Shown here piece after piece: positions 1-37,101 of a DNA stretch of 37,101 nucleotides. A program made the translations under genes and the position numbers. Origin of the DNA: Nitrospinota bacterium (GTDB lineage Bacteria > Nitrospinota_A > UBA7883 > JACRGQ01); NCBI GenBank assembly GCA_016200345.1, contig JACQEX010000022.1, positions 1 through 37,101 of the forward strand. The letters are read 5' to 3'. Every line of letters begins with the position of its first letter. Within the stretch, counting starts at the first letter, position 1. The notes under the pieces are model-generated. The model ran no database searches and had not been told where the DNA came from. It saw nothing but the letters and a program-made list of their open reading frames with translations.

Positions 1-99
1 GTTAAAGCGTTAACATTTATTAAGGCATTTTTCGTTCCAAAAGCGCCAAATTGCAACTCATTGTATTGAAAGAAAAAATTTCAAAAACTTTGTTTGGCG

Positions 100-117
100 T
101 TGTACTGGTGTTATACT
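100..117 (+). promoter_or_regulatory. putative sigma70-type promoter with extended -10 (TGtTATACT, -10 at 112-117) in the AT-rich leader upstream of the sensor gene
   Basis: AT-rich (about 33% GC) 170-bp leader, unlike the GC-rich coding DNA. TG dinucleotide at 109-110 sits one base before TATACT. The -35 is poor. Confidence 0.3.
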
Positions 118-173
118 AAATCATAAATAAAACCTCGCCAGACGGTGCTGTCAGTGGTGCGGTTTACTCATAA

Positions 174-1676
174 GTGCAAAGTTGGTTGGATTTTTTCGTT
201 GGAGCGGCATTGGATAATCTTTCACAAAAAGTGAACAAAGACGATTCTAGTACTCATGCCGGACTTTTGTCCTTACGTGCCAAGCTTATACGCTCCTTCG
301 TCGTGGTGGGGGTCATCGGCGTCTCCATAATGGCGGCTGTCATGCTGATTTACCAATACAACGTCTCAAAAGAGGAATTCATCTCGCAATCGCGGGAAAG
401 GGTGGAGCTTATCAGAACCGGCCTGCTTTCAACCATGATGGCGACCGGGGACCAGGAGACAATAAGGCGGACGGTTGACACGTTTAAGAAAAAGGTCAAC
501 TTTCATTTTCGCATGGTGCGCGGGGCGCACGTGCGAATGCAGTTCGGCGACCGCGAGGGGGAGATTCCCCGCGACGAGGTGGAAAGGGACGTTTTAAGCG
601 GGGCGTTGGGGGAGTTTTCGAGCCTTGAGGGGGACACGTTTAGGTTTGTGGCGCCGTTTAAGACGGACGAGCGTTGCGGCAGATGCCACGATGGGATGGA
701 CCGCAAGCCGGTTCCGGCGGGGATTGTGAACGGGCTGGCGGAATTTGTGTTCGACGTGTCCGAGGCGAGAAGGCACGCGATAATTTTGATGATGGAGACA
801 ATTCTCTTTGTGGTGGCTATTATGGCCTTCACGGGCATCGCCTTGTATTTGACTCTGATTCGGTCGGTTGTGAAGCCGGTTGGAAAAATAGCCGACGCCG
901 TCGGGGCGATAAGCTCCGGCGACATGAATTTTACGCTTGGCGAACCGGAAAGCATCGAGATTGCCGTGCTTACAAGACAGGTGACAAGCATGGCCGAGGC
1001 GGTGAGCGCGAGACGGGTGGAGCACGAGGCGGAGTTGCGGGAGGAACAAAAGAAAAACGAGCTGATACGGTCGTTTGCGGTGGAGCACGCGGAGAAGCTA
1101 GGCATCGCCGACCAGGCGGACGTTTCCGGGCTTATCAAGCGGCTTTCGTCCGCCGTGTCGGAGGTGGAAAAGGCCGACATGCTTCGCATAATCTGCCAGT
1201 TCGTCAAAACGGAAAAAAAGGAGATACACCTTACAAACGACCCGTCGCTCATTCGGCCGGCCGCCATTTACCTCACCGACCTTATCGCCGGGAAAAACGG
1301 TGGGATTAGAAAAGGGGCGATGGAGCTTGCCTTGGAGGAGGCCATTACAAATTCCATGATTCACGGGAATTTGGAGGTCGAATCAATTTTAAAAGAGGAG
1401 GATCCGCAAAGGTTTGACGCGCTGGTCGCGGAGAGGGGACAAACCGATCCGTACCGGACGCGGGAGGTAAAGATTTTTTACGAATACTCGGGCACGGAGG
1501 CGCGCTTTGTCATCGCGGACATGGGGGACGGTTTTGACTGGAGGGCCAGGGTTGAAAAGGAGGTCGAGCCGGACATGATGCCGCACGGACGGGGGATATT
1601 CATAATCCGGGCGTTTGCAAAAAGTTTGATGTACAACGACTCCGGCAATTCAATGACCATCACCTTCGAAATTTAA
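174..1676 (+). CDS. membrane sensor protein: TM helix, periplasmic domain with a CXXCH motif, second TM helix, HAMP domain, C-terminal GHKL/HATPase_c domain (RsbW/SpoIIAB-like); no recognisable DHp H-box
   Basis: Sole ORF at this locus (overlapping antisense frames treated as artefact); GTG start directly after an in-frame TAA. Hydrophobic segments at about aa 40-62 and 203-227. CGRCH at aa 167-171 lies between them. HAMP-like amphipathic segment follows TM2. C-terminus carries an N-box-like EEAITNSMIHG, a G1-like DMGDGF and a G2-like GRGIFII. Confidence 0.6.
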   Translation: MQSWLDFFVGAALDNLSQKVNKDDSSTHAGLLSLRAKLIRSFVVVGVIGVSIMAAVMLIYQYNVSKEEFISQSRERVELIRTGLLSTMMATGDQETIRRTVDTFKKKVNFHFRMVRGAHVRMQFGDREGEIPRDEVERDVLSGALGEFSSLEGDTFRFVAPFKTDERCGRCHDGMDRKPVPAGIVNGLAEFVFDVSEARRHAIILMMETILFVVAIMAFTGIALYLTLIRSVVKPVGKIADAVGAISSGDMNFTLGEPESIEIAVLTRQVTSMAEAVSARRVEHEAELREEQKKNELIRSFAVEHAEKLGIADQADVSGLIKRLSSAVSEVEKADMLRIICQFVKTEKKEIHLTNDPSLIRPAAIYLTDLIAGKNGGIRKGAMELALEEAITNSMIHGNLEVESILKEEDPQRFDALVAERGQTDPYRTREVKIFYEYSGTEARFVIADMGDGFDWRARVEKEVEPDMMPHGRGIFIIRAFAKSLMYNDSGNSMTITFEI

Positions 1677-1677
1677 A

Positions 1678-1734
1678 GCAGTAAACGACCATATACTTCC
1701 GCCATGCAAGTCAGAGCGTGCATCATTGCCACCA
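1678..1734 (-). repeat. inverted dispersed copy (about 88% identity) of a segment of the tandem array at the 3' end of the window (36966-37022)
   Basis: Reverse complement of 1678-1734 aligns with 36966-37022 (tggtggcaatgatgcacgctctgacttgcatggcggaagtatatggtcgtttactgc versus tagtggcaataatacacactctgacttggatggcggaagtacatggtcgtttactgc). Confidence 0.7.
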
Positions 1735-1736
1735 AT

Positions 1737-1787
1737 GGTAGGCACGGCAATCCTGCCGTGCAGGGCGACAGGATTGTCGCCCCTACC
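1737..1787. repeat. compound hairpin element: outer stem GGTAGG/CCTACC enclosing two perfect tetraloop hairpins (CACGGCA-ATCC-TGCCGTG and GGGCGACA-GGAT-TGTCGCCC)
   Basis: Perfect inverted repeats read directly from the sequence. The 12-mer GGTAGGCACGGC also occurs in the spacer units of the 3' tandem array. Sits between the convergent sensor and permease genes. Confidence 0.6.
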
Positions 1788-1803
1788 GGATTGGGAAAAT
1801 ACA

Positions 1804-2925
1804 CTAGCCGAGTTTTCTGCGGAAGCGGAGAATGCTAAGCGAAAGCACCAGCGCGCCGATGGCCAAAAGCGCGACGGCGTCGGGCCACAAAACGTCGAGG
1901 CCGGTCCCCTTTAGGAATATCGCGCGCACCGCCTCGAGCATATAGCGCAGGGGAACGGCGAGCGTCACGTATTGTATCGCCTGCGGCATGTTGGCGATGG
2001 GAAAGACGAAGCCCGAAAAATACATGAACGGAATAAAAAAGCCGAACTGCCCTATCATCAGCGCCTGTTGGCGGGTGTTTGCGATGGTGGAGACAAAGAG
2101 GCCGATGCCGAGGGTGGTTAGGATGAACGCGAGGGCCATGACGTAAATCAGGCCGATGTTTCCGCGCGGGGGAACCTCGAACCAATAAATGGCCACCAGC
2201 ATGACGAGCGTCACGTCCACCATGCCGACCAGCACGAACGGCAACAGCTTCCCTAGAATCAACTGGTACGGCTTGATTGGGGCGACCAACAGCTGTTCCA
2301 GCGTGCCTATCTCCTTTTCCTTTACGATTGCCATCGCCGTGATGGTCAGGGTTACTATCATAAGCACCAGCACGACCACGGCGGGAATCATGAAGTTTCT
2401 GCTTTTGAGGGACTCGTTGTACAGAACCCTGTATTGCGGCGTAATGCCGCCGGGTTTGACGGGCGAGGTTTCGAGAAGTTTTTCCGCCAGCGCGCGGGAG
2501 TAGTTGTTGATGATGAGGGTGGAGTATCCGAGCGCGATGTTTACGGAGTTGGCGTCGGTTCCGTCGGCTATCAGCTGTAGCCGCGCCGTGCGGCGGGCGA
2601 GCACGTCCGCTGAAAACTTCCTCGGTATCACGAGCGCAATCCACGCCTTTCCGCGCTCCAATTGTTCGTCGGTTTTTTTGTCCGAGTCGAGCCACGCGGA
2701 AATTTCGAAGTAGCCGGAGTTTGTGAATCCGTTTATCAGGCTCCTGCTTTCGCTCGTCCGGTCGGCGTCGTAAATCGCAATCGGTATGGAGCGCACGTCG
2801 GTGGTGGCGGCGTATCCGAGGAGGACGAGCTGTATCACCGGTGCGACTATGACCATGAAGCGCATTCTTTTGTCGCGCGAAAGCTGTTTTAGCTCCTTGA
2901 TGATGAGATGGTAAACCGCCCTCAT
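1804..2925 (-). CDS. ABC-2 family transporter permease (YbhR-like)
   Basis: 373-aa ORF, six predicted TM helices in the C-terminal half, large N-terminal extracytoplasmic loop. Stop overlaps the upstream permease gene by 4 nt. Confidence 0.85.
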   Translation of the reverse strand: MRAVYHLIIKELKQLSRDKRMRFMVIVAPVIQLVLLGYAATTDVRSIPIAIYDADRTSESRSLINGFTNSGYFEISAWLDSDKKTDEQLERGKAWIALVIPRKFSADVLARRTARLQLIADGTDANSVNIALGYSTLIINNYSRALAEKLLETSPVKPGGITPQYRVLYNESLKSRNFMIPAVVVLVLMIVTLTITAMAIVKEKEIGTLEQLLVAPIKPYQLILGKLLPFVLVGMVDVTLVMLVAIYWFEVPPRGNIGLIYVMALAFILTTLGIGLFVSTIANTRQQALMIGQFGFFIPFMYFSGFVFPIANMPQAIQYVTLAVPLRYMLEAVRAIFLKGTGLDVLWPDAVALLAIGALVLSLSILRFRRKLG

Positions 2926-4079
2926 GCCGCTTTCCTCTGCTGTTCCATTTTGTACGCGCTAAACCCGAGGGTGACCGTTGCGAAAATGAAAAGATAGGAC
3001 ATCTCCGGCCAATAGACGCTTGGGCCGAGCCCCTTTAGCATCACGTCCCTCAGGATAATTATGAAAAACTTCGACGGGGTTACGTTCGACAGAATTTGGA
3101 GGAACACCGGCATGCTTTTTATCGGAAAGACGAGCCCCGAAAGCAAAAAGGTGGGAAGTATCGAGGAGAGAACGGACATCATGAACGCCACCTGCTGTGT
3201 GTCGGCAAAAACCGATATCAACATCCCCTGGCCGAGCGCCGCCAAAAGAAAAAGTAAAATCCCGGCGTAGAGCCACAAAATTTCGCCGCGAATCGGGACG
3301 TGGAACAGGAAATAGGCCATGCAAAGCACGAAGACGGAGGATATCAGCGCGTTGAGGAGATGCGGAAGGGTTTTCCCGATGATTATCTCCACGGTGTTCA
3401 GCGGGGAGACGGTCAACTGCTCTATGGTTCCCTGCTCCTTTTCCCTCACCACGGAAAGCGCGGTGGAGACCACGGCGCTAAGCATCAGTATGAAGCCGAT
3501 GAATCCGGGGACGAGGAATTTGGGGCTTGCAAGCTCCGGGTTGTACCAAATCTTCGGCCTCAGGTCTATCGGGTCGTATCGGTCAATTCCTTTTCTTTCC
3601 ATGAAGGACGCCAATATTTTTCCCGACCAGGCCTGTATTATGCCGCCCATGTAGCCAAGCGAGATGGTGCCGGTGTTCGAGTCGGCCCCGTTTACGAGCA
3701 CCTGCACCTGCACGTTTTTGTCCGCCAGCAGGTCCTTTGAAAAGTCGCGGGGGATGACGATTACGGCGGTGGCGACGCCGGAGTTTAAAACGTCGTCCGC
3801 CTGCCTGTAGGCGCCCAGCTCGCCCGCCTGGTCGAAATAGTTGGATTGGAAGAAGCCCCTTTGGAAGTCGCGGGAGAGCGACGTTTTGTCGAGGTCGTAA
3901 AATGCGAGCTTGATGTGCTTGACGTCAAAATTTAGCGCGTAACCGATCATGAACATAAGAAAGGCGGGAATGAGCAGTAGTATGGCGAGCGAGACTTTGT
4001 CCCTTCGCACCTGTCGAAATTCCTTCGTCACCATCGGCTTGATTCTGCGAAGTGAGGCGAGGAGTCCGAAATTTGGCAT
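2922..4079 (-). CDS. ABC-2 family transporter permease (YbhS-like)
   Basis: 385-aa ORF with the same architecture as its paralogous neighbour. Its 3' end overlaps the neighbouring permease (1804-2925) and it starts 1 nt after the stop of the ATPase gene (4080-5012). Confidence 0.85.
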   Translation of the reverse strand: MPNFGLLASLRRIKPMVTKEFRQVRRDKVSLAILLLIPAFLMFMIGYALNFDVKHIKLAFYDLDKTSLSRDFQRGFFQSNYFDQAGELGAYRQADDVLNSGVATAVIVIPRDFSKDLLADKNVQVQVLVNGADSNTGTISLGYMGGIIQAWSGKILASFMERKGIDRYDPIDLRPKIWYNPELASPKFLVPGFIGFILMLSAVVSTALSVVREKEQGTIEQLTVSPLNTVEIIIGKTLPHLLNALISSVFVLCMAYFLFHVPIRGEILWLYAGILLFLLAALGQGMLISVFADTQQVAFMMSVLSSILPTFLLSGLVFPIKSMPVFLQILSNVTPSKFFIIILRDVMLKGLGPSVYWPEMSYLFIFATVTLGFSAYKMEQQRKAA

Positions 4080-5012
4080 TTACTCCACCTGTGCGCCCAT
4101 GACGCGCAGGAAGACGTCGTTAAGCGTCGGGGCGACCGGGCCGAGCCGTTTAATCTCGATGTTTCTTTGCCTCAGGGAATTTCTGACGGCGGTCTCTCCG
4201 TCAACCTCGAACTCCACGCCGACGTGAAGGTGAATTCCGAAAAGCGAAATCTCCCTCAGCCAAGGCTCCCCGCGAAGCGCGGCGGTCGCGTCGTCCAGTC
4301 GTTCCGTCTCCAGCTCGAACAGGCGGTAGGTTATGTGTTTTTCCTTGAGGGATTTCGGACTGCCGTCGGCCATTATTTTGCCGTCGTTGAGCATGACGAT
4401 GTTGTTGCAGTACTCCGCCTCGTCGAGATAATGGGTTGTCACCAGCGACGTCACACCTTTGTCCGAAAGGCCGCCTATCAGCTCCCAAAACTCCCTGCGC
4501 GACACGGGATCCACCCCTGCGGTCGGCTCGTCCAGAAACACTATCGGCGGCTCGTGAATTATCGCGCAACCAAGCGCGAGGCGTTGCCGCCATCCGCCCG
4601 AGAGCGTGCCGGTCATGCTGTTTGATTTTTCCCGGAGTCCCGCCATGTCCAGCACCCATTTGGAGCGTTCCCTTACCGACTCGTTGGAGAGGCCGTACAC
4701 GCCGCCGAAGAAGCGGATGTTTTCCTCCACGGTCAAATCCTCGTACAGCGAGAATTTTTGGGACATATAGCCGATTCTTTTTTTTACGAGGTCGGCGTTT
4801 TTTGAGACGTCCAGCCCGTCCACCATCGCGGAGCCGGAGGTCGGCTCCAACAGTCCGCATAGGAGCCTTATGGTGGTTGATTTTCCGGCGCCGTTGGGGC
4901 CGAGGAATCCGAAAATATTCCCGCGCTCGATTTTAAAGCTGACTCCGTCCACAGCGGTGAACGAGCCGAAAACCTTGGTGAGGTCGCGGGCCTCTATCGC
5001 GTAATCGGGCAT
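4080..5012 (-). CDS. ABC transporter ATP-binding protein (half of a split YbhF-like ATPase)
   Basis: Walker A GPNGAGKST, ABC signature LSGGWRQR, Walker B IVFLDEPT. Confidence 0.9.
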   Translation of the reverse strand: MPDYAIEARDLTKVFGSFTAVDGVSFKIERGNIFGFLGPNGAGKSTTIRLLCGLLEPTSGSAMVDGLDVSKNADLVKKRIGYMSQKFSLYEDLTVEENIRFFGGVYGLSNESVRERSKWVLDMAGLREKSNSMTGTLSGGWRQRLALGCAIIHEPPIVFLDEPTAGVDPVSRREFWELIGGLSDKGVTSLVTTHYLDEAEYCNNIVMLNDGKIMADGSPKSLKEKHITYRLFELETERLDDATAALRGEPWLREISLFGIHLHVGVEFEVDGETAVRNSLRQRNIEIKRLGPVAPTLNDVFLRVMGAQVE

Positions 5013-5034
5013 GGGCCTTGCCTCCGCTTTGTTG

Positions 5035-6378
5035 TTACTCCGCCTGCGCCTCCGGGGCGCCGACCGATTTTTTCATCCTCGCGTCGGCTATCTCGTAGTC
5101 CGCCGTCGCGACGGTCAGGTTTAACTGCGATTGTAAAAGGGCCACCTCCGCGTCCAAGACGTCCGTGTTTGTGGCGAATCCGCCCGAGAACCTGTTTTTT
5201 GTGATTCTAAGGCTTTCCTCCGCCTGCTCGACCGCGAGCCGCGCGATTGCGATTCTGTCGCTGGCCTGTTTTAGGAAGAGATAGCTTTGGTTGACGTCGA
5301 GAGTCGCGGAGTCCCTAAGCTGTTCAAGGCCGAACGAGGCCTCGGAGCGAGTGGCCTCCGCCTGTTGAACGCGGTATTTCACCGCGCCCCAGTCGAGCAG
5401 GTTGTACGTCACGGCGATGCCCACGTCCCACGACCAGTTCCAGGTGTCGGTCGCCGGAAAATATCTTTGGTTTGGATCCATGTAGTCGGCCTCTCCGAAC
5501 AGGGAGACTTGAGGGAAGAGGGCGCCCCTTGCGGATGTGATGGCGGAGGACGAGGCGTCGATTCGCAACATCGCGGCCTTTACGTCGGGTCTGTTCTCTT
5601 TTGCCTCCTCCAGATATTGGGAGAGTTGTTTTAGCGGCTTGTTTTCCTGCTGTAGCTTTGTGGTCGGCTCTATCTCGGTGTCAAGCGGCACTCCTATGAT
5701 GTTGTTAAGCGTCATCATGGAGAGTTTTGCGTTGTTGTCCGCGTCGGCGAGCGAAAATCTGGTGTTTGAGAGTTGCACCTCCGCCTTCAGCTGTTCGTCC
5801 TTAAGAATTATTCCGGCCTTGACCATGTTTTGCACGTCCTCGAGGTGTTGCTGGATTTGTTGCACGTTTTTTTCTAGCACGGATTTGACCCTTAGCGCCT
5901 TGTACACGTTCCAGTAGGCGGTTCTTACGGAGTACGCAAGCTCCATTTTGTCGTTTGCCACGTCGGTGCGGGCCGCCATTGCGCTGTAGTCGGCGGACTG
6001 TTCGGCCCCCTTAATCGTGCCGCCCGTGAAAAGCGGCTGTAGCACCGCCGCCTTCAGCGCGTACGTGTTGGGGATGTTGGTGGTCAACGGCGTGTTTACC
6101 CAGGGGCCGCCCGGCCCCATCTGCATCGGGATCGAAAGCGACGGGACGTCGCTAAGCCTCGTGTACGTTCCCGAAAGGTTTATGGTCGGTTTTCCGGCGG
6201 TGGTAGTTTCCTTGTGCTTGGAGACCGCGAAATCCTCCTTTGATTTGGAGATGTGGAGCAGTTTGTTGTTCTTCATCGCAAGGCCGACCGCCTCGTCCAC
6301 CCCAAGCTGTTTTTTTTCCGCCGCCAGGCACAGCGACGGCAGAATCACCAGCGACAAACCGAACAATAATTTTTTCAT
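5035..6378 (-). CDS. TolC-family outer-membrane efflux protein
   Basis: Signal peptide MKKLLFGLSLVILPSLCLA. 447 aa with the two-repeat OEP-like coiled-coil/beta composition. Embedded inside the ABC efflux operon. Confidence 0.85.
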   Translation of the reverse strand: MKKLLFGLSLVILPSLCLAAEKKQLGVDEAVGLAMKNNKLLHISKSKEDFAVSKHKETTTAGKPTINLSGTYTRLSDVPSLSIPMQMGPGGPWVNTPLTTNIPNTYALKAAVLQPLFTGGTIKGAEQSADYSAMAARTDVANDKMELAYSVRTAYWNVYKALRVKSVLEKNVQQIQQHLEDVQNMVKAGIILKDEQLKAEVQLSNTRFSLADADNNAKLSMMTLNNIIGVPLDTEIEPTTKLQQENKPLKQLSQYLEEAKENRPDVKAAMLRIDASSSAITSARGALFPQVSLFGEADYMDPNQRYFPATDTWNWSWDVGIAVTYNLLDWGAVKYRVQQAEATRSEASFGLEQLRDSATLDVNQSYLFLKQASDRIAIARLAVEQAEESLRITKNRFSGGFATNTDVLDAEVALLQSQLNLTVATADYEIADARMKKSVGAPEAQAE

Positions 6379-6402
6379 TCTATTCCCCTAAAAAAACTTC
6401 GC

Positions 6403-7329
6403 CTATCTCGTTAGTAGAGAGATAAAGACATTTTCAAGCGACGGCGGTATTATCCGCATCCCGCCCGGCTCCACGCCGGCGTTTTTCATCGCAAGCTCCG
6501 CCGCCGGCATCGCCGAGGCCCCGTCGCCCACCGACACGTTCAGCCTGTCGCCGAACGACTGAACGTCGAGCATTCCGGGCAAAGCCTCGAGGATTTTTTT
6601 CGCCTCGCGGGGCCTTTCGCAGACTATCTCCAAAATTTCCCCCTTCATCATTTTTTTGACGTTGTGCGGCGTGTCCACCGCCAGCAGGCTACCGTCGTGG
6701 CTAATCAAGGCTATTCTTCCGCACCTCTCGGCCTCGTCCATGTACGGGGTGCTCATGATTATGGTTATGCCGGTGCTTAGCAGGCTGGACAAAATTCTCC
6801 AAAAATCCATTCTCGACACCGGGTCCACGCCCGTCGTCGGCTCGTCCAAAAAAATAATTTTTGGTTTGTGGATGATGGCGCAAACGAGGGCAAGCTTTTG
6901 CTTCATGCCGCCGGAAAGCTGGTCGGCCAGCCTTTTTTTAAACGGGGCCAGACGGGTGAACTCCAAAAGCTCCGCCTCACGCCCGCGCCTGTCGAAAACC
7001 CCGTGTATCTCGGCAAAGAATGCGATGTTCTCCTCCACAGTGAGGTCGCCGTACAGCGAGAATCGCTGTGAAAAATATCCGACGTCGTTTTTAATTATCT
7101 CGCGATTTTCCCTGGGGTTTTTGCCGAACAAAAGCGCCCTGCCCGCGGTCGGGGCCATAAGGCCGCACAACAGCCTTATGAGCGTGGATTTCCCGCCGCC
7201 GTTCGGCCCCACGAGGCCGAACATCTCGCCGCGCGCGACGTTAAAGGATACGCCTTCCACATTGCGGGTGCCGCCGTAATCCTGCGCCAGTTCTTCGGCG
7301 GTGACGGCGTAATTAAATTCGTTCGTCAT
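6403..7329 (-). CDS. ABC transporter ATP-binding protein (second half-ATPase)
   Basis: Walker A GPNGGGKST, signature LSGGMKQK, Walker B IIFLDEPT. Start overlaps the hlyD stop. Confidence 0.9.
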   Translation of the reverse strand: MTNEFNYAVTAEELAQDYGGTRNVEGVSFNVARGEMFGLVGPNGGGKSTLIRLLCGLMAPTAGRALLFGKNPRENREIIKNDVGYFSQRFSLYGDLTVEENIAFFAEIHGVFDRRGREAELLEFTRLAPFKKRLADQLSGGMKQKLALVCAIIHKPKIIFLDEPTTGVDPVSRMDFWRILSSLLSTGITIIMSTPYMDEAERCGRIALISHDGSLLAVDTPHNVKKMMKGEILEIVCERPREAKKILEALPGMLDVQSFGDRLNVSVGDGASAMPAAELAMKNAGVEPGGMRIIPPSLENVFISLLTR

Positions 7330-8270
7330 TTCGGCAGTCCGTCCAAGGTAAAGCCGTTTAACAAGACCGCGTCGGCGGGCATTCCCGGTTTTAGCTTTTG
7401 CTCCGGGTTGGGCACCTCCACCTTCACGCCGAAGACAAGCTTCGTCCTGTCGTCCTTTGTCTGCACGTTCTTGGGGGTGAACTCGGCCACGGATGAGATG
7501 TAGACCACCTTTCCCTTGAACGGCCTGTTCGGGTAGGAGTCTATAAACACGTTTGCCGGCTGGCCGATTCGCACCTTTGAAAGCTCGGCCTCGGAGACGT
7601 ATATCATAATGTTGGCGGGGTCGAGTTTCGAGATTTTAAAAAGGCGGGTGTTCGGCATGACGTCGTCCCCCTCCTCGACGGATTTTTGCGTGACCACCCC
7701 GTCCACTGGGGAGACGATCGAGGCGTCCCTGATGTATTTTTCCACCTCGTCCTGTTGAGCCCTGGCAAGGGCCAGCCTTGCCCCGGCGGCGTCCTTCTCC
7801 TCCGGCAGGAGGCCGGCCTTAAGTTTGTTTCGCGCCTCTTTTGCGACCGTCACCCTTGCCAGCGCGTCGTCGTACTGTCTTTGCGTGCCGGCGCCTGTTT
7901 TTAGCAAATCTTTGGAACGCTCGAACTCGGACTCCGCGAAGGCCAGGTTCGCCTCGGCCTGTCGCAAATCCTCGGCGCGGAACCCCCTTTTTGCCAGCCT
8001 GTGCTGGGCGTCGGCCAGCGCGACGTTTGCCTTGGCCTGGCGAAGCTGAATCTCCAAATTTGTCGGGTCAATGCGGGCGAGGACGTCGCCTTTTTTTACC
8101 TTGCTCCCCTCGTCCGCGGCGAGGGCCACGACGGAGCCGGAGATTTTTGAGTTCAGCGTGACCTCCACCGTCTCGATGGTGCCGGACGCGGTTATCGTGT
8201 CGGATTTCGGGCCGGAGCAGGCCGTAAAAAGTACGGCGAGAAGAAGCGCCAAGGTTTTGATTTTTTTCAC
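7326..8270 (-). CDS. HlyD-family membrane fusion/periplasmic adaptor lipoprotein (YbhG-like)
   Basis: Lipobox LFTAC-S, coiled-coil region, C-terminal beta-barrel motifs typical of HlyD_3. Confidence 0.85.
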   Translation of the reverse strand: MKKIKTLALLLAVLFTACSGPKSDTITASGTIETVEVTLNSKISGSVVALAADEGSKVKKGDVLARIDPTNLEIQLRQAKANVALADAQHRLAKRGFRAEDLRQAEANLAFAESEFERSKDLLKTGAGTQRQYDDALARVTVAKEARNKLKAGLLPEEKDAAGARLALARAQQDEVEKYIRDASIVSPVDGVVTQKSVEEGDDVMPNTRLFKISKLDPANIMIYVSEAELSKVRIGQPANVFIDSYPNRPFKGKVVYISSVAEFTPKNVQTKDDRTKLVFGVKVEVPNPEQKLKPGMPADAVLLNGFTLDGLPK

Positions 8271-8272
8271 GG

Positions 8273-8905
8273 TCAGTTTTTCCCGTCAAAGAGGACGCGT
8301 AATTTTTGTCTCGCCTCGTCGGTCAGCGTCCCCTCGTGAATAATGCTGAAGATTCCCGCGAAGGCCAGTTTTGCGTCCAAGGAATTTTGGGAGATGGTGA
8401 CGGGGTTCAAAATTCCCTGTACGGAGGCCAGCACCACGAGGATTATCAGGCTTTGATCCACCTCTTTCCTAATGAAGCCGAGCCTGACGCCGTCGGAAAG
8501 CATTTTTGAGTAGCGCAACAAAATCTGGCGTTTCCGATATTCGTCAAGTTTTTTCCAGAGGTCGGGCCTTCTGCGTTGCAGGTTTTCCATAAACAGGGGG
8601 CCTTTTTGGTAGATGGCCTCGGAGACAAGTGTGAAAAGCCCGAACAGCCTCTCCATAAAATCGTCCTTGGAGGCAAAAATCTCGTCCATCCTTTTTGTCA
8701 GTTCCGCAAGGTGCCGATCCATGACGACGTTGAGAATCTCGTCCTTGCTCTCGAAATTTGCGTAGATGGTTTTTTTGCTGACGCCCAGGACGCGGGCCAG
8801 CTCGTCAACGGTCACTTTGGAAAAGCCGCGCGAGAAAAAAATGTCCCTCGAAACGTCCAAGATGCGCTCCCTTACGTTTTTGTCCCGAACTTCCCCTCTG
8901 GCCAT
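8273..8905 (-). CDS. TetR/AcrR-family transcriptional regulator (YbiH/CecR-like position ahead of the ABC efflux genes)
   Basis: N-terminal HTH motif FSKVTVDELARVLGVSKKTIYANFESKDEIL. 210 aa. First gene of the minus-strand efflux operon. Confidence 0.9.
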   Translation of the reverse strand: MARGEVRDKNVRERILDVSRDIFFSRGFSKVTVDELARVLGVSKKTIYANFESKDEILNVVMDRHLAELTKRMDEIFASKDDFMERLFGLFTLVSEAIYQKGPLFMENLQRRRPDLWKKLDEYRKRQILLRYSKMLSDGVRLGFIRKEVDQSLIILVVLASVQGILNPVTISQNSLDAKLAFAGIFSIIHEGTLTDEARQKLRVLFDGKN

Positions 8906-8925
8906 GGAAGCATTGTACCACGAAT

Positions 8926-8953
8926 GGAAACTAAAATCCCGAAAACAGTTTCC
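8926..8953. promoter_or_regulatory. candidate TetR operator: GGAAACT-N14-AGTTTCC inverted repeat 20 bp upstream of the tetR start, plus a direct repeat CTAAAATCC x2
   Basis: Perfect 7-bp inverted repeat. Position immediately 5' of the regulator gene fits TetR autoregulation. Confidence 0.35.
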
Positions 8954-9143
8954 ATGTGCGTTTCCCTAAAATCCGACAAAAAATGGCAAAGTGAAAAATT
9001 TTTTATACGTCGGCAAGTTAGCATTATTTTACAAAAGTTTACCATGATTGACTTGCCATAGTAATTTAAGGAGTTAAACTGCTTTCGAGTCGTATTTTTT
9101 TATCGGCGTTGAAAACTTTTTAACGGCATTAAAAATGCCCTGA

Positions 9144-10121
9144 TTATGTTGCGGTGAGCGAGATTATTTCCTGCTCCATGACGTGCCATTCGTTCAGCCC
9201 CGAGCTTTTGATTCTAAGGTCGGCCTGCGAGAGCCTTACGATGTTTTTCTTGAGCGTCTCGGCGCTTAGTTTGGACGCCTGGGCGAAGTACCCGGACGCA
9301 TAATAGGAGTTTAGCCCGCATTTTGCCGCTATCTCCGCGTCGTTCAGCCTCTGCGCCTTGAGGGTGTTTATCCGCAAAAGGATTCTAAACTGCCGCGCTA
9401 TCATCCCCATCAGCATTATCGGCTCCTCGCCGTCGTCCTTTAGGGTCTTTAACGTCTCCAGCGACGCCTCGGTTTTTTTGTGTCCTATCATGTCCACCAA
9501 TTTAAACACCGAGTGCAGGGGAGGGGTGCTGACGCACGCCTCCACGTCTGCGACCTCGACGGTTTTCGCGCCGCCTAGGTACGTCTCCAGTTTGTCCAGC
9601 TCCGCGTCCGCGAACGAGAGGCGATTTTGAAACCTTTCCAAAAACATCTCCTCCGCGGCCCTTGAAAAACTAATTTTGCGGGACCTCATTTTTTGCGCGA
9701 CGATGGCCCTTCGCTCGCCGTCCTTCGGGTCGAACTTAAAAGTTTTTGCCTTGGCCGAAAAATCCTTCCAAAACTTCAGCCTTCCGTCAACCTTGCCGGC
9801 CCTCAGCACAAGCACGACGTCGGGGGAGGGGCTTTCGACGTATCGAAGAAGCGCGGGCTGGTCTTCCTCGCCCAATTTTTCCGCATTGGAGGCAAGAACG
9901 CCTCGAAGCCCGCCGAAAAACGAGACGGTCATCACGTCGGCCAAAAGCTGGCCCGCCCCTTCCGCCAGGTCGTAGAGCGTCCACGCGGTGGAGGGGTCCG
10001 GCGCCTCGGATAGAACCTCTTTTTTTAGGCGGGCGATTTCGGCCTTGATGAGGCTCTCCTCGGAGCCGTGGATAAAGTAGACTTCGCCCCCCTTGATTTT
10101 GGCGGGGGAGGGGGGCGGCAC
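9144..10121 (-). CDS. holA: DNA polymerase III delta subunit
   Basis: 325 aa. HolA-like N-terminal Rossmann-like region and C-terminal helical domain. Tightly packed downstream of the metallophosphoesterase gene. Confidence 0.75.
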   Translation of the reverse strand: MPPPSPAKIKGGEVYFIHGSEESLIKAEIARLKKEVLSEAPDPSTAWTLYDLAEGAGQLLADVMTVSFFGGLRGVLASNAEKLGEEDQPALLRYVESPSPDVVLVLRAGKVDGRLKFWKDFSAKAKTFKFDPKDGERRAIVAQKMRSRKISFSRAAEEMFLERFQNRLSFADAELDKLETYLGGAKTVEVADVEACVSTPPLHSVFKLVDMIGHKKTEASLETLKTLKDDGEEPIMLMGMIARQFRILLRINTLKAQRLNDAEIAAKCGLNSYYASGYFAQASKLSAETLKKNIVRLSQADLRIKSSGLNEWHVMEQEIISLTAT

Positions 10122-10122
10122 G

Positions 10123-10851
10123 CTATCTTCCTTCCGCGAGTCTTTTGATAAGGTGCTCTGGCAGTTTGGCCTTGGTCATTTTCTTTTGCGTTCTTGCGAG
10201 GTCGTACTCCACGCGCCTGTAGGAGACGTTTCTAATTTTGTCGTCGTAGACCAGATAGCAGGCCTCGCGGTTGGAGTCGCGCGGCTGGCCGACGCTTCCG
10301 GCGTTTATGATGTATTTTCTTTTTGGCTCCAGCGTCTTATAAATGTCGTGGATCGGGATTATGTTCGACGCGTCGGCGTATTCTATTATCATCGGGATGT
10401 GCGAGTGGCCGATGAAGCATACGTTTTTTACGAGCGAGTCGTAGTTGTCCATCGCGTCCTGAAGCGAGTGAACGTACCTCCATTCATCCGGGGCCAGCGG
10501 CGAGGAGTGGGAAAGTTGCACGCCGTCCGTCACGGCGGTCGGTTTGAGGGATTTCAGGTAATCCTTGTTGGCGTCCGTGAGGAGTTCTATGGTCCATAGA
10601 AGCGAGTCCCTTGCGTAGGGGTTGAAATAGGAGTGGTCGGTGAGGCCGACGGCGGCAAGGTCGTGGTTTCCGGCCAGCACGACGTCGGAGTTTTCGCGTA
10701 TGAGCTCCACGCATTCGTTCGGGTTTGGGCCGTAGCCGACCAAGTCGCCTAGGAAAAACTTTTTGTCCGGCTCCTCGCGCTTCATGTCCTTAAAGACCGC
10801 CTCCAGCGCCTCGAGGTTTGAGTGGACGTCCGAGAAAATTGCGACTTTCAT
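10123..10851 (-). CDS. calcineurin-like metallophosphoesterase (YfcE/MJ0936-type)
   Basis: Motifs DVHSN, GDLVGYG, GNHD, GHSH characteristic of the MPP superfamily. Confidence 0.85.
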   Translation of the reverse strand: MKVAIFSDVHSNLEALEAVFKDMKREEPDKKFFLGDLVGYGPNPNECVELIRENSDVVLAGNHDLAAVGLTDHSYFNPYARDSLLWTIELLTDANKDYLKSLKPTAVTDGVQLSHSSPLAPDEWRYVHSLQDAMDNYDSLVKNVCFIGHSHIPMIIEYADASNIIPIHDIYKTLEPKRKYIINAGSVGQPRDSNREACYLVYDDKIRNVSYRRVEYDLARTQKKMTKAKLPEHLIKRLAEGR

Positions 10852-10852
10852 C

Positions 10853-11263
10853 CTAGGCGTCCGATTTTTTGTGGCGCGTCTCGTTCGAGACTTTTCCGAG
10901 TATTCCGTGTATGAATGGGACCGACTCGGGAGACGCGTAATTTTTGGCTATCTCCAGAGCCTCGTCAACCACGACGGCCGTGGGGACGTCCGGGCATTCC
11001 GTCAGCTCGAAAATCGCCACTCGCAGGATGTTTTTGTCCACGATGGCCATCCGCTCCAGGGGCCAGTTCTCCGCCGAGGCCTTGATGAGCGCGTCTATCT
11101 CCTTCCCCTTTTTGTCCACCCCCTCGACGAGACGCATTGCGTTTTCCCGCATGGCGTCCGAGACCTTGTGCATTTTCCAGTAGTCCTCGGCGGAGGCGGG
11201 GCTGTTTGCAAACTCCTTGGAGTAGAGGATTCTCATGGCCGCCTCCCGTGCCTCCCTGTTCAC
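10853..11263 (-). CDS. nusB: transcription antitermination factor NusB
   Basis: 136 aa. NusB fold signature (AREAAMRILY ... LVDEALEIAK). Classical position after ribH. Confidence 0.9.
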   Translation of the reverse strand: MNREAREAAMRILYSKEFANSPASAEDYWKMHKVSDAMRENAMRLVEGVDKKGKEIDALIKASAENWPLERMAIVDKNILRVAIFELTECPDVPTAVVVDEALEIAKNYASPESVPFIHGILGKVSNETRHKKSDA

Positions 11264-11314
11264 GGTAAAGCCGCGATTTTGCTTTTTTGGACGTCCGTCA
11301 TTTTTTTTGTCGGC

Positions 11315-11779
11315 CTAAAATTTTTGTTTGGCGAGATCCATCATTTCCAAGGCGGTCATGGCGGCGTCCCATCCCCTGTTTCCGGCCTTTCCGCCTGCGC
11401 GATCCACCGCCTGCTCGACGCTTTCCGTTGTTACCACGCCGTAGACGACCGGGACGGGGGCGTTGACGGCGATGGAAGAGATTCCTTTTGTCACCTCCGC
11501 GGCGAGGTGCTCGTAATGGGACGTCTCGCCCCTAATTATCGCGCCGAGGCAGATTACGGAGTCGAACTTCGCGGCGTCCACCGCCTTTTTGGCGGCTACG
11601 GCTATTTCGAAGGCGCCGGGGACTCGCACGAGCGTAACGTCGTTGTCCGCCGCGCCGTGGCGAACGAGGCAGTCGCGCGCCCCGTCAATTAGTTTTGAGC
11701 AAATAAAATCGTTGAACCTGCTTGCGATGATGGCGATTTTCTTTCCGTTCCCGGAAAGTTTTCCTTCGATGACGTTCAT
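11315..11779 (-). CDS. ribH: 6,7-dimethyl-8-ribityllumazine synthase
   Basis: 154 aa. KIAIIASRFN and the conserved VPGAFEIAVAAKK / VICLGAIIRG motifs. Confidence 0.95.
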   Translation of the reverse strand: MNVIEGKLSGNGKKIAIIASRFNDFICSKLIDGARDCLVRHGAADNDVTLVRVPGAFEIAVAAKKAVDAAKFDSVICLGAIIRGETSHYEHLAAEVTKGISSIAVNAPVPVVYGVVTTESVEQAVDRAGGKAGNRGWDAAMTALEMMDLAKQKF

Positions 11780-11813
11780 TTTTCCTTCTCCAAAAACGCG
11801 TTAATTAAAAAAT

Positions 11814-13067
11814 TCACAAAGGGGAGTCCCCGCCCTTTAACTTCAGCAGGTGCCCCATCTTATCCTTTTTTGCGGTGAGATACTTTATGTTGTCCTTTTT
11901 CGGCGCGGTGTCTAGCGGCACGCGCTCCACAATCTTCATCCCGTACCCCTCAAGGCCGACGATTTTTTTCGGGTTGTTGGTGAGCAGGCGCATGTTCCCC
12001 ACGCCGAGATCCTTCAATATTTGCGCCCCGATTCCGTAGTCGCGCAAATCGGGCTGGAAGCCGAGCTTTGCGTTGGCCTGCACGGTGTCGTGCCCTTTTT
12101 CCTGAAGCGCGTAGGCCATAATTTTATTTATGAGGCCGATGCCGCGCCCCTCTTGGAATAGGTAGACCAGCACGCCGTTCCCCTCTTTGGAAATGGCGGT
12201 GAGCGCCGCCGAAAGCTGTTCGCCGCAGTCGCACCTGTTGGAGTGGAATACGTCTCCGGTGAGGCACTGGGAGTGGACGCGGACGAGCGTGCTTTTGTCG
12301 TGGTTGATTTCGCCCATGACGAGGGCCACGTGGTTGTCGTCGTTTATCACGTTTTCGAAGCAGATTATTTTGAAAAGCCCGAACTCCGTCGGGAGCGCGG
12401 CCTCGGCCATTCTTTTTACCAACGACTCGCGGTTGAGTCTGTAGTTGATGATTTCCTTCACGGTGATGATTTTCATGTCGTGCTCGGCGGCGAATTTTTT
12501 AAGGTCGTCAAGCCGCGCCATGCTTCCGTCGTCGTTCATTATTTCGCAGATTACGCCGGACGGGTCGAGGCCCGCTATCTTGGCGAGGTCAACGGAGCCT
12601 TCGGTCTGCCCGGCGCGAACCAGCACGCCCCCCTCGCGCGCGCGAAGCGGGAAGACGTGGCCGGGGCTTACGAGGTCGTCCGGCTTTGCGTCCGGGTTTA
12701 CCGCCGTTTTTATTGTCAGGGCCCTGTCGGCGGCGGATATGCCGGTGGAGACCCCGAGCCTTGCCTCTATGGAGACGGTGAAGGCGGTTGAAAACCGAGC
12801 GCGGTTTTTGTCGGTCATAAGGTTAAGGCCGAGGGCGTCGGCCTTTTCTCCGGTGAGGGCCAGGCATATGAGACCCCTGCCGTGCTTTGCCATAAAGTTT
12901 ACGATTTCCGGCGTCACCTTTTCGGCGGCGCAGACGAGGTCTCCCTCGTTCTCGCGGTCCTCGTCGTCCATGAGGATGACCATTTTTCCTTTTGCCAAAT
13001 CCTCGGCGGCGGACTCCACCGACGCGAAGTCGGACGATTTGCCGGTTTGCGTCTTAATTTCGGTCAT
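11814..13067 (-). CDS. ribBA: bifunctional 3,4-dihydroxy-2-butanone-4-phosphate synthase / GTP cyclohydrolase II
   Basis: N-terminal DHBP synthase domain (DDEDRENEGDLV), C-terminal GCH-II domain with a zinc-binding CxC (RCDCGEQ). Confidence 0.95.
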   Translation of the reverse strand: MTEIKTQTGKSSDFASVESAAEDLAKGKMVILMDDEDRENEGDLVCAAEKVTPEIVNFMAKHGRGLICLALTGEKADALGLNLMTDKNRARFSTAFTVSIEARLGVSTGISAADRALTIKTAVNPDAKPDDLVSPGHVFPLRAREGGVLVRAGQTEGSVDLAKIAGLDPSGVICEIMNDDGSMARLDDLKKFAAEHDMKIITVKEIINYRLNRESLVKRMAEAALPTEFGLFKIICFENVINDDNHVALVMGEINHDKSTLVRVHSQCLTGDVFHSNRCDCGEQLSAALTAISKEGNGVLVYLFQEGRGIGLINKIMAYALQEKGHDTVQANAKLGFQPDLRDYGIGAQILKDLGVGNMRLLTNNPKKIVGLEGYGMKIVERVPLDTAPKKDNIKYLTAKKDKMGHLLKLKGGDSPL

Positions 13068-13082
13068 TTTGACTCCTTGGTT

Positions 13083-13685
13083 TCATCCGTTTTTTATCGG
13101 CTGGAGCAGTTTCTCCGCGTATTTCGCCATGATATCACATTCGATGTTTACCGGCGACGAGGGAAAAAGCAGGGAGAGGTTTGTCTCTTTTAGGGTGTGT
13201 GGGATGAGTGCGATTCTTATTTTGCCCCTCGTTATTTTTGCGACCGTAAGGCTTATGCCGTTTATGGAGACGGAGCCTTTTTCGACCATGTATCTTAGAA
13301 GCGGCTTTTGGATTTCAAAGTCCATCTCCATGTATTCGCCCGCTTTTTTCTTTGCGGCAAACCGCCCGACGCCGTCCACGTGCCCCTGGACGATGTGTCC
13401 GCCGAGCCTGTCCGTGGCGCGAAGGGCCTTTTCCAGGTTCGTCTTGGAGCCGGTTTTATATTTGCCGACGATTGAGCGGTCCAGCGTTTCCCTCGACACG
13501 TCGAAACTACAGGCACCGCCGGCGATGTGTTTCGCGGTGAGGCAGACGCCGTCCACCGCTATGCTGTCGCCCAGATTGACGTCGGCCCAGAACGCGGGGG
13601 GGGCCTTTATCTCGAGGACGGCGGACGAGGCCCCGGCCGTCAGCCGCGCCACGGTTCCCATGGACTGAATTATTCCGGTGAACAT
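13083..13685 (-). CDS. ribE: riboflavin synthase alpha subunit
   Basis: MFTGIIQSMGTV start and duplicated lumazine-binding halves. Confidence 0.9.
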   Translation of the reverse strand: MFTGIIQSMGTVARLTAGASSAVLEIKAPPAFWADVNLGDSIAVDGVCLTAKHIAGGACSFDVSRETLDRSIVGKYKTGSKTNLEKALRATDRLGGHIVQGHVDGVGRFAAKKKAGEYMEMDFEIQKPLLRYMVEKGSVSINGISLTVAKITRGKIRIALIPHTLKETNLSLLFPSSPVNIECDIMAKYAEKLLQPIKNG

Positions 13686-14800
13686 TATTTTTTTACGTAT
13701 CCTTCAACAAGGACGTCGCCGACGCTGTTTTTTGCGGGGCCGTCCGCCGGGATGGTCGTTACGGATAGTTCCAGAAGTCTGGAGGCCTTGGGCAAATCTT
13801 TTGCCATGTCGGTTCCCGCAAGCGAGTACCGCCCCTCTCCGCCGATAATCAACGGAGCGTAGAAAAGCGCCATTTTATCCACCATGTCGTTTTTCATCGC
13901 GTCCCCAATCATGCTTGCGCCCCCTTCGAGCAGTAGCGATACGATTCCCCGTTTTGCAAGCTCCTTCATAAGGGCCTTTAAATCCACCCGTTTGTTTTTT
14001 TCTTCAACGCGAATTATTTTCGCACCCTCGTCCTCGAGGGACTTTATCTTTTTTTGGTCGTCGCTTGTGGTGGCTATCCAAACCTCCCCTCCGGCGGAGT
14101 GGAGAATCCGCGCCGTGGGCGGCGTTCGCAGGGAGCTGTCCGCCACCACCCGGACCGGCTGTCGGTCCGATTTTTTGCCGACCCTTGCGTTGAGTCTCGG
14201 GTTGTCGTTTAGGAGCGTGTTTACGCCGACCAGAACGGCGTCGCTGGAGGCGCGCATTTCGTGCACTTTTTGTCGCGAGTTCTCGTTGCTGATCCATTTG
14301 GAGACCCCGGCGGAATCGGCCATTTTGCCGTCGAGGGAAAGCGCGACCTTAAGGGTGACGAACGGGATTTTTTCGGTGATGAATTTGTTGTATGCCTCGT
14401 TGAGTTTTTTTGCCTCTTTTTGAAGAAGCCCTTGGAAGACGGCGACGCCGGCCTTTTTTAGCTGTGCCGTCCCTTTGCCGCAGACCAGCGGGTTTGGATC
14501 CTGCGCGGCGATTGCGACTTTTTTAATTCCCGCCTTGATGATCGCGTCGGTGCAGGGCGGCGTTTTCCCGTGGTGGCAACAGGGCTCCAGCGTGACGTAG
14601 AGGGACGCCCCCTTTGCGGCGTCCTTCGCCTTTTTAAGGGCGACTATCTCCGCGTGGTCTCCTCCGGCCTTTTGGTGGAACCCCTCCGCAATTATCCTGT
14701 TCCCCTTGACGATTACAGCCCCGACCATCGGGTTGGGGCTCGTGCGCCCCCTCGCCGTCTCGGCGAGTTGAAGGGCGCGCGTCATGAACTCCGGCTTCAT
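13685..14800 (-). CDS. ribD: bifunctional diaminohydroxyphosphoribosylaminopyrimidine deaminase / 5-amino-6-(5-phosphoribosylamino)uracil reductase
   Basis: Cytidine-deaminase-like zinc motif HAEIVAL ... PCCHHGKTPPC followed by a RibD_C reductase domain. Confidence 0.95.
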   Translation of the reverse strand: MKPEFMTRALQLAETARGRTSPNPMVGAVIVKGNRIIAEGFHQKAGGDHAEIVALKKAKDAAKGASLYVTLEPCCHHGKTPPCTDAIIKAGIKKVAIAAQDPNPLVCGKGTAQLKKAGVAVFQGLLQKEAKKLNEAYNKFITEKIPFVTLKVALSLDGKMADSAGVSKWISNENSRQKVHEMRASSDAVLVGVNTLLNDNPRLNARVGKKSDRQPVRVVADSSLRTPPTARILHSAGGEVWIATTSDDQKKIKSLEDEGAKIIRVEEKNKRVDLKALMKELAKRGIVSLLLEGGASMIGDAMKNDMVDKMALFYAPLIIGGEGRYSLAGTDMAKDLPKASRLLELSVTTIPADGPAKNSVGDVLVEGYVKK

Positions 14801-14808
14801 TCGTTCGG

Positions 14809-17463
14809 TCAGGCCGTGCCGGACACTCCGGATTTTTTACCGCCCGAGAGGGCCGCGTGCGCCGCCGCCAGCCTGGCTATCGGCAGGCGGTACGGCGAGC
14901 AGGAGACGTAGTCCAGCCCCAGCCTGTGGCAGAGGTTCACGGAAAGCGGGTCGCCGCCGTGTTCGCCGCAGATGCCGATTTTCAGCTTTTTGTTCGTGCT
15001 CCTTCCCTTGTGGATGCCGATTTGCATCAGCTGTCCGACGCCCTCCTCGTCTATGCTCACGAAGGGGTCTTCCTTGAAGATTCCCTTCTTCACGTACTCC
15101 GGCAGGAACGTCCCCGCGTCGTCGCGGCTGAGGCCGAGGCAGGTCTGCGTGAGGTCGTTGGTGCCGAACGAGAAGAAGTCCGCCGCCGTGGCGATTTTGT
15201 CCGCAATAAGCGCCGCCCTCGGAAGCTCTATCATGGTGCCGATGACGACCGGAATCTTGGTTTTGCCTTTCTTCAGCACCTCGTTGGCGGTTGTGATTGC
15301 GTGGTTCCTGCAAATCGTCAGCTCTTGTATGGTGCCGACAAGGGGAATCATGACCTCCGGCAGGACGTTGACGCCCCTCTTTTTAAGCTCGACCGCCGCC
15401 TCGTAAATGGCGCGAACCTGCATGTCGTAAATCTCCGGGAACGTAATGCCAAGGCGGCACCCCCTGTGCCCGAGCATCGGGTTGGACTCCGAAAGCTGTT
15501 TTGCGCGTTTTTCCACCTCTTTTGGCAGAAGGCGCATTTCGTGCGCCAGCGTTTCGAGTTGCTCCTCGGTTTTGGGAAGGAACTCGTGGAGTGGCGGATC
15601 CAAAAGGCGGATGGTGACGGGTAGTCCCTCCATCGCCCTCAAAATTCCTTTGAAGTCGTTTCTTTGCATAGGCAGAAGTTTTCTAAGGGCGCGCGCGCGG
15701 GCCGGTTTGTTGTCGGCGATTATCATTTCGCGCACGGCGAGTATTCTGTCTTTGGCGAAGAACATATGCTCGGTTCTGCAAAGGCCGATTCCTTCGGCGC
15801 CAAATTTTCGCGCCAGAGCCGCGTCGGCGGGGGTGTCGGCGTTTGCCCTTATTCCCAGCGAGCGGGTCTCGTCCGCCCATTTCATAAGCGTGAAGAAGTC
15901 GTTTGATAGTGAGGGGGAGACGAGGTTCGTCTTCCCGAGGATGACGCGCCCGGTGCTACCGTCCAGAGTTATCCAATCGCCCGCGTGGACGGCGGTTTTG
16001 CCGACGGCGAAGAGCCTGTGCGGCTCGTCAATTTTTATTTCGCCCACGCCGGAGATGCAACATTTGCCCATTCCGCGCGCGACGACCGCCGCGTGTGACG
16101 TCATGCCGCCGTGTACGGTGAGTATTCCCTTCGAGACGCTCATGCCGCTTAAATCCTCCGGGGAGGTCTCGTAGCGGACGAGTATGGGGCTTCCCCCTTT
16201 TTCGGCGAGTTGCCTCGCCTCCAGCGAGGAAAACACAACCTGGCCGACCGCCGCGCCGGGAGACGCCGGGAGGCCGTGCGCCATAACGGTCACCTTGGCC
16301 TTGTGGTCAATGGTCGGGTGCAGGAGCTGGTCCAACTGGGCCGGCTCGATGCGCTTGAGCGCGTCCTTCCTGCTGATTCTTTTTTCGCTGACGAGGTCCA
16401 CGGCCACTTTTACGGCGGCGGCGGCGGTTCGTTTGCCGACGCGGGCCTGCAACATATAGAGTTTTTTGTCCTGGATTGTGAACTCCAAATCCATCATGTC
16501 GTTGTAATGTAGCTCAAGTTTTTTGGCGATTTTAAGGAGATCCGCCGTAGCCTGCGGGAACACCTTCGCCATGCCGGTTACGTTGAGCGGCGTCCGTATT
16601 CCGGCGACCACGTCCTCCCCCTGCGCGTTCACGAGGAACTCGCCGAAGAATTTATTTTCGCCGGTGCTCGGGTTTCGGCTGAAGGCGACGCCGGTGCCGG
16701 AGTCGTTCCCCATGTTTCCAAAGACCATGGACTGCACGTTTACTGCGGTGCCCCACGTCTCGGGGATGTTGTACATCTTTCTGTAGTCGCGCGCGCGCTG
16801 GTTGTCCCACGAGTCGAAAACCGCGTCAACCGCCATTTTTAGCTGTGTCTGCGAATCCTGCGGGAACGATTTGCCGGTCTGCTTTTTCACCGCCGACTTG
16901 AACTGGTCCACCAACTCCTTAAGCGCCTCCGCAGAGAGGTCGGCGTCGAACAGGGCGCCCTCGGCCTCCTTCATTTTTTCCAGTATCGCGTTGAAGACGT
17001 CCTTTTTTACGTTTAGGACGACGTCGCCGAACATCGAGATGAACCTGCGGTAGGAGTCGTAAACAAACCGCGCGTTGCCGGTTTTTGCGATTAGCGCGGG
17101 AATGGTGACGTCGTTAAGCCCCAGGTTTAGCACGGTGTCCATCATTCCCGGCATCGAGGCGCGGGCGCCGGAGCGGACGGAGAGAAGAAGCGGGTTTACG
17201 GGCGAGCCGAAATCCCTTCCCATCTCTTTTTCGAGTCTTTTCATGTTTTTTGAGATTTCGGCCTCGAGACCCTGGGGGTATTTTCCCTTGTGGGTGAAGT
17301 AGTAGACGCAGGCCTCGGTGGAGATTGTGAACCCGGCGGGGACGGGGCAACCGAGGTTGCACATCTCGGCAAGGTTAGCCCCCTTGCCGCCTAGTAGGTT
17401 CTTCATGGTGGCGGCTCCCTCCGCCTTGCCGGAACCGAAATAATAAACAAACTTTGTAGCCAT
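14809..17463 (-). CDS. ppdK: pyruvate, phosphate dikinase
   Basis: 884 aa. N-terminal ATP-grasp region, central phosphohistidine domain (GGMTSHAAVVARGMG), C-terminal PEP-utilising TIM barrel. Confidence 0.95.
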   Translation of the reverse strand: MATKFVYYFGSGKAEGAATMKNLLGGKGANLAEMCNLGCPVPAGFTISTEACVYYFTHKGKYPQGLEAEISKNMKRLEKEMGRDFGSPVNPLLLSVRSGARASMPGMMDTVLNLGLNDVTIPALIAKTGNARFVYDSYRRFISMFGDVVLNVKKDVFNAILEKMKEAEGALFDADLSAEALKELVDQFKSAVKKQTGKSFPQDSQTQLKMAVDAVFDSWDNQRARDYRKMYNIPETWGTAVNVQSMVFGNMGNDSGTGVAFSRNPSTGENKFFGEFLVNAQGEDVVAGIRTPLNVTGMAKVFPQATADLLKIAKKLELHYNDMMDLEFTIQDKKLYMLQARVGKRTAAAAVKVAVDLVSEKRISRKDALKRIEPAQLDQLLHPTIDHKAKVTVMAHGLPASPGAAVGQVVFSSLEARQLAEKGGSPILVRYETSPEDLSGMSVSKGILTVHGGMTSHAAVVARGMGKCCISGVGEIKIDEPHRLFAVGKTAVHAGDWITLDGSTGRVILGKTNLVSPSLSNDFFTLMKWADETRSLGIRANADTPADAALARKFGAEGIGLCRTEHMFFAKDRILAVREMIIADNKPARARALRKLLPMQRNDFKGILRAMEGLPVTIRLLDPPLHEFLPKTEEQLETLAHEMRLLPKEVEKRAKQLSESNPMLGHRGCRLGITFPEIYDMQVRAIYEAAVELKKRGVNVLPEVMIPLVGTIQELTICRNHAITTANEVLKKGKTKIPVVIGTMIELPRAALIADKIATAADFFSFGTNDLTQTCLGLSRDDAGTFLPEYVKKGIFKEDPFVSIDEEGVGQLMQIGIHKGRSTNKKLKIGICGEHGGDPLSVNLCHRLGLDYVSCSPYRLPIARLAAAHAALSGGKKSGVSGTA

Positions 17464-17499
17464 GCCCGCCTCCCCAAATTGTTGTGGTTTTTTATGCCT

Positions 17500-19659
17500 T
17501 TAAAAAACGAGTTTCGAAAAATCCGCCATGTCCCCGAACAGCCCGGTAACCGTGCGCAAAAGCGCGATTCTGTTGTTCATAAGCTCCGGTTTGCCGGCGT
17601 CCATCACCATGACGGAGTCAAAAAACTTGTCAATATACGTCCGCATCTCAGCTATCTCTTTCAACGCGCCCCTGTAGTCCGCCTTGCGCTTCAACGGGGT
17701 CGCGACACGCTCCTTCTCCAAGTACGCATTATAGAGGTCTTTTTCGGCATTTTCCTGAAAGAATTTTTCGTTAAGGACGGCGTTGACGTCGGCCAATTTT
17801 TCCTTCCCCTTGGTTATGTTGGCGGCACGGCGGAAGGTAATGGCAAGGTCCTGCGCGTAGGGGAGTTTTTTGACCTCAGTAAGAGCTTCGCATATATTAA
17901 GTAGGTCGGTCAAATAATAATGGTCCGTATCAGCAAACAAAACTGCATCTATTACGTCATAATCGAGATTACGTCTAGTTTTAAACTCGTATTTTATTCG
18001 TTCAATAAAGAAATTAGGCATCCCTTTGCCCTTAATTGCTTTGAAATTTCCTTTAATTGCTTCTTTCGACCAAGTCTTATATCTTCCTTCAGGGCGTAAG
18101 TCGTCAGGCAAATTTATATTTCCGGTATCTGCTAATTCGGCGATAGTTATAGGCATGCCATTCTCAAGCAGTATCCTTATGATTCCAAGGGCATGTCGCC
18201 TAAGCGAGTACGGATCTTCGGAACCCGTTGGTATCAAGTCAATCGCCCAACAGGCGCAAATGGCGTCGATTTTATCCGCAAGCGCGACTATGGACGCGAC
18301 CGCCGAACCGGGCAGGGCGTCTCCTGCAAACCTAGGCCTATAGTGTTGGTCAATCGCCTCGGCCAGCCGTCCGTCCACCCCTTTGGCCTTGGCGTACTCC
18401 CGCCCCATGATTCCCTGTAGCTCCGGGAACTCGAAAACCATCTGTGTTGCGAGGTCGAATTTGCAGAGGTCGGCCGACGTCTCGACGTCGAGCACGGTCT
18501 GCGCGTCAATCGTATTTTCTTTTTTAAGTAATCTAGCCAAACCCTCTGATATTTTGCGTATTCTGGACACCTTGTCGGCGAGGGAGCCAAGCCCCTTCAT
18601 GTAGGTTACGCCGGCAAGTTTTTGTTGGAAATGTTCCAACGGGTGCTTCCTGTCTTCGTCGAAGAAAAACCGGGCGTCCGAAAGCCGCGCGGTCAGGACG
18701 CGCTCGTACCCTTTTCGGACGTTTGTCATGTCCGGGCAGGCGGTGTTGCTAAAGGCGACGAATTTGTTGGTAATCCGTCCGTCCGGGGACTCTGCCGGGA
18801 AGTACCGCTGGTGGTGTTTCATTACCGTGACCAACAGCTCGCGGGGGAGGTCCAGGTAGCTTTCCTTGAAGGAGCCGACGACGGCGACCGGGCTTTCCGT
18901 GAGGTTGCAGACCTCGTCAATAAGGCCGTCGTCCCGAACCGGCGCTATGCCGTCCCTGCCCATGTCGTCGAACTGCTTTTCGACGAGGGCTTTTCGTTTT
19001 TTGGGGTCCGCGGTAACATGCGCTTTTTCGAGGGACGATTCGTAGTCGTCCGGGGAGACGACGGTGATTACGCCTTCCGACATGAATCGGTGGCCCGCCG
19101 TGGTGTTGCCGGATTTTAGCCCCCCGGCGGTTACGTTTAGCGTTTCCGTCCCGAAGAGGGCGAGTATGGAGCGAAGCGGGCGGGCGTAGCGGAGGTCGCC
19201 GTTGCCCCACCGCATGGTTTTTTTGAAGGGGAGGGAGGTGATTGCCTCTTTCAGGATTTCTTCGGCGACGCGGGCGGTTTCTCGGCCCGGTTCCTCTATG
19301 TTTAGGAAGAGGTATTCGCCTTTTGGGGTGGTTTCGGACTGGAGGTCTTCGGCCTTTTTTCCGTGCTTGGCGGCAAACCCGACCGCGACCGGCGTGAAAG
19401 AGCCGTCCGGGGCCACGGCCGATTTTTTTGGGGGGCCGGAGACTTTTTTGGTTCTGGCCTCCTGCTTGTCCGGCAGGCCGGAGACGACGACGGCTATTCT
19501 GCGCGGGGTGGCGAAGGAGGCGGTGGCCGTTGGTTTAAGGCCGACGGCCTCGAATTTTTTTTGGACGAACTCCGCCAGCGCGTCTGCGGCCGGCTGGATG
19601 TAGCCTGCGGGGATCTCCTCGCTCAGTATTTCGAACAGCAATTTTTTGGCGGTGGTCAA
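17500..19659 (-). CDS. glyS: glycine--tRNA ligase beta subunit (no adjacent glyQ)
   Basis: 719 aa, TTG start preceded by GGAG. N-terminus MTTAKKLLFEILSEEIPAGYI matches the GlyS family. Contains an AT-rich patch (about 17885-18260) encoding roughly 30 extra residues. Confidence 0.9.
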   Translation of the reverse strand: MTTAKKLLFEILSEEIPAGYIQPAADALAEFVQKKFEAVGLKPTATASFATPRRIAVVVSGLPDKQEARTKKVSGPPKKSAVAPDGSFTPVAVGFAAKHGKKAEDLQSETTPKGEYLFLNIEEPGRETARVAEEILKEAITSLPFKKTMRWGNGDLRYARPLRSILALFGTETLNVTAGGLKSGNTTAGHRFMSEGVITVVSPDDYESSLEKAHVTADPKKRKALVEKQFDDMGRDGIAPVRDDGLIDEVCNLTESPVAVVGSFKESYLDLPRELLVTVMKHHQRYFPAESPDGRITNKFVAFSNTACPDMTNVRKGYERVLTARLSDARFFFDEDRKHPLEHFQQKLAGVTYMKGLGSLADKVSRIRKISEGLARLLKKENTIDAQTVLDVETSADLCKFDLATQMVFEFPELQGIMGREYAKAKGVDGRLAEAIDQHYRPRFAGDALPGSAVASIVALADKIDAICACWAIDLIPTGSEDPYSLRRHALGIIRILLENGMPITIAELADTGNINLPDDLRPEGRYKTWSKEAIKGNFKAIKGKGMPNFFIERIKYEFKTRRNLDYDVIDAVLFADTDHYYLTDLLNICEALTEVKKLPYAQDLAITFRRAANITKGKEKLADVNAVLNEKFFQENAEKDLYNAYLEKERVATPLKRKADYRGALKEIAEMRTYIDKFFDSVMVMDAGKPELMNNRIALLRTVTGLFGDMADFSKLVF

Positions 19660-19683
19660 GTTATCTCCAGTATTGGCAGTGCT

Positions 19684-19728
19684 TCATTTTGAATTGCGGA
19701 TAGCGTCAAACGGGCGGATTGCTTCGCT
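19684..19728 (+). repeat. copy A of an approx. 45-bp direct repeat (cattttgaattgcggata...gattgcttcgcta) in the glyS-marR intergenic region
   Basis: About 85% identical to copy B at 19887-19929. Confidence 0.7.
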
Positions 19729-19730
19729 AC

Positions 19731-19776
19731 GCTCGCAATGACAGTTACTTGTCATTGCGAGACCGCTTTCAGCGGT
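19731..19776. repeat. perfect 12-bp-arm palindrome CTCGCAATGACA-gttact-TGTCATTGCGAG, immediately followed by a second hairpin GACCGC-tttca-GCGGTC
   Basis: Read directly from the sequence. No adjacent T-run, so not a typical intrinsic terminator. Confidence 0.7.
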
Positions 19777-19886
19777 CGCGGCAATCTGCTCTAGATCCAA
19801 ACTGAAGCACTACCCCAGTTTTTCACCCTTGCAAGTTTAACCATCTGCCGCCCCATAGGCAAGCCAAATGAAAGGGGGGTTGTGGG

Positions 19887-19929
19887 TCATTTTGAATTGT
19901 GGATAACCTGAAACGCAGATTGCTTCGCT
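19887..19929 (+). repeat. copy B of the approx. 45-bp direct repeat
   Basis: Matches 19684-19728 with substitutions clustered in the centre of the unit. Confidence 0.7.
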
Positions 19930-19971
19930 ATTTCGGCAACCGATATCAAGTTGCAAGAAAACTCTCTCTGA

Positions 19972-20001
19972 CTTGAAATGGGCGAACAACCAAACGTATA
20001 C
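19972..20001 (+). promoter_or_regulatory. putative sigma70 promoter: TTGAAA, 18-bp spacer, TATACT, reading toward the marR-like gene and RND operon
   Basis: Good -35/-10 hexamers with an acceptable spacer. An 18-codon ORF with an AGGAA Shine-Dalgarno follows at 20019-20075. Confidence 0.35.
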
Positions 20002-20213
20002 TGCAAAAGGTAGGAAATAATGACAAGCATTATATTTTTGCATTCTCGGAGAAACGTTCCCTTGGGCTGGAAATAACGAGGGGCAATTTTGGCGTTGCTT
20101 CCCCCAATAAATCGGCGGTTGAAAAACAGGCTAATTATTAGTATCTGCGCCCGCTGGGGCTTTCGCAGGCCAAATGGCGCGTCCTTCTGAACATATCCAA
20201 ACACAAGGGGGCG

Positions 20214-20507
20214 TTGAACCAGACGCACCTCGCGGAGTGCATCGGCGTGGAGACCCCGACGCTCGTCCGCCTTTTGGACAGGCTGGAGAAGGACGGCTGG
20301 GTAAAACGGCTCGACTCGCCCGCCGACAGAAGGGTAAAGATAGTGAAGCTCGGCCCCAAGGCCGGGACGGTTATGAAGGTTATAAACAAGACGTCGCTTG
20401 ACACGCGAAAGGAGATTACCTCCTCCGTTTCCGCCGCCGAGATGAAAAAACTCGTCTCCATTTTGGCGAAGATATCCCATAAGTTGGAAAAAATGAGAAA
20501 TGGCTGA
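20214..20507 (+). CDS. MarR-family transcriptional regulator, apparently 5'-truncated. The winged-HTH and C-terminal helix are intact; the N-terminal dimerisation helix is absent.
   Basis: LNQTHLAECIGVETPTLVRLLDRLEKDGWVKRLDSPADRRVKIVKLGPKAG aligns with the MarR wHTH. The in-frame extension stops at a TAG at 20139-20141 with no ATG or GTG before the TTG at 20214. Confidence 0.6.
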   Translation: MNQTHLAECIGVETPTLVRLLDRLEKDGWVKRLDSPADRRVKIVKLGPKAGTVMKVINKTSLDTRKEITSSVSAAEMKKLVSILAKISHKLEKMRNG

Positions 20508-21768
20508 CCGTTATTTTTCGCCCGGCCTTATTTTTCTTCTGGCGCTCGTTGTCGCCGCCTCGGCGGGCGCGGAGACCGGCGAGATTAAAAAAGGCTCCGT
20601 GCTGACGCTTGGGCAGTGCGTGGACGTCGCGCTGGAGCACCAGCCGGCGATAATATCGGCGGCGCAGGCGAAGGTCGCGGCGGAGAGCAGGGTGGGGGAG
20701 GCGAAGTCCGCATACTATCCCCAGCTTAACGCGACGGCGGGATATCTCCAGACGCGGCCCGTGCCTTCCGCCACGCAGAACTTTCAGGAGTCCTCTATCG
20801 GCGCGTCCCTCACGCAGACGATTTACGATTTTGGAAGAACGTCCTCGCTGGTGAACGCCCAAAAATATTCCGCCGAGGCGGCCGGCTCCGACGTGGAGAG
20901 CGCCAAAAACGCCGTCATCCTTGGCGTGAAGGCGGCGTACTACGCGCTTGTGCAGTCCAAGCGCAACGCGGCCGTCGGCAAGGAGACGGTGGCGCAACTT
21001 GGCGAGCATTTGGAGCTGGCGCGCGGTCTTTTTACGGCGGGGGAGAAGCCGAGGTACGACGTGATAAAGGCGGAGGTGGATTTGAGCAACGCCAAAATCG
21101 CGCTTATCCACGCCTTGAACAACGAGCGTCTGGCCAAGGCTGGGCTGGACAACGCGATGGGCGTGACAGCCGATTACGACGTCGCGGACGATTTGGAATA
21201 CAAAAATTACTCCGTCTCGCTGGAGGAGGCGCTGAAAAAGGCTTATGAAAACAGGCCGGACTACCGCGCGGCCACCCAAAGGGCGATGATGGCCCGTGAG
21301 ACGGTGGAGGGTTCCCGAAGCGGGTATTACCCCACGCTTTCCGGCAACGCGCAATATTCAACGGAGCAGTCGCTTCCAGATTTTTGGTTTTTCGGGGTGA
21401 CGCTTACGGTTCCTATTTTCACGGGGAATTCCACGACGTATCTTGTCCGTGAATCGCGGGCCAACTACAACGCCGCGGTTTCGGCGCAGGAGCAAACGCG
21501 GCTGAACGTGTACACGGAGGTGAGCCAGGCGTACCTTAATCTTGCGGAGGCGCAGGAGAAAATCCCCGCAAACGAGCTTTCGGTGAAACTTTCGCAGGAA
21601 AGTCTGGACATATCCAAAGGAAGGTACAAGGAGGGAGTCGGAACCGCGATCGAGGTTTCGGACGCGCAGATAACCTTCAGCAACGCCCGCGTCGCATACA
21701 TCCAGTCCCTGATGGATTATAAACTCGCCCAGGCGACCCTGGAAAAAGCCATAGGAGGAACCAAGTGA
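20500..21768 (+). CDS. outer-membrane efflux protein (TolC/OprM family) of the RND operon
   Basis: Signal peptide. Two OEP repeats. ATG overlaps the end of the marR-like gene. Confidence 0.85.
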   Translation: MADRYFSPGLIFLLALVVAASAGAETGEIKKGSVLTLGQCVDVALEHQPAIISAAQAKVAAESRVGEAKSAYYPQLNATAGYLQTRPVPSATQNFQESSIGASLTQTIYDFGRTSSLVNAQKYSAEAAGSDVESAKNAVILGVKAAYYALVQSKRNAAVGKETVAQLGEHLELARGLFTAGEKPRYDVIKAEVDLSNAKIALIHALNNERLAKAGLDNAMGVTADYDVADDLEYKNYSVSLEEALKKAYENRPDYRAATQRAMMARETVEGSRSGYYPTLSGNAQYSTEQSLPDFWFFGVTLTVPIFTGNSTTYLVRESRANYNAAVSAQEQTRLNVYTEVSQAYLNLAEAQEKIPANELSVKLSQESLDISKGRYKEGVGTAIEVSDAQITFSNARVAYIQSLMDYKLAQATLEKAIGGTK

Positions 21769-22886
21769 AAAATATCCGCGCCCTTTTTTGCCTCGCCCTT
21801 TCGGCGGTTTTTTTAACCGGCTCCTGCTCGGGTGGCGGCAAGGCCGGGGGGCCCAGGAAATTTCCGCCGGCCCCCGTGCGCGTGGTGAAGGCGGAGAAAA
21901 AGGACGTCCCCTACGACATCGAGGGAATCGGCGTCGCGGAGTCCATCGCCCCCGTCGCCGTCGTCGCGCAAGTCAACGGGCAGATAGAAAAAATCCATTT
22001 TATGGAGGGGGCGTTCGTACACAAGGGGGATTTGATTGTAACGATTGACCCGCGCCCTTTTAAGGCGGCGCTTTCGCTTGCGTCGGCGAACCTAAGCAGG
22101 GACGAGGCGCAGTTGAAAAACGCCAAAAAAGAGGAGGCGCGAAACCGCGAGCTGATTAAAAAAGGTTTTGTTTCCCAGTCGCAGTACGACCAAATAGCCG
22201 CCACCGCCGACGCGTTGACCGGTACGGTCTCGGCCGACAAGGCCGGGGTTGACGTGGCAAAGTTAAATTTGGAGTACTGCTTTATCCGCTCCCCCATCAC
22301 CGGAAAGGCCGGCGAGGTGACGGTGAAGGAGGGGAACCAGATAAAGGCCAACGACAAGACGATAGTGACCATTCTTCAGATAAGGCCGATATACGCGACG
22401 TTTTCCGTACCGCAGACACATCTTCCATTGATAAGGAAATATCAGGAGAAGGGCGCGCTGTCGTCCACGGCGATTCCGACCTCCGGCAAGCCCGAGACCG
22501 GCGGAAAAATTGTGTTTACCGACAACGCGGTTGACCAGGCCACGGGGACGATAAAGCTAAAGGCGGTTTTCGAGAACGCCGACCACGCTCTTTGGCCCGG
22601 CCAGTTCCTGCGCGTTTCGCTTTTCCTGACGGTGGAAAAAGGCGTCGTCGTTGTTCCGTCACAGGCGCTAATGGCGACGCAGAAGGGGCAGACGGTTTAC
22701 GTGGTGAAGGGGGACGGCACCGCCGAGCTAAGGCCGGTGAAGGTCGAGAGGGAGCACGGAATGGAATCGGTAATCGAGGGCGGTTTGCAGGCCGGGGAGA
22801 CGGTTGTTTTGGACGGGCAGTTGCAGACTATGCCGGGCGGAATGGTTAAGGTAATCGAGAACAATCCGCCAGCCGAGAAAAAGTGA
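21765..22886 (+). CDS. efflux RND transporter periplasmic adaptor subunit (AcrA/MexA-like lipoprotein)
   Basis: Lipobox LTGSCSGG. Biotinyl-lipoyl-like and beta-barrel regions of the HlyD_D23 family. 4-nt overlap with the RND gene. Confidence 0.9.
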   Translation: MKNIRALFCLALSAVFLTGSCSGGGKAGGPRKFPPAPVRVVKAEKKDVPYDIEGIGVAESIAPVAVVAQVNGQIEKIHFMEGAFVHKGDLIVTIDPRPFKAALSLASANLSRDEAQLKNAKKEEARNRELIKKGFVSQSQYDQIAATADALTGTVSADKAGVDVAKLNLEYCFIRSPITGKAGEVTVKEGNQIKANDKTIVTILQIRPIYATFSVPQTHLPLIRKYQEKGALSSTAIPTSGKPETGGKIVFTDNAVDQATGTIKLKAVFENADHALWPGQFLRVSLFLTVEKGVVVVPSQALMATQKGQTVYVVKGDGTAELRPVKVEREHGMESVIEGGLQAGETVVLDGQLQTMPGGMVKVIENNPPAEKK

Positions 22887-25800
22887 ACATCCCACAGCTG
22901 TTTATAAAACGCCCGGTTATGACGACCCTCGTCATGGTCGCCATAACCATGTTCGGGCTTGTCGCGAGTAATTTTCTTCCCGTCAGCGATTTGCCGAACG
23001 TGGATTTTCCGACCATCCAAGTTAGCGCGGTGCTCCCCGGCGCAAGCCCGGACACGATGGCCGCCGCCGTGGCCACGCCTTTGGAGCGGCAGTTCTCGAC
23101 CATCGCGGGGCTGGACTCCATGACGTCCGTCAACACGCTCGGTCAGACAATGATTACGCTCCAGTTCGCGCTTTCGAGAAACATAGACCTCGCCGGACAG
23201 GACGTGCAGGCGATGATTACGAAGGCCGCTAGGCTTCTGCCGGTGCAGATGCAGGTTCCGCCCACGTACCAAAAGGTGAACCCCGCCGACCAGCCGATTT
23301 TATACGTCGCGCTAAGCTCGCCCGTTCTGCCGCTGTCCAAGGTGAACGACTACGCGGACACGATGATTTCGCAGAGGGTCTCGATGGTGAACGGTGTGGC
23401 GCAGGTGATGATTTTCGGCTCGCAGAAGTTCGCCGTTCGCGTTCAGATAGACCCCAACAAGCTAGCCAGCATGGGGGTAGGGATGGACGAGGTGAACTCA
23501 GCACTTGCGAAGGGGAACGTAAACATCCCGACGGGCGTGATATACGGGTCAAAAATTCAATACACCATACAGGCGCAGGGGCAGATGTTCCACGCCGAGG
23601 AGTACAAGAACCTCATTATCGCGTATCGCAACGGGCGGCCCGTGAGGGTGCGCGACGTCGGCACGGCGATAGAAAGCGTGGAGAACGACAAGATAGCCAG
23701 CTGGTATAAGTCCGACCGCGCGATGGTGCTGGCGATTCTCCGCCAGCCCGGCACAAACACCATAGAGGTGGTGGACAACATCAAAAAACTCATGCCCGGC
23801 TTTAGGGCGCAGTTGCCGCCGACGGTTAGCATGGACATCCTTTACGACCGCTCGGCCTCGATACGCGACTCGGTGAACGACGTAAAATTCACGCTTCTTC
23901 TGACGATGGGGCTGGTGGTGCTGGTCATCTTCCTTTTCCTAAAGAACATTTCGTCCACGATTATCCCGAGCCTTGCGCTCCCTTTGTCCGTAATAGGCAC
24001 GTTCTCTGTTTTGTATCCGCTTGGGTACAGCATAGACAACCTCTCGCTGATGGCGCTGACCCTCTCGGTGGGGTTCGTGGTGGACGACGCCATAGTCGTG
24101 TTGGAAAACATCGTCCGCCACATGGAGATGGGGAAGACGCCGATGCAGGCCTCGCTGGACGGCTCGCGGGAGATAGGCTTCACGGTTCTTTCCATGACCG
24201 TCTCGCTTGTCGCGGTGTTCATACCGATATTCATGATGGGCGGAATTTTGGGGAGGTTGTTGCACGAGTTCTCGGTCGCCATCTGCGCCGCCATCATCAC
24301 GTCGGGCGTCGTGTCGCTTACGCTCACGCCGATGGTTTGTAGCCGGTTTTTGCGCGACCAGAAGAAGGAAAAACACGGTCGCGCCTACTGGGCGCTGGAG
24401 AACGGCTTCAATAAAATCAAATCCATGTACTCCTCCAGCCTTCGCAGGGTTCTCGGGCACAAGAGCGCGGTAATTATGCTCTTTGTGGTGATTTTGATTG
24501 CGACCGTTGTTTTGTTCGCCAAGATGCCGTCCGGCTTTTTGCCGACGGAGGACACGGGATTGATTTTCGCGTTCACCGAGGCGAGGCAGGGAATAGGGTT
24601 CGAGGACATGATGGAGCACCAGAAAAAACTCGCGCAGATTGTTCAAGAGGACCCGAACGTGAAGTCGTATATGTCCGCGGTCGGCGCGGGCGGAATATCC
24701 TCGGCCAACCAGGGGAGGATGTTCATGATTCTAAAGCCGCTCGGCGAGCGCAAACTTTCCGCCGACGAGGTGATAAACGAGCTGAGGCCCAAGATGGCGA
24801 AAATCCCCGGCATCCGGGCGTTCATGCAGATTCCGCCGCCGATAAGAATTGGCGGCAACTTGACCAAGGCGCAATACCAATACACCCTGCAGGCGCCGAC
24901 CACCGAGGAGCTTTACAAGTACTCCGCCGTGATGGAGGAAAAGCTCAGGACGGCTCCTGCGCTTATGGACGTGAACAGCGACATGCAGTTGACGAATCCG
25001 CTCATAAACCTGGACGTCAAAAGGGACGTCGCGTCGAGCTACGGCATAACCGCCGGGCAGATTGAGAGTTCGCTTTATTACGCATACGGCACGTTTCAGG
25101 CCTCCACCATTTACACCTCCGACAACCAGTACCAGGTCATAGTGGAGGTAAGCCCGGAGTTCCAGAGGGACGCCAAGGCGCTGGGTCTGCTCTACGTTCG
25201 TTCGCCGTCCGGAACGCTTGTGCCGTTGAACGAGTTGGCAAAGGTCAACGTCGGGGTGGGGCCGCTTGCGGTGAACCATCTGGGGCAGTTGCCGGCCGTG
25301 ACCATTTCGTTCAACATCAAGCCGGAGGTCTCGCTTAGCGACGCGATGGACTCCATAAACAACGTGGCGACGCAGGTTCTGCCGAGCGATTTCACCACGG
25401 GGTTCCAGGGGGCGGCGCAGGCGTTTCAATCGTCGTTCAGGGGGATGTGGCTCATCATCCTTCTCGCCATCGTGATAATTTACATCGTGCTCGGAATCCT
25501 TTACGAAAGTTTTATTCATCCGCTGACGATTTTGTCCGGCCTTCCGTCTGCGGGATTTGGCGCGGTGCTTTCGCTGATGCTGTTTCACAAGGAGCTAAAC
25601 GTTTATTCCCTTGTCGGCATAATAATGCTGGTCGGAATCGTGAAGAAGAACGCCATCATGATGATAGATTTCGCGCTCGAGGCGGAAAGGCAGGGGGCGC
25701 ACAATCCGGAGGAGGCGATTTTCCAGGGGGCCGTGACGAGGTTCCGGCCGATTATGATCACCACAGCGTGCGCGTTGATGGGCACGCTCCCCATCGCGCT

Positions 25801-25969
25801 TGGCGCCGGGGCCGGGGCGGAGTCGCGGAGGCCGCTCGGCCTCGCCGTGGTTGGCGGGCTTCTATTTTCTCAGTTGCTGACCTTGTACCTAACGCCCGTG
25901 GTTTACGTCTACATGGACAAAATCCAGCGTCGCTTCTCAAAAAAAGCCGCGCCAGAGCCGGCGAAATAA
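22883..25969 (+). CDS. RND multidrug efflux permease (AcrB/HAE1 family)
   Basis: 1028 aa, 12 TM helices plus two large periplasmic loops. Conserved TM4 motif VGFVVDDAIVVLENI. Confidence 0.95.
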   Translation: MNIPQLFIKRPVMTTLVMVAITMFGLVASNFLPVSDLPNVDFPTIQVSAVLPGASPDTMAAAVATPLERQFSTIAGLDSMTSVNTLGQTMITLQFALSRNIDLAGQDVQAMITKAARLLPVQMQVPPTYQKVNPADQPILYVALSSPVLPLSKVNDYADTMISQRVSMVNGVAQVMIFGSQKFAVRVQIDPNKLASMGVGMDEVNSALAKGNVNIPTGVIYGSKIQYTIQAQGQMFHAEEYKNLIIAYRNGRPVRVRDVGTAIESVENDKIASWYKSDRAMVLAILRQPGTNTIEVVDNIKKLMPGFRAQLPPTVSMDILYDRSASIRDSVNDVKFTLLLTMGLVVLVIFLFLKNISSTIIPSLALPLSVIGTFSVLYPLGYSIDNLSLMALTLSVGFVVDDAIVVLENIVRHMEMGKTPMQASLDGSREIGFTVLSMTVSLVAVFIPIFMMGGILGRLLHEFSVAICAAIITSGVVSLTLTPMVCSRFLRDQKKEKHGRAYWALENGFNKIKSMYSSSLRRVLGHKSAVIMLFVVILIATVVLFAKMPSGFLPTEDTGLIFAFTEARQGIGFEDMMEHQKKLAQIVQEDPNVKSYMSAVGAGGISSANQGRMFMILKPLGERKLSADEVINELRPKMAKIPGIRAFMQIPPPIRIGGNLTKAQYQYTLQAPTTEELYKYSAVMEEKLRTAPALMDVNSDMQLTNPLINLDVKRDVASSYGITAGQIESSLYYAYGTFQASTIYTSDNQYQVIVEVSPEFQRDAKALGLLYVRSPSGTLVPLNELAKVNVGVGPLAVNHLGQLPAVTISFNIKPEVSLSDAMDSINNVATQVLPSDFTTGFQGAAQAFQSSFRGMWLIILLAIVIIYIVLGILYESFIHPLTILSGLPSAGFGAVLSLMLFHKELNVYSLVGIIMLVGIVKKNAIMMIDFALEAERQGAHNPEEAIFQGAVTRFRPIMITTACALMGTLPIALGAGAGAESRRPLGLAVVGGLLFSQLLTLYLTPVVYVYMDKIQRRFSKKAAPEPAK

Positions 25970-26048
25970 TTTTCGCAACTTGGCGGCGCATTATTGCCCG
26001 TTTCTTTAATCCTTTGGGGCGGGGCGTATATTTGGTAGAATCCAACGG

Positions 26049-27020
26049 ATGAGCGTAGCGTTTTTAGATTTTGAAAAACGAATCCTCGAGCTTGAGGGAA
26101 AACTGGAGGAGTTGCGCTCGCTCAGCAAACTCCAGAACACCGATTTTTCCTCCGAGATTAGGAAAATGAACAAAAAGCTCAAGCAACTAAAAAAAATCAC
26201 CTTCTCCAAGCTCAGCAGATGGCAGAAAACCCAGCTGGCCCGCCATCCGGCCCGCCCGTACGCGCTGGACTACATCAAGGAGCTTGCGCCGGACTGGGTG
26301 GAGTTGCAGGGAGACAGGCTTTTCGGAATAGGGCCGTCAATCGTCGCCGGATTCGGCACAATGGAGGGACGATCCGTATTGTTCATCGGAATCCAAAAAG
26401 GGCGCGAGACAAAGGAAAAAATGTTCCGCAATTTCGGAATGCCGCATCCCGAGGGATATCGAAAGGCGCTAAGGCTTATGAAGCTGGCGGAGAAATTTTC
26501 CAGGCCCGTCGTCACGCTTTTGGACACCCCCGGCGCCTTCCCCGGCATAGGGGCGGAGGAGCGCGGACAGGCGGAGGCGGTGGCGCGAAACCTCATGAAG
26601 ATGGCGTCCCTCACCGTGCCGGTTGTCTGCGTGGTCACGGGCGAGGGGGGAAGCGGCGGCGCGCTTGCGCTTGGCGTGGGCAACAAAGTGCTGATGCTGG
26701 AGCATTCGGTCTATTCCGTCATCTCCCCGGAGGGATGCGCCGCGATTTTGTGGAAGGACCAGGCGAAGGTGGAGGACGCCGCGGAGGCTCTGGCCCTCAC
26801 GGCGCAGGATCTTTTGGGCAACAAGATGATTGACGAGATTGTCCGCGAACCGGCCGGCGGCGCGCACAGGGACCCGGTCCTTGCCGCGCACGTTTTGAAG
26901 AGGGTTTTGCGAAGGCACATTGACCAGCTCTCCCAGCTTTCACCGCAGGAATTGGTGAAACAAAGACGCGACAGGTTTAGGAACATCGGCCTTTACTTCG
27001 AGCAATACCCCGGCAAATAG
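26049..27020 (+). CDS. accA: acetyl-CoA carboxylase carboxyltransferase alpha subunit
   Basis: MSVAFLDFEKRILELEGKLEEL start. PGAFPGIGAEERGQAEAVARNL motif. Confidence 0.95.
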   Translation: MSVAFLDFEKRILELEGKLEELRSLSKLQNTDFSSEIRKMNKKLKQLKKITFSKLSRWQKTQLARHPARPYALDYIKELAPDWVELQGDRLFGIGPSIVAGFGTMEGRSVLFIGIQKGRETKEKMFRNFGMPHPEGYRKALRLMKLAEKFSRPVVTLLDTPGAFPGIGAEERGQAEAVARNLMKMASLTVPVVCVVTGEGGSGGALALGVGNKVLMLEHSVYSVISPEGCAAILWKDQAKVEDAAEALALTAQDLLGNKMIDEIVREPAGGAHRDPVLAAHVLKRVLRRHIDQLSQLSPQELVKQRRDRFRNIGLYFEQYPGK

Positions 27021-27055
27021 CCCGTCCCGCCCGGCCTCGAACAACGGGGATTCAA

Positions 27056-27147
27056 CCACGAAAAGCGCGAAATTCACGAAAGGTTTGGTTTAACGTTTTT
27101 CCAGAACCCAATCTTTTTCTTTTCGTGCCCTTTCGTGTTTTTCGTGG
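27056..27147. repeat. left MTase-flanking element: approx. 91-bp imperfect palindrome with three (A/G)CGAAA heptads on the 5' arm and three TTTCGTG on the 3' arm at 9-10 bp spacing
   Basis: CCACGAAAAGCGCGAAATTCACGAAAGG ... CTTTTCGTGCCCTTTCGTGTTTTTCGTGG. Direct-repeat partner at 28070-28160. Confidence 0.75.
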
Positions 27148-27151
27148 TTAG

Positions 27152-28048
27152 TCACTTTTTTATATAGGCGAGGAGGGATTTGGCGACGTGCTCGGCGAGT
27201 TTCACGGGGACGGCGTTTCCGATTATCTGCTCCACGTTCGTCGCGCCCCCGACAAGCTTGAAACTTTTCGGGAACGTCTGGACCATGCTTCTTTCCCTCG
27301 TGGTCAGCGGGCGGAGTCCGTGGATTTTCGCGGCGTCTCCCGGATGGCCGGGGTAGCCCTTTGGCACGGGCCTGTTTACGCCGCGCACCGTGGGGCTTGG
27401 CTCGTCCATTCCGAAAACGCCCCTTCTTGAATAGCTTCTCGGATGGCGGTAGTAATGCTCGACGCCGAGGCTCTTTCCAAAATAATCGCGCATGGTCGTC
27501 TTTTTTGTCGTCAGGCCGTCCGCGAGAAAACTTTCCAAGAATCCGTCCTTGGCGCCGACGGCTCCGATTACGAAAAGCCTTTTTCTTTTCTGCGGGACGC
27601 CGCAGTAGCTAGCGTCCAGAACTTTGGCGGTTATTCCGTAGCCGGATTTTGAAAAAACTTTTCGCGCCTCCGCGAGGGTTTTGGAGTTTAGGGCGAGCGG
27701 GACGTTTTCCATTACGAAATATTGGGGATGAACCGTGCAAACAATCTCGGCGAAGGAGATGGTGAGGTCGGCCTTGCCGCGCGCCTCGTCCCTTTTTCCG
27801 GCGGACGAGAAATCTTGGCACGGCGGGCCGCCGATGATTATTTGCGGGTTGAATTTTTTTATTTCCGACGGCGAGTTTTTGTCCGAGAGGTCGCGCAGAA
27901 AGATCGGATGTCCGTGGAAATTGGCCGCGTACAAATCCACGGCCTTGTCCCAGCCGTCGTATGCGGCGACGATTTTACAGCCGGCGTTAGCAAAGCCAAG
28001 GGAAAGTCCGCCCCCCCCGGCGAACAGGTCAACCGTCCTTAACTCCAT
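27152..28048 (-). CDS. DNA (cytosine-5)-methyltransferase, Dcm-like, with no restriction-endonuclease partner
   Basis: Motif I DLFAGGGGLSLGF, motif IV GGPPCQDFSSAGKR, motif VI ENV. 298 aa. Confidence 0.9.
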   Translation of the reverse strand: MELRTVDLFAGGGGLSLGFANAGCKIVAAYDGWDKAVDLYAANFHGHPIFLRDLSDKNSPSEIKKFNPQIIIGGPPCQDFSSAGKRDEARGKADLTISFAEIVCTVHPQYFVMENVPLALNSKTLAEARKVFSKSGYGITAKVLDASYCGVPQKRKRLFVIGAVGAKDGFLESFLADGLTTKKTTMRDYFGKSLGVEHYYRHPRSYSRRGVFGMDEPSPTVRGVNRPVPKGYPGHPGDAAKIHGLRPLTTRERSMVQTFPKSFKLVGGATNVEQIIGNAVPVKLAEHVAKSLLAYIKK

Positions 28049-28069
28049 TGAAAATCCGGAAAAGAAAAA

Positions 28070-28160
28070 CCACGAAAATCACGAAAAGACGCGAAAGGGG
28101 AAAGTTTGGGTTTTGGCAAACGAAAAAACAATTCTTTCGTGAATTTCGTGTCTTTCGTGG
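28070..28160. repeat. right MTase-flanking element, same architecture and orientation as 27056-27147
   Basis: CCACGAAAATCACGAAAAGACGCGAAAGG ... CTTTCGTGAATTTCGTGTCTTTCGTGG. Confidence 0.75.
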
Positions 28161-28172
28161 TCGTCAAATTCG

Positions 28173-29450
28173 TTATCCGTTTTTAAGCAGTTGGTCGAGA
28201 AGGCGGACGGTTTTTTCGAGCGCGCCCCGGTTGTTCTCCACAGTTTTAATCCCCTGTTCCCCGGCGAATCGCGCCGAGTCTTCGTTTGCAAGCCATTCGA
28301 GCAGAAGTTTTTCCAACTCCGCGCCGTCCGCCGCCAGTTTCCCGGCCCCGGCCTCCAGCAGTTTTTGCGATATCTCCCGAAAATTTTCCATGTGCGGGCC
28401 GAACAGAACCGGCGCCCCCCAGGCCGAGGCCTCCAGCGGGTTCTGCCCGCCGTGTGGCACAAAACTCCCTCCCATCACCGCAACGTCTACGGCCTCGTAC
28501 AATTTGGCAAGCTCCCCCATCGTGTCCAAGACCAAAACGGAATACTTCTCGCACTCCATTCCCGACGAGCGAGTGGCGGGCGCGAACCCGAATTTTTCGC
28601 ACAGGGCCGCAACGTCTTTCGAGCGCGTGACGTGGCGCGGGGCGATTACGAAAAAAAATCCGGTTTCGGCGGACGAGATGTTTTTGGCGGTCTGTAGAAA
28701 GATTTCGTCCTCCCCCGGGTGTGTGCTTGCAAAGACCACCGTCTTCGCTCCGGCGGGGATTTTAAAAATTTTCATCGCAGACTCCTTGGAGGTCCGCGCC
28801 GGCGCCGGCCTGTCGAATTTTATGTTTCCCGTCACCGCAATCCGCCCCGCGTCCGCGCCCATTTTTGAGATGCGCTCCGCGTCGTCCGCCGACTGCATCA
28901 TGAATAGCGAGACCTGGCGCAGGACTGGGCCGATTAAATGCCCCGTCGTTTTATAATTGGCGAACGATTTGTCCGAGATTCTACCGTTGGCCACGGCGCA
29001 CTTAATCCCGCTTTTTTTTGCGGCCAAGATGAAATTGGGCCATAGCTCCGTCTCCAAAAACACCACAGCCGACGGGGAGAAGCGGGCGAGAGCGCGACTG
29101 ACGGCGAACGGAAAATCGAGCGGGAACCACGTTAAATGAACCTTTCCGCCGAGGCGGGCCTTGGCCGTCTCCATCCCGGTTTGGGTGCTGACCGAAAAGA
29201 CAATCGGTTTTTTTTCGCGCTCCTCCAGCAACTCCGCAAGCGGGGCCGCGGTGTTCACCTCGCCGACCGAAACCGCGTGTATCCATATCACGCCCTCCGG
29301 GGCGGGATTTTTCCCGTAAAAGCCGAGCTTGCAAAGTAGGCTCTCCTTGGTCTCCTTGCCCGAAAAAAGACGCCACGCGAGGTACGGCGCCAGCAGAGGC
29401 AGGGCGAGAATAAGAATTAGGTTGTATAAAACCAAAAAGAGGAAAGGCAT
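28173..29450 (-). CDS. waaA: 3-deoxy-D-manno-octulosonic acid (Kdo) transferase
   Basis: N-terminal membrane anchor. GT30 motifs (IWIHAVSVGE...). 425 aa. Confidence 0.9.
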   Translation of the reverse strand: MPFLFLVLYNLILILALPLLAPYLAWRLFSGKETKESLLCKLGFYGKNPAPEGVIWIHAVSVGEVNTAAPLAELLEEREKKPIVFSVSTQTGMETAKARLGGKVHLTWFPLDFPFAVSRALARFSPSAVVFLETELWPNFILAAKKSGIKCAVANGRISDKSFANYKTTGHLIGPVLRQVSLFMMQSADDAERISKMGADAGRIAVTGNIKFDRPAPARTSKESAMKIFKIPAGAKTVVFASTHPGEDEIFLQTAKNISSAETGFFFVIAPRHVTRSKDVAALCEKFGFAPATRSSGMECEKYSVLVLDTMGELAKLYEAVDVAVMGGSFVPHGGQNPLEASAWGAPVLFGPHMENFREISQKLLEAGAGKLAADGAELEKLLLEWLANEDSARFAGEQGIKTVENNRGALEKTVRLLDQLLKNG

Positions 29451-30091
29451 CAGTCGAACCTGTCGGCCAAGTCGGTTATCCGGTTTAACTCCGCCCCAAG
29501 CTCGGCGCGTTTCCCCTCCAACTCCTCGTCGGAGAGTTTCGACGGCACGTCCACCGGTTTTCCGAACACGACGTTTATTTTTGAGAATGGGAGTGGAAAG
29601 ATTGTTTTGTCCCAGGAGTTGACCGAAAAACTTTTTTTCGCGCCGTATGCCACGGTGACGATTCTCGCGCCGGTCAGTTTGGCGAGGTAGACGGAGCCGG
29701 GTTGCGCGATTCGCGCCGGGCCGCGGGAGCCGTCGGCGATCATGGCGGCGTTCCCCCCTTTTCTGACGACCCTCGAAAGGGCGATTAGGGCGCGTCTGCC
29801 GTGCTTGAACGTGGAGCCGCGGATTATGGAGAACCCGAAGAGCCTTAGCAGACCGGCAATCATGTCGCCGTCGCCGCTGGGGGAGACCAGGGTAAAAAGG
29901 TTTTTGCCCTGTTTGCGAAAAAGGTACGGCATATAAAAAACCCTGTCGTGCCAGAAGGCGAGGATGTGGCGCCCCTCGGAGGCCTTTAGCGAGCCGCCGT
30001 CGTCAATTATTTTGACGCGCAGGGTCAGCGAGACCGCGTAAAACCACAAAAAGCCGACGAGGGGCGCGACGACGCCCTGTATAATCCGCAT
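29450..30091 (-). CDS. DUF374-family lysophospholipid-acyltransferase-like protein, translationally coupled to waaA
   Basis: 213 aa. Start of waaA overlaps its stop (ATGA). The DUF374-waaA linkage is common. Confidence 0.7.
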   Translation of the reverse strand: MRIIQGVVAPLVGFLWFYAVSLTLRVKIIDDGGSLKASEGRHILAFWHDRVFYMPYLFRKQGKNLFTLVSPSGDGDMIAGLLRLFGFSIIRGSTFKHGRRALIALSRVVRKGGNAAMIADGSRGPARIAQPGSVYLAKLTGARIVTVAYGAKKSFSVNSWDKTIFPLPFSKINVVFGKPVDVPSKLSDEELEGKRAELGAELNRITDLADRFD

Positions 30092-30107
30092 CCCGTTGTT
30101 CCGACGG

Positions 30108-30866
30108 CTACTTCTCTAATTTTGAGGCCGCGGCCTTTAAGAACGGAGCCAGCAGATCCATCGGAAGCGGGAAAACGGTGACGCTGTTGTTTTCCGTCGC
30201 AATCTCCCGCAGGGTCTGGAGGTAGCGAAGCTGTATCGTTATCGGGTGGCGCCCCATTGTTTCCGCCGCGAGCGTCAGTTTTTCGGAGGCCTGAAGCTCC
30301 CCCTCGGAGTTGATTATCTTGGCGCGTCTTTCGCGTTCGGCCTCGGCCTGTTTCGCCATTGCGCGTTTCATCTCCTGCGGAAGGTCAACGTGTTTGATGG
30401 CGACGGAGACGATTTTCAGCCCCCACGGGTCGGACTGAAGATCCAGTAGTTCTTGGAGCCTTGCGTTAATCTTGTCCTGCGCGGAGAGGACGTCGTCCAG
30501 CTCGTGCTGTCCCACCGTGGCCCTAAGGGTGGTCTGCGCGAACAGCGAGGTGTTGTAATGGTAGTCGCCCACTTTAATGACGGCGTTTTCGGCCTCCATC
30601 ACGCGGTACATGACTACGGCGTTGACGGTTATGCTTACGTTGTCCTTTGTGATGATGTCCTGCGCCGGGACGTCGAGCGCGACGAGGCGCATATCCACGC
30701 GCACCATGGTCATAACGCCCGGGAGGAGGAAACGAAGCCCCTTTTCGTATGTGGTGATGTATTTGCCGAACATGAACACGACCCCGCGCTCGTATTCGTA
30801 GATTACCTTGATGCTACTCGACCCGACCATGAACAACAGAACGATTATCGCGATTACAGTTACCAT
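30108..30866 (-). CDS. SPFH/band-7 (stomatin/prohibitin-like) membrane protein
   Basis: N-terminal TM helix, SPFH core, C-terminal coiled coil (AKQAEAERERRAKII). Start reassigned to the internal ATG at 30866, which has AGGAGG 6 nt upstream. The track's longer N-terminal extension is rejected. Confidence 0.8.
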   Translation of the reverse strand: MVTVIAIIVLLFMVGSSSIKVIYEYERGVVFMFGKYITTYEKGLRFLLPGVMTMVRVDMRLVALDVPAQDIITKDNVSITVNAVVMYRVMEAENAVIKVGDYHYNTSLFAQTTLRATVGQHELDDVLSAQDKINARLQELLDLQSDPWGLKIVSVAIKHVDLPQEMKRAMAKQAEAERERRAKIINSEGELQASEKLTLAAETMGRHPITIQLRYLQTLREIATENNSVTVFPLPMDLLAPFLKAAASKLEK

Positions 30867-31060
30867 CGTTACCCTCCTTGAAATGTTGCCCCTATAATAT
30901 CGTAAAAACAGGTAGGAAGAGTGAATTTCACCACAGAGAGGAAAGAAAAGAAGAAGGATTTGCCCTTCCCCTCCCTCACCCTCCCCCGTAAAGGGTGAGG
31001 GCAAAATAATCGTTTCCCCGTACTCTCCGTGTCTCTGTGCCTCTGTGGTTCATATCCGAA

Positions 31061-31315
31061 TTAGTAATGGTAACGGCAGGCGATAACAACAATCTCGCCG
31101 GCTTTCACCATGTAGACCAGCCGGTGCTCCAGATTGATTCTGCGCGACCAGCAACCGGCAAGGTTGAATTTCAGCGGCTCCGGTTTTCCGGTTCCCTCGA
31201 ACGGCGTTCTTTTTACCTCCTCAAGAAGGGCGAGGATGCGGTCGGCTATTTTTCGCTCGTGGCGGATCCAACGGCGAAAGTCTTCCAACGCCGTGGGGGT
31301 GAAGGAGACGTTCAC
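31061..31315 (-). CDS. yoeB: YoeB/Txe-family type II toxin (ribosome-dependent mRNA interferase)
   Basis: 84 aa. Conserved WSRRI and EHRLVY motifs. Overlaps the antitoxin gene by 4 nt. Confidence 0.9.
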   Translation of the reverse strand: MNVSFTPTALEDFRRWIRHERKIADRILALLEEVKRTPFEGTGKPEPLKFNLAGCWSRRINLEHRLVYMVKAGEIVVIACRYHY

Positions 31316-31566
31316 AAATTAATTTTTTCCAGCGGGACGGTTTTTCCGCGTTTTGCCTCGTCTAGGGATTTTGCAAGACGTTTTGCGTTTGCGGGGTTGG
31401 AGAGCAGGTAGTCGGTCTCGATAAGGGATTCGTAGTCGTCCTGGCTCATGATGATGACGTTTTCCCCGCGCTTTCGGGTGACGACCACCGGTTCGTGGTC
31501 GCGGCAGGCCGAGTCCATGACGACCTTAAGCTTTTGTCGCGCCTTGGTGTAGCTGACAGCCTTCAT
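31312..31566 (-). CDS. yefM: YefM/Phd-family antitoxin
   Basis: Core starts MKAVSYTKARQKL with GGAGGA 5 nt upstream of the ATG at 31566. The upstream in-frame extension in the ORF track is judged spurious. Confidence 0.85.
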   Translation of the reverse strand: MKAVSYTKARQKLKVVMDSACRDHEPVVVTRKRGENVIIMSQDDYESLIETDYLLSNPANAKRLAKSLDEAKRGKTVPLEKINL

Positions 31567-31582
31567 ACTTTCCTCCAAATTA

Positions 31583-31600
31583 TGTACATAATATTGTACG
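31583..31600. promoter_or_regulatory. candidate yefM-yoeB operator TGTACATAATATTGTACG containing TGTACA core hexamers
   Basis: YefM-YoeB operators in E. coli are palindromes built on a TGTACA core. The site overlaps the likely -10 region 17 bp upstream of the antitoxin start. Confidence 0.5.
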
Positions 31601-31757
31601 CTAGCATTTATTTTTCCGCTCCGCAAGGCGGGGAAACGCAGTTGGAAATAAGCCTTGAGGTTTGCGGGGGGTGTTGATATACTCACCGCTTGTTTTTATT
31701 GTTGATAGAAAACCATTTAAAGACCGCGTGATGGTCATTTGGAAGGGGTGAGAGTTT

Positions 31758-31940
31758 TTGCCCGGTATTAGGATAAGGGAAAACGAGTCTTTTGAATTTG
31801 CCCTGAAGCGCTTCAAAAAGCAGTGCGAGAAAATAGGCGTGCTGTCGGAGATACGCAAAAGGGAGCATTACGAGAAACCGTCGGTTAAGAAGAAAAAGAA
31901 GATAATCGCGGCCCGTAAGAAGAAATACAGCCGCTTTTAA
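31758..31940 (+). CDS. rpsU: 30S ribosomal protein S21
   Basis: 60 aa, [28 protein letters not shown] start. Confidence 0.9.
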
Positions 31941-31954
31941 TTTCGAGGTTTGAA

Positions 31955-32413
31955 TTGTCGCTTAAATCGCGCATCGAGGAAGAGTTTAAGACCGCCTTCA
32001 AGGCGCAGGATAAGTTCACCGTGGGCGTCCTGCGCATGATCAAGTCTGAGATGAAGAATCGAGAGATTGAGAAGGGTGGGGCGGGGTACGTCCTTACGGA
32101 CCCAGAGACCGTGGCCGTAGTCTCCGCCGCCATCAAAAAAAGGCGCGATTCCGTGGAGCTCTTCACCAAGGGGGGCAGACAGGAAATGGCCGACGCCGAG
32201 GCGAAAGAGGCCGAATACCTCGCAAAATTCCTCCCCGAAATGATGGGAGAGGACGAGCTAAAGGCCAAAATCTTGGCGGTTATCGCCGGGATGGGTTCCC
32301 CCACGAGCAAGCAGATGGGGCAGGTCATGAAGGCCGTTATGGCCGAGGTGGCCGGTAAGGCGGACAACTCAATGGTAAGCAAACTTGTTAAAGAGGCTCT
32401 TCCAAACGCCTGA
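31955..32413 (+). CDS. yqeY: GatB/YqeY-domain protein
   Basis: 152 aa YqeY fold. Classic position directly after rpsU. Confidence 0.85.
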   Translation: MSLKSRIEEEFKTAFKAQDKFTVGVLRMIKSEMKNREIEKGGAGYVLTDPETVAVVSAAIKKRRDSVELFTKGGRQEMADAEAKEAEYLAKFLPEMMGEDELKAKILAVIAGMGSPTSKQMGQVMKAVMAEVAGKADNSMVSKLVKEALPNA

Positions 32414-32419
32414 TAATAA

Positions 32420-32452
32420 AAGCCGTTTAATTTTCGCGGCTTGGCATTTTTC
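32420..32452 (+). terminator. possible attenuating terminator between yqeY and dnaG (AAGCCG-loop-CGGCTT followed by a T-run)
   Basis: 6-bp stem, 11-nt loop, then GGCATTTTT. In E. coli an internal terminator lies between rpsU and dnaG in this operon (established knowledge). Confidence 0.3.
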
Positions 32453-32480
32453 TATTGTTGGCTTGTCGGGGTGAGAGGAT

Positions 32481-34205
32481 ATGGCCGAGTTGTTTCCGCC
32501 GGATTTAATCGAGCGCGTCCGCGACTCCGTTGACATCGTCGAGCTAATCTCCTCCTACGTCACCCTTAAAAGAAGCGGCGCCAACTACATGGGGCTCTGC
32601 CCGTTCCACTCCGAAAAAAGCCCCTCTTTCAGCGTGAGCCCCGCCAAGCAGTTTTACCACTGCTTCGGGTGCGGCGAGGGGGGGAACGCCATTTCCTTCA
32701 TCATGAAACGTGAGGGGCTTTCCTTTCCGCAGGCGGTGGAGCAGTTGGCCGGGCGGGCCGGCATAACCCTTCCCAAACGATCCGAGGAGTCGCAGGAGCA
32801 CTCGAAAATTCTGGAGATAAACAAGCTCGCCGCCGAATTCTATAAATCGCAGTTTAAAAAGAACAGCCCCGCTTGGAAATACGCGGAGGAGCGCGGCCTT
32901 TCGCCGGAGACATTGGAAAAATTCCGCATCGGCTACGCGCCGGACGCGTGGGACGCCTGCCTTAAGCATCTGCTGACGAAAAAAATCACCGAGGCGGAGG
33001 TCGAGAAGGCCGGCCTCGCCAAAAAAAGCTCCGCCGGGAACCTTATTGACAGGTTTCGCGACCGGCTTATGTTTCCGATATTGGACGAGCGCGACAGGGT
33101 CGTTGCTTTCGGCGGACGCTCTTTAATAAAGGACGACAACGGCCCGAAGTATCTAAACTCGCCGGAGACGCAGGTGTACGTGAAGGGGAGGGTGCTATAC
33201 GGCCTTAACCGCGCCTCGCAAAGCATCCGCAAGAAGGACCAGGCGCTGATAGTGGAGGGGTATATGGACCTCATCGCGCTACATCAGGCGGGGGTGGAGA
33301 ACGCCGTGGCGTCCTCGGGCACCGCGTTCACCGAGTGGCAGTGCAGGCTTTTGCGAAGGCACACCCCGAATCTCGTGATGGTGTTCGACGGCGACGAGGC
33401 GGGCAAAAAGGCGGCGCAAAGGGCCACGGACGTGGCGGCCACGCTGGGGCTGAGGCCGGCGGTGGTTATGCTCCCGGCGGGCAAGGATCCGGACGACGTG
33501 ATAAAAGGGGGCGGCGCGGAGGCGTTTTTGGAGATCGTAAAAGAGGCCAAACCGTACATGACCTACCTCATCGAGCAGGCCTGCCTTAAGCACGACATGA
33601 CGACGGGCGAGGGGCGGGCCGACGCCGCGCGCTCCATGTTGCCGGAGCTTTCCCGGGTGCGGGATCCGCTGGAGCTTGCGAGTTGCATAAATTTTCTCGC
33701 CCAAAAAACGGGCATCCCTGCGGAAAAAATCGAGGCGCGGCTAAAGGGTAAACCGCCGGAGGCGCGACCCCAGGTCGGCGCCAGAACCCCCGCGCCGTTG
33801 AACGCGACGCTCAACAAGCCGAGGCCGATTAAGCCCGCCTCCCAGCACGAGAAAATCGTGATGCGCGGCTTTTTGGACCATCCGTCGGAGTTGAACGGGA
33901 AGTGGAAGGACGTGACGGCTGACGATTTTGAGACCCCGGGATTCGGCGTGATGGCGGATCATATAAGGAAGTGCCTCGCCGAAAACACGGCGTCGGCGAG
34001 CGACATGATAGACCGGCTGGAGGACGCGGAGCTTGGAAAGAGCATGAGGGCGCTTGCGATGGACGACGGACGGCGCCCCCCGGCGGGACAGTTGGACGCG
34101 TATGTGGACGACCTGCACAAGGCGGGCGAGGCGCGCCGAAAAGAGGCCGAAAGAAGGCGCGAAATAGCCCTTAAAAAAAGCGAGGCGGATAATTTGAAAA
34201 GCTAG
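32481..34205 (+). CDS. dnaG: DNA primase
   Basis: CHC2 zinc finger (CPFHSEKSPSF ... HCFGCG), TOPRIM domain (EGYMD ... DGDEAG), C-terminal helicase-interaction region. Confidence 0.95.
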   Translation: MAELFPPDLIERVRDSVDIVELISSYVTLKRSGANYMGLCPFHSEKSPSFSVSPAKQFYHCFGCGEGGNAISFIMKREGLSFPQAVEQLAGRAGITLPKRSEESQEHSKILEINKLAAEFYKSQFKKNSPAWKYAEERGLSPETLEKFRIGYAPDAWDACLKHLLTKKITEAEVEKAGLAKKSSAGNLIDRFRDRLMFPILDERDRVVAFGGRSLIKDDNGPKYLNSPETQVYVKGRVLYGLNRASQSIRKKDQALIVEGYMDLIALHQAGVENAVASSGTAFTEWQCRLLRRHTPNLVMVFDGDEAGKKAAQRATDVAATLGLRPAVVMLPAGKDPDDVIKGGGAEAFLEIVKEAKPYMTYLIEQACLKHDMTTGEGRADAARSMLPELSRVRDPLELASCINFLAQKTGIPAEKIEARLKGKPPEARPQVGARTPAPLNATLNKPRPIKPASQHEKIVMRGFLDHPSELNGKWKDVTADDFETPGFGVMADHIRKCLAENTASASDMIDRLEDAELGKSMRALAMDDGRRPPAGQLDAYVDDLHKAGEARRKEAERRREIALKKSEADNLKS

Positions 34206-34331
34206 CCAATTTGTGTTAGTCTACCCTCTTTGTGTCGTAGCCCCGATTTATTCGCTGAATAAGGGGGAGGAAATCGCGATTGAATCGTGGTTTTTTTGGC
34301 TAATTAACCGTTTTTTGAGGTCTCCACCGAA

Positions 34332-36056
34332 ATGACCATTAAAAAGCTCCAGAAACTACCCGAGGTTCAACAGCTTCTAAAACTTGGCAAAGGCAAGGGG
34401 TTCGTAACCCACAAGGAGTTCGCCACCGCTTTTCCGCCCAACCTCTTCAATGGCGACCAGCGCGACAGCCTTTCCCGCTATTTCGTCGAGGAAAACTCCG
34501 TTCCCATCACCTCCGACGAGGAAAAGAAGCCGCATAAGGCCGCAAAGCCGGTAGTAAACTCGACCTTGGCGGACGAGGTGGAGGACGTTCCTTCGCTCTC
34601 CTCCGAGGATCCGGTCAGGATGTACCTAAAGGAGATGGGGAGCATTCCGCTTCTTACACGCGAGGGCGAGGTTTTCATCGCAAAGCGGATAGAGACCGCG
34701 CAAAACAACATTCTCGACGCGATCGTGACCTGCCCCCTGACGATGGAGGAGATCCTAAAACGCCTCGCCGGGCTGAAGGACGGAAGCATTCCGGTCCAGA
34801 CGCTCGTCAACTGGGGGGACGTGGAGGAGACGCCGCTTACAAAAATTATATCCGAGGGGAAGAGGGTGGAGCGCACCATCGGCAAACTGAACAACGCATA
34901 CCTGGACTGGCGCAAGTTCAACTCCAAACCGGCGCCGAAGAAACAGACCCCCAAGGAGGCGGCCAAGGTCGTCGAGAAAAATAAAAAGCACATAGAGGTG
35001 TTGAGGAAACGGCTGGGCGACATCAACCTCAACCAGGGGCGGTTAGACGAGATAATCGAGGCAATCGGCGTTAAAAACCGCGCGTGCCTCTCGCTGGCGC
35101 ACGAGATTGACAAAATGACCGTCTCGTTGGAGCCGCCGGCCGCCGTCAAGGGAAAGAAAAAAGGGAAGGCCGTCCACGTCGTCCACCACAAGCCGGTGAA
35201 CAAGGCGGAGGTGAAGAAAAAAATTCTCGTCGCGCGGGCGAAGTTGAAGGTGCTTGAAAAAGAGACCGGCCTTGGCGGGCCGGTTTTGGCCGCGATAAAG
35301 AGAAGGATAGACATAGGCCGGCTGACCGACAGACAGGCGAAGAAGGAGCTTGCCGAGGCGAACCTTCGCCTCGTGGTCTCCATTGCGAAAAAATACACGA
35401 ACCGCGGCTTGCAGTTTCTCGACCTGATTCAGGAGGGAAACATCGGCCTTATGAAGGCGGTTGACAAGTTCGAGTACCGCCGCGGCTACAAGTTTTCGAC
35501 CTACGCCACGTGGTGGATTCGACAGGCAATCACGAGGGCCATCGCCGACCAGGCGCGGACGATAAGGATACCGGTGCACATGATTGAGACCATCAACAAG
35601 CTCATCCGAACGGCGCGGCACCTTGTGCAGGAGCTGGGGCGCGAGCCGAAGCCGGAGGAGATAGCGCTTAAGATGGGCATGGCGGTGGAGAAGGTTCGGA
35701 AGGTTTTGAAAATCGCGGAGGAGCCGATTTCTCTCGAGACGCCGATTGGCGAGGAGGAGGATTCGCACTTAGGGGACTTTATCGAGGACAAGAAGATGCT
35801 CTCGCCGGTTGACTCGGTGATTAAGATGAATTTGAAGGAGCAGACCGCGAAGGTTCTGCAGTCGCTCGCGCCGCGCGAGGAGATGGTGCTGAGGAAACGC
35901 TTTGGAATCGGGTTGGACGCGGAGCACACGCTCGAGGAGGTCGGCCAGGATTTCGAGGTGACGAGGGAGCGCATAAGGCAGATAGAGGCGAAGGCGTTGC
36001 GGAAGCTGAGACATCCGAGCCGGAGCAAGCGGCTTCGCAGTTTCGTGGAGTCTTAG
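34332..36056 (+). CDS. rpoD: RNA polymerase sigma-70 factor RpoD
   Basis: Regions 1.2, 2 ([37 protein letters not shown]), 3 and 4 ([17 protein letters not shown]). Confidence 0.95.
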
Positions 36057-36069
36057 GATGTTTTCGGTC

Positions 36070-36101
36070 GGGTGCGGATAAATCCGCACCTACCATTTTT
36101 A
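36070..36101 (+). terminator. rho-independent terminator of rpoD (GGTGCGGAT-aaa-ATCCGCACC + TACCATTTTT)
   Basis: Perfect 9-bp GC-rich stem followed by a T-rich tract 14 nt after the rpoD stop. Confidence 0.7.
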
Positions 36102-36229
36102 CCGGCGTTATTGTAAGATTTCGACGCTTCGCTTTGCATAGAGGAAAAAGCGAAAAAAGTCGCAAGTTTGCGTTGTGTAAGCTTGTCCCCGCGAAGGCGG
36201 GGAGCGGCGTAAAATAGCGGCTTTTTTTA

Positions 36230-36306
36230 GGGCCTATAGCTCAGTTGGTTAGAGCCCCCGGCTCATAACCGGGTTGTCCTAGGTTCAAGTCCTAGTGGGC
36301 CCACCA
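36230..36306 (+). tRNA. tRNA with CAT anticodon (elongator Met or lysidine-type Ile2; G1-C72 pair argues against initiator)
   Basis: 77-nt cloverleaf folded by hand: acceptor GGGCCTA/TGGGCCC, D-arm GCTC-AGTTGGTTA-GAGC, anticodon arm CCCGG-CTCATAA-CCGGG, T-arm CTAGG-TTCAAGT-CCTAG, CCA encoded. Confidence 0.85.
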
Positions 36307-36363
36307 AAATAAACAAAACTCCCCATTCGGGAGAGTTTTGCTTATTTTTGATGTAGGCCCGCT
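36299..36363 (+). repeat. 65-bp direct repeat copy 1, spanning the last 8 nt of the tRNA plus its terminator
   Basis: Identical at every base to 36498-36562. Confidence 0.9.
36315..36349 (+). terminator. tRNA intrinsic terminator (AAAACTCCCC-attc-GGGAGAGTTTT + GCTTATTTTT)
   Basis: Hairpin plus T-run 9 nt after the tRNA CCA end. Duplicated within the second 65-bp repeat. Confidence 0.7.
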
Positions 36364-36497
36364 AGGACTTGAAGGCGAGCCGACGGCCCGACGAGTAGGA
36401 GGGCATTCCGCACGTGATGTGCGGAATAGTCGGCGAGGTGAGCCTACGCAGGAGGGAACACGATGTTCCCGACGTAGTAGGCATTCCACAGTCTTTC

Positions 36498-36562
36498 GCC
36501 CACCAAAATAAACAAAACTCCCCATTCGGGAGAGTTTTGCTTATTTTTGATGTAGGCCCGCT
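36498..36562 (+). repeat. 65-bp direct repeat copy 2
   Basis: Perfect copy. The 134 bp between the copies contains two perfect hairpins (ATTCCGCAC-gtgat-GTGCGGAAT and GGGAACA-cga-TGTTCCC). Confidence 0.9.
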
Positions 36563-36573
36563 TTTGGCCGGTA

Positions 36574-37101
36574 CGCACCAAGTACACGCTAAAGCGTGTA
36601 CCCACCGGAAAAAGCAATTGGGTGGGTGCGGCCTTTTTTTTCTCCCGGTAGGCACGGCCTTTAGGCTGTGCTACATTGGCGCTTTCGCGGCAACGTACAG
36701 GTTAAAACCTGTACCCACCGGAGAATGCAATTTGGTTTGGTAGGCACGGGCTTTTTTTTCTCCCGGTAGGCACGGCCTTTAGGCTGTGCTACATTGCCGC
36801 TTTCGCGGCAACGTACAGGTTAAAACCTGTACCCACCGGAAAAAGCAATTTGGTGGGTGCGGGTTTTAACCTGTACACCTTCGCATTGGCGCTCCGCGGC
36901 AATGTACACACTAAAGTGTGTACCCACCGGAAAAAGCAATTTGGTGGGTGCGGGCTTCTCGGCAACCATCCTCTAGTGGCAATAATACACACTCTGACTT
37001 GGATGGCGGAAGTACATGGTCGTTTACTGCGGCCTGCACTCCTTCGCATTGGCGCTCCGCACAAATTAAAACCTAAAGCGTGTAACCACCCGAAAAAGCA
37101 A
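36574..37101 (+). repeat. tandem array (at least 5 units, periods 113/118/91/162 bp, truncated by the window end) of a composite multi-hairpin element; REP/BIME-like or a tandem small-RNA gene array
   Basis: Each unit has a 20-bp perfect palindrome with a TAAA loop whose stem covaries between copies (GTACACGC / GTACAGGT / GTACACAC), then CCCACC...GGTGGG and a T8 run. The spacer carries hairpins GCACGGCC-ttta-GGCTGTGC and TTGCCGC-tttc-GCGGCAA and a TGcTACATT extended -10-like motif. Confidence 0.8.

Follow-up and report, generated by a model that had tools for sequence, protein, structure and literature searches.

What fills the short gap between two convergent genes near one end of a Nitrospinota contig, and how is it related to the repeat array at the contig's other end? 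The window considered here is the whole stretch of 37,101 nucleotides analysed, and its host contig is an ordinary chromosome that carries efflux systems, a rib operon with nusB, ppdK, glyS, accA, kdtA and a dnaG-rpoD-tRNA-Met region. The gap measures exactly 127 nt (1677-1803), a length already given in the initial annotation and set by the open reading frame ends at 1676 and 1804. On its left lies a sensor gene (174-1676, + strand) whose product has HAMP and HATPase_c_2 domains according to Pfam, and on its right an ABC-2 permease gene (1804-2925, - strand; Pfam ABC2_membrane_3, E 1e-45), the final gene of an ABC-2/OEP/HlyD/TetR efflux cluster. The factual statements made earlier about this junction were all confirmed. 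The evidence given below indicates that the gap very likely holds a dimer of GTAG-tagged REPs together with a short low-copy repeat, the latter being probably a duplicated REP flank.

The first of these components is the 51-nt element located at 1737-1787, 16 nt from the permease stop codon. Its structure, GGTAGG-CACGGCA[ATCC]TGCCGTG-C-AGGGCGACA[GGAT]TGTCGCCC-CTACC, agrees with the original description of two hairpins enclosed by the ends GGTAGG and CCTACC, and each hairpin has 8 bp. Unit 1 (1737-1761, + strand) consists of the GGTAGG head followed by GCACGGCA[ATCC]TGCCGTGC, and unit 2 (1763-1787, - strand) is inverted, with the same head followed by GGGCGACA[ATCC]TGTCGCCC and a stem in which the differences from unit 1 are compensated. 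The second hairpin repeats the first in inverted orientation, 12 of 18 positions being identical, including the entire CAATCCTG core, and the dimer as a whole is 74.5% self-complementary. Each unit follows a 25-nt plan composed of GGTAGG, a stem arm of 7-8 nt, CA-ATCY-TG and the matching arm, forming an 8-bp stem with a 4-nt loop. The stem is rich in G+C and varies freely in sequence while its pairing is kept, and the loop region CA-ATCY-TG is conserved. The GTAG ends face outward and the spacer between the units is 1 nt, an inverted arrangement that is the usual architecture of REP dimers and is what Di Nocera et al. 2013 (PMC3733652) call an HH heterodimer.

GTAG-tagged REPs have been described as elements with an unpaired terminal GTAG, stems of 6-13 bp with complementary variants, and short loops (PMC3733652). 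They frequently form dimers, including an HH type with GTAG outward and partners sometimes only 1-5 bp apart, in which heterodimers are preferred, a preference that may guard against long perfect palindromes being cleaved; they occur between convergent or unidirectional ORFs near 3' ends or stop codons, and also in clusters that include duplicated flanking DNA (PMC3733652). The junction units fall within the dimensions of this class (a stem-loop of 20-40 bp, a stem of 6-13 bp and a short loop) and carry the GTAG/GTRG end: a 5' GGTAGG in the two junction units and in the + strand units of the 3' array, and GGTGGG in the - strand units of that array. The window dimer resembles the HH dimers whose spacer is 1-2 bp, for example Opitutus terrae GTAG-17 (PMC3733652), in its outward GTAG ends, its heterodimeric composition and the distance of 1-5 bp between partners. 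The same survey and the window units also agree in the G+C-rich stem of 6-9 bp with complementary variants and a short loop, in the location between convergent ORFs near their stops, and in the presence of clusters with duplicated flanking DNA. However, the window family has a longer head, GGTAGG, with ATT often in front of it, and either CA-ATCY-TG or C-TTTA-G as its loop core; moreover, Nitrospinota lies outside the host phyla listed in the survey. GTAG-tagged REPs typically exceed 100 copies per genome, and in this contig the family is known from local copies, nine units in 37 kb. The dimer can likewise be compared with the REPIN-RAYT systems (Bertels & Rainey 2011, PMC3116915; E. coli TnpA-REP/RayT, PMC3479197, PMC8266576), where two inverted REPs are capable of forming one long hairpin, as they are here, and where RAYTs recognise and cleave the GTAG head beside the hairpin foot, which is also present here. 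In contrast to those systems, the spacer of the window dimer is 1 nt, whereas Di Nocera et al. (PMC3733652) give 20-100 bp for the majority of REP dimers.

Related hairpins were sought throughout the window by a rule that required GGT[AG]GG followed immediately by any hairpin of at least 6 bp. Nine were found at three loci of the 37-kb contig, two at the junction, one after rpoD and six in the 3' array, so that 9 of 32 GGT[AG]GG heads (28%) run directly into such a hairpin, compared with 2.6% for random hexamers. The single REP unit (36072-36094, - strand) is composed of GGTAGG and GTGCGGAT[TT]ATCCGCAC and lies 16 nt past the rpoD stop. When this region (36070-36100) is read on the + strand, the unit is followed by ACCATTTTTA, a terminator-like arrangement ahead of tRNA-Met in which a T run comes after the hairpin (36070-36091), and from its sequence this REP looks as if it had been co-opted as an intrinsic terminator.

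The remaining six headed hairpins belong to a BIME-like cluster (36582-36928) that reaches the contig end, and have TTTA loops; partial units and small linker hairpins (ATTGCCGCTTTCGCGGCAAC) accompany them. They are located at 36582-36606 (-), 36647-36671 (+), 36695-36719 (-), 36765-36789 (+), 36813-36837 (-) and 36904-36928 (-), the orientations following the order - + - + - -, and the repeat period is 113-118 nt (86% matches). In its observed layout, the 3' "tandem array" is therefore a mosaic of alternating REP-like hairpins and small linker hairpins. E. coli BIMEs are alike in alternating REP units with short conserved linkers that contain small hairpins, but the unit and linker sequences of the array are unrelated to theirs, and the array ends where the contig does. 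Its loops are TTTA where the junction has ATCC, and the head is kept. Because the + strand array units keep this head and the same 5' stem arm as the junction, a 12-mer is common to both, as had been reported: GGTAGGCACGGC occurs exactly at 1737, 36647 and 36765, and with one mismatch at 36739, against 0.16 occurrences expected by chance. A CRISPR identity for the array was considered and rejected, since its "spacers" are themselves repeated, its units are palindromic and alternating, and Rfam gave no match to a CRISPR repeat family.

Two other repeated structures were observed in the contig. The segments 36299-36363 and 36498-36562 are 100% identical and 199 nt apart, each comprising the last 8 nt of tRNA-Met and 57 nt downstream, including a terminator-like hairpin (CTCCCCATTCGGGAG); several GTAGG-headed hairpins are found in the 134 nt between the copies, and the duplication may be an att-like scar of integration or excision at the tRNA. 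Separately, imperfect inverted repeats of ~95 nt (27055-27149 and 28068-28161, 72-81% complementary) directly flank an ORF for a C-5 cytosine DNA methylase (27152-28048, - strand), which with these inverted flanks has the appearance of a cassette or of a mobile orphan methylase.

The proposal that the array repeats belong to a dispersed family populating gene ends was borne out by other genomes. A scan of one genome per species with the pattern GGTAGGCACGGCNNNNNNGCYGTGC returned 24 hits, about 9 being expected by chance, and 11 of the 24 were situated on two groundwater Nitrospinota MAGs, JACQBU01 (7 contigs) and JAHFEK01 (4 contigs). These external loci were picked by a pattern derived from the element, so their units with the CACGGCA stem are present by construction. 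The same JACQBU01 and JAHFEK01 loci also contain further units outside the search pattern, with the stems GGAGGCA, TACACACA, TACAGGCA, CACGCACA, CACACACA and GGCGGGCA, in which the head and the CA-ATCY-TG (CAATYYTG) loop core are almost always unchanged. Such non-seed units number 17 in 49 kb in JACQBU, compared with about 4 in 95 kb in the non-Nitrospinota loci, and none was detected in the 25.6 kb of three more distant Nitrospinota loci. Most of the units fall between long ORFs, and several sit where two genes converge at their 3' ends, according to crude calls that took the longest ORFs only. The complete 51-nt dimer recurs at three of the external loci (L018 5093-5143, L008 641-691 and L015 3594-3643), identical to the window dimer at 45 of 51 positions and with the differences in one stem compensated, and larger REP clusters are present at L012 4817-5058 and L019 1574-1840. 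At the orthologous permease loci of relatives (70-82% amino-acid identity) the neighbouring genes differ and REPs are absent, and a filled site is not comparable there with an empty one.

Some external loci show other arrangements. REP dimers at L012 576-669 and L025 1466-1558 have spacers of 40-45 nt that hold the small hairpins TTGGCGCAACGCGCCAA and GGCCCnnnGGGCC, which resemble the linker hairpins of the window array (ATTGGCGCTTTCGCGGCAAC). In the MAG of Prevotella sp. SUG860 (Bacteroidota; L009 5098, L010 2255 and L030 7494), GGTAGGCACGGCATCCYTGCCGTGC units have an inverted partner ~31 nt upstream, and their head and stem nearly match those of the Nitrospinota units despite the unrelated phylum.

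The stems were then compared across 28 units taken by head and loop alone, with no pairing demanded. Two degenerate units were left out, identical rows were counted once, and 11 seed units have the CACGGCA stem by construction. In this set 96.7% of cells pair, and six of the eight base pairs have changed on both sides, the two loop-closing pairs being invariant. The covariation score was 0.707, compared with 0.178 ± 0.03 for shuffled alignments, and none of 500 shuffles reached the observed value; slid registers of the same alignment pair at most 48%. The sub-families are distinguished by stem changes that preserve the pairs.

The second component of the gap is a low-copy repeat of 55 nt (1678-1732, - strand), with the sensor stop codon 1 nt ahead of it. 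It matches the reverse complement of 36976-37030 at 50 of 55 positions (91%; blastn E 8e-16 within the window), slightly better than the 57 bp at 88% first described between junction and array. The array copy (36976-37030, + strand) lies between REP units, and in the alignment the ACC directly upstream of it (GGCAACC) falls opposite the CCTACC head of the junction. When one 4-nt gap is allowed, the homology spans 1678-1739 and 36965-37030, and the local alignment scores 92, versus a maximum of 31 in 200 shuffles. This extended homology reaches three bases into the REP head and ends in ...ACC in both good copies; at the junction this ACC closes the REP head (CCTACC), and in the array it follows GGCAACC. 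A divergent third copy, with its upstream flank, was found on the + strand at 19927-20004, in an intergenic position upstream of glyS (score 53 versus a shuffle maximum of 32).

The region upstream of glyS (19660-20020) is packed with small repeats, among them a 34-nt repeat (19679-19712 and 19882-19915, 82%) and palindromes of the ATTGCTTCGCTACGCTCGCAATGAC / GTCATTGCGAG type, next to the divergent copy just mentioned. These palindromes presumably resemble repeats that are common in many environmental bacteria.

The initial annotation had treated the spacer-like repeat and the array units as one family; this holds for the hairpins at the junction and in the array, but the segment itself is a separate, unstructured low-copy repeat. 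Its fold is no better than that of shuffled sequences (z 0 to +1), it has no match in Rfam, and no copy outside the window was detected in the fetched loci. Exact-pattern scans with a 23-mer taken from it gave no match in genome, metagenome or viral collections, and a scan of metagenomes with an array-unit pattern also gave none. A six-frame composite protein built from the junction and the array, compared with 5.8 billion proteins for spurious ORFs over other copies, returned no hits. Two functional candidates for the segment were rejected. In the sole open frame all five substitutions between the copies are non-synonymous, which excludes a coding role, and as a promoter (sigma-70 or sigma-54) it shows only a weak 9/12 match, with candidate -10/-12 positions that by inspection vary between copies. 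The 55-nt segment is probably flanking DNA that was duplicated together with a REP border as the cluster grew, its link to the spread of REPs resting on adjacency.

A bolder reading, to which only a small probability is assigned, is that a REP head and the adjacent 55-66 nt of unstructured DNA were copied together between the gene-end junction and the tRNA-proximal cluster, in either direction ('REP transduction'); if so, nearby 3'-UTR sequence would be taken along when REPs are processed in these Nitrospinota, seeding new low-copy repeats. The same small probability covers a second possibility, in which the family has an unusual reader. The invariant head and loop, set against hypervariable, compensated stems, would then point to a RAYT variant, or a non-RAYT protein, that recognises the loop.

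The adjacency of the 55-nt segment and the REP head in both good copies, the inverted termini of the dimer (GGTAGG/CCTACC) and the existence of the third, divergent copy at 19927-20004 could also be expected if the whole 127-nt filler, or the segment plus the dimer, were a composite MITE-like element moved by a classical DDE transposase. However, the 127 nt have no terminal inverted repeats, and the dimer has no target-site duplication, its flanks being CCAAT and GGATT, which are not direct repeats. Furthermore, the two parts are separable, as related MAGs have the dimer without the 55-nt segment, the array copy of the segment has no dimer, and the third copy has no neighbouring REP. A composite transposon of this kind is thus regarded as improbable, and a REP dimer beside a duplicated REP flank is preferred.

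The folding of the dimer bears on a further possibility, namely that the 51-nt element is a purpose-built RNA that evolved locally, either a bidirectional terminator or a three-way-junction regulator with kissing or switching loops, and not a mobile repeat. As DNA the dimer folds into a Y-shaped junction of two separate hairpins at -22 kcal/mol, with a z of about -7 and none of 200 shuffles equal to it, and this Y-shape is preferred over the long hairpin, in contrast to the REPIN-RAYT systems. As RNA, the + strand forms the Y-shape at -34.0 kcal/mol. The alternative folding that had been suggested is real, a long hairpin (CAAUCCUG with CAGGAUUG) being predicted at -31.4 kcal/mol, 2.6 above the + strand minimum, and on the - strand the long hairpin is itself the minimum-energy fold, at -33.5 kcal/mol. 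Comparative folding of the dimer copies with RNAalifold, proposed in the same annotation, gave the Y-shape as consensus. The strong fold on both strands, with two near-isoenergetic conformations, and the placement of the element exactly between two stop codons are what a dedicated RNA could show. Nevertheless, the same dimer and single units are found at many unrelated loci, in both orientations and in three MAGs. No Rfam family was recovered for the element (best E-value 1.1); searches at gathering and permissive thresholds matched the tRNA only. The complementarity of the ATCC and GGAT tetraloops, which had been read as allowing a kissing interaction, does not stand as a design, because the two hairpins are inverted copies of one another, and loops that complement each other are a by-product of that inverted duplication. 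Finally, a scan of 1677-1803 for a hairpin followed by a T run found none on either strand, so that the earlier suggestion of a bidirectional terminator is unlikely in its canonical intrinsic form. Taken at these values, a locally evolved regulatory RNA is considered very unlikely, and the element is better read as a dimer of mobile GTAG-tagged REPs.

The position of the repeats is also reflected in assembly behaviour. Two Logan assemblies of the same strain, SRR12113411 (L001) and SRR12113409 (L002), contain the permease gene at 99.8-99.9% identity, and both end at window position 1760, between the hairpins; the end of the window contig likewise falls inside the REP cluster. The shared break at 1760 is suggestive, since a repeat in a de Bruijn graph would be expected to end contigs in this way. 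That the likeness between junction and array is a one-off local duplication or a short-read MAG assembly artefact, with no repeat family behind it, is hardly credible even though the array stands at a contig end, where assemblies are least reliable, and the 23-mer is unmatched in three public collections, since the five substitutions between the two 55-nt copies indicate distinct loci, the hairpin family is found independently in MAGs from other studies, and these independent assemblies reproduce the junction up to 1760.

How the GTAG-tagged REPs reached these sites can be proposed from characterised REP/REPIN systems, by analogy with which the units would spread as single-stranded DNA hairpins. 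The likely agent would be a REP-associated tyrosine transposase (HUH/Y1) for which the GTAG head and the hairpin serve as recognition features, and copies would survive where harm is small, just downstream of stop codons. REPs of the GTAG type are thought to be mobilised by RAYT transposases that recognise GTAG and the hairpin (PMC2817692, PMC3479197, PMC8266576). In REPIN-RAYT systems the genome holds a cognate RAYT gene, usually flanked by the REPs. Neither the window nor ~75 kb of related Nitrospinota DNA, a small sample for genes that are usually single-copy, yielded a RAYT gene (Y1/HUH) by motif regular expressions, by Pfam searches of REP-flanking ORFs, or by phmmer and tblastn with E. 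coli RayT. A weak RAYT match at L027 (E 0.009) was rejected, as it lies in the antisense frame of another gene.

At the RNA level, each of the converging transcripts would carry a stable structure of ~-34 kcal/mol at its end. Enterobacterial REPs protect the 3' ends of mRNAs. A role of the window units in 3'-end protection and as a barrier to read-through is suggested by analogy with those REPs, following the survey of Di Nocera et al. (PMC3733652). By the same analogy, the structure would be expected to block 3'-5' exonucleases and to impede read-through into the antisense gene, without acting as a classical hairpin-plus-U-tract terminator. It is the stabiliser half of the earlier functional proposal that remains plausible, with the junction dimer serving as an mRNA 3'-end stabiliser and read-through barrier.

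GTAG-tagged REPs seem to be hitherto undescribed in the phylum Nitrospinota, and the repeat is otherwise of an ordinary kind of bacterial junk or regulatory DNA; a full-text literature search gave no paper joining Nitrospin* with REP, RAYT or REPIN. The finding of a REP dimer reveals no new mechanism, and extends the range of GTAG-tagged REPs to a phylum without a report in the searched literature. In practical terms, REP clusters and dimers explain where contigs of this MAG lineage break, both at the end of the window contig and at the ends of the Logan contigs, and in groundwater Nitrospinota genomes these short palindromes can be flagged as giving rise to mis-assembly and to spurious small ORFs. 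The clean covariation set obtained here, with its invariant head and loop and its free stems, could guide the search for the cognate transposase of the family.

What the first reader, a model, noticed from the sequence alone, without database searches (positions are those of the whole stretch)
19660..20507. Repeat-rich 550-bp intergenic region ending in a 5'-truncated marR in front of the RND efflux operon
Between the glyS start and the RND operon lie a duplicated 45-bp element (19684 and 19887), a perfect 12-bp-arm palindrome plus a second hairpin, a reasonable promoter (TTGAAA-18-TATACT) followed by an 18-codon ORF with a Shine-Dalgarno (MTSIIFLHSRRNVPLGWK, 20019-20075), and then a MarR reading frame that opens only after a TAG at 20139-20141. 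The MarR lacks the ~28-residue N-terminal dimerisation helix present in MarR/MexR, and has no ATG or GTG before the TTG at 20214. MarR-type repressors (for example MexR for mexAB-oprM) normally control such operons. A truncated repressor would mean derepressed efflux, and the repeat elements may be what disrupted its 5' end. The small ORF could alternatively be a regulatory leader peptide.
Basis: partly seen in the sequence, partly recalled or inferred. Interest (0 to 1): 0.55.

Follow-up and report, generated by a model that had tools for sequence, protein, structure and literature searches.

The report
89-bp deletion beheads efflux repressor gene
This contig of a groundwater-type Nitrospinota genome lacks 89 bases that near-identical assemblies still have, a loss that removes the start and first helix of a MarR/SlyA-type repressor in front of an intact efflux-pump operon; this is an ordinary regulator knock-out (or an assembly error), and the nearby repeats did not cause it.

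Summary
The marR frame opens only after the TAG at 20139-20141. It has no ATG or GTG start and lacks the N-terminal helix. The repeats, palindromes, promoter-like site and 18-codon ORF are all present.

The cause is not the repeats. Contigs from three independent sequencing runs (L115-L117) are 100% identical to the window upstream of 20144 and 99.85-99.94% identical downstream. They carry 89 extra bases between window positions 20144 and 20145. Those bases restore a TTGAAA-17-TATGCT promoter, a SlyA-like operator box (TTAGTATGCTAA), an ATG and 26 codons, giving a 146-aa full-length MarR (P0109).

So the window holds a recent 89-bp deletion allele, or less likely an assembly error. The deletion removes half the operator, the end of the -10 element, the start codon and dimerisation helix alpha1. 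The TolC-MFP-RND genes are intact.

The upstream repeats are a 140-nt MITE-like hairpin element plus a 5' fragment of a second copy. The parts of this region that the intact-allele contigs cover are identical in them, and the nearest repeat ends about 190 bp from the breakpoint. The small ORF is no more than chance would give.

Whether efflux is derepressed cannot be told from sequence. Interest is low: this is a known kind of lesion in an environmental MAG.

The parts
17500..19659 (-). glyS (glycyl-tRNA synthetase beta subunit). It starts at a TTG preceded by GGAG and is divergent from the marR operon.
   Evidence: Pfam tRNA_synt_2f, E = 6e-188. The closest relative, L006, also starts glyS at TTG and has no glyQ upstream.
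19675..19814 (.). 140-nt MITE-like hairpin element with 20-nt terminal inverted repeats (19675-19694 / 19795-19814). It is flanked by CCAGTATT (19667-19674) and CCAGTTTT (19815-19822), which look like a target-site duplication.
   Evidence: Inverted repeat I1, 85% complementary. Fold energy -68.2 kcal/mol, z = -7.3. Flanks read from the sequence. No Rfam match.
19717..19786 (.). Palindromic core of the element: GATTGCTTCG..CTCGCAATGACA / TGTCATTGCGAG..GCAATC. It includes the perfect 12-nt-arm palindrome (19732-19743 / 19750-19761) and a side hairpin (19758-19780).
   Evidence: The same modules occur in a Deltaproteobacteria MAG (L013), an Aulosira plasmid (27/27 nt identical) and Novosphingobium, Methylobacterium and Methylosinus plasmids. 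Logan contigs from both sides break here.
19882..19930 (+). 5' fragment of a second copy of the element (left inverted repeat up to the first 13 nt of the core). It has no right end.
   Evidence: Alignment score 56 against 15 +/- 2 in shuffles. No significant right-end match downstream.
19973..20002 (+). Distal promoter-like site P1 (TTGAAA-18-TATACT, 10 of 12 matches). It is unchanged in the intact allele.
   Evidence: This is a consensus match only; one site was found where 0.6-0.8 is expected by chance.
20020..20076 (+). 18-codon ORF (MTSIIFLHSRRNVPLGWK) with an SD-like AGGA upstream. Probably not a gene.
   Evidence: 27.5% of shuffles give such an ORF. Its weak resemblance to marR codons 19-31 is at chance level.
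20119..20144 (+). Retained part of the marR proximal promoter/operator P2: the -35 TTGAAA (20119-20124), the palindrome CTAATTATTAG (20131-20141), and the left half of the SlyA-like box together with the first 3 nt of the -10 (TTAGTAT, 20138-20144).
   Evidence: Matches the L001-L003 promoter at 24 of 26 positions, with 0 expected by chance. Identical to L115-L117. The intact alleles score as TTGAAA-17-TATGCT; the window does not.
20144..20145 (+). Deletion junction. Relative to the intact allele, 89 nt are missing here: TGCTAATCGCCTATGGGTAATGACGGCGAAAAATTCGGCCCTTTGTTGCTGGCGATACAGCGTTCGTGGCGCGGAATAATTGACGAGCG. There is 1 nt of microhomology (T).
   Evidence: Alignment A2 and megablast. The size had been predicted from the 59%-identical orthologue L001.
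20145..20507 (+). marR remnant: codons 27-146 of a SlyA-like MarR, covering the wHTH and helices alpha5-alpha6. NCBI annotates it from the CTG at 20145 (120 aa). The only canonical in-frame start is the TTG at 20214 (97 aa).
   Evidence: Pfam MarR, 4.5e-16. P0001. 100% identical to the matching part of P0109 and its DNA.
20500..21768 (+). TolC-family outer-membrane efflux protein. It is intact, and its start overlaps the marR stop (ATGGCTGA).
   Evidence: Pfam OEP, 3.6e-73. NCBIfam TolC family. 59% identical to the L002 orthologue.
21765..22886 (+). RND periplasmic adaptor (MFP), intact.
   Evidence: 62% identical to the L002 orthologue.
22883..25969 (+). RND permease (MdtB/MuxB-like, HAE1), intact.
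   Evidence: Pfam ACR_tran, full length. NCBIfam. 77% identical to the L002 orthologue.

Best explanation
The window carries an 89-bp deletion allele of a SlyA-like marR gene that heads a marR-tolC-mfp-rnd operon.

In the intact allele, a sigma-70-type promoter (TTGAAA-17-TATGCT) overlaps a SlyA-type box (TTAGTATGCTAA). The promoter ends 8 nt before an ATG that has no Shine-Dalgarno sequence, so the mRNA is probably leaderless. The gene encodes a 146-aa MarR, which presumably represses its own promoter and the pump genes.

The deletion fuses position 3 of the -10 hexamer directly to codon 27. It removes:
- the right half of the operator box;
- the invariant last T of the -10 (TATGCT becomes TATCTG);
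- the transcription start and the start codon;
- helix alpha1, one of the three helices that build the MarR dimer.

What remains cannot make a normal MarR dimer, so this genotype is a repressor-null.

Shown: the 89-bp difference, what it removes, and that the pump genes are intact.
Inferred: that the deletion is biological rather than an assembly error; that MarR represses this operon; and that the pump is now expressed constitutively, most plausibly from the untouched distal promoter-like site P1 at 19973-20002, because the proximal promoter is damaged.

The repeat-rich DNA upstream is a separate matter. It is a 140-nt MITE-like hairpin inserted 15 nt upstream of the glyS start codon, plus a 5' fragment of a second copy. 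The stretch from 19737 to 20144 is identical in contigs that carry the intact allele.
For: 1. Intact allele exists. P0109 (146 aa) shares its last 120 residues exactly with the window's product. It is encoded on contigs from three runs, SRR12113409, -10 and -11.
2. The difference is one 89-nt block. Those contigs are 100% identical to window 19737/20004-20144 and 99.85-99.94% identical to window 20144-26759. They differ only by an 89-nt block at 20144|20145 plus 2-10 SNPs.
3. The same deletion was inferred independently. Orthologues with 59% and 58% identical MarR show the same picture: the 26-nt promoter/operator of L001-L003 matches window 20119-20144 at 24 of 26 positions (0 expected by chance) and abuts codon Leu27.
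4. Nothing of the lost part survives elsewhere. No remnant of the N-terminal codons is found anywhere in the window.
5. The lost residues are alpha1. P0109 aligns with SlyA, PA3341 and MarR structures from residue 4-9, while the window product aligns only from chain residue about 23-31. Helices alpha1, alpha5 and alpha6 form the MarR dimerisation domain (PMC2724296).
6. All other homologues keep a longer N-terminus. All 106 homologues other than the window's own product and one 99-aa product of a 544-bp contig are at least 134 aa long.
7. The operator box is specific. TTAGTA(N)GCTAA occurs once, 7-20 nt upstream of every intact marR, and nowhere else in 126 loci. The window has no TTAG-N4-CTAA at all. 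The box matches the SlyA consensus TTAGCAAGCTAA at 10 of 12 positions (consensus from PMC5797941 and PMC6401476).
8. The proximal promoter is damaged. The promoter scan finds TTGAAA-17-TATGCT in the intact allele but not in the window.
9. The window is a distinct genotype. It differs from all four Logan runs at 21693 and from three of them at 23086. The junction has only 1 nt of microhomology, which a de Bruijn assembler could not bridge without supporting reads (my own reasoning).
10. TAG is an ordinary stop codon here, used by 7 of 26 genes.
Against: - The deletion allele is seen only in this one MAG contig. Neither the 97-aa nor the 120-aa product is on record in any other assembly. All three informative independent assemblies carry the intact allele.
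- Raw reads could not be examined, so a scaffolding or curation artefact is not excluded.
- The remaining 363 nt of marR are 100% identical to the intact allele. This fits a very recent deletion and an artefact equally well.
- Repression of this operon by this MarR is inferred from gene order, from the position of the box and from family knowledge. Nothing was measured.
- Because the -10 element is damaged, the operon could be less expressed rather than more.
Confidence: 0.68

Rival explanations
1. Assembly or scaffolding artefact. The organism has the intact 146-aa marR, and the 89-bp gap arose when the MAG contig was built, for example by joining two contigs across a short bubble without inserting Ns.
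For: All three independent run assemblies that cover the site carry the intact allele, and their flanks are identical. The deletion allele is found nowhere else. The remnant shows no decay at all. If the MAG comes from the groundwater study that the related MAG names suggest (not verified), its contigs were MEGAHIT assemblies scaffolded with IDBA-UD (PMC7906910).
Against: There is no repeat longer than 1 nt at the two breakpoints, so a k-mer graph cannot jump across without real junction reads. There are no Ns at the junction. The contig also differs from all four run assemblies by linked SNPs, so it represents a different genotype or sample rather than the same reads assembled badly.
Confidence: 0.27
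2. A shortened but functional MarR, translated from the CTG at 20145 (as NCBI annotates) or the TTG at 20214, still regulates the operon.
For: The frame is open for 121 codons and keeps the complete wHTH and helices alpha5-alpha6. AAGGGGG lies just upstream of the TTG at 20214.
Against: - Alpha1 is part of the dimerisation domain.
- None of the 106 full homologues lacks it.
- A TTG start would also remove alpha2.
- There is no SD before the CTG. The CTG lies inside the -10 remnant, upstream of any transcript from that promoter (and inference).
- Its operator box is half deleted.
Confidence: 0.03
3. One reading: insertion or recombination of the repeat elements destroyed the marR 5' end.
For: A MITE-like element and a fragment of a second copy lie in the same intergenic region. 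Gene order upstream of marR differs from the orthologous loci: glyS here, lexA or a kinase there.
Against: From 19737 onwards the repeat-containing DNA is present, base for base, upstream of the intact allele. The breakpoint lies inside the marR promoter, about 190 bp from the nearest repeat. No repeat sequence is found at the junction.
Confidence: 0.01
4. The promoter-like site P1 and the 18-codon ORF form a leader-peptide or attenuator control of the efflux operon.
For: P1 matches the consensus at 10 of 12 positions. The ORF has an SD-like AGGA 4 nt upstream and lies between P1 and marR.
Against: Such an ORF arises in 27.5% of shuffles. One promoter-like hit is what chance gives. The orthologous loci have only 55-90 bp upstream of marR and no equivalent. 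No terminator-like or anti-terminator structure follows the ORF.
Confidence: 0.03

Closest known systems
SlyA / PA3341 branch of the MarR family (solved structures 3q5f, 2fbh; NCBIfam NF002926 SlyA)
   Same: The intact allele P0109 aligns over its whole length with PA3341 (E = 2e-27) and SlyA (E = 3e-24). It scores 110 bits on the SlyA equivalog model. Its promoter carries TTAGTATGCTAA, which matches the SlyA consensus TTAGCAAGCTAA at 10 of 12 positions.
   Different: The score is below the SlyA equivalog cut-off of 120 bits, so it is not SlyA itself. It sits as the first gene of an RND efflux operon in Nitrospinota rather than acting as a stand-alone global regulator. The window's copy lacks residues 1-26.
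nalB-type mexR mutants and marR mutants (loss of a MarR-type local repressor leading to over-expression of an RND pump)
   Same: A lesion inactivates a MarR-family gene next to intact RND pump genes. Premature termination or deletion of mexR is a documented route to MexAB-OprM over-expression (PMC4750933).
   Different: - Here marR is co-transcribed as the first gene of the pump operon, not divergent from it.
- The deletion also takes out half the operator and the end of the -10 element, so the direction of the expression change is uncertain.
- The setting is an environmental MAG with no phenotype data.
- The lesion may even be an assembly artefact.
MITEs and REP-like palindromic intergenic repeats
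   Same: The 140-nt element has 20-nt terminal inverted repeats and 7-of-8 matching 8-nt flanks. It has no coding capacity and folds strongly. A second partial copy lies nearby. Its core occurs in many copies in other genomes.
   Different: No full second copy and no cognate transposase were found. The 19-nt arm sequence gave only seed-level hits in metagenomes. In the window the two core halves are in swapped order compared with the canonical hairpin seen in Alphaproteobacteria, Cyanobacteria and L013.

Membership tests
MarR/SlyA family transcriptional regulator | Winged helix-turn-helix DNA-binding domain (alpha2-alpha3-alpha4-beta1-beta2) | tested here: met
   Pfam MarR (PF01047) 4.5e-16 and MarR_2 7.3e-16 on the 121-codon remnant. 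Alignment to SlyA, PA3341 and MarR structures.
MarR/SlyA family transcriptional regulator | N-terminal helix alpha1, which together with alpha5 and alpha6 forms the dimerisation domain | tested here: not met
   Homology starts at the first or second codon after the TAG, which corresponds to chain residues about 23-31 by chain numbering. The intact allele P0109 aligns from residue 4-9. No N-terminal remnant is present in any frame. The role of alpha1 is taken from PMC2724296.
MarR/SlyA family transcriptional regulator | A usable translation start for a full-length product | tested here: not met
   There is no in-frame ATG or GTG between the TAG at 20139-20141 and the TTG at 20214. The ATG of the intact allele lies inside the deleted 89 nt.
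MarR/SlyA family transcriptional regulator | Palindromic operator in its own promoter (autoregulation) | tested here: not met
   The box TTAGTA(N)GCTAA is present once upstream of every intact marR. In the window only TTAGTAT remains, and there is no TTAG-N4-CTAA anywhere in the 37 kb. Actual binding was not tested.
Repressor-null efflux-derepression mutant (nalB/marR type) | Inactivating lesion in the local MarR-type repressor while the pump genes stay intact | tested here: met
   The deletion is shown. OEP, MFP and RND are full-length, with full-length Pfam and NCBIfam matches and 59-77% identity to their orthologues.
Repressor-null efflux-derepression mutant (nalB/marR type) | Raised pump expression or a resistance phenotype | not testable with these tools
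   This needs RNA-seq, qRT-PCR or MIC data. The damaged -10 element (TATGCT to TATCTG) makes the direction uncertain.
MITE / REP-like mobile palindromic element | Terminal inverted repeats, small size and no ORF | tested here: met
   20-nt arms, 85% complementary, at 19675-19694 / 19795-19814. The element is 140 nt long. Fold z-score -7.3.
MITE / REP-like mobile palindromic element | Target-site duplication | tested here: inconclusive
   CCAGTATT (19667-19674) against CCAGTTTT (19815-19822), 7 of 8 identical. No empty site was available for comparison.
MITE / REP-like mobile palindromic element | Multiple dispersed copies in the same genome | tested here: inconclusive
   The 37-kb window holds only one further partial copy, 200 bp away. 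Logan contigs break within the core on both sides, which suggests that the core is repeated in the metagenome. The core family is multi-copy in other taxa. The rest of the genome was not available.
Leader-peptide / attenuation control | A conserved small ORF coupled to alternative RNA structures upstream of the regulated genes | tested here: not met
   The ORF is at chance level. It is absent from the orthologous loci. No terminator-like site follows it.

The most novel reading that the evidence does not exclude
The deletion is a real, recently arisen strain polymorphism in a natural Nitrospinota population. One 89-bp event removes the repressor's start and alpha1, half its operator and the end of its proximal -10. 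Control of an MdtB-like RND pump then passes to a distal constitutive promoter. This would be natural selection for constitutive efflux outside any clinical setting. Separately, the hairpin core next to it belongs to a cross-phylum palindromic repeat family (Nitrospinota, Deltaproteobacteria, Cyanobacteria, Alphaproteobacteria) for which I found neither an Rfam family nor a paper.
Probability: 0.2. Interest if true: 0.4.

Novelty: new member of a known kind. Interest (0 to 1): 0.2.

Why it matters
If the deletion is real, it is a clean natural example of a regulator knock-out in front of an RND efflux operon in an uncultivated groundwater-type bacterium, coexisting with the intact allele in the same population. 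That would be useful as a marker of strain-level selection on efflux, but it is not mechanistically new.

In practice, the NCBI annotation of a 120-aa MarR starting at CTG is misleading. The gene should be treated as a pseudogene or a suspect assembly site.

The comparison also defines the likely promoter and SlyA-type operator of this family of marR-tolC-mfp-rnd operons.

Tried and rejected
- Frameshift or decayed N-terminus upstream of the TAG. The in-frame upstream sequence (..GNFGVASPNKSAVEKQANY*) has the same FG-to-LRPLGL spacing as P0002. However, tblastn and Smith-Waterman comparisons with shuffles found no remnant of the deleted codons (70 of 300 and 284 of 300 shuffles scored at least as well). 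Rejected.
- The small ORF as a relic of marR codons 19-31 (ATGACAAGCATTAT against ATGAGAAGCATCAT). At chance level.
- TAG read-through or recoding. TAG ends 7 of 26 confident genes. Rejected.
- Loss of glyQ at the same breakpoint. The nearest relative (L006, glyS 69% identical) also has a stand-alone glyS, with divergent fabD upstream. Rejected.
- Rfam. No family matches the intergenic region or the canonical palindrome (only sub-threshold miRNA-hairpin noise).
- Metagenome scan for the 19-nt arm TCATTTTGAATTGYGGATA. It gave 29 loci, but the matches are essentially the seed alone (at most 31 nt) in unrelated contexts. No further copies of the element were found.
- Literature search for the palindrome sequence. 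It returned only unrelated primer hits.
- Supplement search of PMC7906910 for the run accessions. Nothing was found, so the provenance of the MAG and runs from that project is unverified.
- Exact-product look-ups for the deletion allele (97 aa and 120 aa). Neither is on record.
Full report
**What is there**

The window is a whole 37,101-bp contig of an NCBI MAG labelled Nitrospinae/Nitrospinota bacterium. On the minus strand, glyS ends its 5' side at 19659, with a TTG start preceded by GGAG. On the plus strand, an operon of a TolC-family protein (20500-21768), an RND adaptor (21765-22886) and an MdtB-like RND permease (22883-25969) follows, and then accA.

Between glyS and the operon lie about 480 bp of lower-GC DNA (46% against 56% for the window), followed by a MarR reading frame. 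That frame opens only after the TAG at 20139-20141 and has no ATG or GTG before the TTG at 20214. The 18-codon ORF is at 20020-20076.

**The marR lesion**

The 121-codon frame is a clear MarR wHTH (Pfam 4.5e-16). Its similarity to solved SlyA, PA3341 and MarR structures begins at the first or second codon after the TAG. That corresponds to chain residues about 23-31, so helix alpha1 is absent.

The closest homologues outside its own 90% cluster (P0002, 149 aa, 59% identical; P0003, 152 aa, 58% identical) sit in the same marR-OEP-MFP-RND gene order, followed by accA in the P0002 loci L001-L003. These are therefore orthologous loci.

Aligning their upstream DNA showed that the 26-nt promoter/operator of L001-L003 (TTGAAAACCATGCTAATTATTAGTAT) is present at window 20119-20144. 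It matches at 24 of 26 positions, with none expected by chance, and it runs directly into codon Leu27. This predicted a deletion of about 89 bp.

The prediction was confirmed directly. The 90%-identity cluster of the window's protein contains a 146-aa member, P0109, whose last 120 residues are identical to the window's product. It is encoded on contigs assembled independently from three sequencing runs (L115-L117). These contigs are 100% identical to the window up to 20144 and 99.85-99.94% identical from 20144 to as far as 26759. They carry exactly 89 extra nucleotides at the junction.

The missing block holds four things:
- the last three bases of the -10 hexamer (TATGCT);
- the right half of a TTAGTATGCTAA box;
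- 8 nt and an ATG with no Shine-Dalgarno sequence;
- codons 1-26 (MGNDGEKFGPLLLAIQRSWRGIIDER).

P0109 aligns with SlyA and PA3341 from residue 4-9, so the lost residues are alpha1. Alpha1, alpha5 and alpha6 form the MarR dimerisation domain (PMC2724296).

**Operator and promoters**

The box TTAGTA(N)GCTAA occurs exactly once in each locus that has an intact marR, 7-20 nt upstream of the ATG. It occurs nowhere else in 126 fetched loci. The window contains no TTAG-N4-CTAA at all. The box matches the published SlyA consensus TTAGCAAGCTAA at 10 of 12 positions (PMC5797941, PMC6401476). This fits the protein's best family match, SlyA at 110 bits, just under the cut-off of 120.

The simple promoter scan finds two plus-strand sites in the intact allele: P1 (TTGAAA-18-TATACT) and P2 (TTGAAA-17-TATGCT, ending 8 nt before the ATG). 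In the window only P1 is found, because the deletion turns the P2 -10 into TATCTG.

From this I infer that the intact gene is autoregulated at P2. I also infer that in the deletion allele any pump transcription must come mainly from P1 or from a weakened P2. Neither point was measured.

**Real allele or artefact?**

For a real allele:
- The breakpoints share only 1 nt, so a k-mer assembler could not produce the junction without reads that contain it.
- There are no Ns at the junction.
- The contig differs from all four run assemblies at 21693 and from three of them at 23086. It therefore represents another genotype.

For an artefact:
- The deletion allele is seen only in this contig.
- All three informative independent assemblies are intact.
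- The remnant is 100% identical to the intact allele.

I put the chance that it is real at about 70%. Either way, the truncation is not the state of the lineage. The remnant's 58-59% identity to its orthologues equals the 57% between two intact orthologues, and TAG is a normal stop codon.

**The repeats**

Positions 19675-19814 form a 140-nt element with 20-nt terminal inverted repeats. It folds at -68 kcal/mol with z = -7.3. It is flanked by CCAGTATT and CCAGTTTT and lies 15 nt upstream of the glyS start codon. Positions 19882-19930 are a 5' fragment of a second copy with no right end.

From 19737 to 20144 the repeat-containing DNA is identical upstream of the intact allele. The nearest repeat ends about 190 bp from the breakpoint. 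The repeats therefore did not cause the truncation.

The element's core is built from the modules GATTGCTTCG-N5-CTCGCAATGAC and GTCATTGCGAG..GCAATC. These also form hairpins elsewhere:
- in a Deltaproteobacteria MAG (L013);
- in an Aulosira plasmid, with 27 of 27 nt identical;
- at 40 or more places on Novosphingobium pSA1;
- in Methylobacterium and Methylosinus plasmids.

No Rfam family matches these hairpins, and no paper prints the sequence. Independent contigs from both the glyS side and the marR side stop inside this core. That is the pattern expected if the core is repeated in the metagenome.

A metagenome scan for the element's arm found nothing beyond the seed.

**Small ORF**

An ATG ORF of at least 18 codons with an SD-like motif arises in 27.5% of shuffles of this region. 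It has no counterpart in the orthologous loci. I do not regard it as a gene.

**Verdict**

The sequence holds a SlyA-like marR that an 89-bp promoter-to-alpha1 deletion has beheaded, in front of an intact RND efflux operon. The intact allele is present in the same population.

This is a familiar kind of regulator-null lesion, comparable to mexR/nalB mutants (PMC4750933). It may instead be a local assembly error, and its effect on expression is untested. Interest is low, at about 0.2.

Noticed in passing
window 36230-36562: A tRNA-Met (CAT) lies at 36230-36306. Its 3' end starts a 65-nt stretch (36299-36363) that is repeated 100% identically at 36498-36562. This looks like an att-type duplication left by an integration next to the tRNA.
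   Followed up: no
window 36569-37101: Five copies of a hairpin-containing unit of about 49-63 nt (GTACAGGTTAAAACCTGTACCCACCGGAAAAAGCAA...), spaced 91-162 nt apart, run off the end of the contig.
   Followed up: no
window 1678-1732 and 36976-37030: A 55-nt inverted repeat, 91% complementary, sits near the two ends of the contig, 35 kb apart.
   Followed up: no
window 19717-19786; L013 10385-10467; L125 1466-1542; L126 1460-1527: A cross-phylum palindromic intergenic repeat, GTCATTGCGAG-N5-CGAAGCAATC ..loop.. GATTGCTTCG-N5-CTCGCAATGAC. It is found in Nitrospinota, a Deltaproteobacteria MAG, a cyanobacterial plasmid (27/27 nt identical), and Novosphingobium (at least 40 places on pSA1), Methylobacterium and Methylosinus plasmids. 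No Rfam family or paper was found. In the window the two halves are in swapped order.
   Followed up: partly
window 19737-19741; L116/L117 start; L122-L124 end: Independent Logan contigs from the glyS side end at window position 19741, and those from the marR side start at 19737, both inside the palindrome core. This suggests that a core of about 55 nt (19712-19766) is repeated in the metagenome. The glyS-marR join in the MAG therefore rests on reads that span this core.
   Followed up: partly
L116 383-422; L001 5964-6003; L004 5962-6003: Intact marR genes of this operon family have no Shine-Dalgarno sequence, and their -10 hexamer ends 8-10 nt before the ATG. They are probably translated from leaderless mRNAs.
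   Followed up: no
window 17500-19659; L006 4906-8097: In this Nitrospinota lineage glyS stands alone, without glyQ immediately upstream. The upstream gene is divergent: fabD in L006, the marR operon in the window.
   Followed up: partly
window 27152-28048: A C-5 cytosine DNA methyltransferase gene lies between accA and a Kdo-transferase gene. No restriction-enzyme partner was noticed.
   Followed up: no
window 20145-20507: NCBI annotates the remnant as a 120-aa MarR family regulator starting at CTG (MBI3793573.1). Given the intact 146-aa allele, it would be better flagged as a pseudogene or a suspect assembly site.
   Followed up: yes

Follow-up and report, generated by a model that had tools for sequence, protein, structure and literature searches.

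When a solitary DNA methyltransferase gene is found pinned between two copies of a repeat, the question is whether the repeats brought the gene in or came themselves to a gene that was already resident. Such a locus lies in the window considered here (the whole stretch of DNA analysed, 37,101 nucleotides of a Nitrospinota bacterium), where the two repeats, E1 and E2, are built of phased copies of the heptad CACGAAA. An earlier note, made from the sequence alone, had proposed that the methyltransferase (MTase) gene is the cargo of a repeat-bounded cassette; its observation is partly confirmed, and its interpretation partly supported, by the analysis described below.

The methyltransferase and its neighbours

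The gene in question (27152..28048, minus strand) encodes an orphan type II C5 cytosine DNA methyltransferase of 298 amino acids, which matches PF00145 (2e-61, residues 4-292), TIGR00675 and the PADLOC profile MTase_II (1e-129) and is intact, FAGGGG, PPCQ, ENV, QKRKR and GNAVP being the C5-MTase motifs I, IV, VI, VIII and X. The adjacent genes were correctly named in the earlier note as accA (26049..27020, plus strand) and waaA, which encodes Kdo transferase (28173..29450, minus strand). The note had placed the MTase gene between the convergent 3' ends of these two; accA does converge on it, but waaA lies upstream of the MTase gene on the same strand and is co-directional with it. The waaA gene is part of a conserved anchor of the locus (Band_7-DUF374-waaA); the junction with accA is lineage-specific. 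No restriction endonuclease, Vsr or transposase gene was found near the MTase gene, and a tblastn search with Vsr over the window gave no match, in line with the orphan status originally assigned. The GC content of the gene (0.565), said at the outset to match the host, is like that of its neighbours (0.575 and 0.577).

Over its full length, the MTase is 66% identical to a homologue (P0004) that adjoins an endonuclease of the RE_HindVP (BsaHI/HgiDI) family, whose members cut GRCGYC; given this identity, the MTase likely recognizes GRCGYC as well. It is also 66% identical to homologues that are paired with Vsr, and thus resembles members of both the BsaHI/HgiDI/HindVP-type systems and the Dcm-Vsr pairs. 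Unlike these systems, which include a partner endonuclease or Vsr, the MTase of the window has neither. GRCGYC is not avoided in the window (118 sites observed versus 57 expected), and none of these sites falls within E1 or E2.

Anatomy of the two heptad elements

E1 (27054..27149, 96 bp, no strand assigned), as supported by its arrays, DNA fold, RNA fold and arm alignment, consists of a left arm, AACCACGAAAAGCGCGAAATTCACGAAAGG (27054-27083), and a right arm, CTTTTCGTGCCCTTTCGTGTTTTTCGTGGTT (27119-27149), which enclose a loop of about 35 nt; it lies 33 nt past the accA stop codon and ends 2 nt short of the stop codon of the MTase gene. E2 (28068..28161, 94 bp, likewise unstranded) is a further copy of the same type of element, with arms at 28068-28098 and 28133-28161 and, again, a loop of about 35 nt; it is located 11 nt past the waaA stop codon (28173-28175) and 19 nt from the ATG of the MTase gene (28048). 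The tight bracketing that had been described is real, with gaps of 2 and 19 nt in place of the 4 and 21 bp originally given. The spacer between E2 and the MTase start (28049..28067, minus strand) reads UUUUUCUUUUCCGGAUUUUCA on the mRNA strand, that is, a U-rich tract directly follows the E2 stem, and it contains no clear Shine-Dalgarno sequence.

Together, the two elements hold 12 CRCGAAA/TTTCGYG heptads in two imperfect palindromes of about 95 bp, three heptads per arm at a start-to-start spacing of 9-10 bp, as first described. Ten of the 13 exact copies of CACGAAA in the 37-kb window fall within E1 and E2; a paired-heptad pattern is matched 6 times against 0.51 expected, and the four arrays that a generic detector of phased 7-mers reports for the window, as compared to 0.1 in shuffled sequences, are without exception arms of E1 or E2. 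As single-stranded DNA, both elements fold into hairpins (z-scores from -3.3 to -6.8), that of E1 having a folding energy of -24 kcal/mol (z -6.8).

The repeats had been taken to be near-identical and in the same orientation, and in this respect the description fails: E1 and the plus strand of E2 are 68.7% identical, whereas the best alignment, at 79.2%, is with the minus strand of E2. The same holds for the loops alone (51% identity direct, 69% inverted), and an inverted pair (I2) between the elements reaches 81% over 53 nt. The similarity of the loops is common to E1 and E2 but is shared with no other locus compared, which suggests copying inside this lineage. Short and non-coding, with complementary terminal inverted repeats of about 30 nt, E1 and E2 have the build of MITEs; no target-site duplication is seen at either E1 (flanks gattc / agtcac) or E2 (tttgacg / ttttctt). 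At the gathering score and E-value threshold, Rfam yielded only a tRNA elsewhere in the window, plus two chance-level matches to E2, and a promoter and terminator scan of the window gave nothing convincing at either element.

A widespread family of heptad arrays

The arms of E1 and E2 belong to a large family, and we regard both this membership and the anatomy of the elements as established. Among the matches listed, the triple-heptad motif occurs in at least 120 genome stretches from about 12 phyla, where about 0.5 chance matches are expected by our own estimate, and in 76 stretches of IMG/VR viral contigs; Methylotuvimicrobium buryatense 5G, Rhodocyclus purpureus DSM 168 and Deefgea spp. are among the carriers. 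The array consensus is tttAA-CCACGAAA-nA-CACGAAA-na-CACGAAA, and the flanks of the family follow the consensus TTTAA...TTAAA, which is not a T-run. In the genome set, a reverse-complement partner, with which a hairpin like E1 and E2 is formed, accompanies about 30% of the arrays, and gene-less hairpins of this build are dispersed across many genomes; the 37 kb of the window hold two copies, and other genomes hold several per 8 kb. In the spacers that separate the heptads, 69% of positions are complementary from one arm to the other, as compared to 40% (maximum 53%) for shuffled partners.

Where arrays abound in a genome, they bracket ordinary genes (those for TrmL, HemL, AroC, NuoL, YggS and FolE) just as E1 and E2 bracket the MTase gene, and the only cargo that recurs between arrays is a gene of the GxxExxY family, the others being housekeeping genes, TA genes or spurious ORFs. 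Phage contigs contain solo arrays that take up gaps of 30-45 nt between co-directional genes, right before start codons. The orientation of arrays relative to genes is ambiguous (flank classes -/- 33, +/- 28, +/+ 19 and -/+ 18 with a crude ORF caller) because shadow ORFs of high-GC DNA confound the gene calls. Ends of same-strand genes are about twice as common upstream of solo arrays as in the mirror case, an asymmetry that is not robust. In the literature on GxxExxY, PDDEXK_3, TIGR04256/PF13366 and CACGAAA repeats, no description of these arrays or of the unit described below was found.

The GxxExxY units

The full-length unit is about 440 bp long and comprises an array over or just before the start codon, a gene for a GxxExxY protein of about 126 amino acids, and a reverse-complement array just past the stop codon. 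The genes enclosed by arrays in L034, L037, L055 and L097 all belong to this family (TIGR04256/PF13366). In a survey of flanks at 80 independent metagenome loci (75 genes scored, an array being defined as at least three units), an array was found within 80 nt upstream of 58 of the 75 genes (77%), within 100 nt downstream of 57 (76%) and on both sides of 44, as compared to 0 of 211 control windows. The heptad variants CGCGAAA, CACGGAA and CACAGAA agree between the two sides of a unit, and in 17 of 78 units the array itself codes for the N-terminus, MNHEKHERHEK. At least 27 of the 80 loci have the unit inside a type I, type III or BREX operon. No target-site duplication is visible at the unit ends.

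The protein is a small PD-(D/E)XK nuclease in which D71, E81 and K83 are invariant; the family, which comprises 20,236 clusters at 50% identity, has been listed as one of unknown function with 'multiple transfers' (PMC3424549). A structural model of moderate quality (pLDDT 69.5) confirms the PD-(D/E)XK fold, and its structural matches are generic for that fold (restriction enzymes, Cas4, Hjc, tRNA-splicing endonuclease); by sequence, the similarity to T7 endonuclease I is not significant (E 0.18).

The termini of these units have their match in the window: at 29 of 30 positions, the E1 arms agree with the terminal arrays of the units in L230 and L248, and the E2 arms with the arrays of those in L249 and L241. 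As in the units, the arrays of E1 and E2 are inverted, contain at least three phased CCAC-type heptads and have an AACC/GTCC outer end. Since their loops are only about 35 nt long and the 37-kb window contains no PF13366/GxxExxY gene, we call E1 and E2 gene-less derivatives. Elsewhere, gene-less hairpins directly adjoin GxxExxY units (L242 and L263), and some GxxExxY genes stand in gene-hairpin-gene-hairpin runs (L257, L285). A search of hairpin loops for GxxExxY remnants, for which most loops, those of the size seen in E1 and E2 included, are too short, recovered a frameshifted pseudogene between arrays (L155) and a weak match (L032).

The units behave as modules. Between L242 and L281, the flanks are 85-100% identical and the GxxExxY unit 52-78%, with the fall located at the arrays; between L226 and L242, conversely, the flanks are 25-60% identical and the unit 63-80%. 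The similarity of the unit is thus discordant with that of its flanks, and the breaks coincide exactly with the arrays. This modular behaviour is plain, and from such comparisons of sequence the GxxExxY unit appears to be a discrete, horizontally exchanged module, often wedged between the genes of restriction-modification operons. The association of the arrays with GxxExxY genes could, however, reflect control of expression, through pairing of the 5' and 3' parts of the mRNA, rather than mobility.

Order of events at the locus

The history of the locus can be read from its relatives, the closest of which, among those compared, is 63-85% identical at the protein level. In a sister lineage (L204-206 and L127), waaA and the MTase gene overlap, so that no E2 is possible there, and are followed by Vsr, a hairpin and APH; Vsr-APH-NADK occupy the junction that is taken in the window by accA. 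None of these three genes is present in the window and, accordingly, no rearrangement partner was found. In the outgroup L209, waaA is followed directly by APH, with neither an MTase gene nor an array, and relative to this outgroup the MTase(+Vsr) module is an insertion. The identity between the window and L204 is 85% for Band_7, 74% for DUF374, 63% for WaaA and 66% for the MTase, which places the divergence of the MTase on a par with that of the flanking housekeeping genes (63-85%). In three lineages, a phased-heptad hairpin lies directly downstream of the MTase(+Vsr) module, and the heptad types are unrelated; between L123 and L204, identity is 70-90% in the coding regions, but the slot of the hairpin behind Vsr cannot be aligned and contains heptads of another type. 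The close homologues of the MTase in other phyla (L123-L126) have no CACGAAA arrays.

We consider the order of events to be established by these comparisons. A Dcm-Vsr-type module, with an MTase that is probably GRCGYC-specific, was inserted first, at the 3' end of waaA in this Nitrospinae lineage; a hairpin copy, E2, came in later, between waaA and the MTase gene, and E1, a related copy, sits in the slot behind the MTase gene, from which Vsr is gone. Since the module preceded the hairpins, the MTase is a resident and not cargo: it is an old orphan, the remnant of a Dcm-Vsr module, and was not brought in by the repeats.

Alternative explanations

The proposal that the MTase gene and both flanking repeats moved in as one unit, or could be lost when the repeats recombine, is accordingly very improbable, and we regard it as largely refuted. 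It can draw on the insertion of the module relative to L209, on the position of a hairpin directly downstream of the module in three lineages, reminiscent of cassettes made of an ORF plus a 3' hairpin, and on the gene-hairpin-gene-hairpin runs. However, these three downstream hairpins are of unrelated heptad types, the orthologous MTase gene of the sister lineage overlaps waaA and has no repeat upstream, the MTase has diverged no more and no less than its neighbours, its close homologues in other phyla do without CACGAAA arrays, and housekeeping genes elsewhere are bracketed alike. In addition, direct-repeat recombination is not available as a route to deletion, E1 and E2 being inverted relative to each other and just 79% identical. 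The earlier note itself had named orthologous loci with the MTase but without the repeats as a finding that would speak against its cassette, and for E2 the sister lineage provides just that, L204 having the MTase gene without E2 and L209 having neither the gene nor the repeats. What survives of the note is its other suggestion, that the elements resemble hairpin ends of a non-autonomous mobile unit: in the GxxExxY unit, which behaves like a movable module, such arrays form the terminal inverted repeats.

A different possibility is that E1 and E2 are cis-acting elements of the host, either RNA stem-loops (a terminator, an attenuator, or a site of RNase III processing or stabilization) or phased operators, which tune operon junctions including that of waaA and the MTase gene. 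This we consider unlikely, albeit far less so than the cassette, and it is compatible with a mobile origin since mobile hairpins often acquire such effects. E2 separates two genes that share a transcript in relatives, and behind it the mRNA strand reads UUUUUCUUUU; the RNA of E1 on the plus strand, that of accA, folds at -52.3 kcal/mol (z -5.0), and the spacers of the arms co-vary; the position of phage solo arrays in tiny co-directional gaps, the overlap of arrays with start codons in GxxExxY units and the fixed heptad at helical spacing, which suggests recognition by a protein, all point the same way. Yet on the mRNA strand E1 and E2 fold only marginally better than shuffled sequences (z about -1.9), no Rfam family covers them (best matches E 0.09, far under the gathering score), close relatives hold different heptad types in one slot, the similarity of GxxExxY units is discordant with that of their flanks, and an identical heptad in about 12 phyla among the matches listed, and in phages, argues against a host-specific regulator. 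As to the bidirectional terminators that the earlier note had offered as a fallback, they are weakly supported: a U-tract comes after E2 on the minus strand, and on the plus strand E1 has a U-run at a distance of 8 nt; the stems, rich in A/U, contain interruptions, but the flank consensus of the family is not a T-run.

The elements might also be taken for attC sites of an integrase-less integron cluster, with the MTase gene as the cassette, since each is an imperfect palindrome of 90-95 bp whose two arms both contain repeated 7-bp boxes, and the start of E1, ATTCAAC, fits RYYYAAC. The chance of this is vanishingly small. The R'' and R' core sites are missing from E2, and the right end of E1, GTTAGTC, does not fit GTTRRRY; each arm has three boxes, spaced by 9-10 bp, where attC has two at about 12 bp; the sequence, not just the structure, is conserved across phyla; full-length units carry inverted arrays on both sides of the gene; and no integrase is found in the window or among the recurrent neighbours of the units. 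The core-site test effectively refutes an attC identity of E1 and E2.

Comparison with known systems

A close parallel is with the REP/REPIN-RAYT systems, in which non-autonomous palindromes are likewise dispersed between genes, the partner gene is flanked by inverted copies of the repeat, the repeat type and the protein are inherited together, and one repeat type may replace another at a given intergenic site. The partner of the heptad family, however, is a PD-(D/E)XK nuclease of about 126 amino acids (PF13366), whereas RAYT is an HUH/Y1 transposase related to IS200/IS605; the heptad arms consist of three phased heptads and begin with AACCACGAAA or GTCCACGAAA, without the GTAG/CGTC tag of the 20-35-nt REP palindromes; one heptad spans about 12 phyla among the matches listed, and phages; and, while RAYTs are usually single-copy and vertically inherited, the GxxExxY gene is multicopy and horizontally exchanged, as its numerous clusters attest. 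With MITEs, such as the Correia elements of Neisseria, ERIC, RUP and Nezha, the heptad elements share a short non-coding body in which a pair of terminal inverted repeats encloses a short loop, an intergenic location, co-transcription with neighbours, formation of RNA hairpins, and ends in common with a longer coding element, here the GxxExxY unit, which has the same ends as E1 and E2 and whose enzyme has a putative mobilizing role. They differ from MITEs in showing neither a target-site duplication nor a DDE transposase, in having internally repetitive ends, and in that the gene of their coding partner, a tiny nuclease, has its start codon within the repeat.

Integron cassettes, too, consist of a small ORF that has no promoter and an imperfect palindrome (60-140 bp), can stand in runs, and are exchanged between unrelated contexts, but the heptad units have no core sites or IntI, bear inverted arrays on both sides of the ORF and are conserved in sequence. 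The intervening sequences of 23S rRNA (S23p of Leptospira and Coxiella, PF05635) carry a small multicopy ORF between inverted repeats that base-pair once transcribed, and their insertion leaves the function of the host transcript intact; the heptad units are also small multicopy ORFs within inverted repeats, but they encode another protein family and reside in mRNA operons, especially those for restriction-modification, not in rRNA helices. The stoperators and start-associated sequences of mycobacteriophages are comparable only to the phage solo arrays, in that many copies of an asymmetric motif lie in tiny gaps upstream of starts; their motif and host range are unrelated, and the parallel is peripheral to the window.

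Proposed scenario and its implications

Taken together, the above data make it probable that E1 and E2 are gene-less, MITE/REPIN-like copies of a widespread inverted-repeat family whose full form carries the GxxExxY gene, at a locus where the MTase is resident. Such hairpins may derive from GxxExxY units by internal deletion, or may be mobilized in trans like MITEs and REPINs; the decay of units to hairpins is suggested by one pseudogene and one weak remnant. The GxxExxY nuclease would, in this putative role, act on the arrays or on the hairpin or cruciform that they form, and E2, which separates waaA from the MTase gene, might when transcribed be a stem for attenuation or processing. Against the derivation of E1 and E2 from such units can be held that the window has two copies, no GxxExxY gene and no target-site duplication, and the solo arrays in the tiny co-directional gaps of phage contigs do not fit a simple MITE picture.

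More generally, and with less than even confidence, we suggest that inverted phased-heptad arrays and the GxxExxY PD-(D/E)XK nuclease gene constitute a class of small mobile cassettes of which no description was found. Across at least 12 bacterial phyla and phages, these cassettes would slot between operon genes, preferentially those of type I, type III and BREX defence systems, and leave gene-less hairpins like E1 and E2, with the nuclease recognizing the arrays, or their cruciform or hairpin form, for insertion or exchange without target-site duplication.

Through these results PF13366/TIGR04256, a very large family of unknown function, becomes linked to a defined DNA architecture with exchange at the array boundaries, whose full-length units strongly prefer restriction-modification and BREX operons, and the arrays account for intergenic hairpins of a class seen in many phyla and phages. 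Should the nuclease indeed act on the arrays, the two would make up a new pair of repeat and enzyme, similar in kind to REPIN-RAYT but different in chemistry, and a possible route for the remodelling of defence operons.

Layout of the methyltransferase locus

The gene for the C5 cytosine methyltransferase (298 aa, minus strand, 27152-28048) lies between two hairpin-forming repeats, E1 (27054-27149) and E2 (28068-28161), with accA (26049-27020, plus strand) on one side and waaA (28173-29450, minus strand), DUF374 and Band_7 (both minus strand) on the other. The earlier note placed the methyltransferase between convergent 3' ends of accA and waaA; accA indeed converges on it, but waaA is co-directional with it. 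Each element is an imperfect palindrome and, as had been noticed, carries three CRCGAAA heptads per arm with a start-to-start spacing of 9-10 bp. Chance would hardly produce such clustering: the two elements contain 10 of the 13 exact CACGAAA heptads of the 37-kb window, a two-heptad pattern yields 6 matches vs 0.51 expected, and a generic search for triplets of phased 7-mers picks out the four arms as the sole arrays in the window (0.1 in shuffles). As single-stranded DNA, E1 and E2 fold into hairpins (z -3.3 to -6.8); an Rfam search with them returned no matching family. The description of the elements as near-identical direct repeats does not hold, since their global identity is 68.7% in direct vs 79.2% in inverted orientation (51% vs 69% for the loops alone).

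Just past Band_7, the window contains a PhdYeFM-ParE/YoeB toxin-antitoxin pair and ribosomal protein S21 (~31000-32400; calls are precomputed Pfam matches of the identical Logan contig L001, 202-1081), followed by two adjacent plus-strand ORFs of equal length (574 aa; 32481-34205 and 34332-36056), which may be tandem paralogues, and a tRNA (36230-36303).

The methyltransferase

The enzyme has a full set of catalytic motifs, and, with no endonuclease, Vsr or transposase found near it within the window, its designation as an orphan is upheld at that scale. It is 66% identical over its full length, variable region included, to a homologue that adjoins an RE_HindVP endonuclease. Because this endonuclease family (BsaHI, HgiDI, HgiGI) cleaves at GRCGYC (PMC2413257), we infer that GRCGYC is the likely target of the methyltransferase; E1 and E2 contain no GRCGYC sites. 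Eight consecutive C on the plus strand (28012-28019), that is, G8 on the coding strand, encode the motif I sequence FAGGGG; this tract is also present in the orthologue of the sister-lineage locus L204 (junction sequence). Homopolymer tracts within methyltransferase genes are a possible source of phase variation; the G8 run may be plain glycine codon choice.

A widespread family of heptad arrays

The search for other copies, suggested in the earlier note, was run with the pattern CCACGAAA-NN-CRCGAAA-N2-3-CRCGAAA on one genome per species and, although biased to the CACGAAA type, matched at least 120 stretches, compared with about 0.5 expected by chance, by our own estimate, for such information content; IMG/VR viral contigs gave 76 further stretches. 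The listed matches come from Verrucomicrobiota, Planctomycetota, Lentisphaerota/Kiritimatiellota, Acidobacteriota, Gamma- and Betaproteobacteria, Desulfobacterota, Gemmatimonadota, Spirochaetota, Cloacimonadota, Armatimonadota, Chloroflexota and Bacteroidota, and include the cultured Methylotuvimicrobium buryatense 5G and Rhodocyclus purpureus DSM 168; most sequences compared in this work are MAGs or metagenome contigs, and genes in the fetched loci were called by a crude ORF rule. The family consensus is tttAA-CCACGAAA-nA-CACGAAA-na-CACGAAA-a, and sister arrays of the same build use other heptads (CACGAAT, CACGGAA, CACAGAT, CGCGAAA, GCCAAGG). The inter-heptad spacers vary freely among elements; within an element, however, they are complementary from arm to arm at 69% of positions, vs 40% (maximum 53%) with shuffled partners.

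Hairpins of the E1/E2 kind are numerous, alongside solo arrays, tandem runs and nested hairpins. Phage contigs carry the triple-heptad array in solo form, with several copies to a contig, all of them on the same strand (e.g., L196, 926-951, 4522-4547 and 5791-5816; L200, 2204-2229 and 9717-9742; likewise at many other IMG/VR loci). These copies take up the 30-45 nt that separate co-directional genes, and the next start codon often follows 0-15 nt after them, a pattern like that of mycobacteriophage stoperators or start-associated sequences. Head-to-tail runs without intervening genes (L015, 5415-5625; L094, 105-414; L120, 3820-3955) include one in the gut bacterium UMGS1058, where CACGAAA x3 and CACGAAT x3 alternate with a period of ~95 bp, and one in a Prevotellaceae MAG with a 37-bp period. 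In nested palindromes, the loop of an outer CACGAAA or CACGAAG hairpin contains an inner hairpin of the CGAAT type, or a small ORF (L029, 1692-1800; L099, 4420-4562; L033, 5070-5470), as if loops were favoured landing sites.

Arrays elsewhere do flank genes, GxxExxY genes among them. In array-rich genomes, they bracket such ordinary genes as those for TrmL, HemL, AroC, NuoL, YggS and FolE, so that a hairpin-flanked short gene is unremarkable there. In L046 (1846-2439), with a hairpin on each side, TrmL models match in two stretches separated by ~45 extra residues mid-gene, which could be an in-frame insertion.

The full-length unit and its defence context

At several loci, two arrays enclose an ORF of ~126 aa of the GxxExxY family (TIGR04256, PF13366 PDDEXK_3). 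Among 80 independent metagenome loci fetched via the protein alone, 75 genes had enough flank: an array of at least three units was found within 80 nt upstream of 58, within 100 nt downstream of 57, and on both sides of 44; none of 211 control windows at a distance of 500-700 nt had one. The heptad type is the same on both sides. The array starts with ATGAAC and reads in frame as MNHEKHERHEK in 17 of 78 units, and arrays of other heptad types encode NTKDTK- or SVSSVPSV-type tails (start of the GxxExxY gene in L220, L224-L226, L230, L242, L248 and L249, among others); the DNA repeat thus doubles as a variable N-terminal peptide repeat. The GxxExxY family comprises 20,236 clusters at 50% identity, and a survey of the superfamily (PMC3424549) gives it no known function and records multiple transfers between divisions; our literature search found no paper describing the arrays or the unit.

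Sequence comparisons indicate that the unit behaves as a module. Between the closely related type III operons of L242 and L281, both flanks are 85-100% identical vs 52-78% for the unit, the drop coinciding exactly with the arrays; between the distant operons of L226 and L242, the flanks are 25-60% and the unit 63-80% identical. The neighbours cluster among type I methyltransferase, specificity and restriction subunits, type III methyltransferase and restriction subunits, a helicase and BrxC, and at least 27 of the 80 loci have the unit inside a defence operon. KilA-N-like DNA-binding ORFs (...GRYGGTYAHKD...), identified by eye, recur beside units in restriction-modification contexts (L037, 2879-3136; upstream segments of L225 and L226).

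History of the locus and probable origin of E1 and E2

The earlier note suggested that the methyltransferase could be the cargo of a repeat-bounded cassette. The window's nearest relative is already distant, the closest WaaA proteins being 63-65% identical. Gene order in this sister lineage (L204-206, L127) is Band_7-DUF374-waaA-MTase-Vsr-hairpin-APH-NADK-GGDEF, and the methyltransferase starts inside the last waaA codons, leaving no room for E2. In the more distant L209 (WaaA 53%), APH begins 6 nt after waaA, and methyltransferase, Vsr and phased array are all absent from that locus. The methyltransferase has diverged together with its neighbours, since its 66% identity to the L204 protein sits among their values (Band_7 85%, DUF374 74%, WaaA 63%). 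Insertion of the methyltransferase(-Vsr) module at the waaA 3' end predates the divergence of the two lineages. E2 was inserted afterwards, in the lineage of the window, which also lost Vsr and had its downstream side rearranged against accA. This history largely refutes the cassette interpretation. Immediately behind Vsr, two sister lineages have phased-heptad hairpins, of the CAGATT type in L204 (5557-5632) and the GCCAAGG type in L123 (~1840-2010), so that in each of three lineages a different hairpin type comes right after the same methyltransferase module; between L123 and L204, methyltransferase, Vsr and APH are 70-90% identical, and the slot is unalignable.

The arms of E1 and E2 match the GxxExxY unit termini at 29 of 30 positions, a gene-less hairpin directly follows the unit in L242 and L263, and the unit of L155 holds a frameshifted GxxExxY pseudogene. 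No GxxExxY nuclease gene was found in the window, and no target-site duplication at E1, E2 or the unit ends. A U-tract follows E2 on the mRNA strand, and E1 folds into a strong stem when read on the accA strand; regulation by the elements at the transcript level would agree with descent from the unit and would not exclude it. E1 and E2 are best read as gene-less, MITE/REPIN-like copies of the GxxExxY unit that fill two intergenic slots around a resident methyltransferase, with at least one copying event within the window lineage, since they share a lineage-specific loop. Their nearness to a methyltransferase at this one locus may reflect either coincidence or a preference of the family for restriction-modification loci.

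Follow-up and report, generated by a model that had tools for sequence, protein, structure and literature searches.

A small structured element directly behind bacterial tRNA genes that looks like a gene-less insertion module

Why does a contig of a Nitrospinota bacterium carry the 3' end of a tRNA gene twice, with 134 bp of DNA in between? The window analyzed here is the entire contig, 37,101 nt long and ending at position 37101. Close to this end, on the + strand, lies a tRNA gene with anticodon CAT (36230..36306), located by ARAGORN and by the Rfam tRNA model (69.4 bits). Upstream is rpoD (34332..36056, +; Pfam sigma-70 regions 1.1 to 4), the last gene of a conserved rpsU-yqeY-dnaG-rpoD block that is also present in relatives. 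ARAGORN labels the tRNA Met; we take C4-G69 and C5-G68 to suggest tRNA-Ile2. A sequence-only reading of the region had reported a perfect 65-bp duplication starting in the last 8 nt of this tRNA, and a repeat search bears this out. The two copies (36299..36363 and 36498..36562, both +) are 100% identical, begin with the tRNA terminus GCCCACCA, are spaced 199 bp apart and enclose 134 bp (36364-36497). Each copy does contain the terminator that was claimed for it, in the form of a terminator-like hairpin (36319..36333, CTCCCCATTCGGGAG, on the + strand, and 36518-36532) that scores on both strands in a terminator scan. The repeat array said to follow the duplication is there as well; it is unrelated to the 65-mer, starts at ~36569 and runs to the contig end. 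An exact repeat of 65 nt in 37 kb cannot be attributed to chance. The question is what the enclosed segment is and how the repeat arose.

Closer inspection of the window revealed more internal order than a terminator repeated on either side of a filler. Repeat copy 1 is made up of the last 8 nt of the tRNA, the hairpin, which is preceded by an A-run and followed by a T-run, and 11 nt from the start of an inverted tRNA copy. This inverted copy (36353..36373, +), absent from the sequence-only reading, is a 21-nt inverted repeat of the T-loop, the T-stem 3' strand and the acceptor 3' strand, 90% complementary over 21 nt to tRNA positions 36284-36304; its last 10 nt, AGGACTTGAA, form the conserved 5' end of the element described below. 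The hairpin is the tip of a near-palindrome of ~90 nt extending into the tRNA, with 39 identical positions in its alignment and arms of 42 and 48 nt. Then comes a core (36364..36495, +) modeled as a three-way junction and matched by a covariance model at 112.5 bits (E = 3e-23). On the + strand, a curated alignment places the 5' strand of the closing helix P1 at 36364-36370, a P2 domain of two sub-hairpins with a CGAG/CGAG tandem G.A motif at 36376-36437, a P3 domain at 36442-36482, and the P1 3' strand at 36483 plus 36490-36495. The tail (36483..36505, +) is a direct copy of the 3' part of the tRNA from the T-loop onward, recognized by comparison with the tRNA (9/20 ungapped); its T-loop/T-stem part is decayed, and its last 8 nt are exact. 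Repeat copy 2 consists of the tail end, the second hairpin and 11 nt of a second inverted copy, and similarity between the copies ends at 36562/36563. The insert folds strongly (z = -5.6), and 0 of 200 shuffles fold as well. A small ORF within it (36414-36743), which follows an AGGAGG, was rejected as an explanation: the AGGAGG/start-codon arrangement is missing, on inspection by eye, in the related copy at locus L001.

The same arrangement, which we call element E, recurs elsewhere. We found 10 complete copies at nine loci, a small sample, and additional partial ones. They lie behind seven different tRNA genes, with six types of anticodon among them (CAT, Arg-ACG, Arg-TCG, Gln, Leu and Ser). 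The hosts are Nitrospinota, Elusimicrobiaceae, a Planctomycetota-like lineage and others, so that E is spread over at least two bacterial phyla and probably more. Two of the loci, in Nitrospinota relatives with the same tRNA, were found by synteny alone: L001 has one copy with a different terminator on each side, and L015 has two diverged copies in tandem. A pattern scan of metagenomes gave seven real matches, six of them distinct, and one chance match in coding DNA. The pattern had no tRNA requirement, and every real match nevertheless lies 18-75 nt 3' of a same-strand tRNA (CAT, Arg-ACG, Gln-TTG, Arg-TCG, Leu-GAG or Ser-TGA). This distance and orientation hold for all copies of E, apart from the 281 nt that separate the tRNA from a second tandem copy. 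Since the pattern imposed AGGACTYGAA, GGGGCC and GGCCRAGTCC, the invariance of these motifs among the scan matches is circular; so too is the apparent limit to tRNAs with RAGTCC T-loops, as RAGTCC is part of the pattern and other T-loops exist, e.g., GGTTCGAATCC. Rfam 15, searched in gathering and permissive modes with the window copy and seven other loci, matched only the tRNAs, with all other best matches at chance level. A literature search that included the sequence motifs retrieved no description of E; its coverage was incomplete and it is weak evidence of novelty. E is apparently a hitherto undescribed family. With moderate confidence, we favor reading the 134 bp as one member of this conserved and structured family located directly behind tRNA genes, seemingly a tiny insertion module that carries a functional RNA.

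The sequence-only reading had mainly likened the 65-mers to attL and attR. On this account, an integrase-mediated island entered at the tRNA and has since disappeared or shrunk, and the 134 bp are its meaningless remnant. A direct repeat that includes a tRNA 3' end is what such an event leaves behind, and the tRNA flank is a synteny breakpoint that holds small foreign genes in relatives. The supposed remnant is, however, conserved in structure and sequence across phyla and tRNAs, which already contradicts this account. Moreover, no integrase, transposase or reverse transcriptase occurs in the 36 kb upstream within the window, and none of these was seen among the neighboring ORFs scanned in L015, L038, L039 and L040 or among the called genes listed for other E loci; in L001, an aconitase-like gene directly follows the element. 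A phage or prophage origin was rejected after blastn of all ten cores against 50,697 phage records returned no match, and pattern scans of IMG/VR yielded only chance matches in coding DNA, or none. Measured against genomic islands and prophages, E has the direct repeat with the tRNA 3' end, lacks an adjoining integrase and has 134 bp in place of kilobase-scale cargo. We thus consider a degraded island very improbable. The insert is not an excision or integration scar, because its core is conserved and covarying and recurs in relatives at the same tRNA and in other phyla at different tRNAs, the 3' end of the local tRNA being copied in each case. For the same reasons, conservation of the core and copying of the cognate tRNA 3' end at each locus, it is neither a randomly captured small element nor filler between duplicated terminators. 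Two parts of the sequence-only reading hold up. The duplicated tRNA 3' end is supported as the mark of an insertion at a tRNA gene, and the flank does appear recombinationally active: synteny is lost right after tRNA(CAT) in every comparison with relatives, among which the presence of the element varies.

The simplest alternative is a plain local tandem duplication of the tRNA-end/terminator module by replication slippage, with no element involved. An exact 65-mer implies recent copying or conversion, and tandem arrangements of one unit plus a fraction are typical of slippage or unequal crossing-over. This would account for the 57 nt of flank identity, and for that part of the repeat the proposed terminator duplication stands; it does not account for the conserved 134-bp core, and in L001 the core lies between two different terminators. 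A terminator-only repeat does not describe the locus either, as the sequence between the copies is conserved. With L001, L015 and the metagenome copies refuting slippage as a full explanation, we regard it as extremely improbable.

What, then, is conserved in E? In the 3' direction from the tRNA, the order is spacer, inverted copy, core and tail, and the unit measures ~200 bp (190-215 bp outside the window). In five of the nine loci, the window included, the spacer is a terminator-like hairpin. The inverted copy covers the T-loop and T-stem of the tRNA, sometimes reaches into the acceptor 3' strand, and ends in AGGACTYGAA, which is present in 10/10 complete copies. The core, ~110-130 nt, is a three-way junction closed by P1, in which P2 carries tandem G.A pairs and P3 has a GGCC(G)/(U)GGCC base, a purine-rich internal loop and a variable hairpin. 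The tail is a direct copy of the 3' part of the neighboring tRNA from the T-loop (C)RAGTCC onward. It is identical to the cognate tRNA in L001, L041 and L044 (20/20) and in L043 (18/18), nearly so in L039 (19/20) and L040 (18/20), and decayed in the window copy, in both L015 copies (L015a and L015b) and in L038.

The fold is supported by compensatory change. RNAalifold on four copies found such changes in 20 of 40 pairs. In a curated alignment of the 10 copies, 92.4% of cells pair and both partners have changed in 27 of the 47 pairs; no shuffle out of 500 reached this level, and slid controls gave 31-42%. The curated alignment was segmented by hand with N padding and fitted to the structure by hand, because alignments made with MAFFT alone misregister the P2 sub-hairpins. 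Each copy has the same architecture, with folding z scores of -3.9 to -6.8 in 9 of 10 and -1.5 in L044. The strand and RNA character of E are indicated by a G.U pair conserved in 8/10 copies, by G.U cells outnumbering A.C cells 10 to 2, by the replacement of the CGAG/CGAG tandem G.A motif with Watson-Crick pairs in L015b, and by the L038 copy being GC-rich within an AT-rich genome. By the compensatory-change criterion, E qualifies as a predicted structured non-coding RNA, on an alignment fitted by hand. No promoter for E was found. The terminator-like hairpin that separates the tRNA from E in five loci means that transcription of E there would need read-through; in L043, E sits inside a tRNA-Leu/His/Pro cluster with no terminator, an arrangement that we count as support for possible co-transcription with the tRNAs. 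One feature fits RNA pairing less well. Where the tail is decayed, the inverted copy still matches the tRNA and not its own tail, so the P1 helix as drawn may not be a maintained pairing, and a DNA-level process, such as quasipalindrome correction, could contribute to the match of the inverted copy.

The sequence-only reading had proposed comparing the same tRNA locus in relatives, and this comparison gave a mixed outcome: L001 and L015 carry E, and the close Nitrospinota relatives L030-32 and L034-36 have the same tRNA without it. As these relatives are too diverged downstream of the tRNA, the Elusimicrobiaceae were used to define an empty site. Behind ispE-tRNA-Gln, E is present in L040, L051/52 and L053 and absent in L058. 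In L058, the terminator and flank that stand after the tail in L040 come immediately after the tRNA; L049 has lost the core and kept a compensated stem. Comparing filled with empty sites suggests that hairpin, inverted copy and core sit as one unit behind the tRNA and ahead of the terminator that originally followed it. The identity of cores points in a similar direction: the window core is 70-74% identical to copies behind tRNA-Arg in the Planctomycetota-like lineage and only 47-55% identical to Nitrospinota copies behind the same tRNA, a pattern that we read as probable horizontal movement.

These observations bear on the possibility that E is a host-encoded, vertically inherited sRNA gene of tRNA operons, derived from local duplication of a tRNA 3' trailer and matured by tRNA-processing nucleases, with absence reflecting loss. 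Such a gene could well be retained across Elusimicrobiaceae species whose IspE proteins are only 70-75% identical, as E is; it could also lie within a tRNA operon, as in L043, have a strongly conserved structure and be free of mobility genes in the 36 kb upstream. Vertical inheritance is harder to reconcile with one core family behind six tRNA types with a matching tail each time, a core phylogeny incongruent with both host and tRNA, a native terminator kept after the tail at the filled site, and diverged tandem copies. We judge a host sRNA gene possible, if unlikely. E. coli 3'ETS-leuZ and other sRNAs from tRNA 3' external transcribed spacers resemble E in position, as non-coding RNAs that immediately follow a tRNA and are probably freed by the nucleases of tRNA processing, but they are short trailers with no conserved junction fold, no copy of the tRNA 3' end and no insertion polymorphism.

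Among mobile elements, the closest parallels to the insertion module that we favor are islands that integrate into tRNA genes, i.e., those with P4-type tyrosine integrases, genomic islands generally, and the integrase-less cis-mobilizable elements (CIMEs). They too insert in the segment from the T-loop to the 3' end, restore the tRNA with an element-borne 3' end, leave the displaced 3' end as a direct repeat and form tandem arrays at one tRNA. E differs in its unit of only ~200 bp, in having no integrase, protein genes or recognizable arm-type sites, and in a content made up of a single conserved structured core that uses at least six tRNA types. MITEs and REP/BIME sequences are likewise small, protein-less and strongly folded with inverted ends, but E is not dispersed, stands behind tRNAs in one orientation and has a duplicated flank of 20-65 bp. 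A MITE was rejected on these grounds: the 37-kb window has a single copy, ~460 kb of related loci yielded none elsewhere, and a tRNA precedes every copy.

Integron attC sites and the attP(+) site of CTX phage offer a different parallel. In these sites, as in E, structure is better conserved than sequence, a variable palindromic center lies between inverted core sequences, and a duplicate of the site stands on either side of the inserted DNA. The arrangement of E, a direct copy followed by loop, inverted copy, remainder and a further direct copy, is also what hairpin-site integration produces. By analogy, E could be a recombination site that acts as folded single-stranded DNA, in which the inverted copy and the tRNA-like strand mimic a double-stranded tRNA 3' end and a tyrosine recombinase from elsewhere inserts a small circle or neighboring cassettes. 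Integration of a folded hairpin site would be expected to leave the succession that is seen, with the tRNA 3' end first, then the hairpin, the inverted copy, the remainder and the displaced 3' end. Long near-palindromes through the terminator, an inverted copy that tracks the tRNA and not the tail, and the foreign-looking genes next to or inside units (the L039 E2 425-aa ORF, the L015 low-GC ORF and the L040 GIY-YIG protein) would also fit. On the other side, neither an integron-type nor any other integrase was found at any of the loci, a ~200-nt unit is very small for a circle, and a conserved junction of several helices, with tandem G.A motifs and loops conserved in sequence, is more typical of an RNA than of a hairpin recombination site. 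In addition, E has no IntI or Xer context and no R/L boxes, and its conserved three-way junction lies outside the palindrome. We regard a single-stranded DNA site as quite improbable. An integron cassette with its attC fits poorly, as no integrase was found in the window and the core sequences are TTCRAGTCC and GGACTYGAA, not GTTRRRY.

Known RNAs were compared with E as well. The tmRNA and other RNAs with tRNA-like ends have a 3' end with the 3' strands of T-loop/T-stem and acceptor and often CCA, as the tail does. Most E copies, unlike tmRNA, have no acceptor 5' strand and no intact T-arm, and the tail copies the neighboring tRNA instead of forming a dedicated alanine-type end; neither ARAGORN nor Rfam called a tmRNA. 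The omega/reRNAs of TnpB from IS200/IS605 and the bridge RNAs of IS110 join a conserved scaffold of ~120-180 nt to a short segment that matches the target or flank and changes with the target. E shares this plan but has no adjacent TnpB, IscB or IS110 recombinase and no Rfam match, and its target-matching segments, the inverted copy and the tail, are mutually complementary. Self-cleaving ribozymes (hammerhead, twister, hatchet, pistol and HDV-like) gave no Rfam match at E <= 10, and the junction strands of the core, GAA(nn), 2-4 nt and 0 nt, do not by inspection fit a hammerhead. We also considered 5S rRNA, given the three-way junction and the loop-E-like GAUGGAG/GAGAGUG in P3; no model matched and the P2 arm differs.

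How might the proposed module have entered a tRNA gene? We envisage an insertion into the part of the gene that runs from the T-loop to the 3' end. The incoming unit, made up of the spacer hairpin, the inverted copy and the core, would have brought a replacement tRNA 3' end and its own hairpin, and the displaced 3' end would have remained as the tail. The unit would be joined through recombination within the sequence that it shares with the tRNA. This could be a site-specific reaction catalyzed by an enzyme provided in trans, or it could rely on short homology, for which the tRNA and the tail would serve as arms. The core would function as an RNA, transcribed from the tRNA strand either together with the tRNA or by read-through, and closed by pairing of the inverted copy with the tail or, alternatively, with the 3' half of the tRNA itself. 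In the window, the 65-mer would be a hairpin module flanking the core on both sides, its second copy either opening another unit or representing the native hairpin; interruption 11 nt into the inverted copy by the unrelated repeat array would set the length of the repeat. L039 has an analogous truncated or interrupted second unit. Because neither a recombinase nor a conserved partner protein was found, the insertion chemistry is pure inference: the ORFs adjoining or within copies, a 241-aa ORF in L015, the 425-aa ORF inside the second unit (E2) of L039 and a 272-aa GIY-YIG-domain protein in L040, are mutually unrelated and are not recombinases. A counterpoint is that simple recombination into a different tRNA type would create a chimeric tRNA, and the proposal leaves the avoidance of this unexplained. 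A bolder version, which we consider rather unlikely, treats E as a mobile element based on RNA, either self-sufficient or assisted in trans. It would be a small ribozyme, or a scaffold for a guide RNA, that is steered to the T-loop-to-3'-end segment by its two tRNA-matching ends, the inverted copy and the tail, and that exploits the near-universal sequence conservation of tRNAs as portable homology across phyla. If so, bacteria would have a hitherto undescribed kind of mobile element, an RNA cassette that homes to tRNA genes and has no protein.

If the reading of E as an insertion module is correct, tRNA genes in at least two, and probably more, phyla carry an unnoticed passenger with a 125-nt RNA fold and a spare tRNA 3' end, which rebuilds the gene that it enters. 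It would represent a new RNA family and the smallest known module with the tRNA-integration logic of genomic islands, with no genes of its own. Two questions follow: does the sequence conservation of tRNAs offer a universal landing pad for horizontal transfer with no dedicated integrase, and what role does a conserved junction RNA have at the ends of tRNA transcripts? The element may also partly explain why assemblies break at this tRNA in these lineages.

The tRNA gene at 36230-36306 (plus strand, anticodon CAT) is recognized by both ARAGORN and Rfam and lies downstream of a conserved rpsU-yqeY-dnaG-rpoD block; the window is one entire contig (37.1 kb) of a metagenome-assembled genome whose closest relatives are other Nitrospinota MAGs. 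ARAGORN calls it Met(CAT), with C4-G69, C5-G68 and a tRNA-Ile2-like body, and we take it to be, probably, a lysidine-dependent tRNA-Ile2. In Escherichia coli, ileX also lies near rpoD. A repeat search confirmed the exact 65-nt direct repeat described by the sequence-only reading, with copies at 36299-36363 and 36498-36562, 199 bp apart and starting with the last 8 nt of the tRNA. Both copies include the terminator-like hairpin that had been noted, which scores positively on both strands, and the 134-bp insert folds strongly (z = -5.6 against shuffled sequence); the locus had thus been described accurately. Not mentioned was an inverted repeat of 21 nt, 90% complementary, between the T-loop/acceptor 3' strand of the tRNA (36284-36304) and 36353-36373, a stretch that extends over the insert's first 10 nt, AGGACTTGAA.

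The same tRNA was compared at RpoD-anchored loci of other Nitrospinota. At locus L001 (RpoD 82% identical), a terminator stands behind the tRNA, followed by AGGACTTGAA, hairpins over about 125 nt, AAGTCCTAGTGGGCCCACCA and a different terminator; AAGTCCTAGTGGGCCCACCA reproduces 20 nt of the tRNA 3' part exactly. Locus L015 (70%) carries two tandem units of this element, about 66% identical to each other. The tRNA is present and the element absent in other close relatives, L030-32 (84%) and L034-36 (70%, a sister lineage of L015). The earlier suggestion that this 3' flank is recombinationally active is borne out: synteny breaks off no more than a few bases from the tRNA in all pairwise comparisons, and the presence of the element varies.

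Is the element confined to this tRNA? A single exact-pattern scan of the JGI metagenome collection for AGGACTYGAA...GGGGCC...GGCCRAGTCC, a pattern of which the tRNA is not part, returned eight loci, one a chance match in coding DNA and seven real (two of them identical). In all seven, a tRNA gene precedes the element by 18-75 nt on the same strand, and the tRNAs differ: CAT (L038/L042), Arg-ACG (L039), Gln-TTG (L040), Arg-TCG (L041), Leu-GAG (L043) and Ser-TGA (L044). Judged by the names of its IspE homologues, the L040 host belongs to Elusimicrobiaceae; that of L039 is nearest Planctomycetota by LysRS, though at only 58-60% identity. The window core shares 70-74% identity with the cores of L039 and L041 but only 47-55% with those found behind the same tRNA in its Nitrospinota relatives, which argues for independent acquisition, or for old paralogy with differential loss.

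Past GGCC-RAGTCC, each scan locus copies the T-stem 3' strand, the acceptor 3' strand and, where encoded, the CCA of its own tRNA. This tail matches the tRNA at 20/20 positions in L001, L041 and L044 and at 18/18 in L043, the exact match in these four reaching a few bases beyond the tRNA end; it matches at 19/20 in L039 and 18/20 in L040, and is decayed, with indels, in the window, both L015 units and L038. Bases 5' of AGGACTYGAA prolong complementarity to the cognate T-stem, perfectly so in six of the ten copies and for five different T-stem sequences. This inverted copy extends to the acceptor strand in the window, L038 and L040. The sample comprises ten complete copies only, and three conserved motifs, as well as the restriction to RAGTCC T-loops, came from the scan pattern itself.

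RNAalifold applied to four copies (window, L001 and both from L015) gave one shared fold, a three-way junction in which 20 of 40 pairs have at least one sequence compensated on both sides. All ten complete copies adopt the same architecture when folded individually. The closing helix, P1, has 7 bp (AGGACUY with RAGUCCU) and is followed by a junction strand starting GAA. P2 is a long arm, which in the "long" type forks into two hairpins, one short with a conserved GAC...AGGA loop, the other of 8-12 bp. A strand of 2-4 nt ending in GG leads to P3, which directly abuts P1; its base is GGCC(G)/(U)GGCC, and above this come an internal loop rich in purines, or tandem G.A, and a hairpin that varies. 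Because MAFFT misregistered the inner hairpins, the alignment was segmented by hand, N padding keeping the aligner from altering it. In this curated alignment, which was fitted to the structure, standard pairs occupy 92.4% of 328 cells, and both partners change in 27 of 47 pairs. The observed pairing values were matched by 0 of 500 column shuffles, and sliding the 3' partners by 1-3 columns reduced pairing to 31-42%. A covariance model built from six copies recovered three of the four held out (L038/L042 at 43 bits, L043 and L040 at 31-32 bits), missed L044, and brought up no additional copy across the window and about 460 kb of further loci.

The G.U pair at the P3 base is kept in eight of the ten copies, G.U cells outnumber A.C cells by 10 to 2, and the symmetric CGAG/CGAG at the P2 base forms tandem G.A pairs, replaced in one L015 unit (L015b) by two Watson-Crick pairs. 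All three suggest that the fold is single-stranded and read from the tRNA strand, RNA being the simplest case, and the core is most likely an RNA made together with the tRNA. Moreover, the L043 element sits between tRNA-Leu and tRNA-His/Pro genes without a terminator, so co-transcription is likely there. The L038 element, at about 64% GC, stands out within an AT-rich genome.

The clearest series of filled and empty sites comes from ispE-tRNA-Gln loci of Elusimicrobiaceae. In the empty locus, L058, the tRNA is immediately followed by the terminator CCCCGC...GCGGGG and CCGGAAGAAGGCCAAC. A closely similar terminator and flank are found in L040 after the tail, and between the tRNA and that terminator lie a second terminator, the inverted copy of the tRNA end, an extra hairpin, the core and the tail. 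The same arrangement, with the extra hairpin altered by compensatory substitutions, is found in L051/52 and L053, from different species (IspE 75% and 70% identical to that of L040). In L049 (82%), the P1 strands and core are gone, and the outer stem is retained with a compensatory change. The unit has therefore been maintained through speciation, yet can be lost. Separately, L056 (about 1330-1372) and L053 encode identical IspE, but one has AGGGCGAGAA in place of the otherwise invariant AGGACTCGAA, and the downstream core differs too; the L056 contig stops short of the P1 3' strand.

The 65-mer itself is the inner portion of a near-palindrome of about 90 nt, which spans the tRNA from its T-loop to the 3' end, then the terminator-like hairpin and the inverted copy, with 39 identical positions over arms of 42 and 48 nt. 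Near-palindromes of comparable quality occur in L038 and L040. A fuller layout than that of the window is seen in L039, where the tRNA is followed by two units, the first 31 nt of the second being 98% identical to the first. This second copy (806-2358, minus strand) is interrupted within the P2 arm by a 1.45-kb stretch with a 425-aa ORF on the opposite strand, which has no match in Pfam, NCBIfam or PDB; beyond it, unit 2 resumes with its 3' half, followed by an exact tail and a third hairpin copy. Cargo, an insertion or a rearrangement could account for the 1.45-kb stretch. The parallel with L039 suggests that the second 65-mer of the window is the start of a second unit, or else the native hairpin. 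The perfect identity of the two 65-mers implies recent copying or conversion; in contrast, the 15 nt preceding the second, the T-loop/T-stem part of the tail, are decayed.

The second 65-mer ends 11 nt into an inverted copy, where an unrelated repeat array begins (36569-37101). This comprises five same-strand copies of a two-hairpin unit of about 50 nt (GTACAnnnTAAAnnnTGTAC-CCACCGGAAAAAGCAATTTGGTGGG-TGCGG), irregularly spaced at 113, 118, 91 and 162 nt (TRF: period 118 x 2.4). The array occurs only at the contig end, the contig stopping within it, and its unit is present in none of 60 fetched loci. It proved neither CRISPR-like nor kin of the tRNA element.

The fold is conserved, the element keeps strictly to one position and orientation behind tRNA genes, and its tails are cognate; filled and empty sites occur, as do tandem and truncated units. 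No mobility genes were found in the 36 kb upstream within the window or among the neighbors examined at other loci, and the element is absent from phage collections. A unit would enter by recombination within the segment of the tRNA gene from T-loop to 3' end, supplying, as islands do, a replacement tRNA 3' end and hairpin, without an enzyme of its own. The homology arms could be the highly conserved 77-nt tRNA and the tail of about 20 nt, in which case recombination between the direct repeats would explain losses as well. Alternatively, a recombinase supplied in trans would act on the shared (C)RAGTCC segment. Decayed tails occur alongside well-kept inverted copies matching the tRNA itself, and in the minimum-free-energy fold of the tRNA-plus-unit transcript (36230-36562; z = -12.7) the T-arm and acceptor 3' half pair with the inverted copy across the terminator, the cloverleaf being given up. 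It may thus be the tRNA end with which pairing is maintained. Quasipalindrome correction or another process at the DNA level may be at work, as may a folded single-stranded DNA site like attC or the CTX attP. Read-through transcripts of the tRNA and unit, should they exist, could serve as substrates of RNase III or represent misfolded tRNA precursors.

The element works like a miniature tRNA-integrating island and resembles a structured sRNA; it differs from islands in lacking both integrase and cargo. Tests for membership among integron cassettes, MITEs, tmRNA, known ribozymes and Rfam families also came out negative, no family in Rfam 15 matching any copy. A limited literature search found no description of it, which is weak evidence of novelty. 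We place it with known tRNA-gene insertion modules, from which it departs in encoding no protein and in having a conserved RNA fold at its center; with modest probability it represents a wholly new category, an RNA-based element that homes to tRNA genes.

Elsewhere in the window, a solitary C5 cytosine DNA methylase gene (27152-28048, minus strand) lies in what looks like a lower-GC patch, judged from chance model hits nearby at 39-41% GC; no restriction enzyme was recognized among its scanned neighbors. The 3' flank of the CAT tRNA is both a synteny breakpoint and a frequent assembly end, as is that of the Elusimicrobiaceae tRNA-Gln; contigs of relatives end at or just past the CAT tRNA in L003, L004/L045, L033 and L046. 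Small foreign-looking genes also occur at these flanks (L030 9952-10385, L015 12406-13131 and L040 122-940), and they comprise a toxin-antitoxin pair (RelE/MqsA), a low-GC ORF whose GCSGAP motif recalls serine proteases, and a gene for a GIY-YIG-domain protein.

Follow-up and report, generated by a model that had tools for sequence, protein, structure and literature searches.

The array of hairpins that closes the DNA analysed here (the window, a whole stretch of 37,101 bp) is most probably a BIME-like cluster of GTAG-type REPs, a reading to which a probability of about 0.8 can be given. It rests on the tagged architecture of the monomers, their alternating orientation, the intergenic dispersal of further copies, the occurrence of similar tandems in relatives, and stems that vary in sequence yet stay paired. 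A REP/BIME-type cluster had been named in the original prediction as the conservative alternative to a string of independently transcribed RNAs, and the tagged monomers, their orientation and the dispersed copies turn the balance in its favour.

The array extends from 36566 to the contig end (37101), and the gene order leading up to it is dnaG, rpoD, tRNA-Met(CAT) (Table 1). It consists of five head-to-tail units of tetraloop hairpins, so that the hairpin-dense tandem array first described downstream of the tRNA is recovered by independent means: TRF reports positions 36582-36862 with a period of 118, 2.4 copies, 86% matches and a score of 442. A repeat finder delimits a 49-63-nt core in 4-5 copies, at spacings of 113, 118, 91 and 162 nt, and recognises the two near-identical full units as a 118-nt pair of 93% identity. 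The array does reach the last base, as had been stated, but what was taken for the edge of the window is the end of the contig itself. Since the 37,101-bp stretch is the entire contig of a Nitrospinae MAG, the array lies at an assembly break, and because it terminates the assembly, its copy number and the 'recombined' appearance of its distal units may be partly assembly-shaped. The remainder of the contig is ordinary housekeeping (ABC and RND efflux, riboflavin genes, PPDK, glyS, accA, kdtA), and no transposase was found among its proteins with Pfam.

Table 1. Coordinates and composition of the array and of related features in the window (CM matches with their strand in brackets).
Feature	Position	Strand	Description
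Dispersed head-head dimer	1737..1789	.	GGTAGG-GCACGGCA/TGCCGTGC-GGGCGACA/TGTCGCCC-CCTACCGG; CM 1730-1767(+), 1757-1794(-)
dnaG	32481-34205		
rpoD	34332-36056		
Dispersed single REP	36071..36094	-	Just past the rpoD stop; GGTGCGGA-taaa-TCCGCACC, then TACC; CM 36066-36101(-), E = 0.019; absent from the CM training set
tRNA-Met(CAT)	36230-36306		
65-bp perfect direct repeat	36299-36363 and 36498-36562		tRNA-Met 3' end and its terminator hairpin (repeat finder)
Structured insert, 134 nt	36364-36497		Begins with the tRNA T-arm in reverse complement
Unit E1, right-hand REP only	36582..36608	-	Hairpin GTACACGC-taaa-GCGTGTAC, then CCACCGG; minus-strand tag GTGG; CM 36576-36613(-), 46 bits
Linker 1	36609..36646	+	AAAAAGCAATT, half-REP head GGTGGGTGCGGCC (36621-36633), T8 (36634-36641), CTCCC
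Unit E2, 73-nt head-head REP dimer	36647..36721	.	GGTAG, hairpin GCACGGCC/GGCTGTGC, small hairpin GCGC-tttc-GCGGC, hairpin GTACAGGT/ACCTGTAC, CCACC(GG); CM 36640-36677(+), 36689-36726(-)
Linker 2, near copy of linker 1	36722..36764	+	Half-REP head GGTAGGCACGGGC (36739-36751), T8 (36752-36759)
Unit E3, 73-nt head-head REP dimer	36765..36839	.	Nearly identical to E2; CM 36758-36795(+), 36807-36844(-)
E3-E4 spacer			Only 14 nt, GGAAAAAGCAATTT
Unit E4, 77-nt head-head REP dimer	36852..36930	.	GGTGG, imperfect hairpin GTGCGGGT/ACCTGTAC, small hairpin, hairpin GTACACAC/GTGTGTAC, CCACC(GG); CM 36845-36882(+), 36898-36935(-)
Mosaic module, 55-57 nt	36976..37030	-	Inverted copy at 1678-1732; blastn 91% over 55 nt, E = 2e-14
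Unit E5	37033..37101	.	Degenerate, 5'-truncated E4-like copy with broken palindrome (37066-37090); reaches the contig end

Other classes of array were considered and rejected. In a CRISPR array the 'spacers' should not be repeated as they are in the 118-nt units, and the period here is 91-162 nt; an integron attC array was dismissed as there are no cassettes, and a series of integration remnants at the tRNA since the ends of the units match the REP family and not the tRNA. A phage/plasmid BLAST of 36300-37101 gave no match. As a minor point, the mosaic module adjoins a REP dimer in both of its copies, the one at 1678-1732 standing directly after the stop of a HATPase_c_2 gene (174-1676), and the 57-nt module has no match in viral contigs.

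REPs are elements of 20-40 bp, with a stem of 5-13 bp and a loop of 2-20 nt, and there are usually more than 100 of them per genome. The recurring monomer of the family described here is a stem of 8 bp with a loop of 4 nt, immediately preceded on its 5' side by a GT[AG]G tag. This placement of the tag holds for 29 family copies, GTGG being commoner than GTAG, and among the 4-mers that precede 8/4/8 hairpins in the 126 kb examined GTGG is the commonest (23/414) and GTAG joint third (9/414). A CM search with the monomer finds ten copies at three loci of the window and nothing else, namely two at 1730-1794, one at 36066-36101 and seven in the array, where between 36576 and 36935 they alternate in strand (-,+,-,+,-,+,-). 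Monomers are paired with their tags outward (GGTAG...CCACC) around one small GC hairpin, giving head-head dimers of 73-77 nt that occupy 36647-36719 in E2, 36765-36837 in E3 and 36852-36928 in E4. Linkers lie between the dimers; the first two each measure ~40 nt and join a half-REP head to T8-CTCCC. In the family as a whole, dimers range from 68 to 146 nt, their spacer holds one to four small hairpins, and T-rich-CCCGGT[AG]G on the left is mirrored by C[CT]ACCGGG-A-rich on the right.

The stem of the monomer is conserved as a structure rather than as a sequence, as originally proposed. More specifically, the 20-nt palindrome has the form GTAC-N4-TAAA-N4-GTAC and was said to remain perfectly complementary while its stem differs between copies; this is true of four copies, which carry three different N4 pairs (arms GTACACGC/GCGTGTAC, GTACAGGT/ACCTGTAC twice, and GTACACAC/GTGTGTAC), but not of the fifth, which has lost its 5' arm and forms no hairpin. 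Double-sided changes affect 4/8 stem pairs among the palindrome copies of the array, and 8/8 across 25 family copies that had been pre-selected as hairpins. A second search was free of that selection, as its pattern did not demand pairing: GTAC, the loop and GTACCCACCGG were fixed, and four inner stem bases per side were left free. It returned 13 metagenome contigs, comprising 12 family loci from two metagenomes and one chance match in coding DNA; 11 of the 13 come from the sample of L004, a relative with 84% RpoD identity. Seven of the 12 family loci have fully complementary free bases and the other five a single tag-strand G.T, and in the chance match these bases are non-complementary, which constitutes unbiased evidence that the stem is kept while its sequence drifts. 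The GGT[AG]G...C[CT]ACC dimers at these loci measure 68, 91, 97, 122 or 145-146 nt. The loci sit in gaps between long ORFs, five of the 12 at <=170 nt from a contig end. The exact linker core CCACCGGARAAWGCAATTKGGT, on the other hand, has no match in metagenome or viral collections, and its single match in genomes is a chance one in coding DNA.

The same features bear on the reading preferred in the original prediction, i.e. that the units are tandem genes for small structured RNAs of ~75 nt, each transcribed independently from its own promoter and ended by its own T8 terminator. A covarying stem and a very stable fold (z = -11.1 against shuffles for the plus strand of the array region) would suit such genes. 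The minus strand folds nearly as strongly by the same measure (z = -8.7), strong folding of both strands being what is expected for DNA palindromes, and conservation of structure over sequence is found in REP families too, and is thus alone no argument for an RNA gene. The elements moreover have two-fold symmetry and are met in either orientation; copies differ in how many internal hairpins they hold, and some are truncated. The wobble pairs point the same way. They lie on the tag strand of the monomer in eight copies, against one with the opposite polarity, so that the G.T pairs of the two REPs of a dimer fall on opposite strands, an arrangement more in keeping with monomers being recognised one at a time than with a single transcript for each unit. 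Imperfect stems (in the window and in L009, L010, L011, L016, L017, L019 and L024) nearly always show a tag-strand G.T, usually at stem position 5, and as many wobble copies share this position, they may descend from one variant; a tag-strand G.T is an A.C on the other strand, which hints at which strand is read.

The transcription signals invoked for such genes fare no better. Two T8 runs do exist, but a run in every unit had been described, and they are confined to two linkers (2/5 units), where T8-CTCCC lies 5' of the E2 and E3 tags, preceded by GGCC or GGGC and with no stem immediately upstream. Since the T8 does not follow a stem, it is not a terminator. It corresponds to the T-rich left flank found family-wide before the GT[AG]G tag (TTTTCCCGGTGG in relatives) and copied along with the dimers; where a single copy follows a gene, its T-run is the terminator tail of that gene. 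A stack of intrinsic terminators was likewise rejected, as the T-runs stand before and not after the stems on both strands. The extended -10-like motif TGnTACATT, assigned to each full unit, is present in two units, 75-83 nt upstream of the T8, but it lies inside a hairpin: the -10-like TGCTACATT is made up of CTAC and the 3' arm of the first hairpin, and it has no counterpart in the family members of relatives. A consensus scan of the units found neither a sigma-70-like promoter nor a terminator-like site, and places the array behind two copies of the tRNA-Met terminator. In the covariance search against Rfam 15 only the tRNA passes the gathering threshold, the array giving sub-threshold chance matches to miRNA and s2m. 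Taken with the symmetry of the elements, these results make independently transcribed RNA genes highly improbable.

Copies outside the array are extragenic as well. Within the window, members of the family are found after tRNA-Met, after the rpoD stop and, as a dimer, between convergent genes (gap 1677-1803), and a whole-window hairpin scan shows GGTAGG or CCTACC at the foot of the dispersed hairpins. In relatives, a protein adjoining an element in L011 has homologues that are all Nitrospinae-named, which places one locus in the Nitrospinae. One of these homologues, MBI3795226 (HY280_10955), belongs to the same accession run as the RpoD of the window (MBI3793587), and the numbering suggests that both come from the same MAG. 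The Logan contig L024 encodes a protein identical to MBI3795226 and is probably from the organism of the window; it ends in a tagged hairpin (36.8 bits, CM), with the REP directly behind an intrinsic terminator. A sister subfamily is seen in L026 (from the MAG that carries L005), where a 167-bp unit is arranged in tandem from 3160 to 3496, up to the contig end; here the T-run of the upstream gene's terminator, its flank and a GGTAGGTGCGAC.../...GCACCTACC dimer have all been duplicated. No family member was detected by CM in the ~20-kb rpoD flanks of four relatives, so that density is not high everywhere and the distribution among relatives is patchy. Spurious ORFs over other copies were sought with a six-frame peptide search, which gave no match.

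A second palindromic family, CTCGCAATGACA...TGTCATTGCGAG, was observed along the way at 19732-19761 of the window, at ~6005-6045 of L005 and at ~1090-1110 and ~1425-1445 of L026. In L026 it flanks a short ORF that, by eye only, resembles a GIY-YIG nuclease fragment.

The distribution of copies allows the origin of the elements to be weighed. A MITE/PATE-type family of inverted repeats, mobilised by a non-RAYT transposase and nested and duplicated at this site, would explain the terminal inverted repeats of ~12-16 nt on composite elements (TTTYCCCGGTRGGTAC / GTACCYACCGGGRAAA) and the discrete size classes between 68 and 146 nt, and would agree with the lack so far of a RAYT among the 30 window proteins and in a motif scan of the loci. 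Such an origin is unlikely, however, given that no direct target-site duplication was seen at the ends of 12 copies, that lone monomers exist (36071-36094 and the end of L024), that what recurs is the monomer of tag and hairpin and not the whole dimer, and that the hallmark of REPs is such a GT[AG]G tag at the stem foot (PMC3733652).

It can also be asked whether the tandem order is real. A short-read assembler that loops through a dispersed repeat could produce an artificial array, and this array ends its contig, the contigs of several relatives also break in these repeats, and the distal units look recombined. A largely artefactual tandem arrangement is nonetheless extremely unlikely: the units differ from each other consistently (three stem variants and two linker variants), similar tandems and clusters lie inside longer contigs of relatives (a 113-bp tandem at 6078-6338 of L011 and a 400-bp cluster in L017), and the elements themselves are independently confirmed. 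The repeat family does explain contig ends, both here and in several related Nitrospinae contigs, and ORFs called across such arrays (e.g. 36414-36743) are artefacts.

The GTAG-type REP cluster can be compared with systems described previously. GTAG-type REPs are palindromes of 20-40 bp with an unpaired tag, which form head-head dimers with spacers of 20-100 bp that may contain stem-loops (Di Nocera et al. 2013, PMC3733652). The present family shares with them the extragenic 20-nt stem-loop flanked on one side by an unpaired GT[AG]G tag, the tags-outward dimers with small stem-loops in the spacer, the clusters made of dimers tandemly reiterated with flanking DNA, and the stem differences between family subsets. 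It differs in that most tags are GTGG instead of GTAG, in spacers with up to four hairpins, and in its occurrence in Nitrospinae/Nitrospinota, a name absent from the text of that survey. The BIMEs of E. coli and Xanthomonas (Nunvar et al. 2010, PMC2817692) have the same regular spacing and alternating REP orientation, and both they and the present array contain conserved inter-REP motifs and are placed after gene ends; the array has no sequence similarity to them, and its unit is a head-head dimer plus a ~40-nt linker with a T-run. The REPINs of Pseudomonas fluorescens, cited in PMC2817692, are REP doublets that form hairpins, the R0 family measuring 89 bp. They resemble the present elements in being dispersed units of ~70-150 nt with two inverted REPs at the termini, whereas the doublet found here encloses separate small hairpins and not one long hairpin, and no RAYT was found in the 30 window proteins or in the motif scan of the loci.

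With regard to mechanism, one dimer together with its flank, including the T-run, has probably been repeated head to tail, with partial erosion afterwards. A RAYT (TnpA-REP, an HUH Y1 enzyme) whose gene lies in another part of the genome would, if the REP literature is a guide, recognise the hairpin and tag as single-stranded DNA, and this recognition could both spread the elements and select for their structure; conservation of structure over sequence would be expected under such recognition. Growth of the cluster itself may be due to the RAYT, to slippage, or to unequal recombination among its repeats, and any effect in the cell (3'-end stabilisation, protein binding) would be incidental. 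A RAYT gene (TnpA-REP, PF01797-like) flanked by two inverted REPs would be expected in the genome. The adjacent RAYT gene that the original prediction had linked with a REP cluster did not appear: Pfam finds no RAYT/Y1_Tnp among the 30 window proteins, a search that covered ~1% of the genome, and a crude motif scan finds no HUH motif in the loci examined.

Two further accounts can be named. The dimers, with their 3-6 hairpins, could go beyond selfish DNA and be lineage-specific structured-RNA modules that are transcribed from gene 3' ends or on their own, the array then being a multi-copy producer locus; alternatively, they could spread RAYT-free, through an unknown mechanism directed at sites immediately downstream of intrinsic terminators. 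Both are very unlikely. As a REP cluster the array opens no new biological question, and its value lies mainly in annotation and assembly; it places on record GTAG/GTGG-type REPs with multi-hairpin dimers in an under-sampled phylum for which the literature searched contains no mention of them.

The site that precedes the array deserves attention in its own right. The copies of the 65-bp repeat bracket the 134-nt insert (Table 1), which has no match in Rfam or ARAGORN. A homologous insert in L005 (5642-5860) closes with a repeat of the tRNA's final 21 nt, and for the pair RNAalifold predicts 35 pairs, 16/35 of them compensated. Possible identities for the insert are a miniature integrative element that lacks an integrase and an unknown small RNA; at this end of the contig it arguably merits more curiosity than the array does. 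The rpoD-tRNA-Met arrangement is kept in relatives L002-L006 and L020-L023, where the array is absent. What follows the tRNA varies: a RelE/MqsA-like toxin-antitoxin cassette with ~68-bp direct repeats around it lies 3' of tRNA-Met in L002 (11841-12665) and also in L003 and L004, the contig of L006 halts exactly at the CCA of the tRNA, and in the more distant L020/L022 (11840-11900) nothing is inserted. This variability among relatives suggests that the position directly 3' of tRNA-Met is an integration hotspot.

At 27152-28048 (-) the window encodes a C-5 cytosine DNA methylase, and the window proteins scanned in its neighbourhood gave no match to a restriction enzyme (Pfam, E <= 1e-5). An ORF for a Phd/YefM-type antitoxin is located at 31312-31686 (-), upstream of the S21-yqeY-dnaG-rpoD block.
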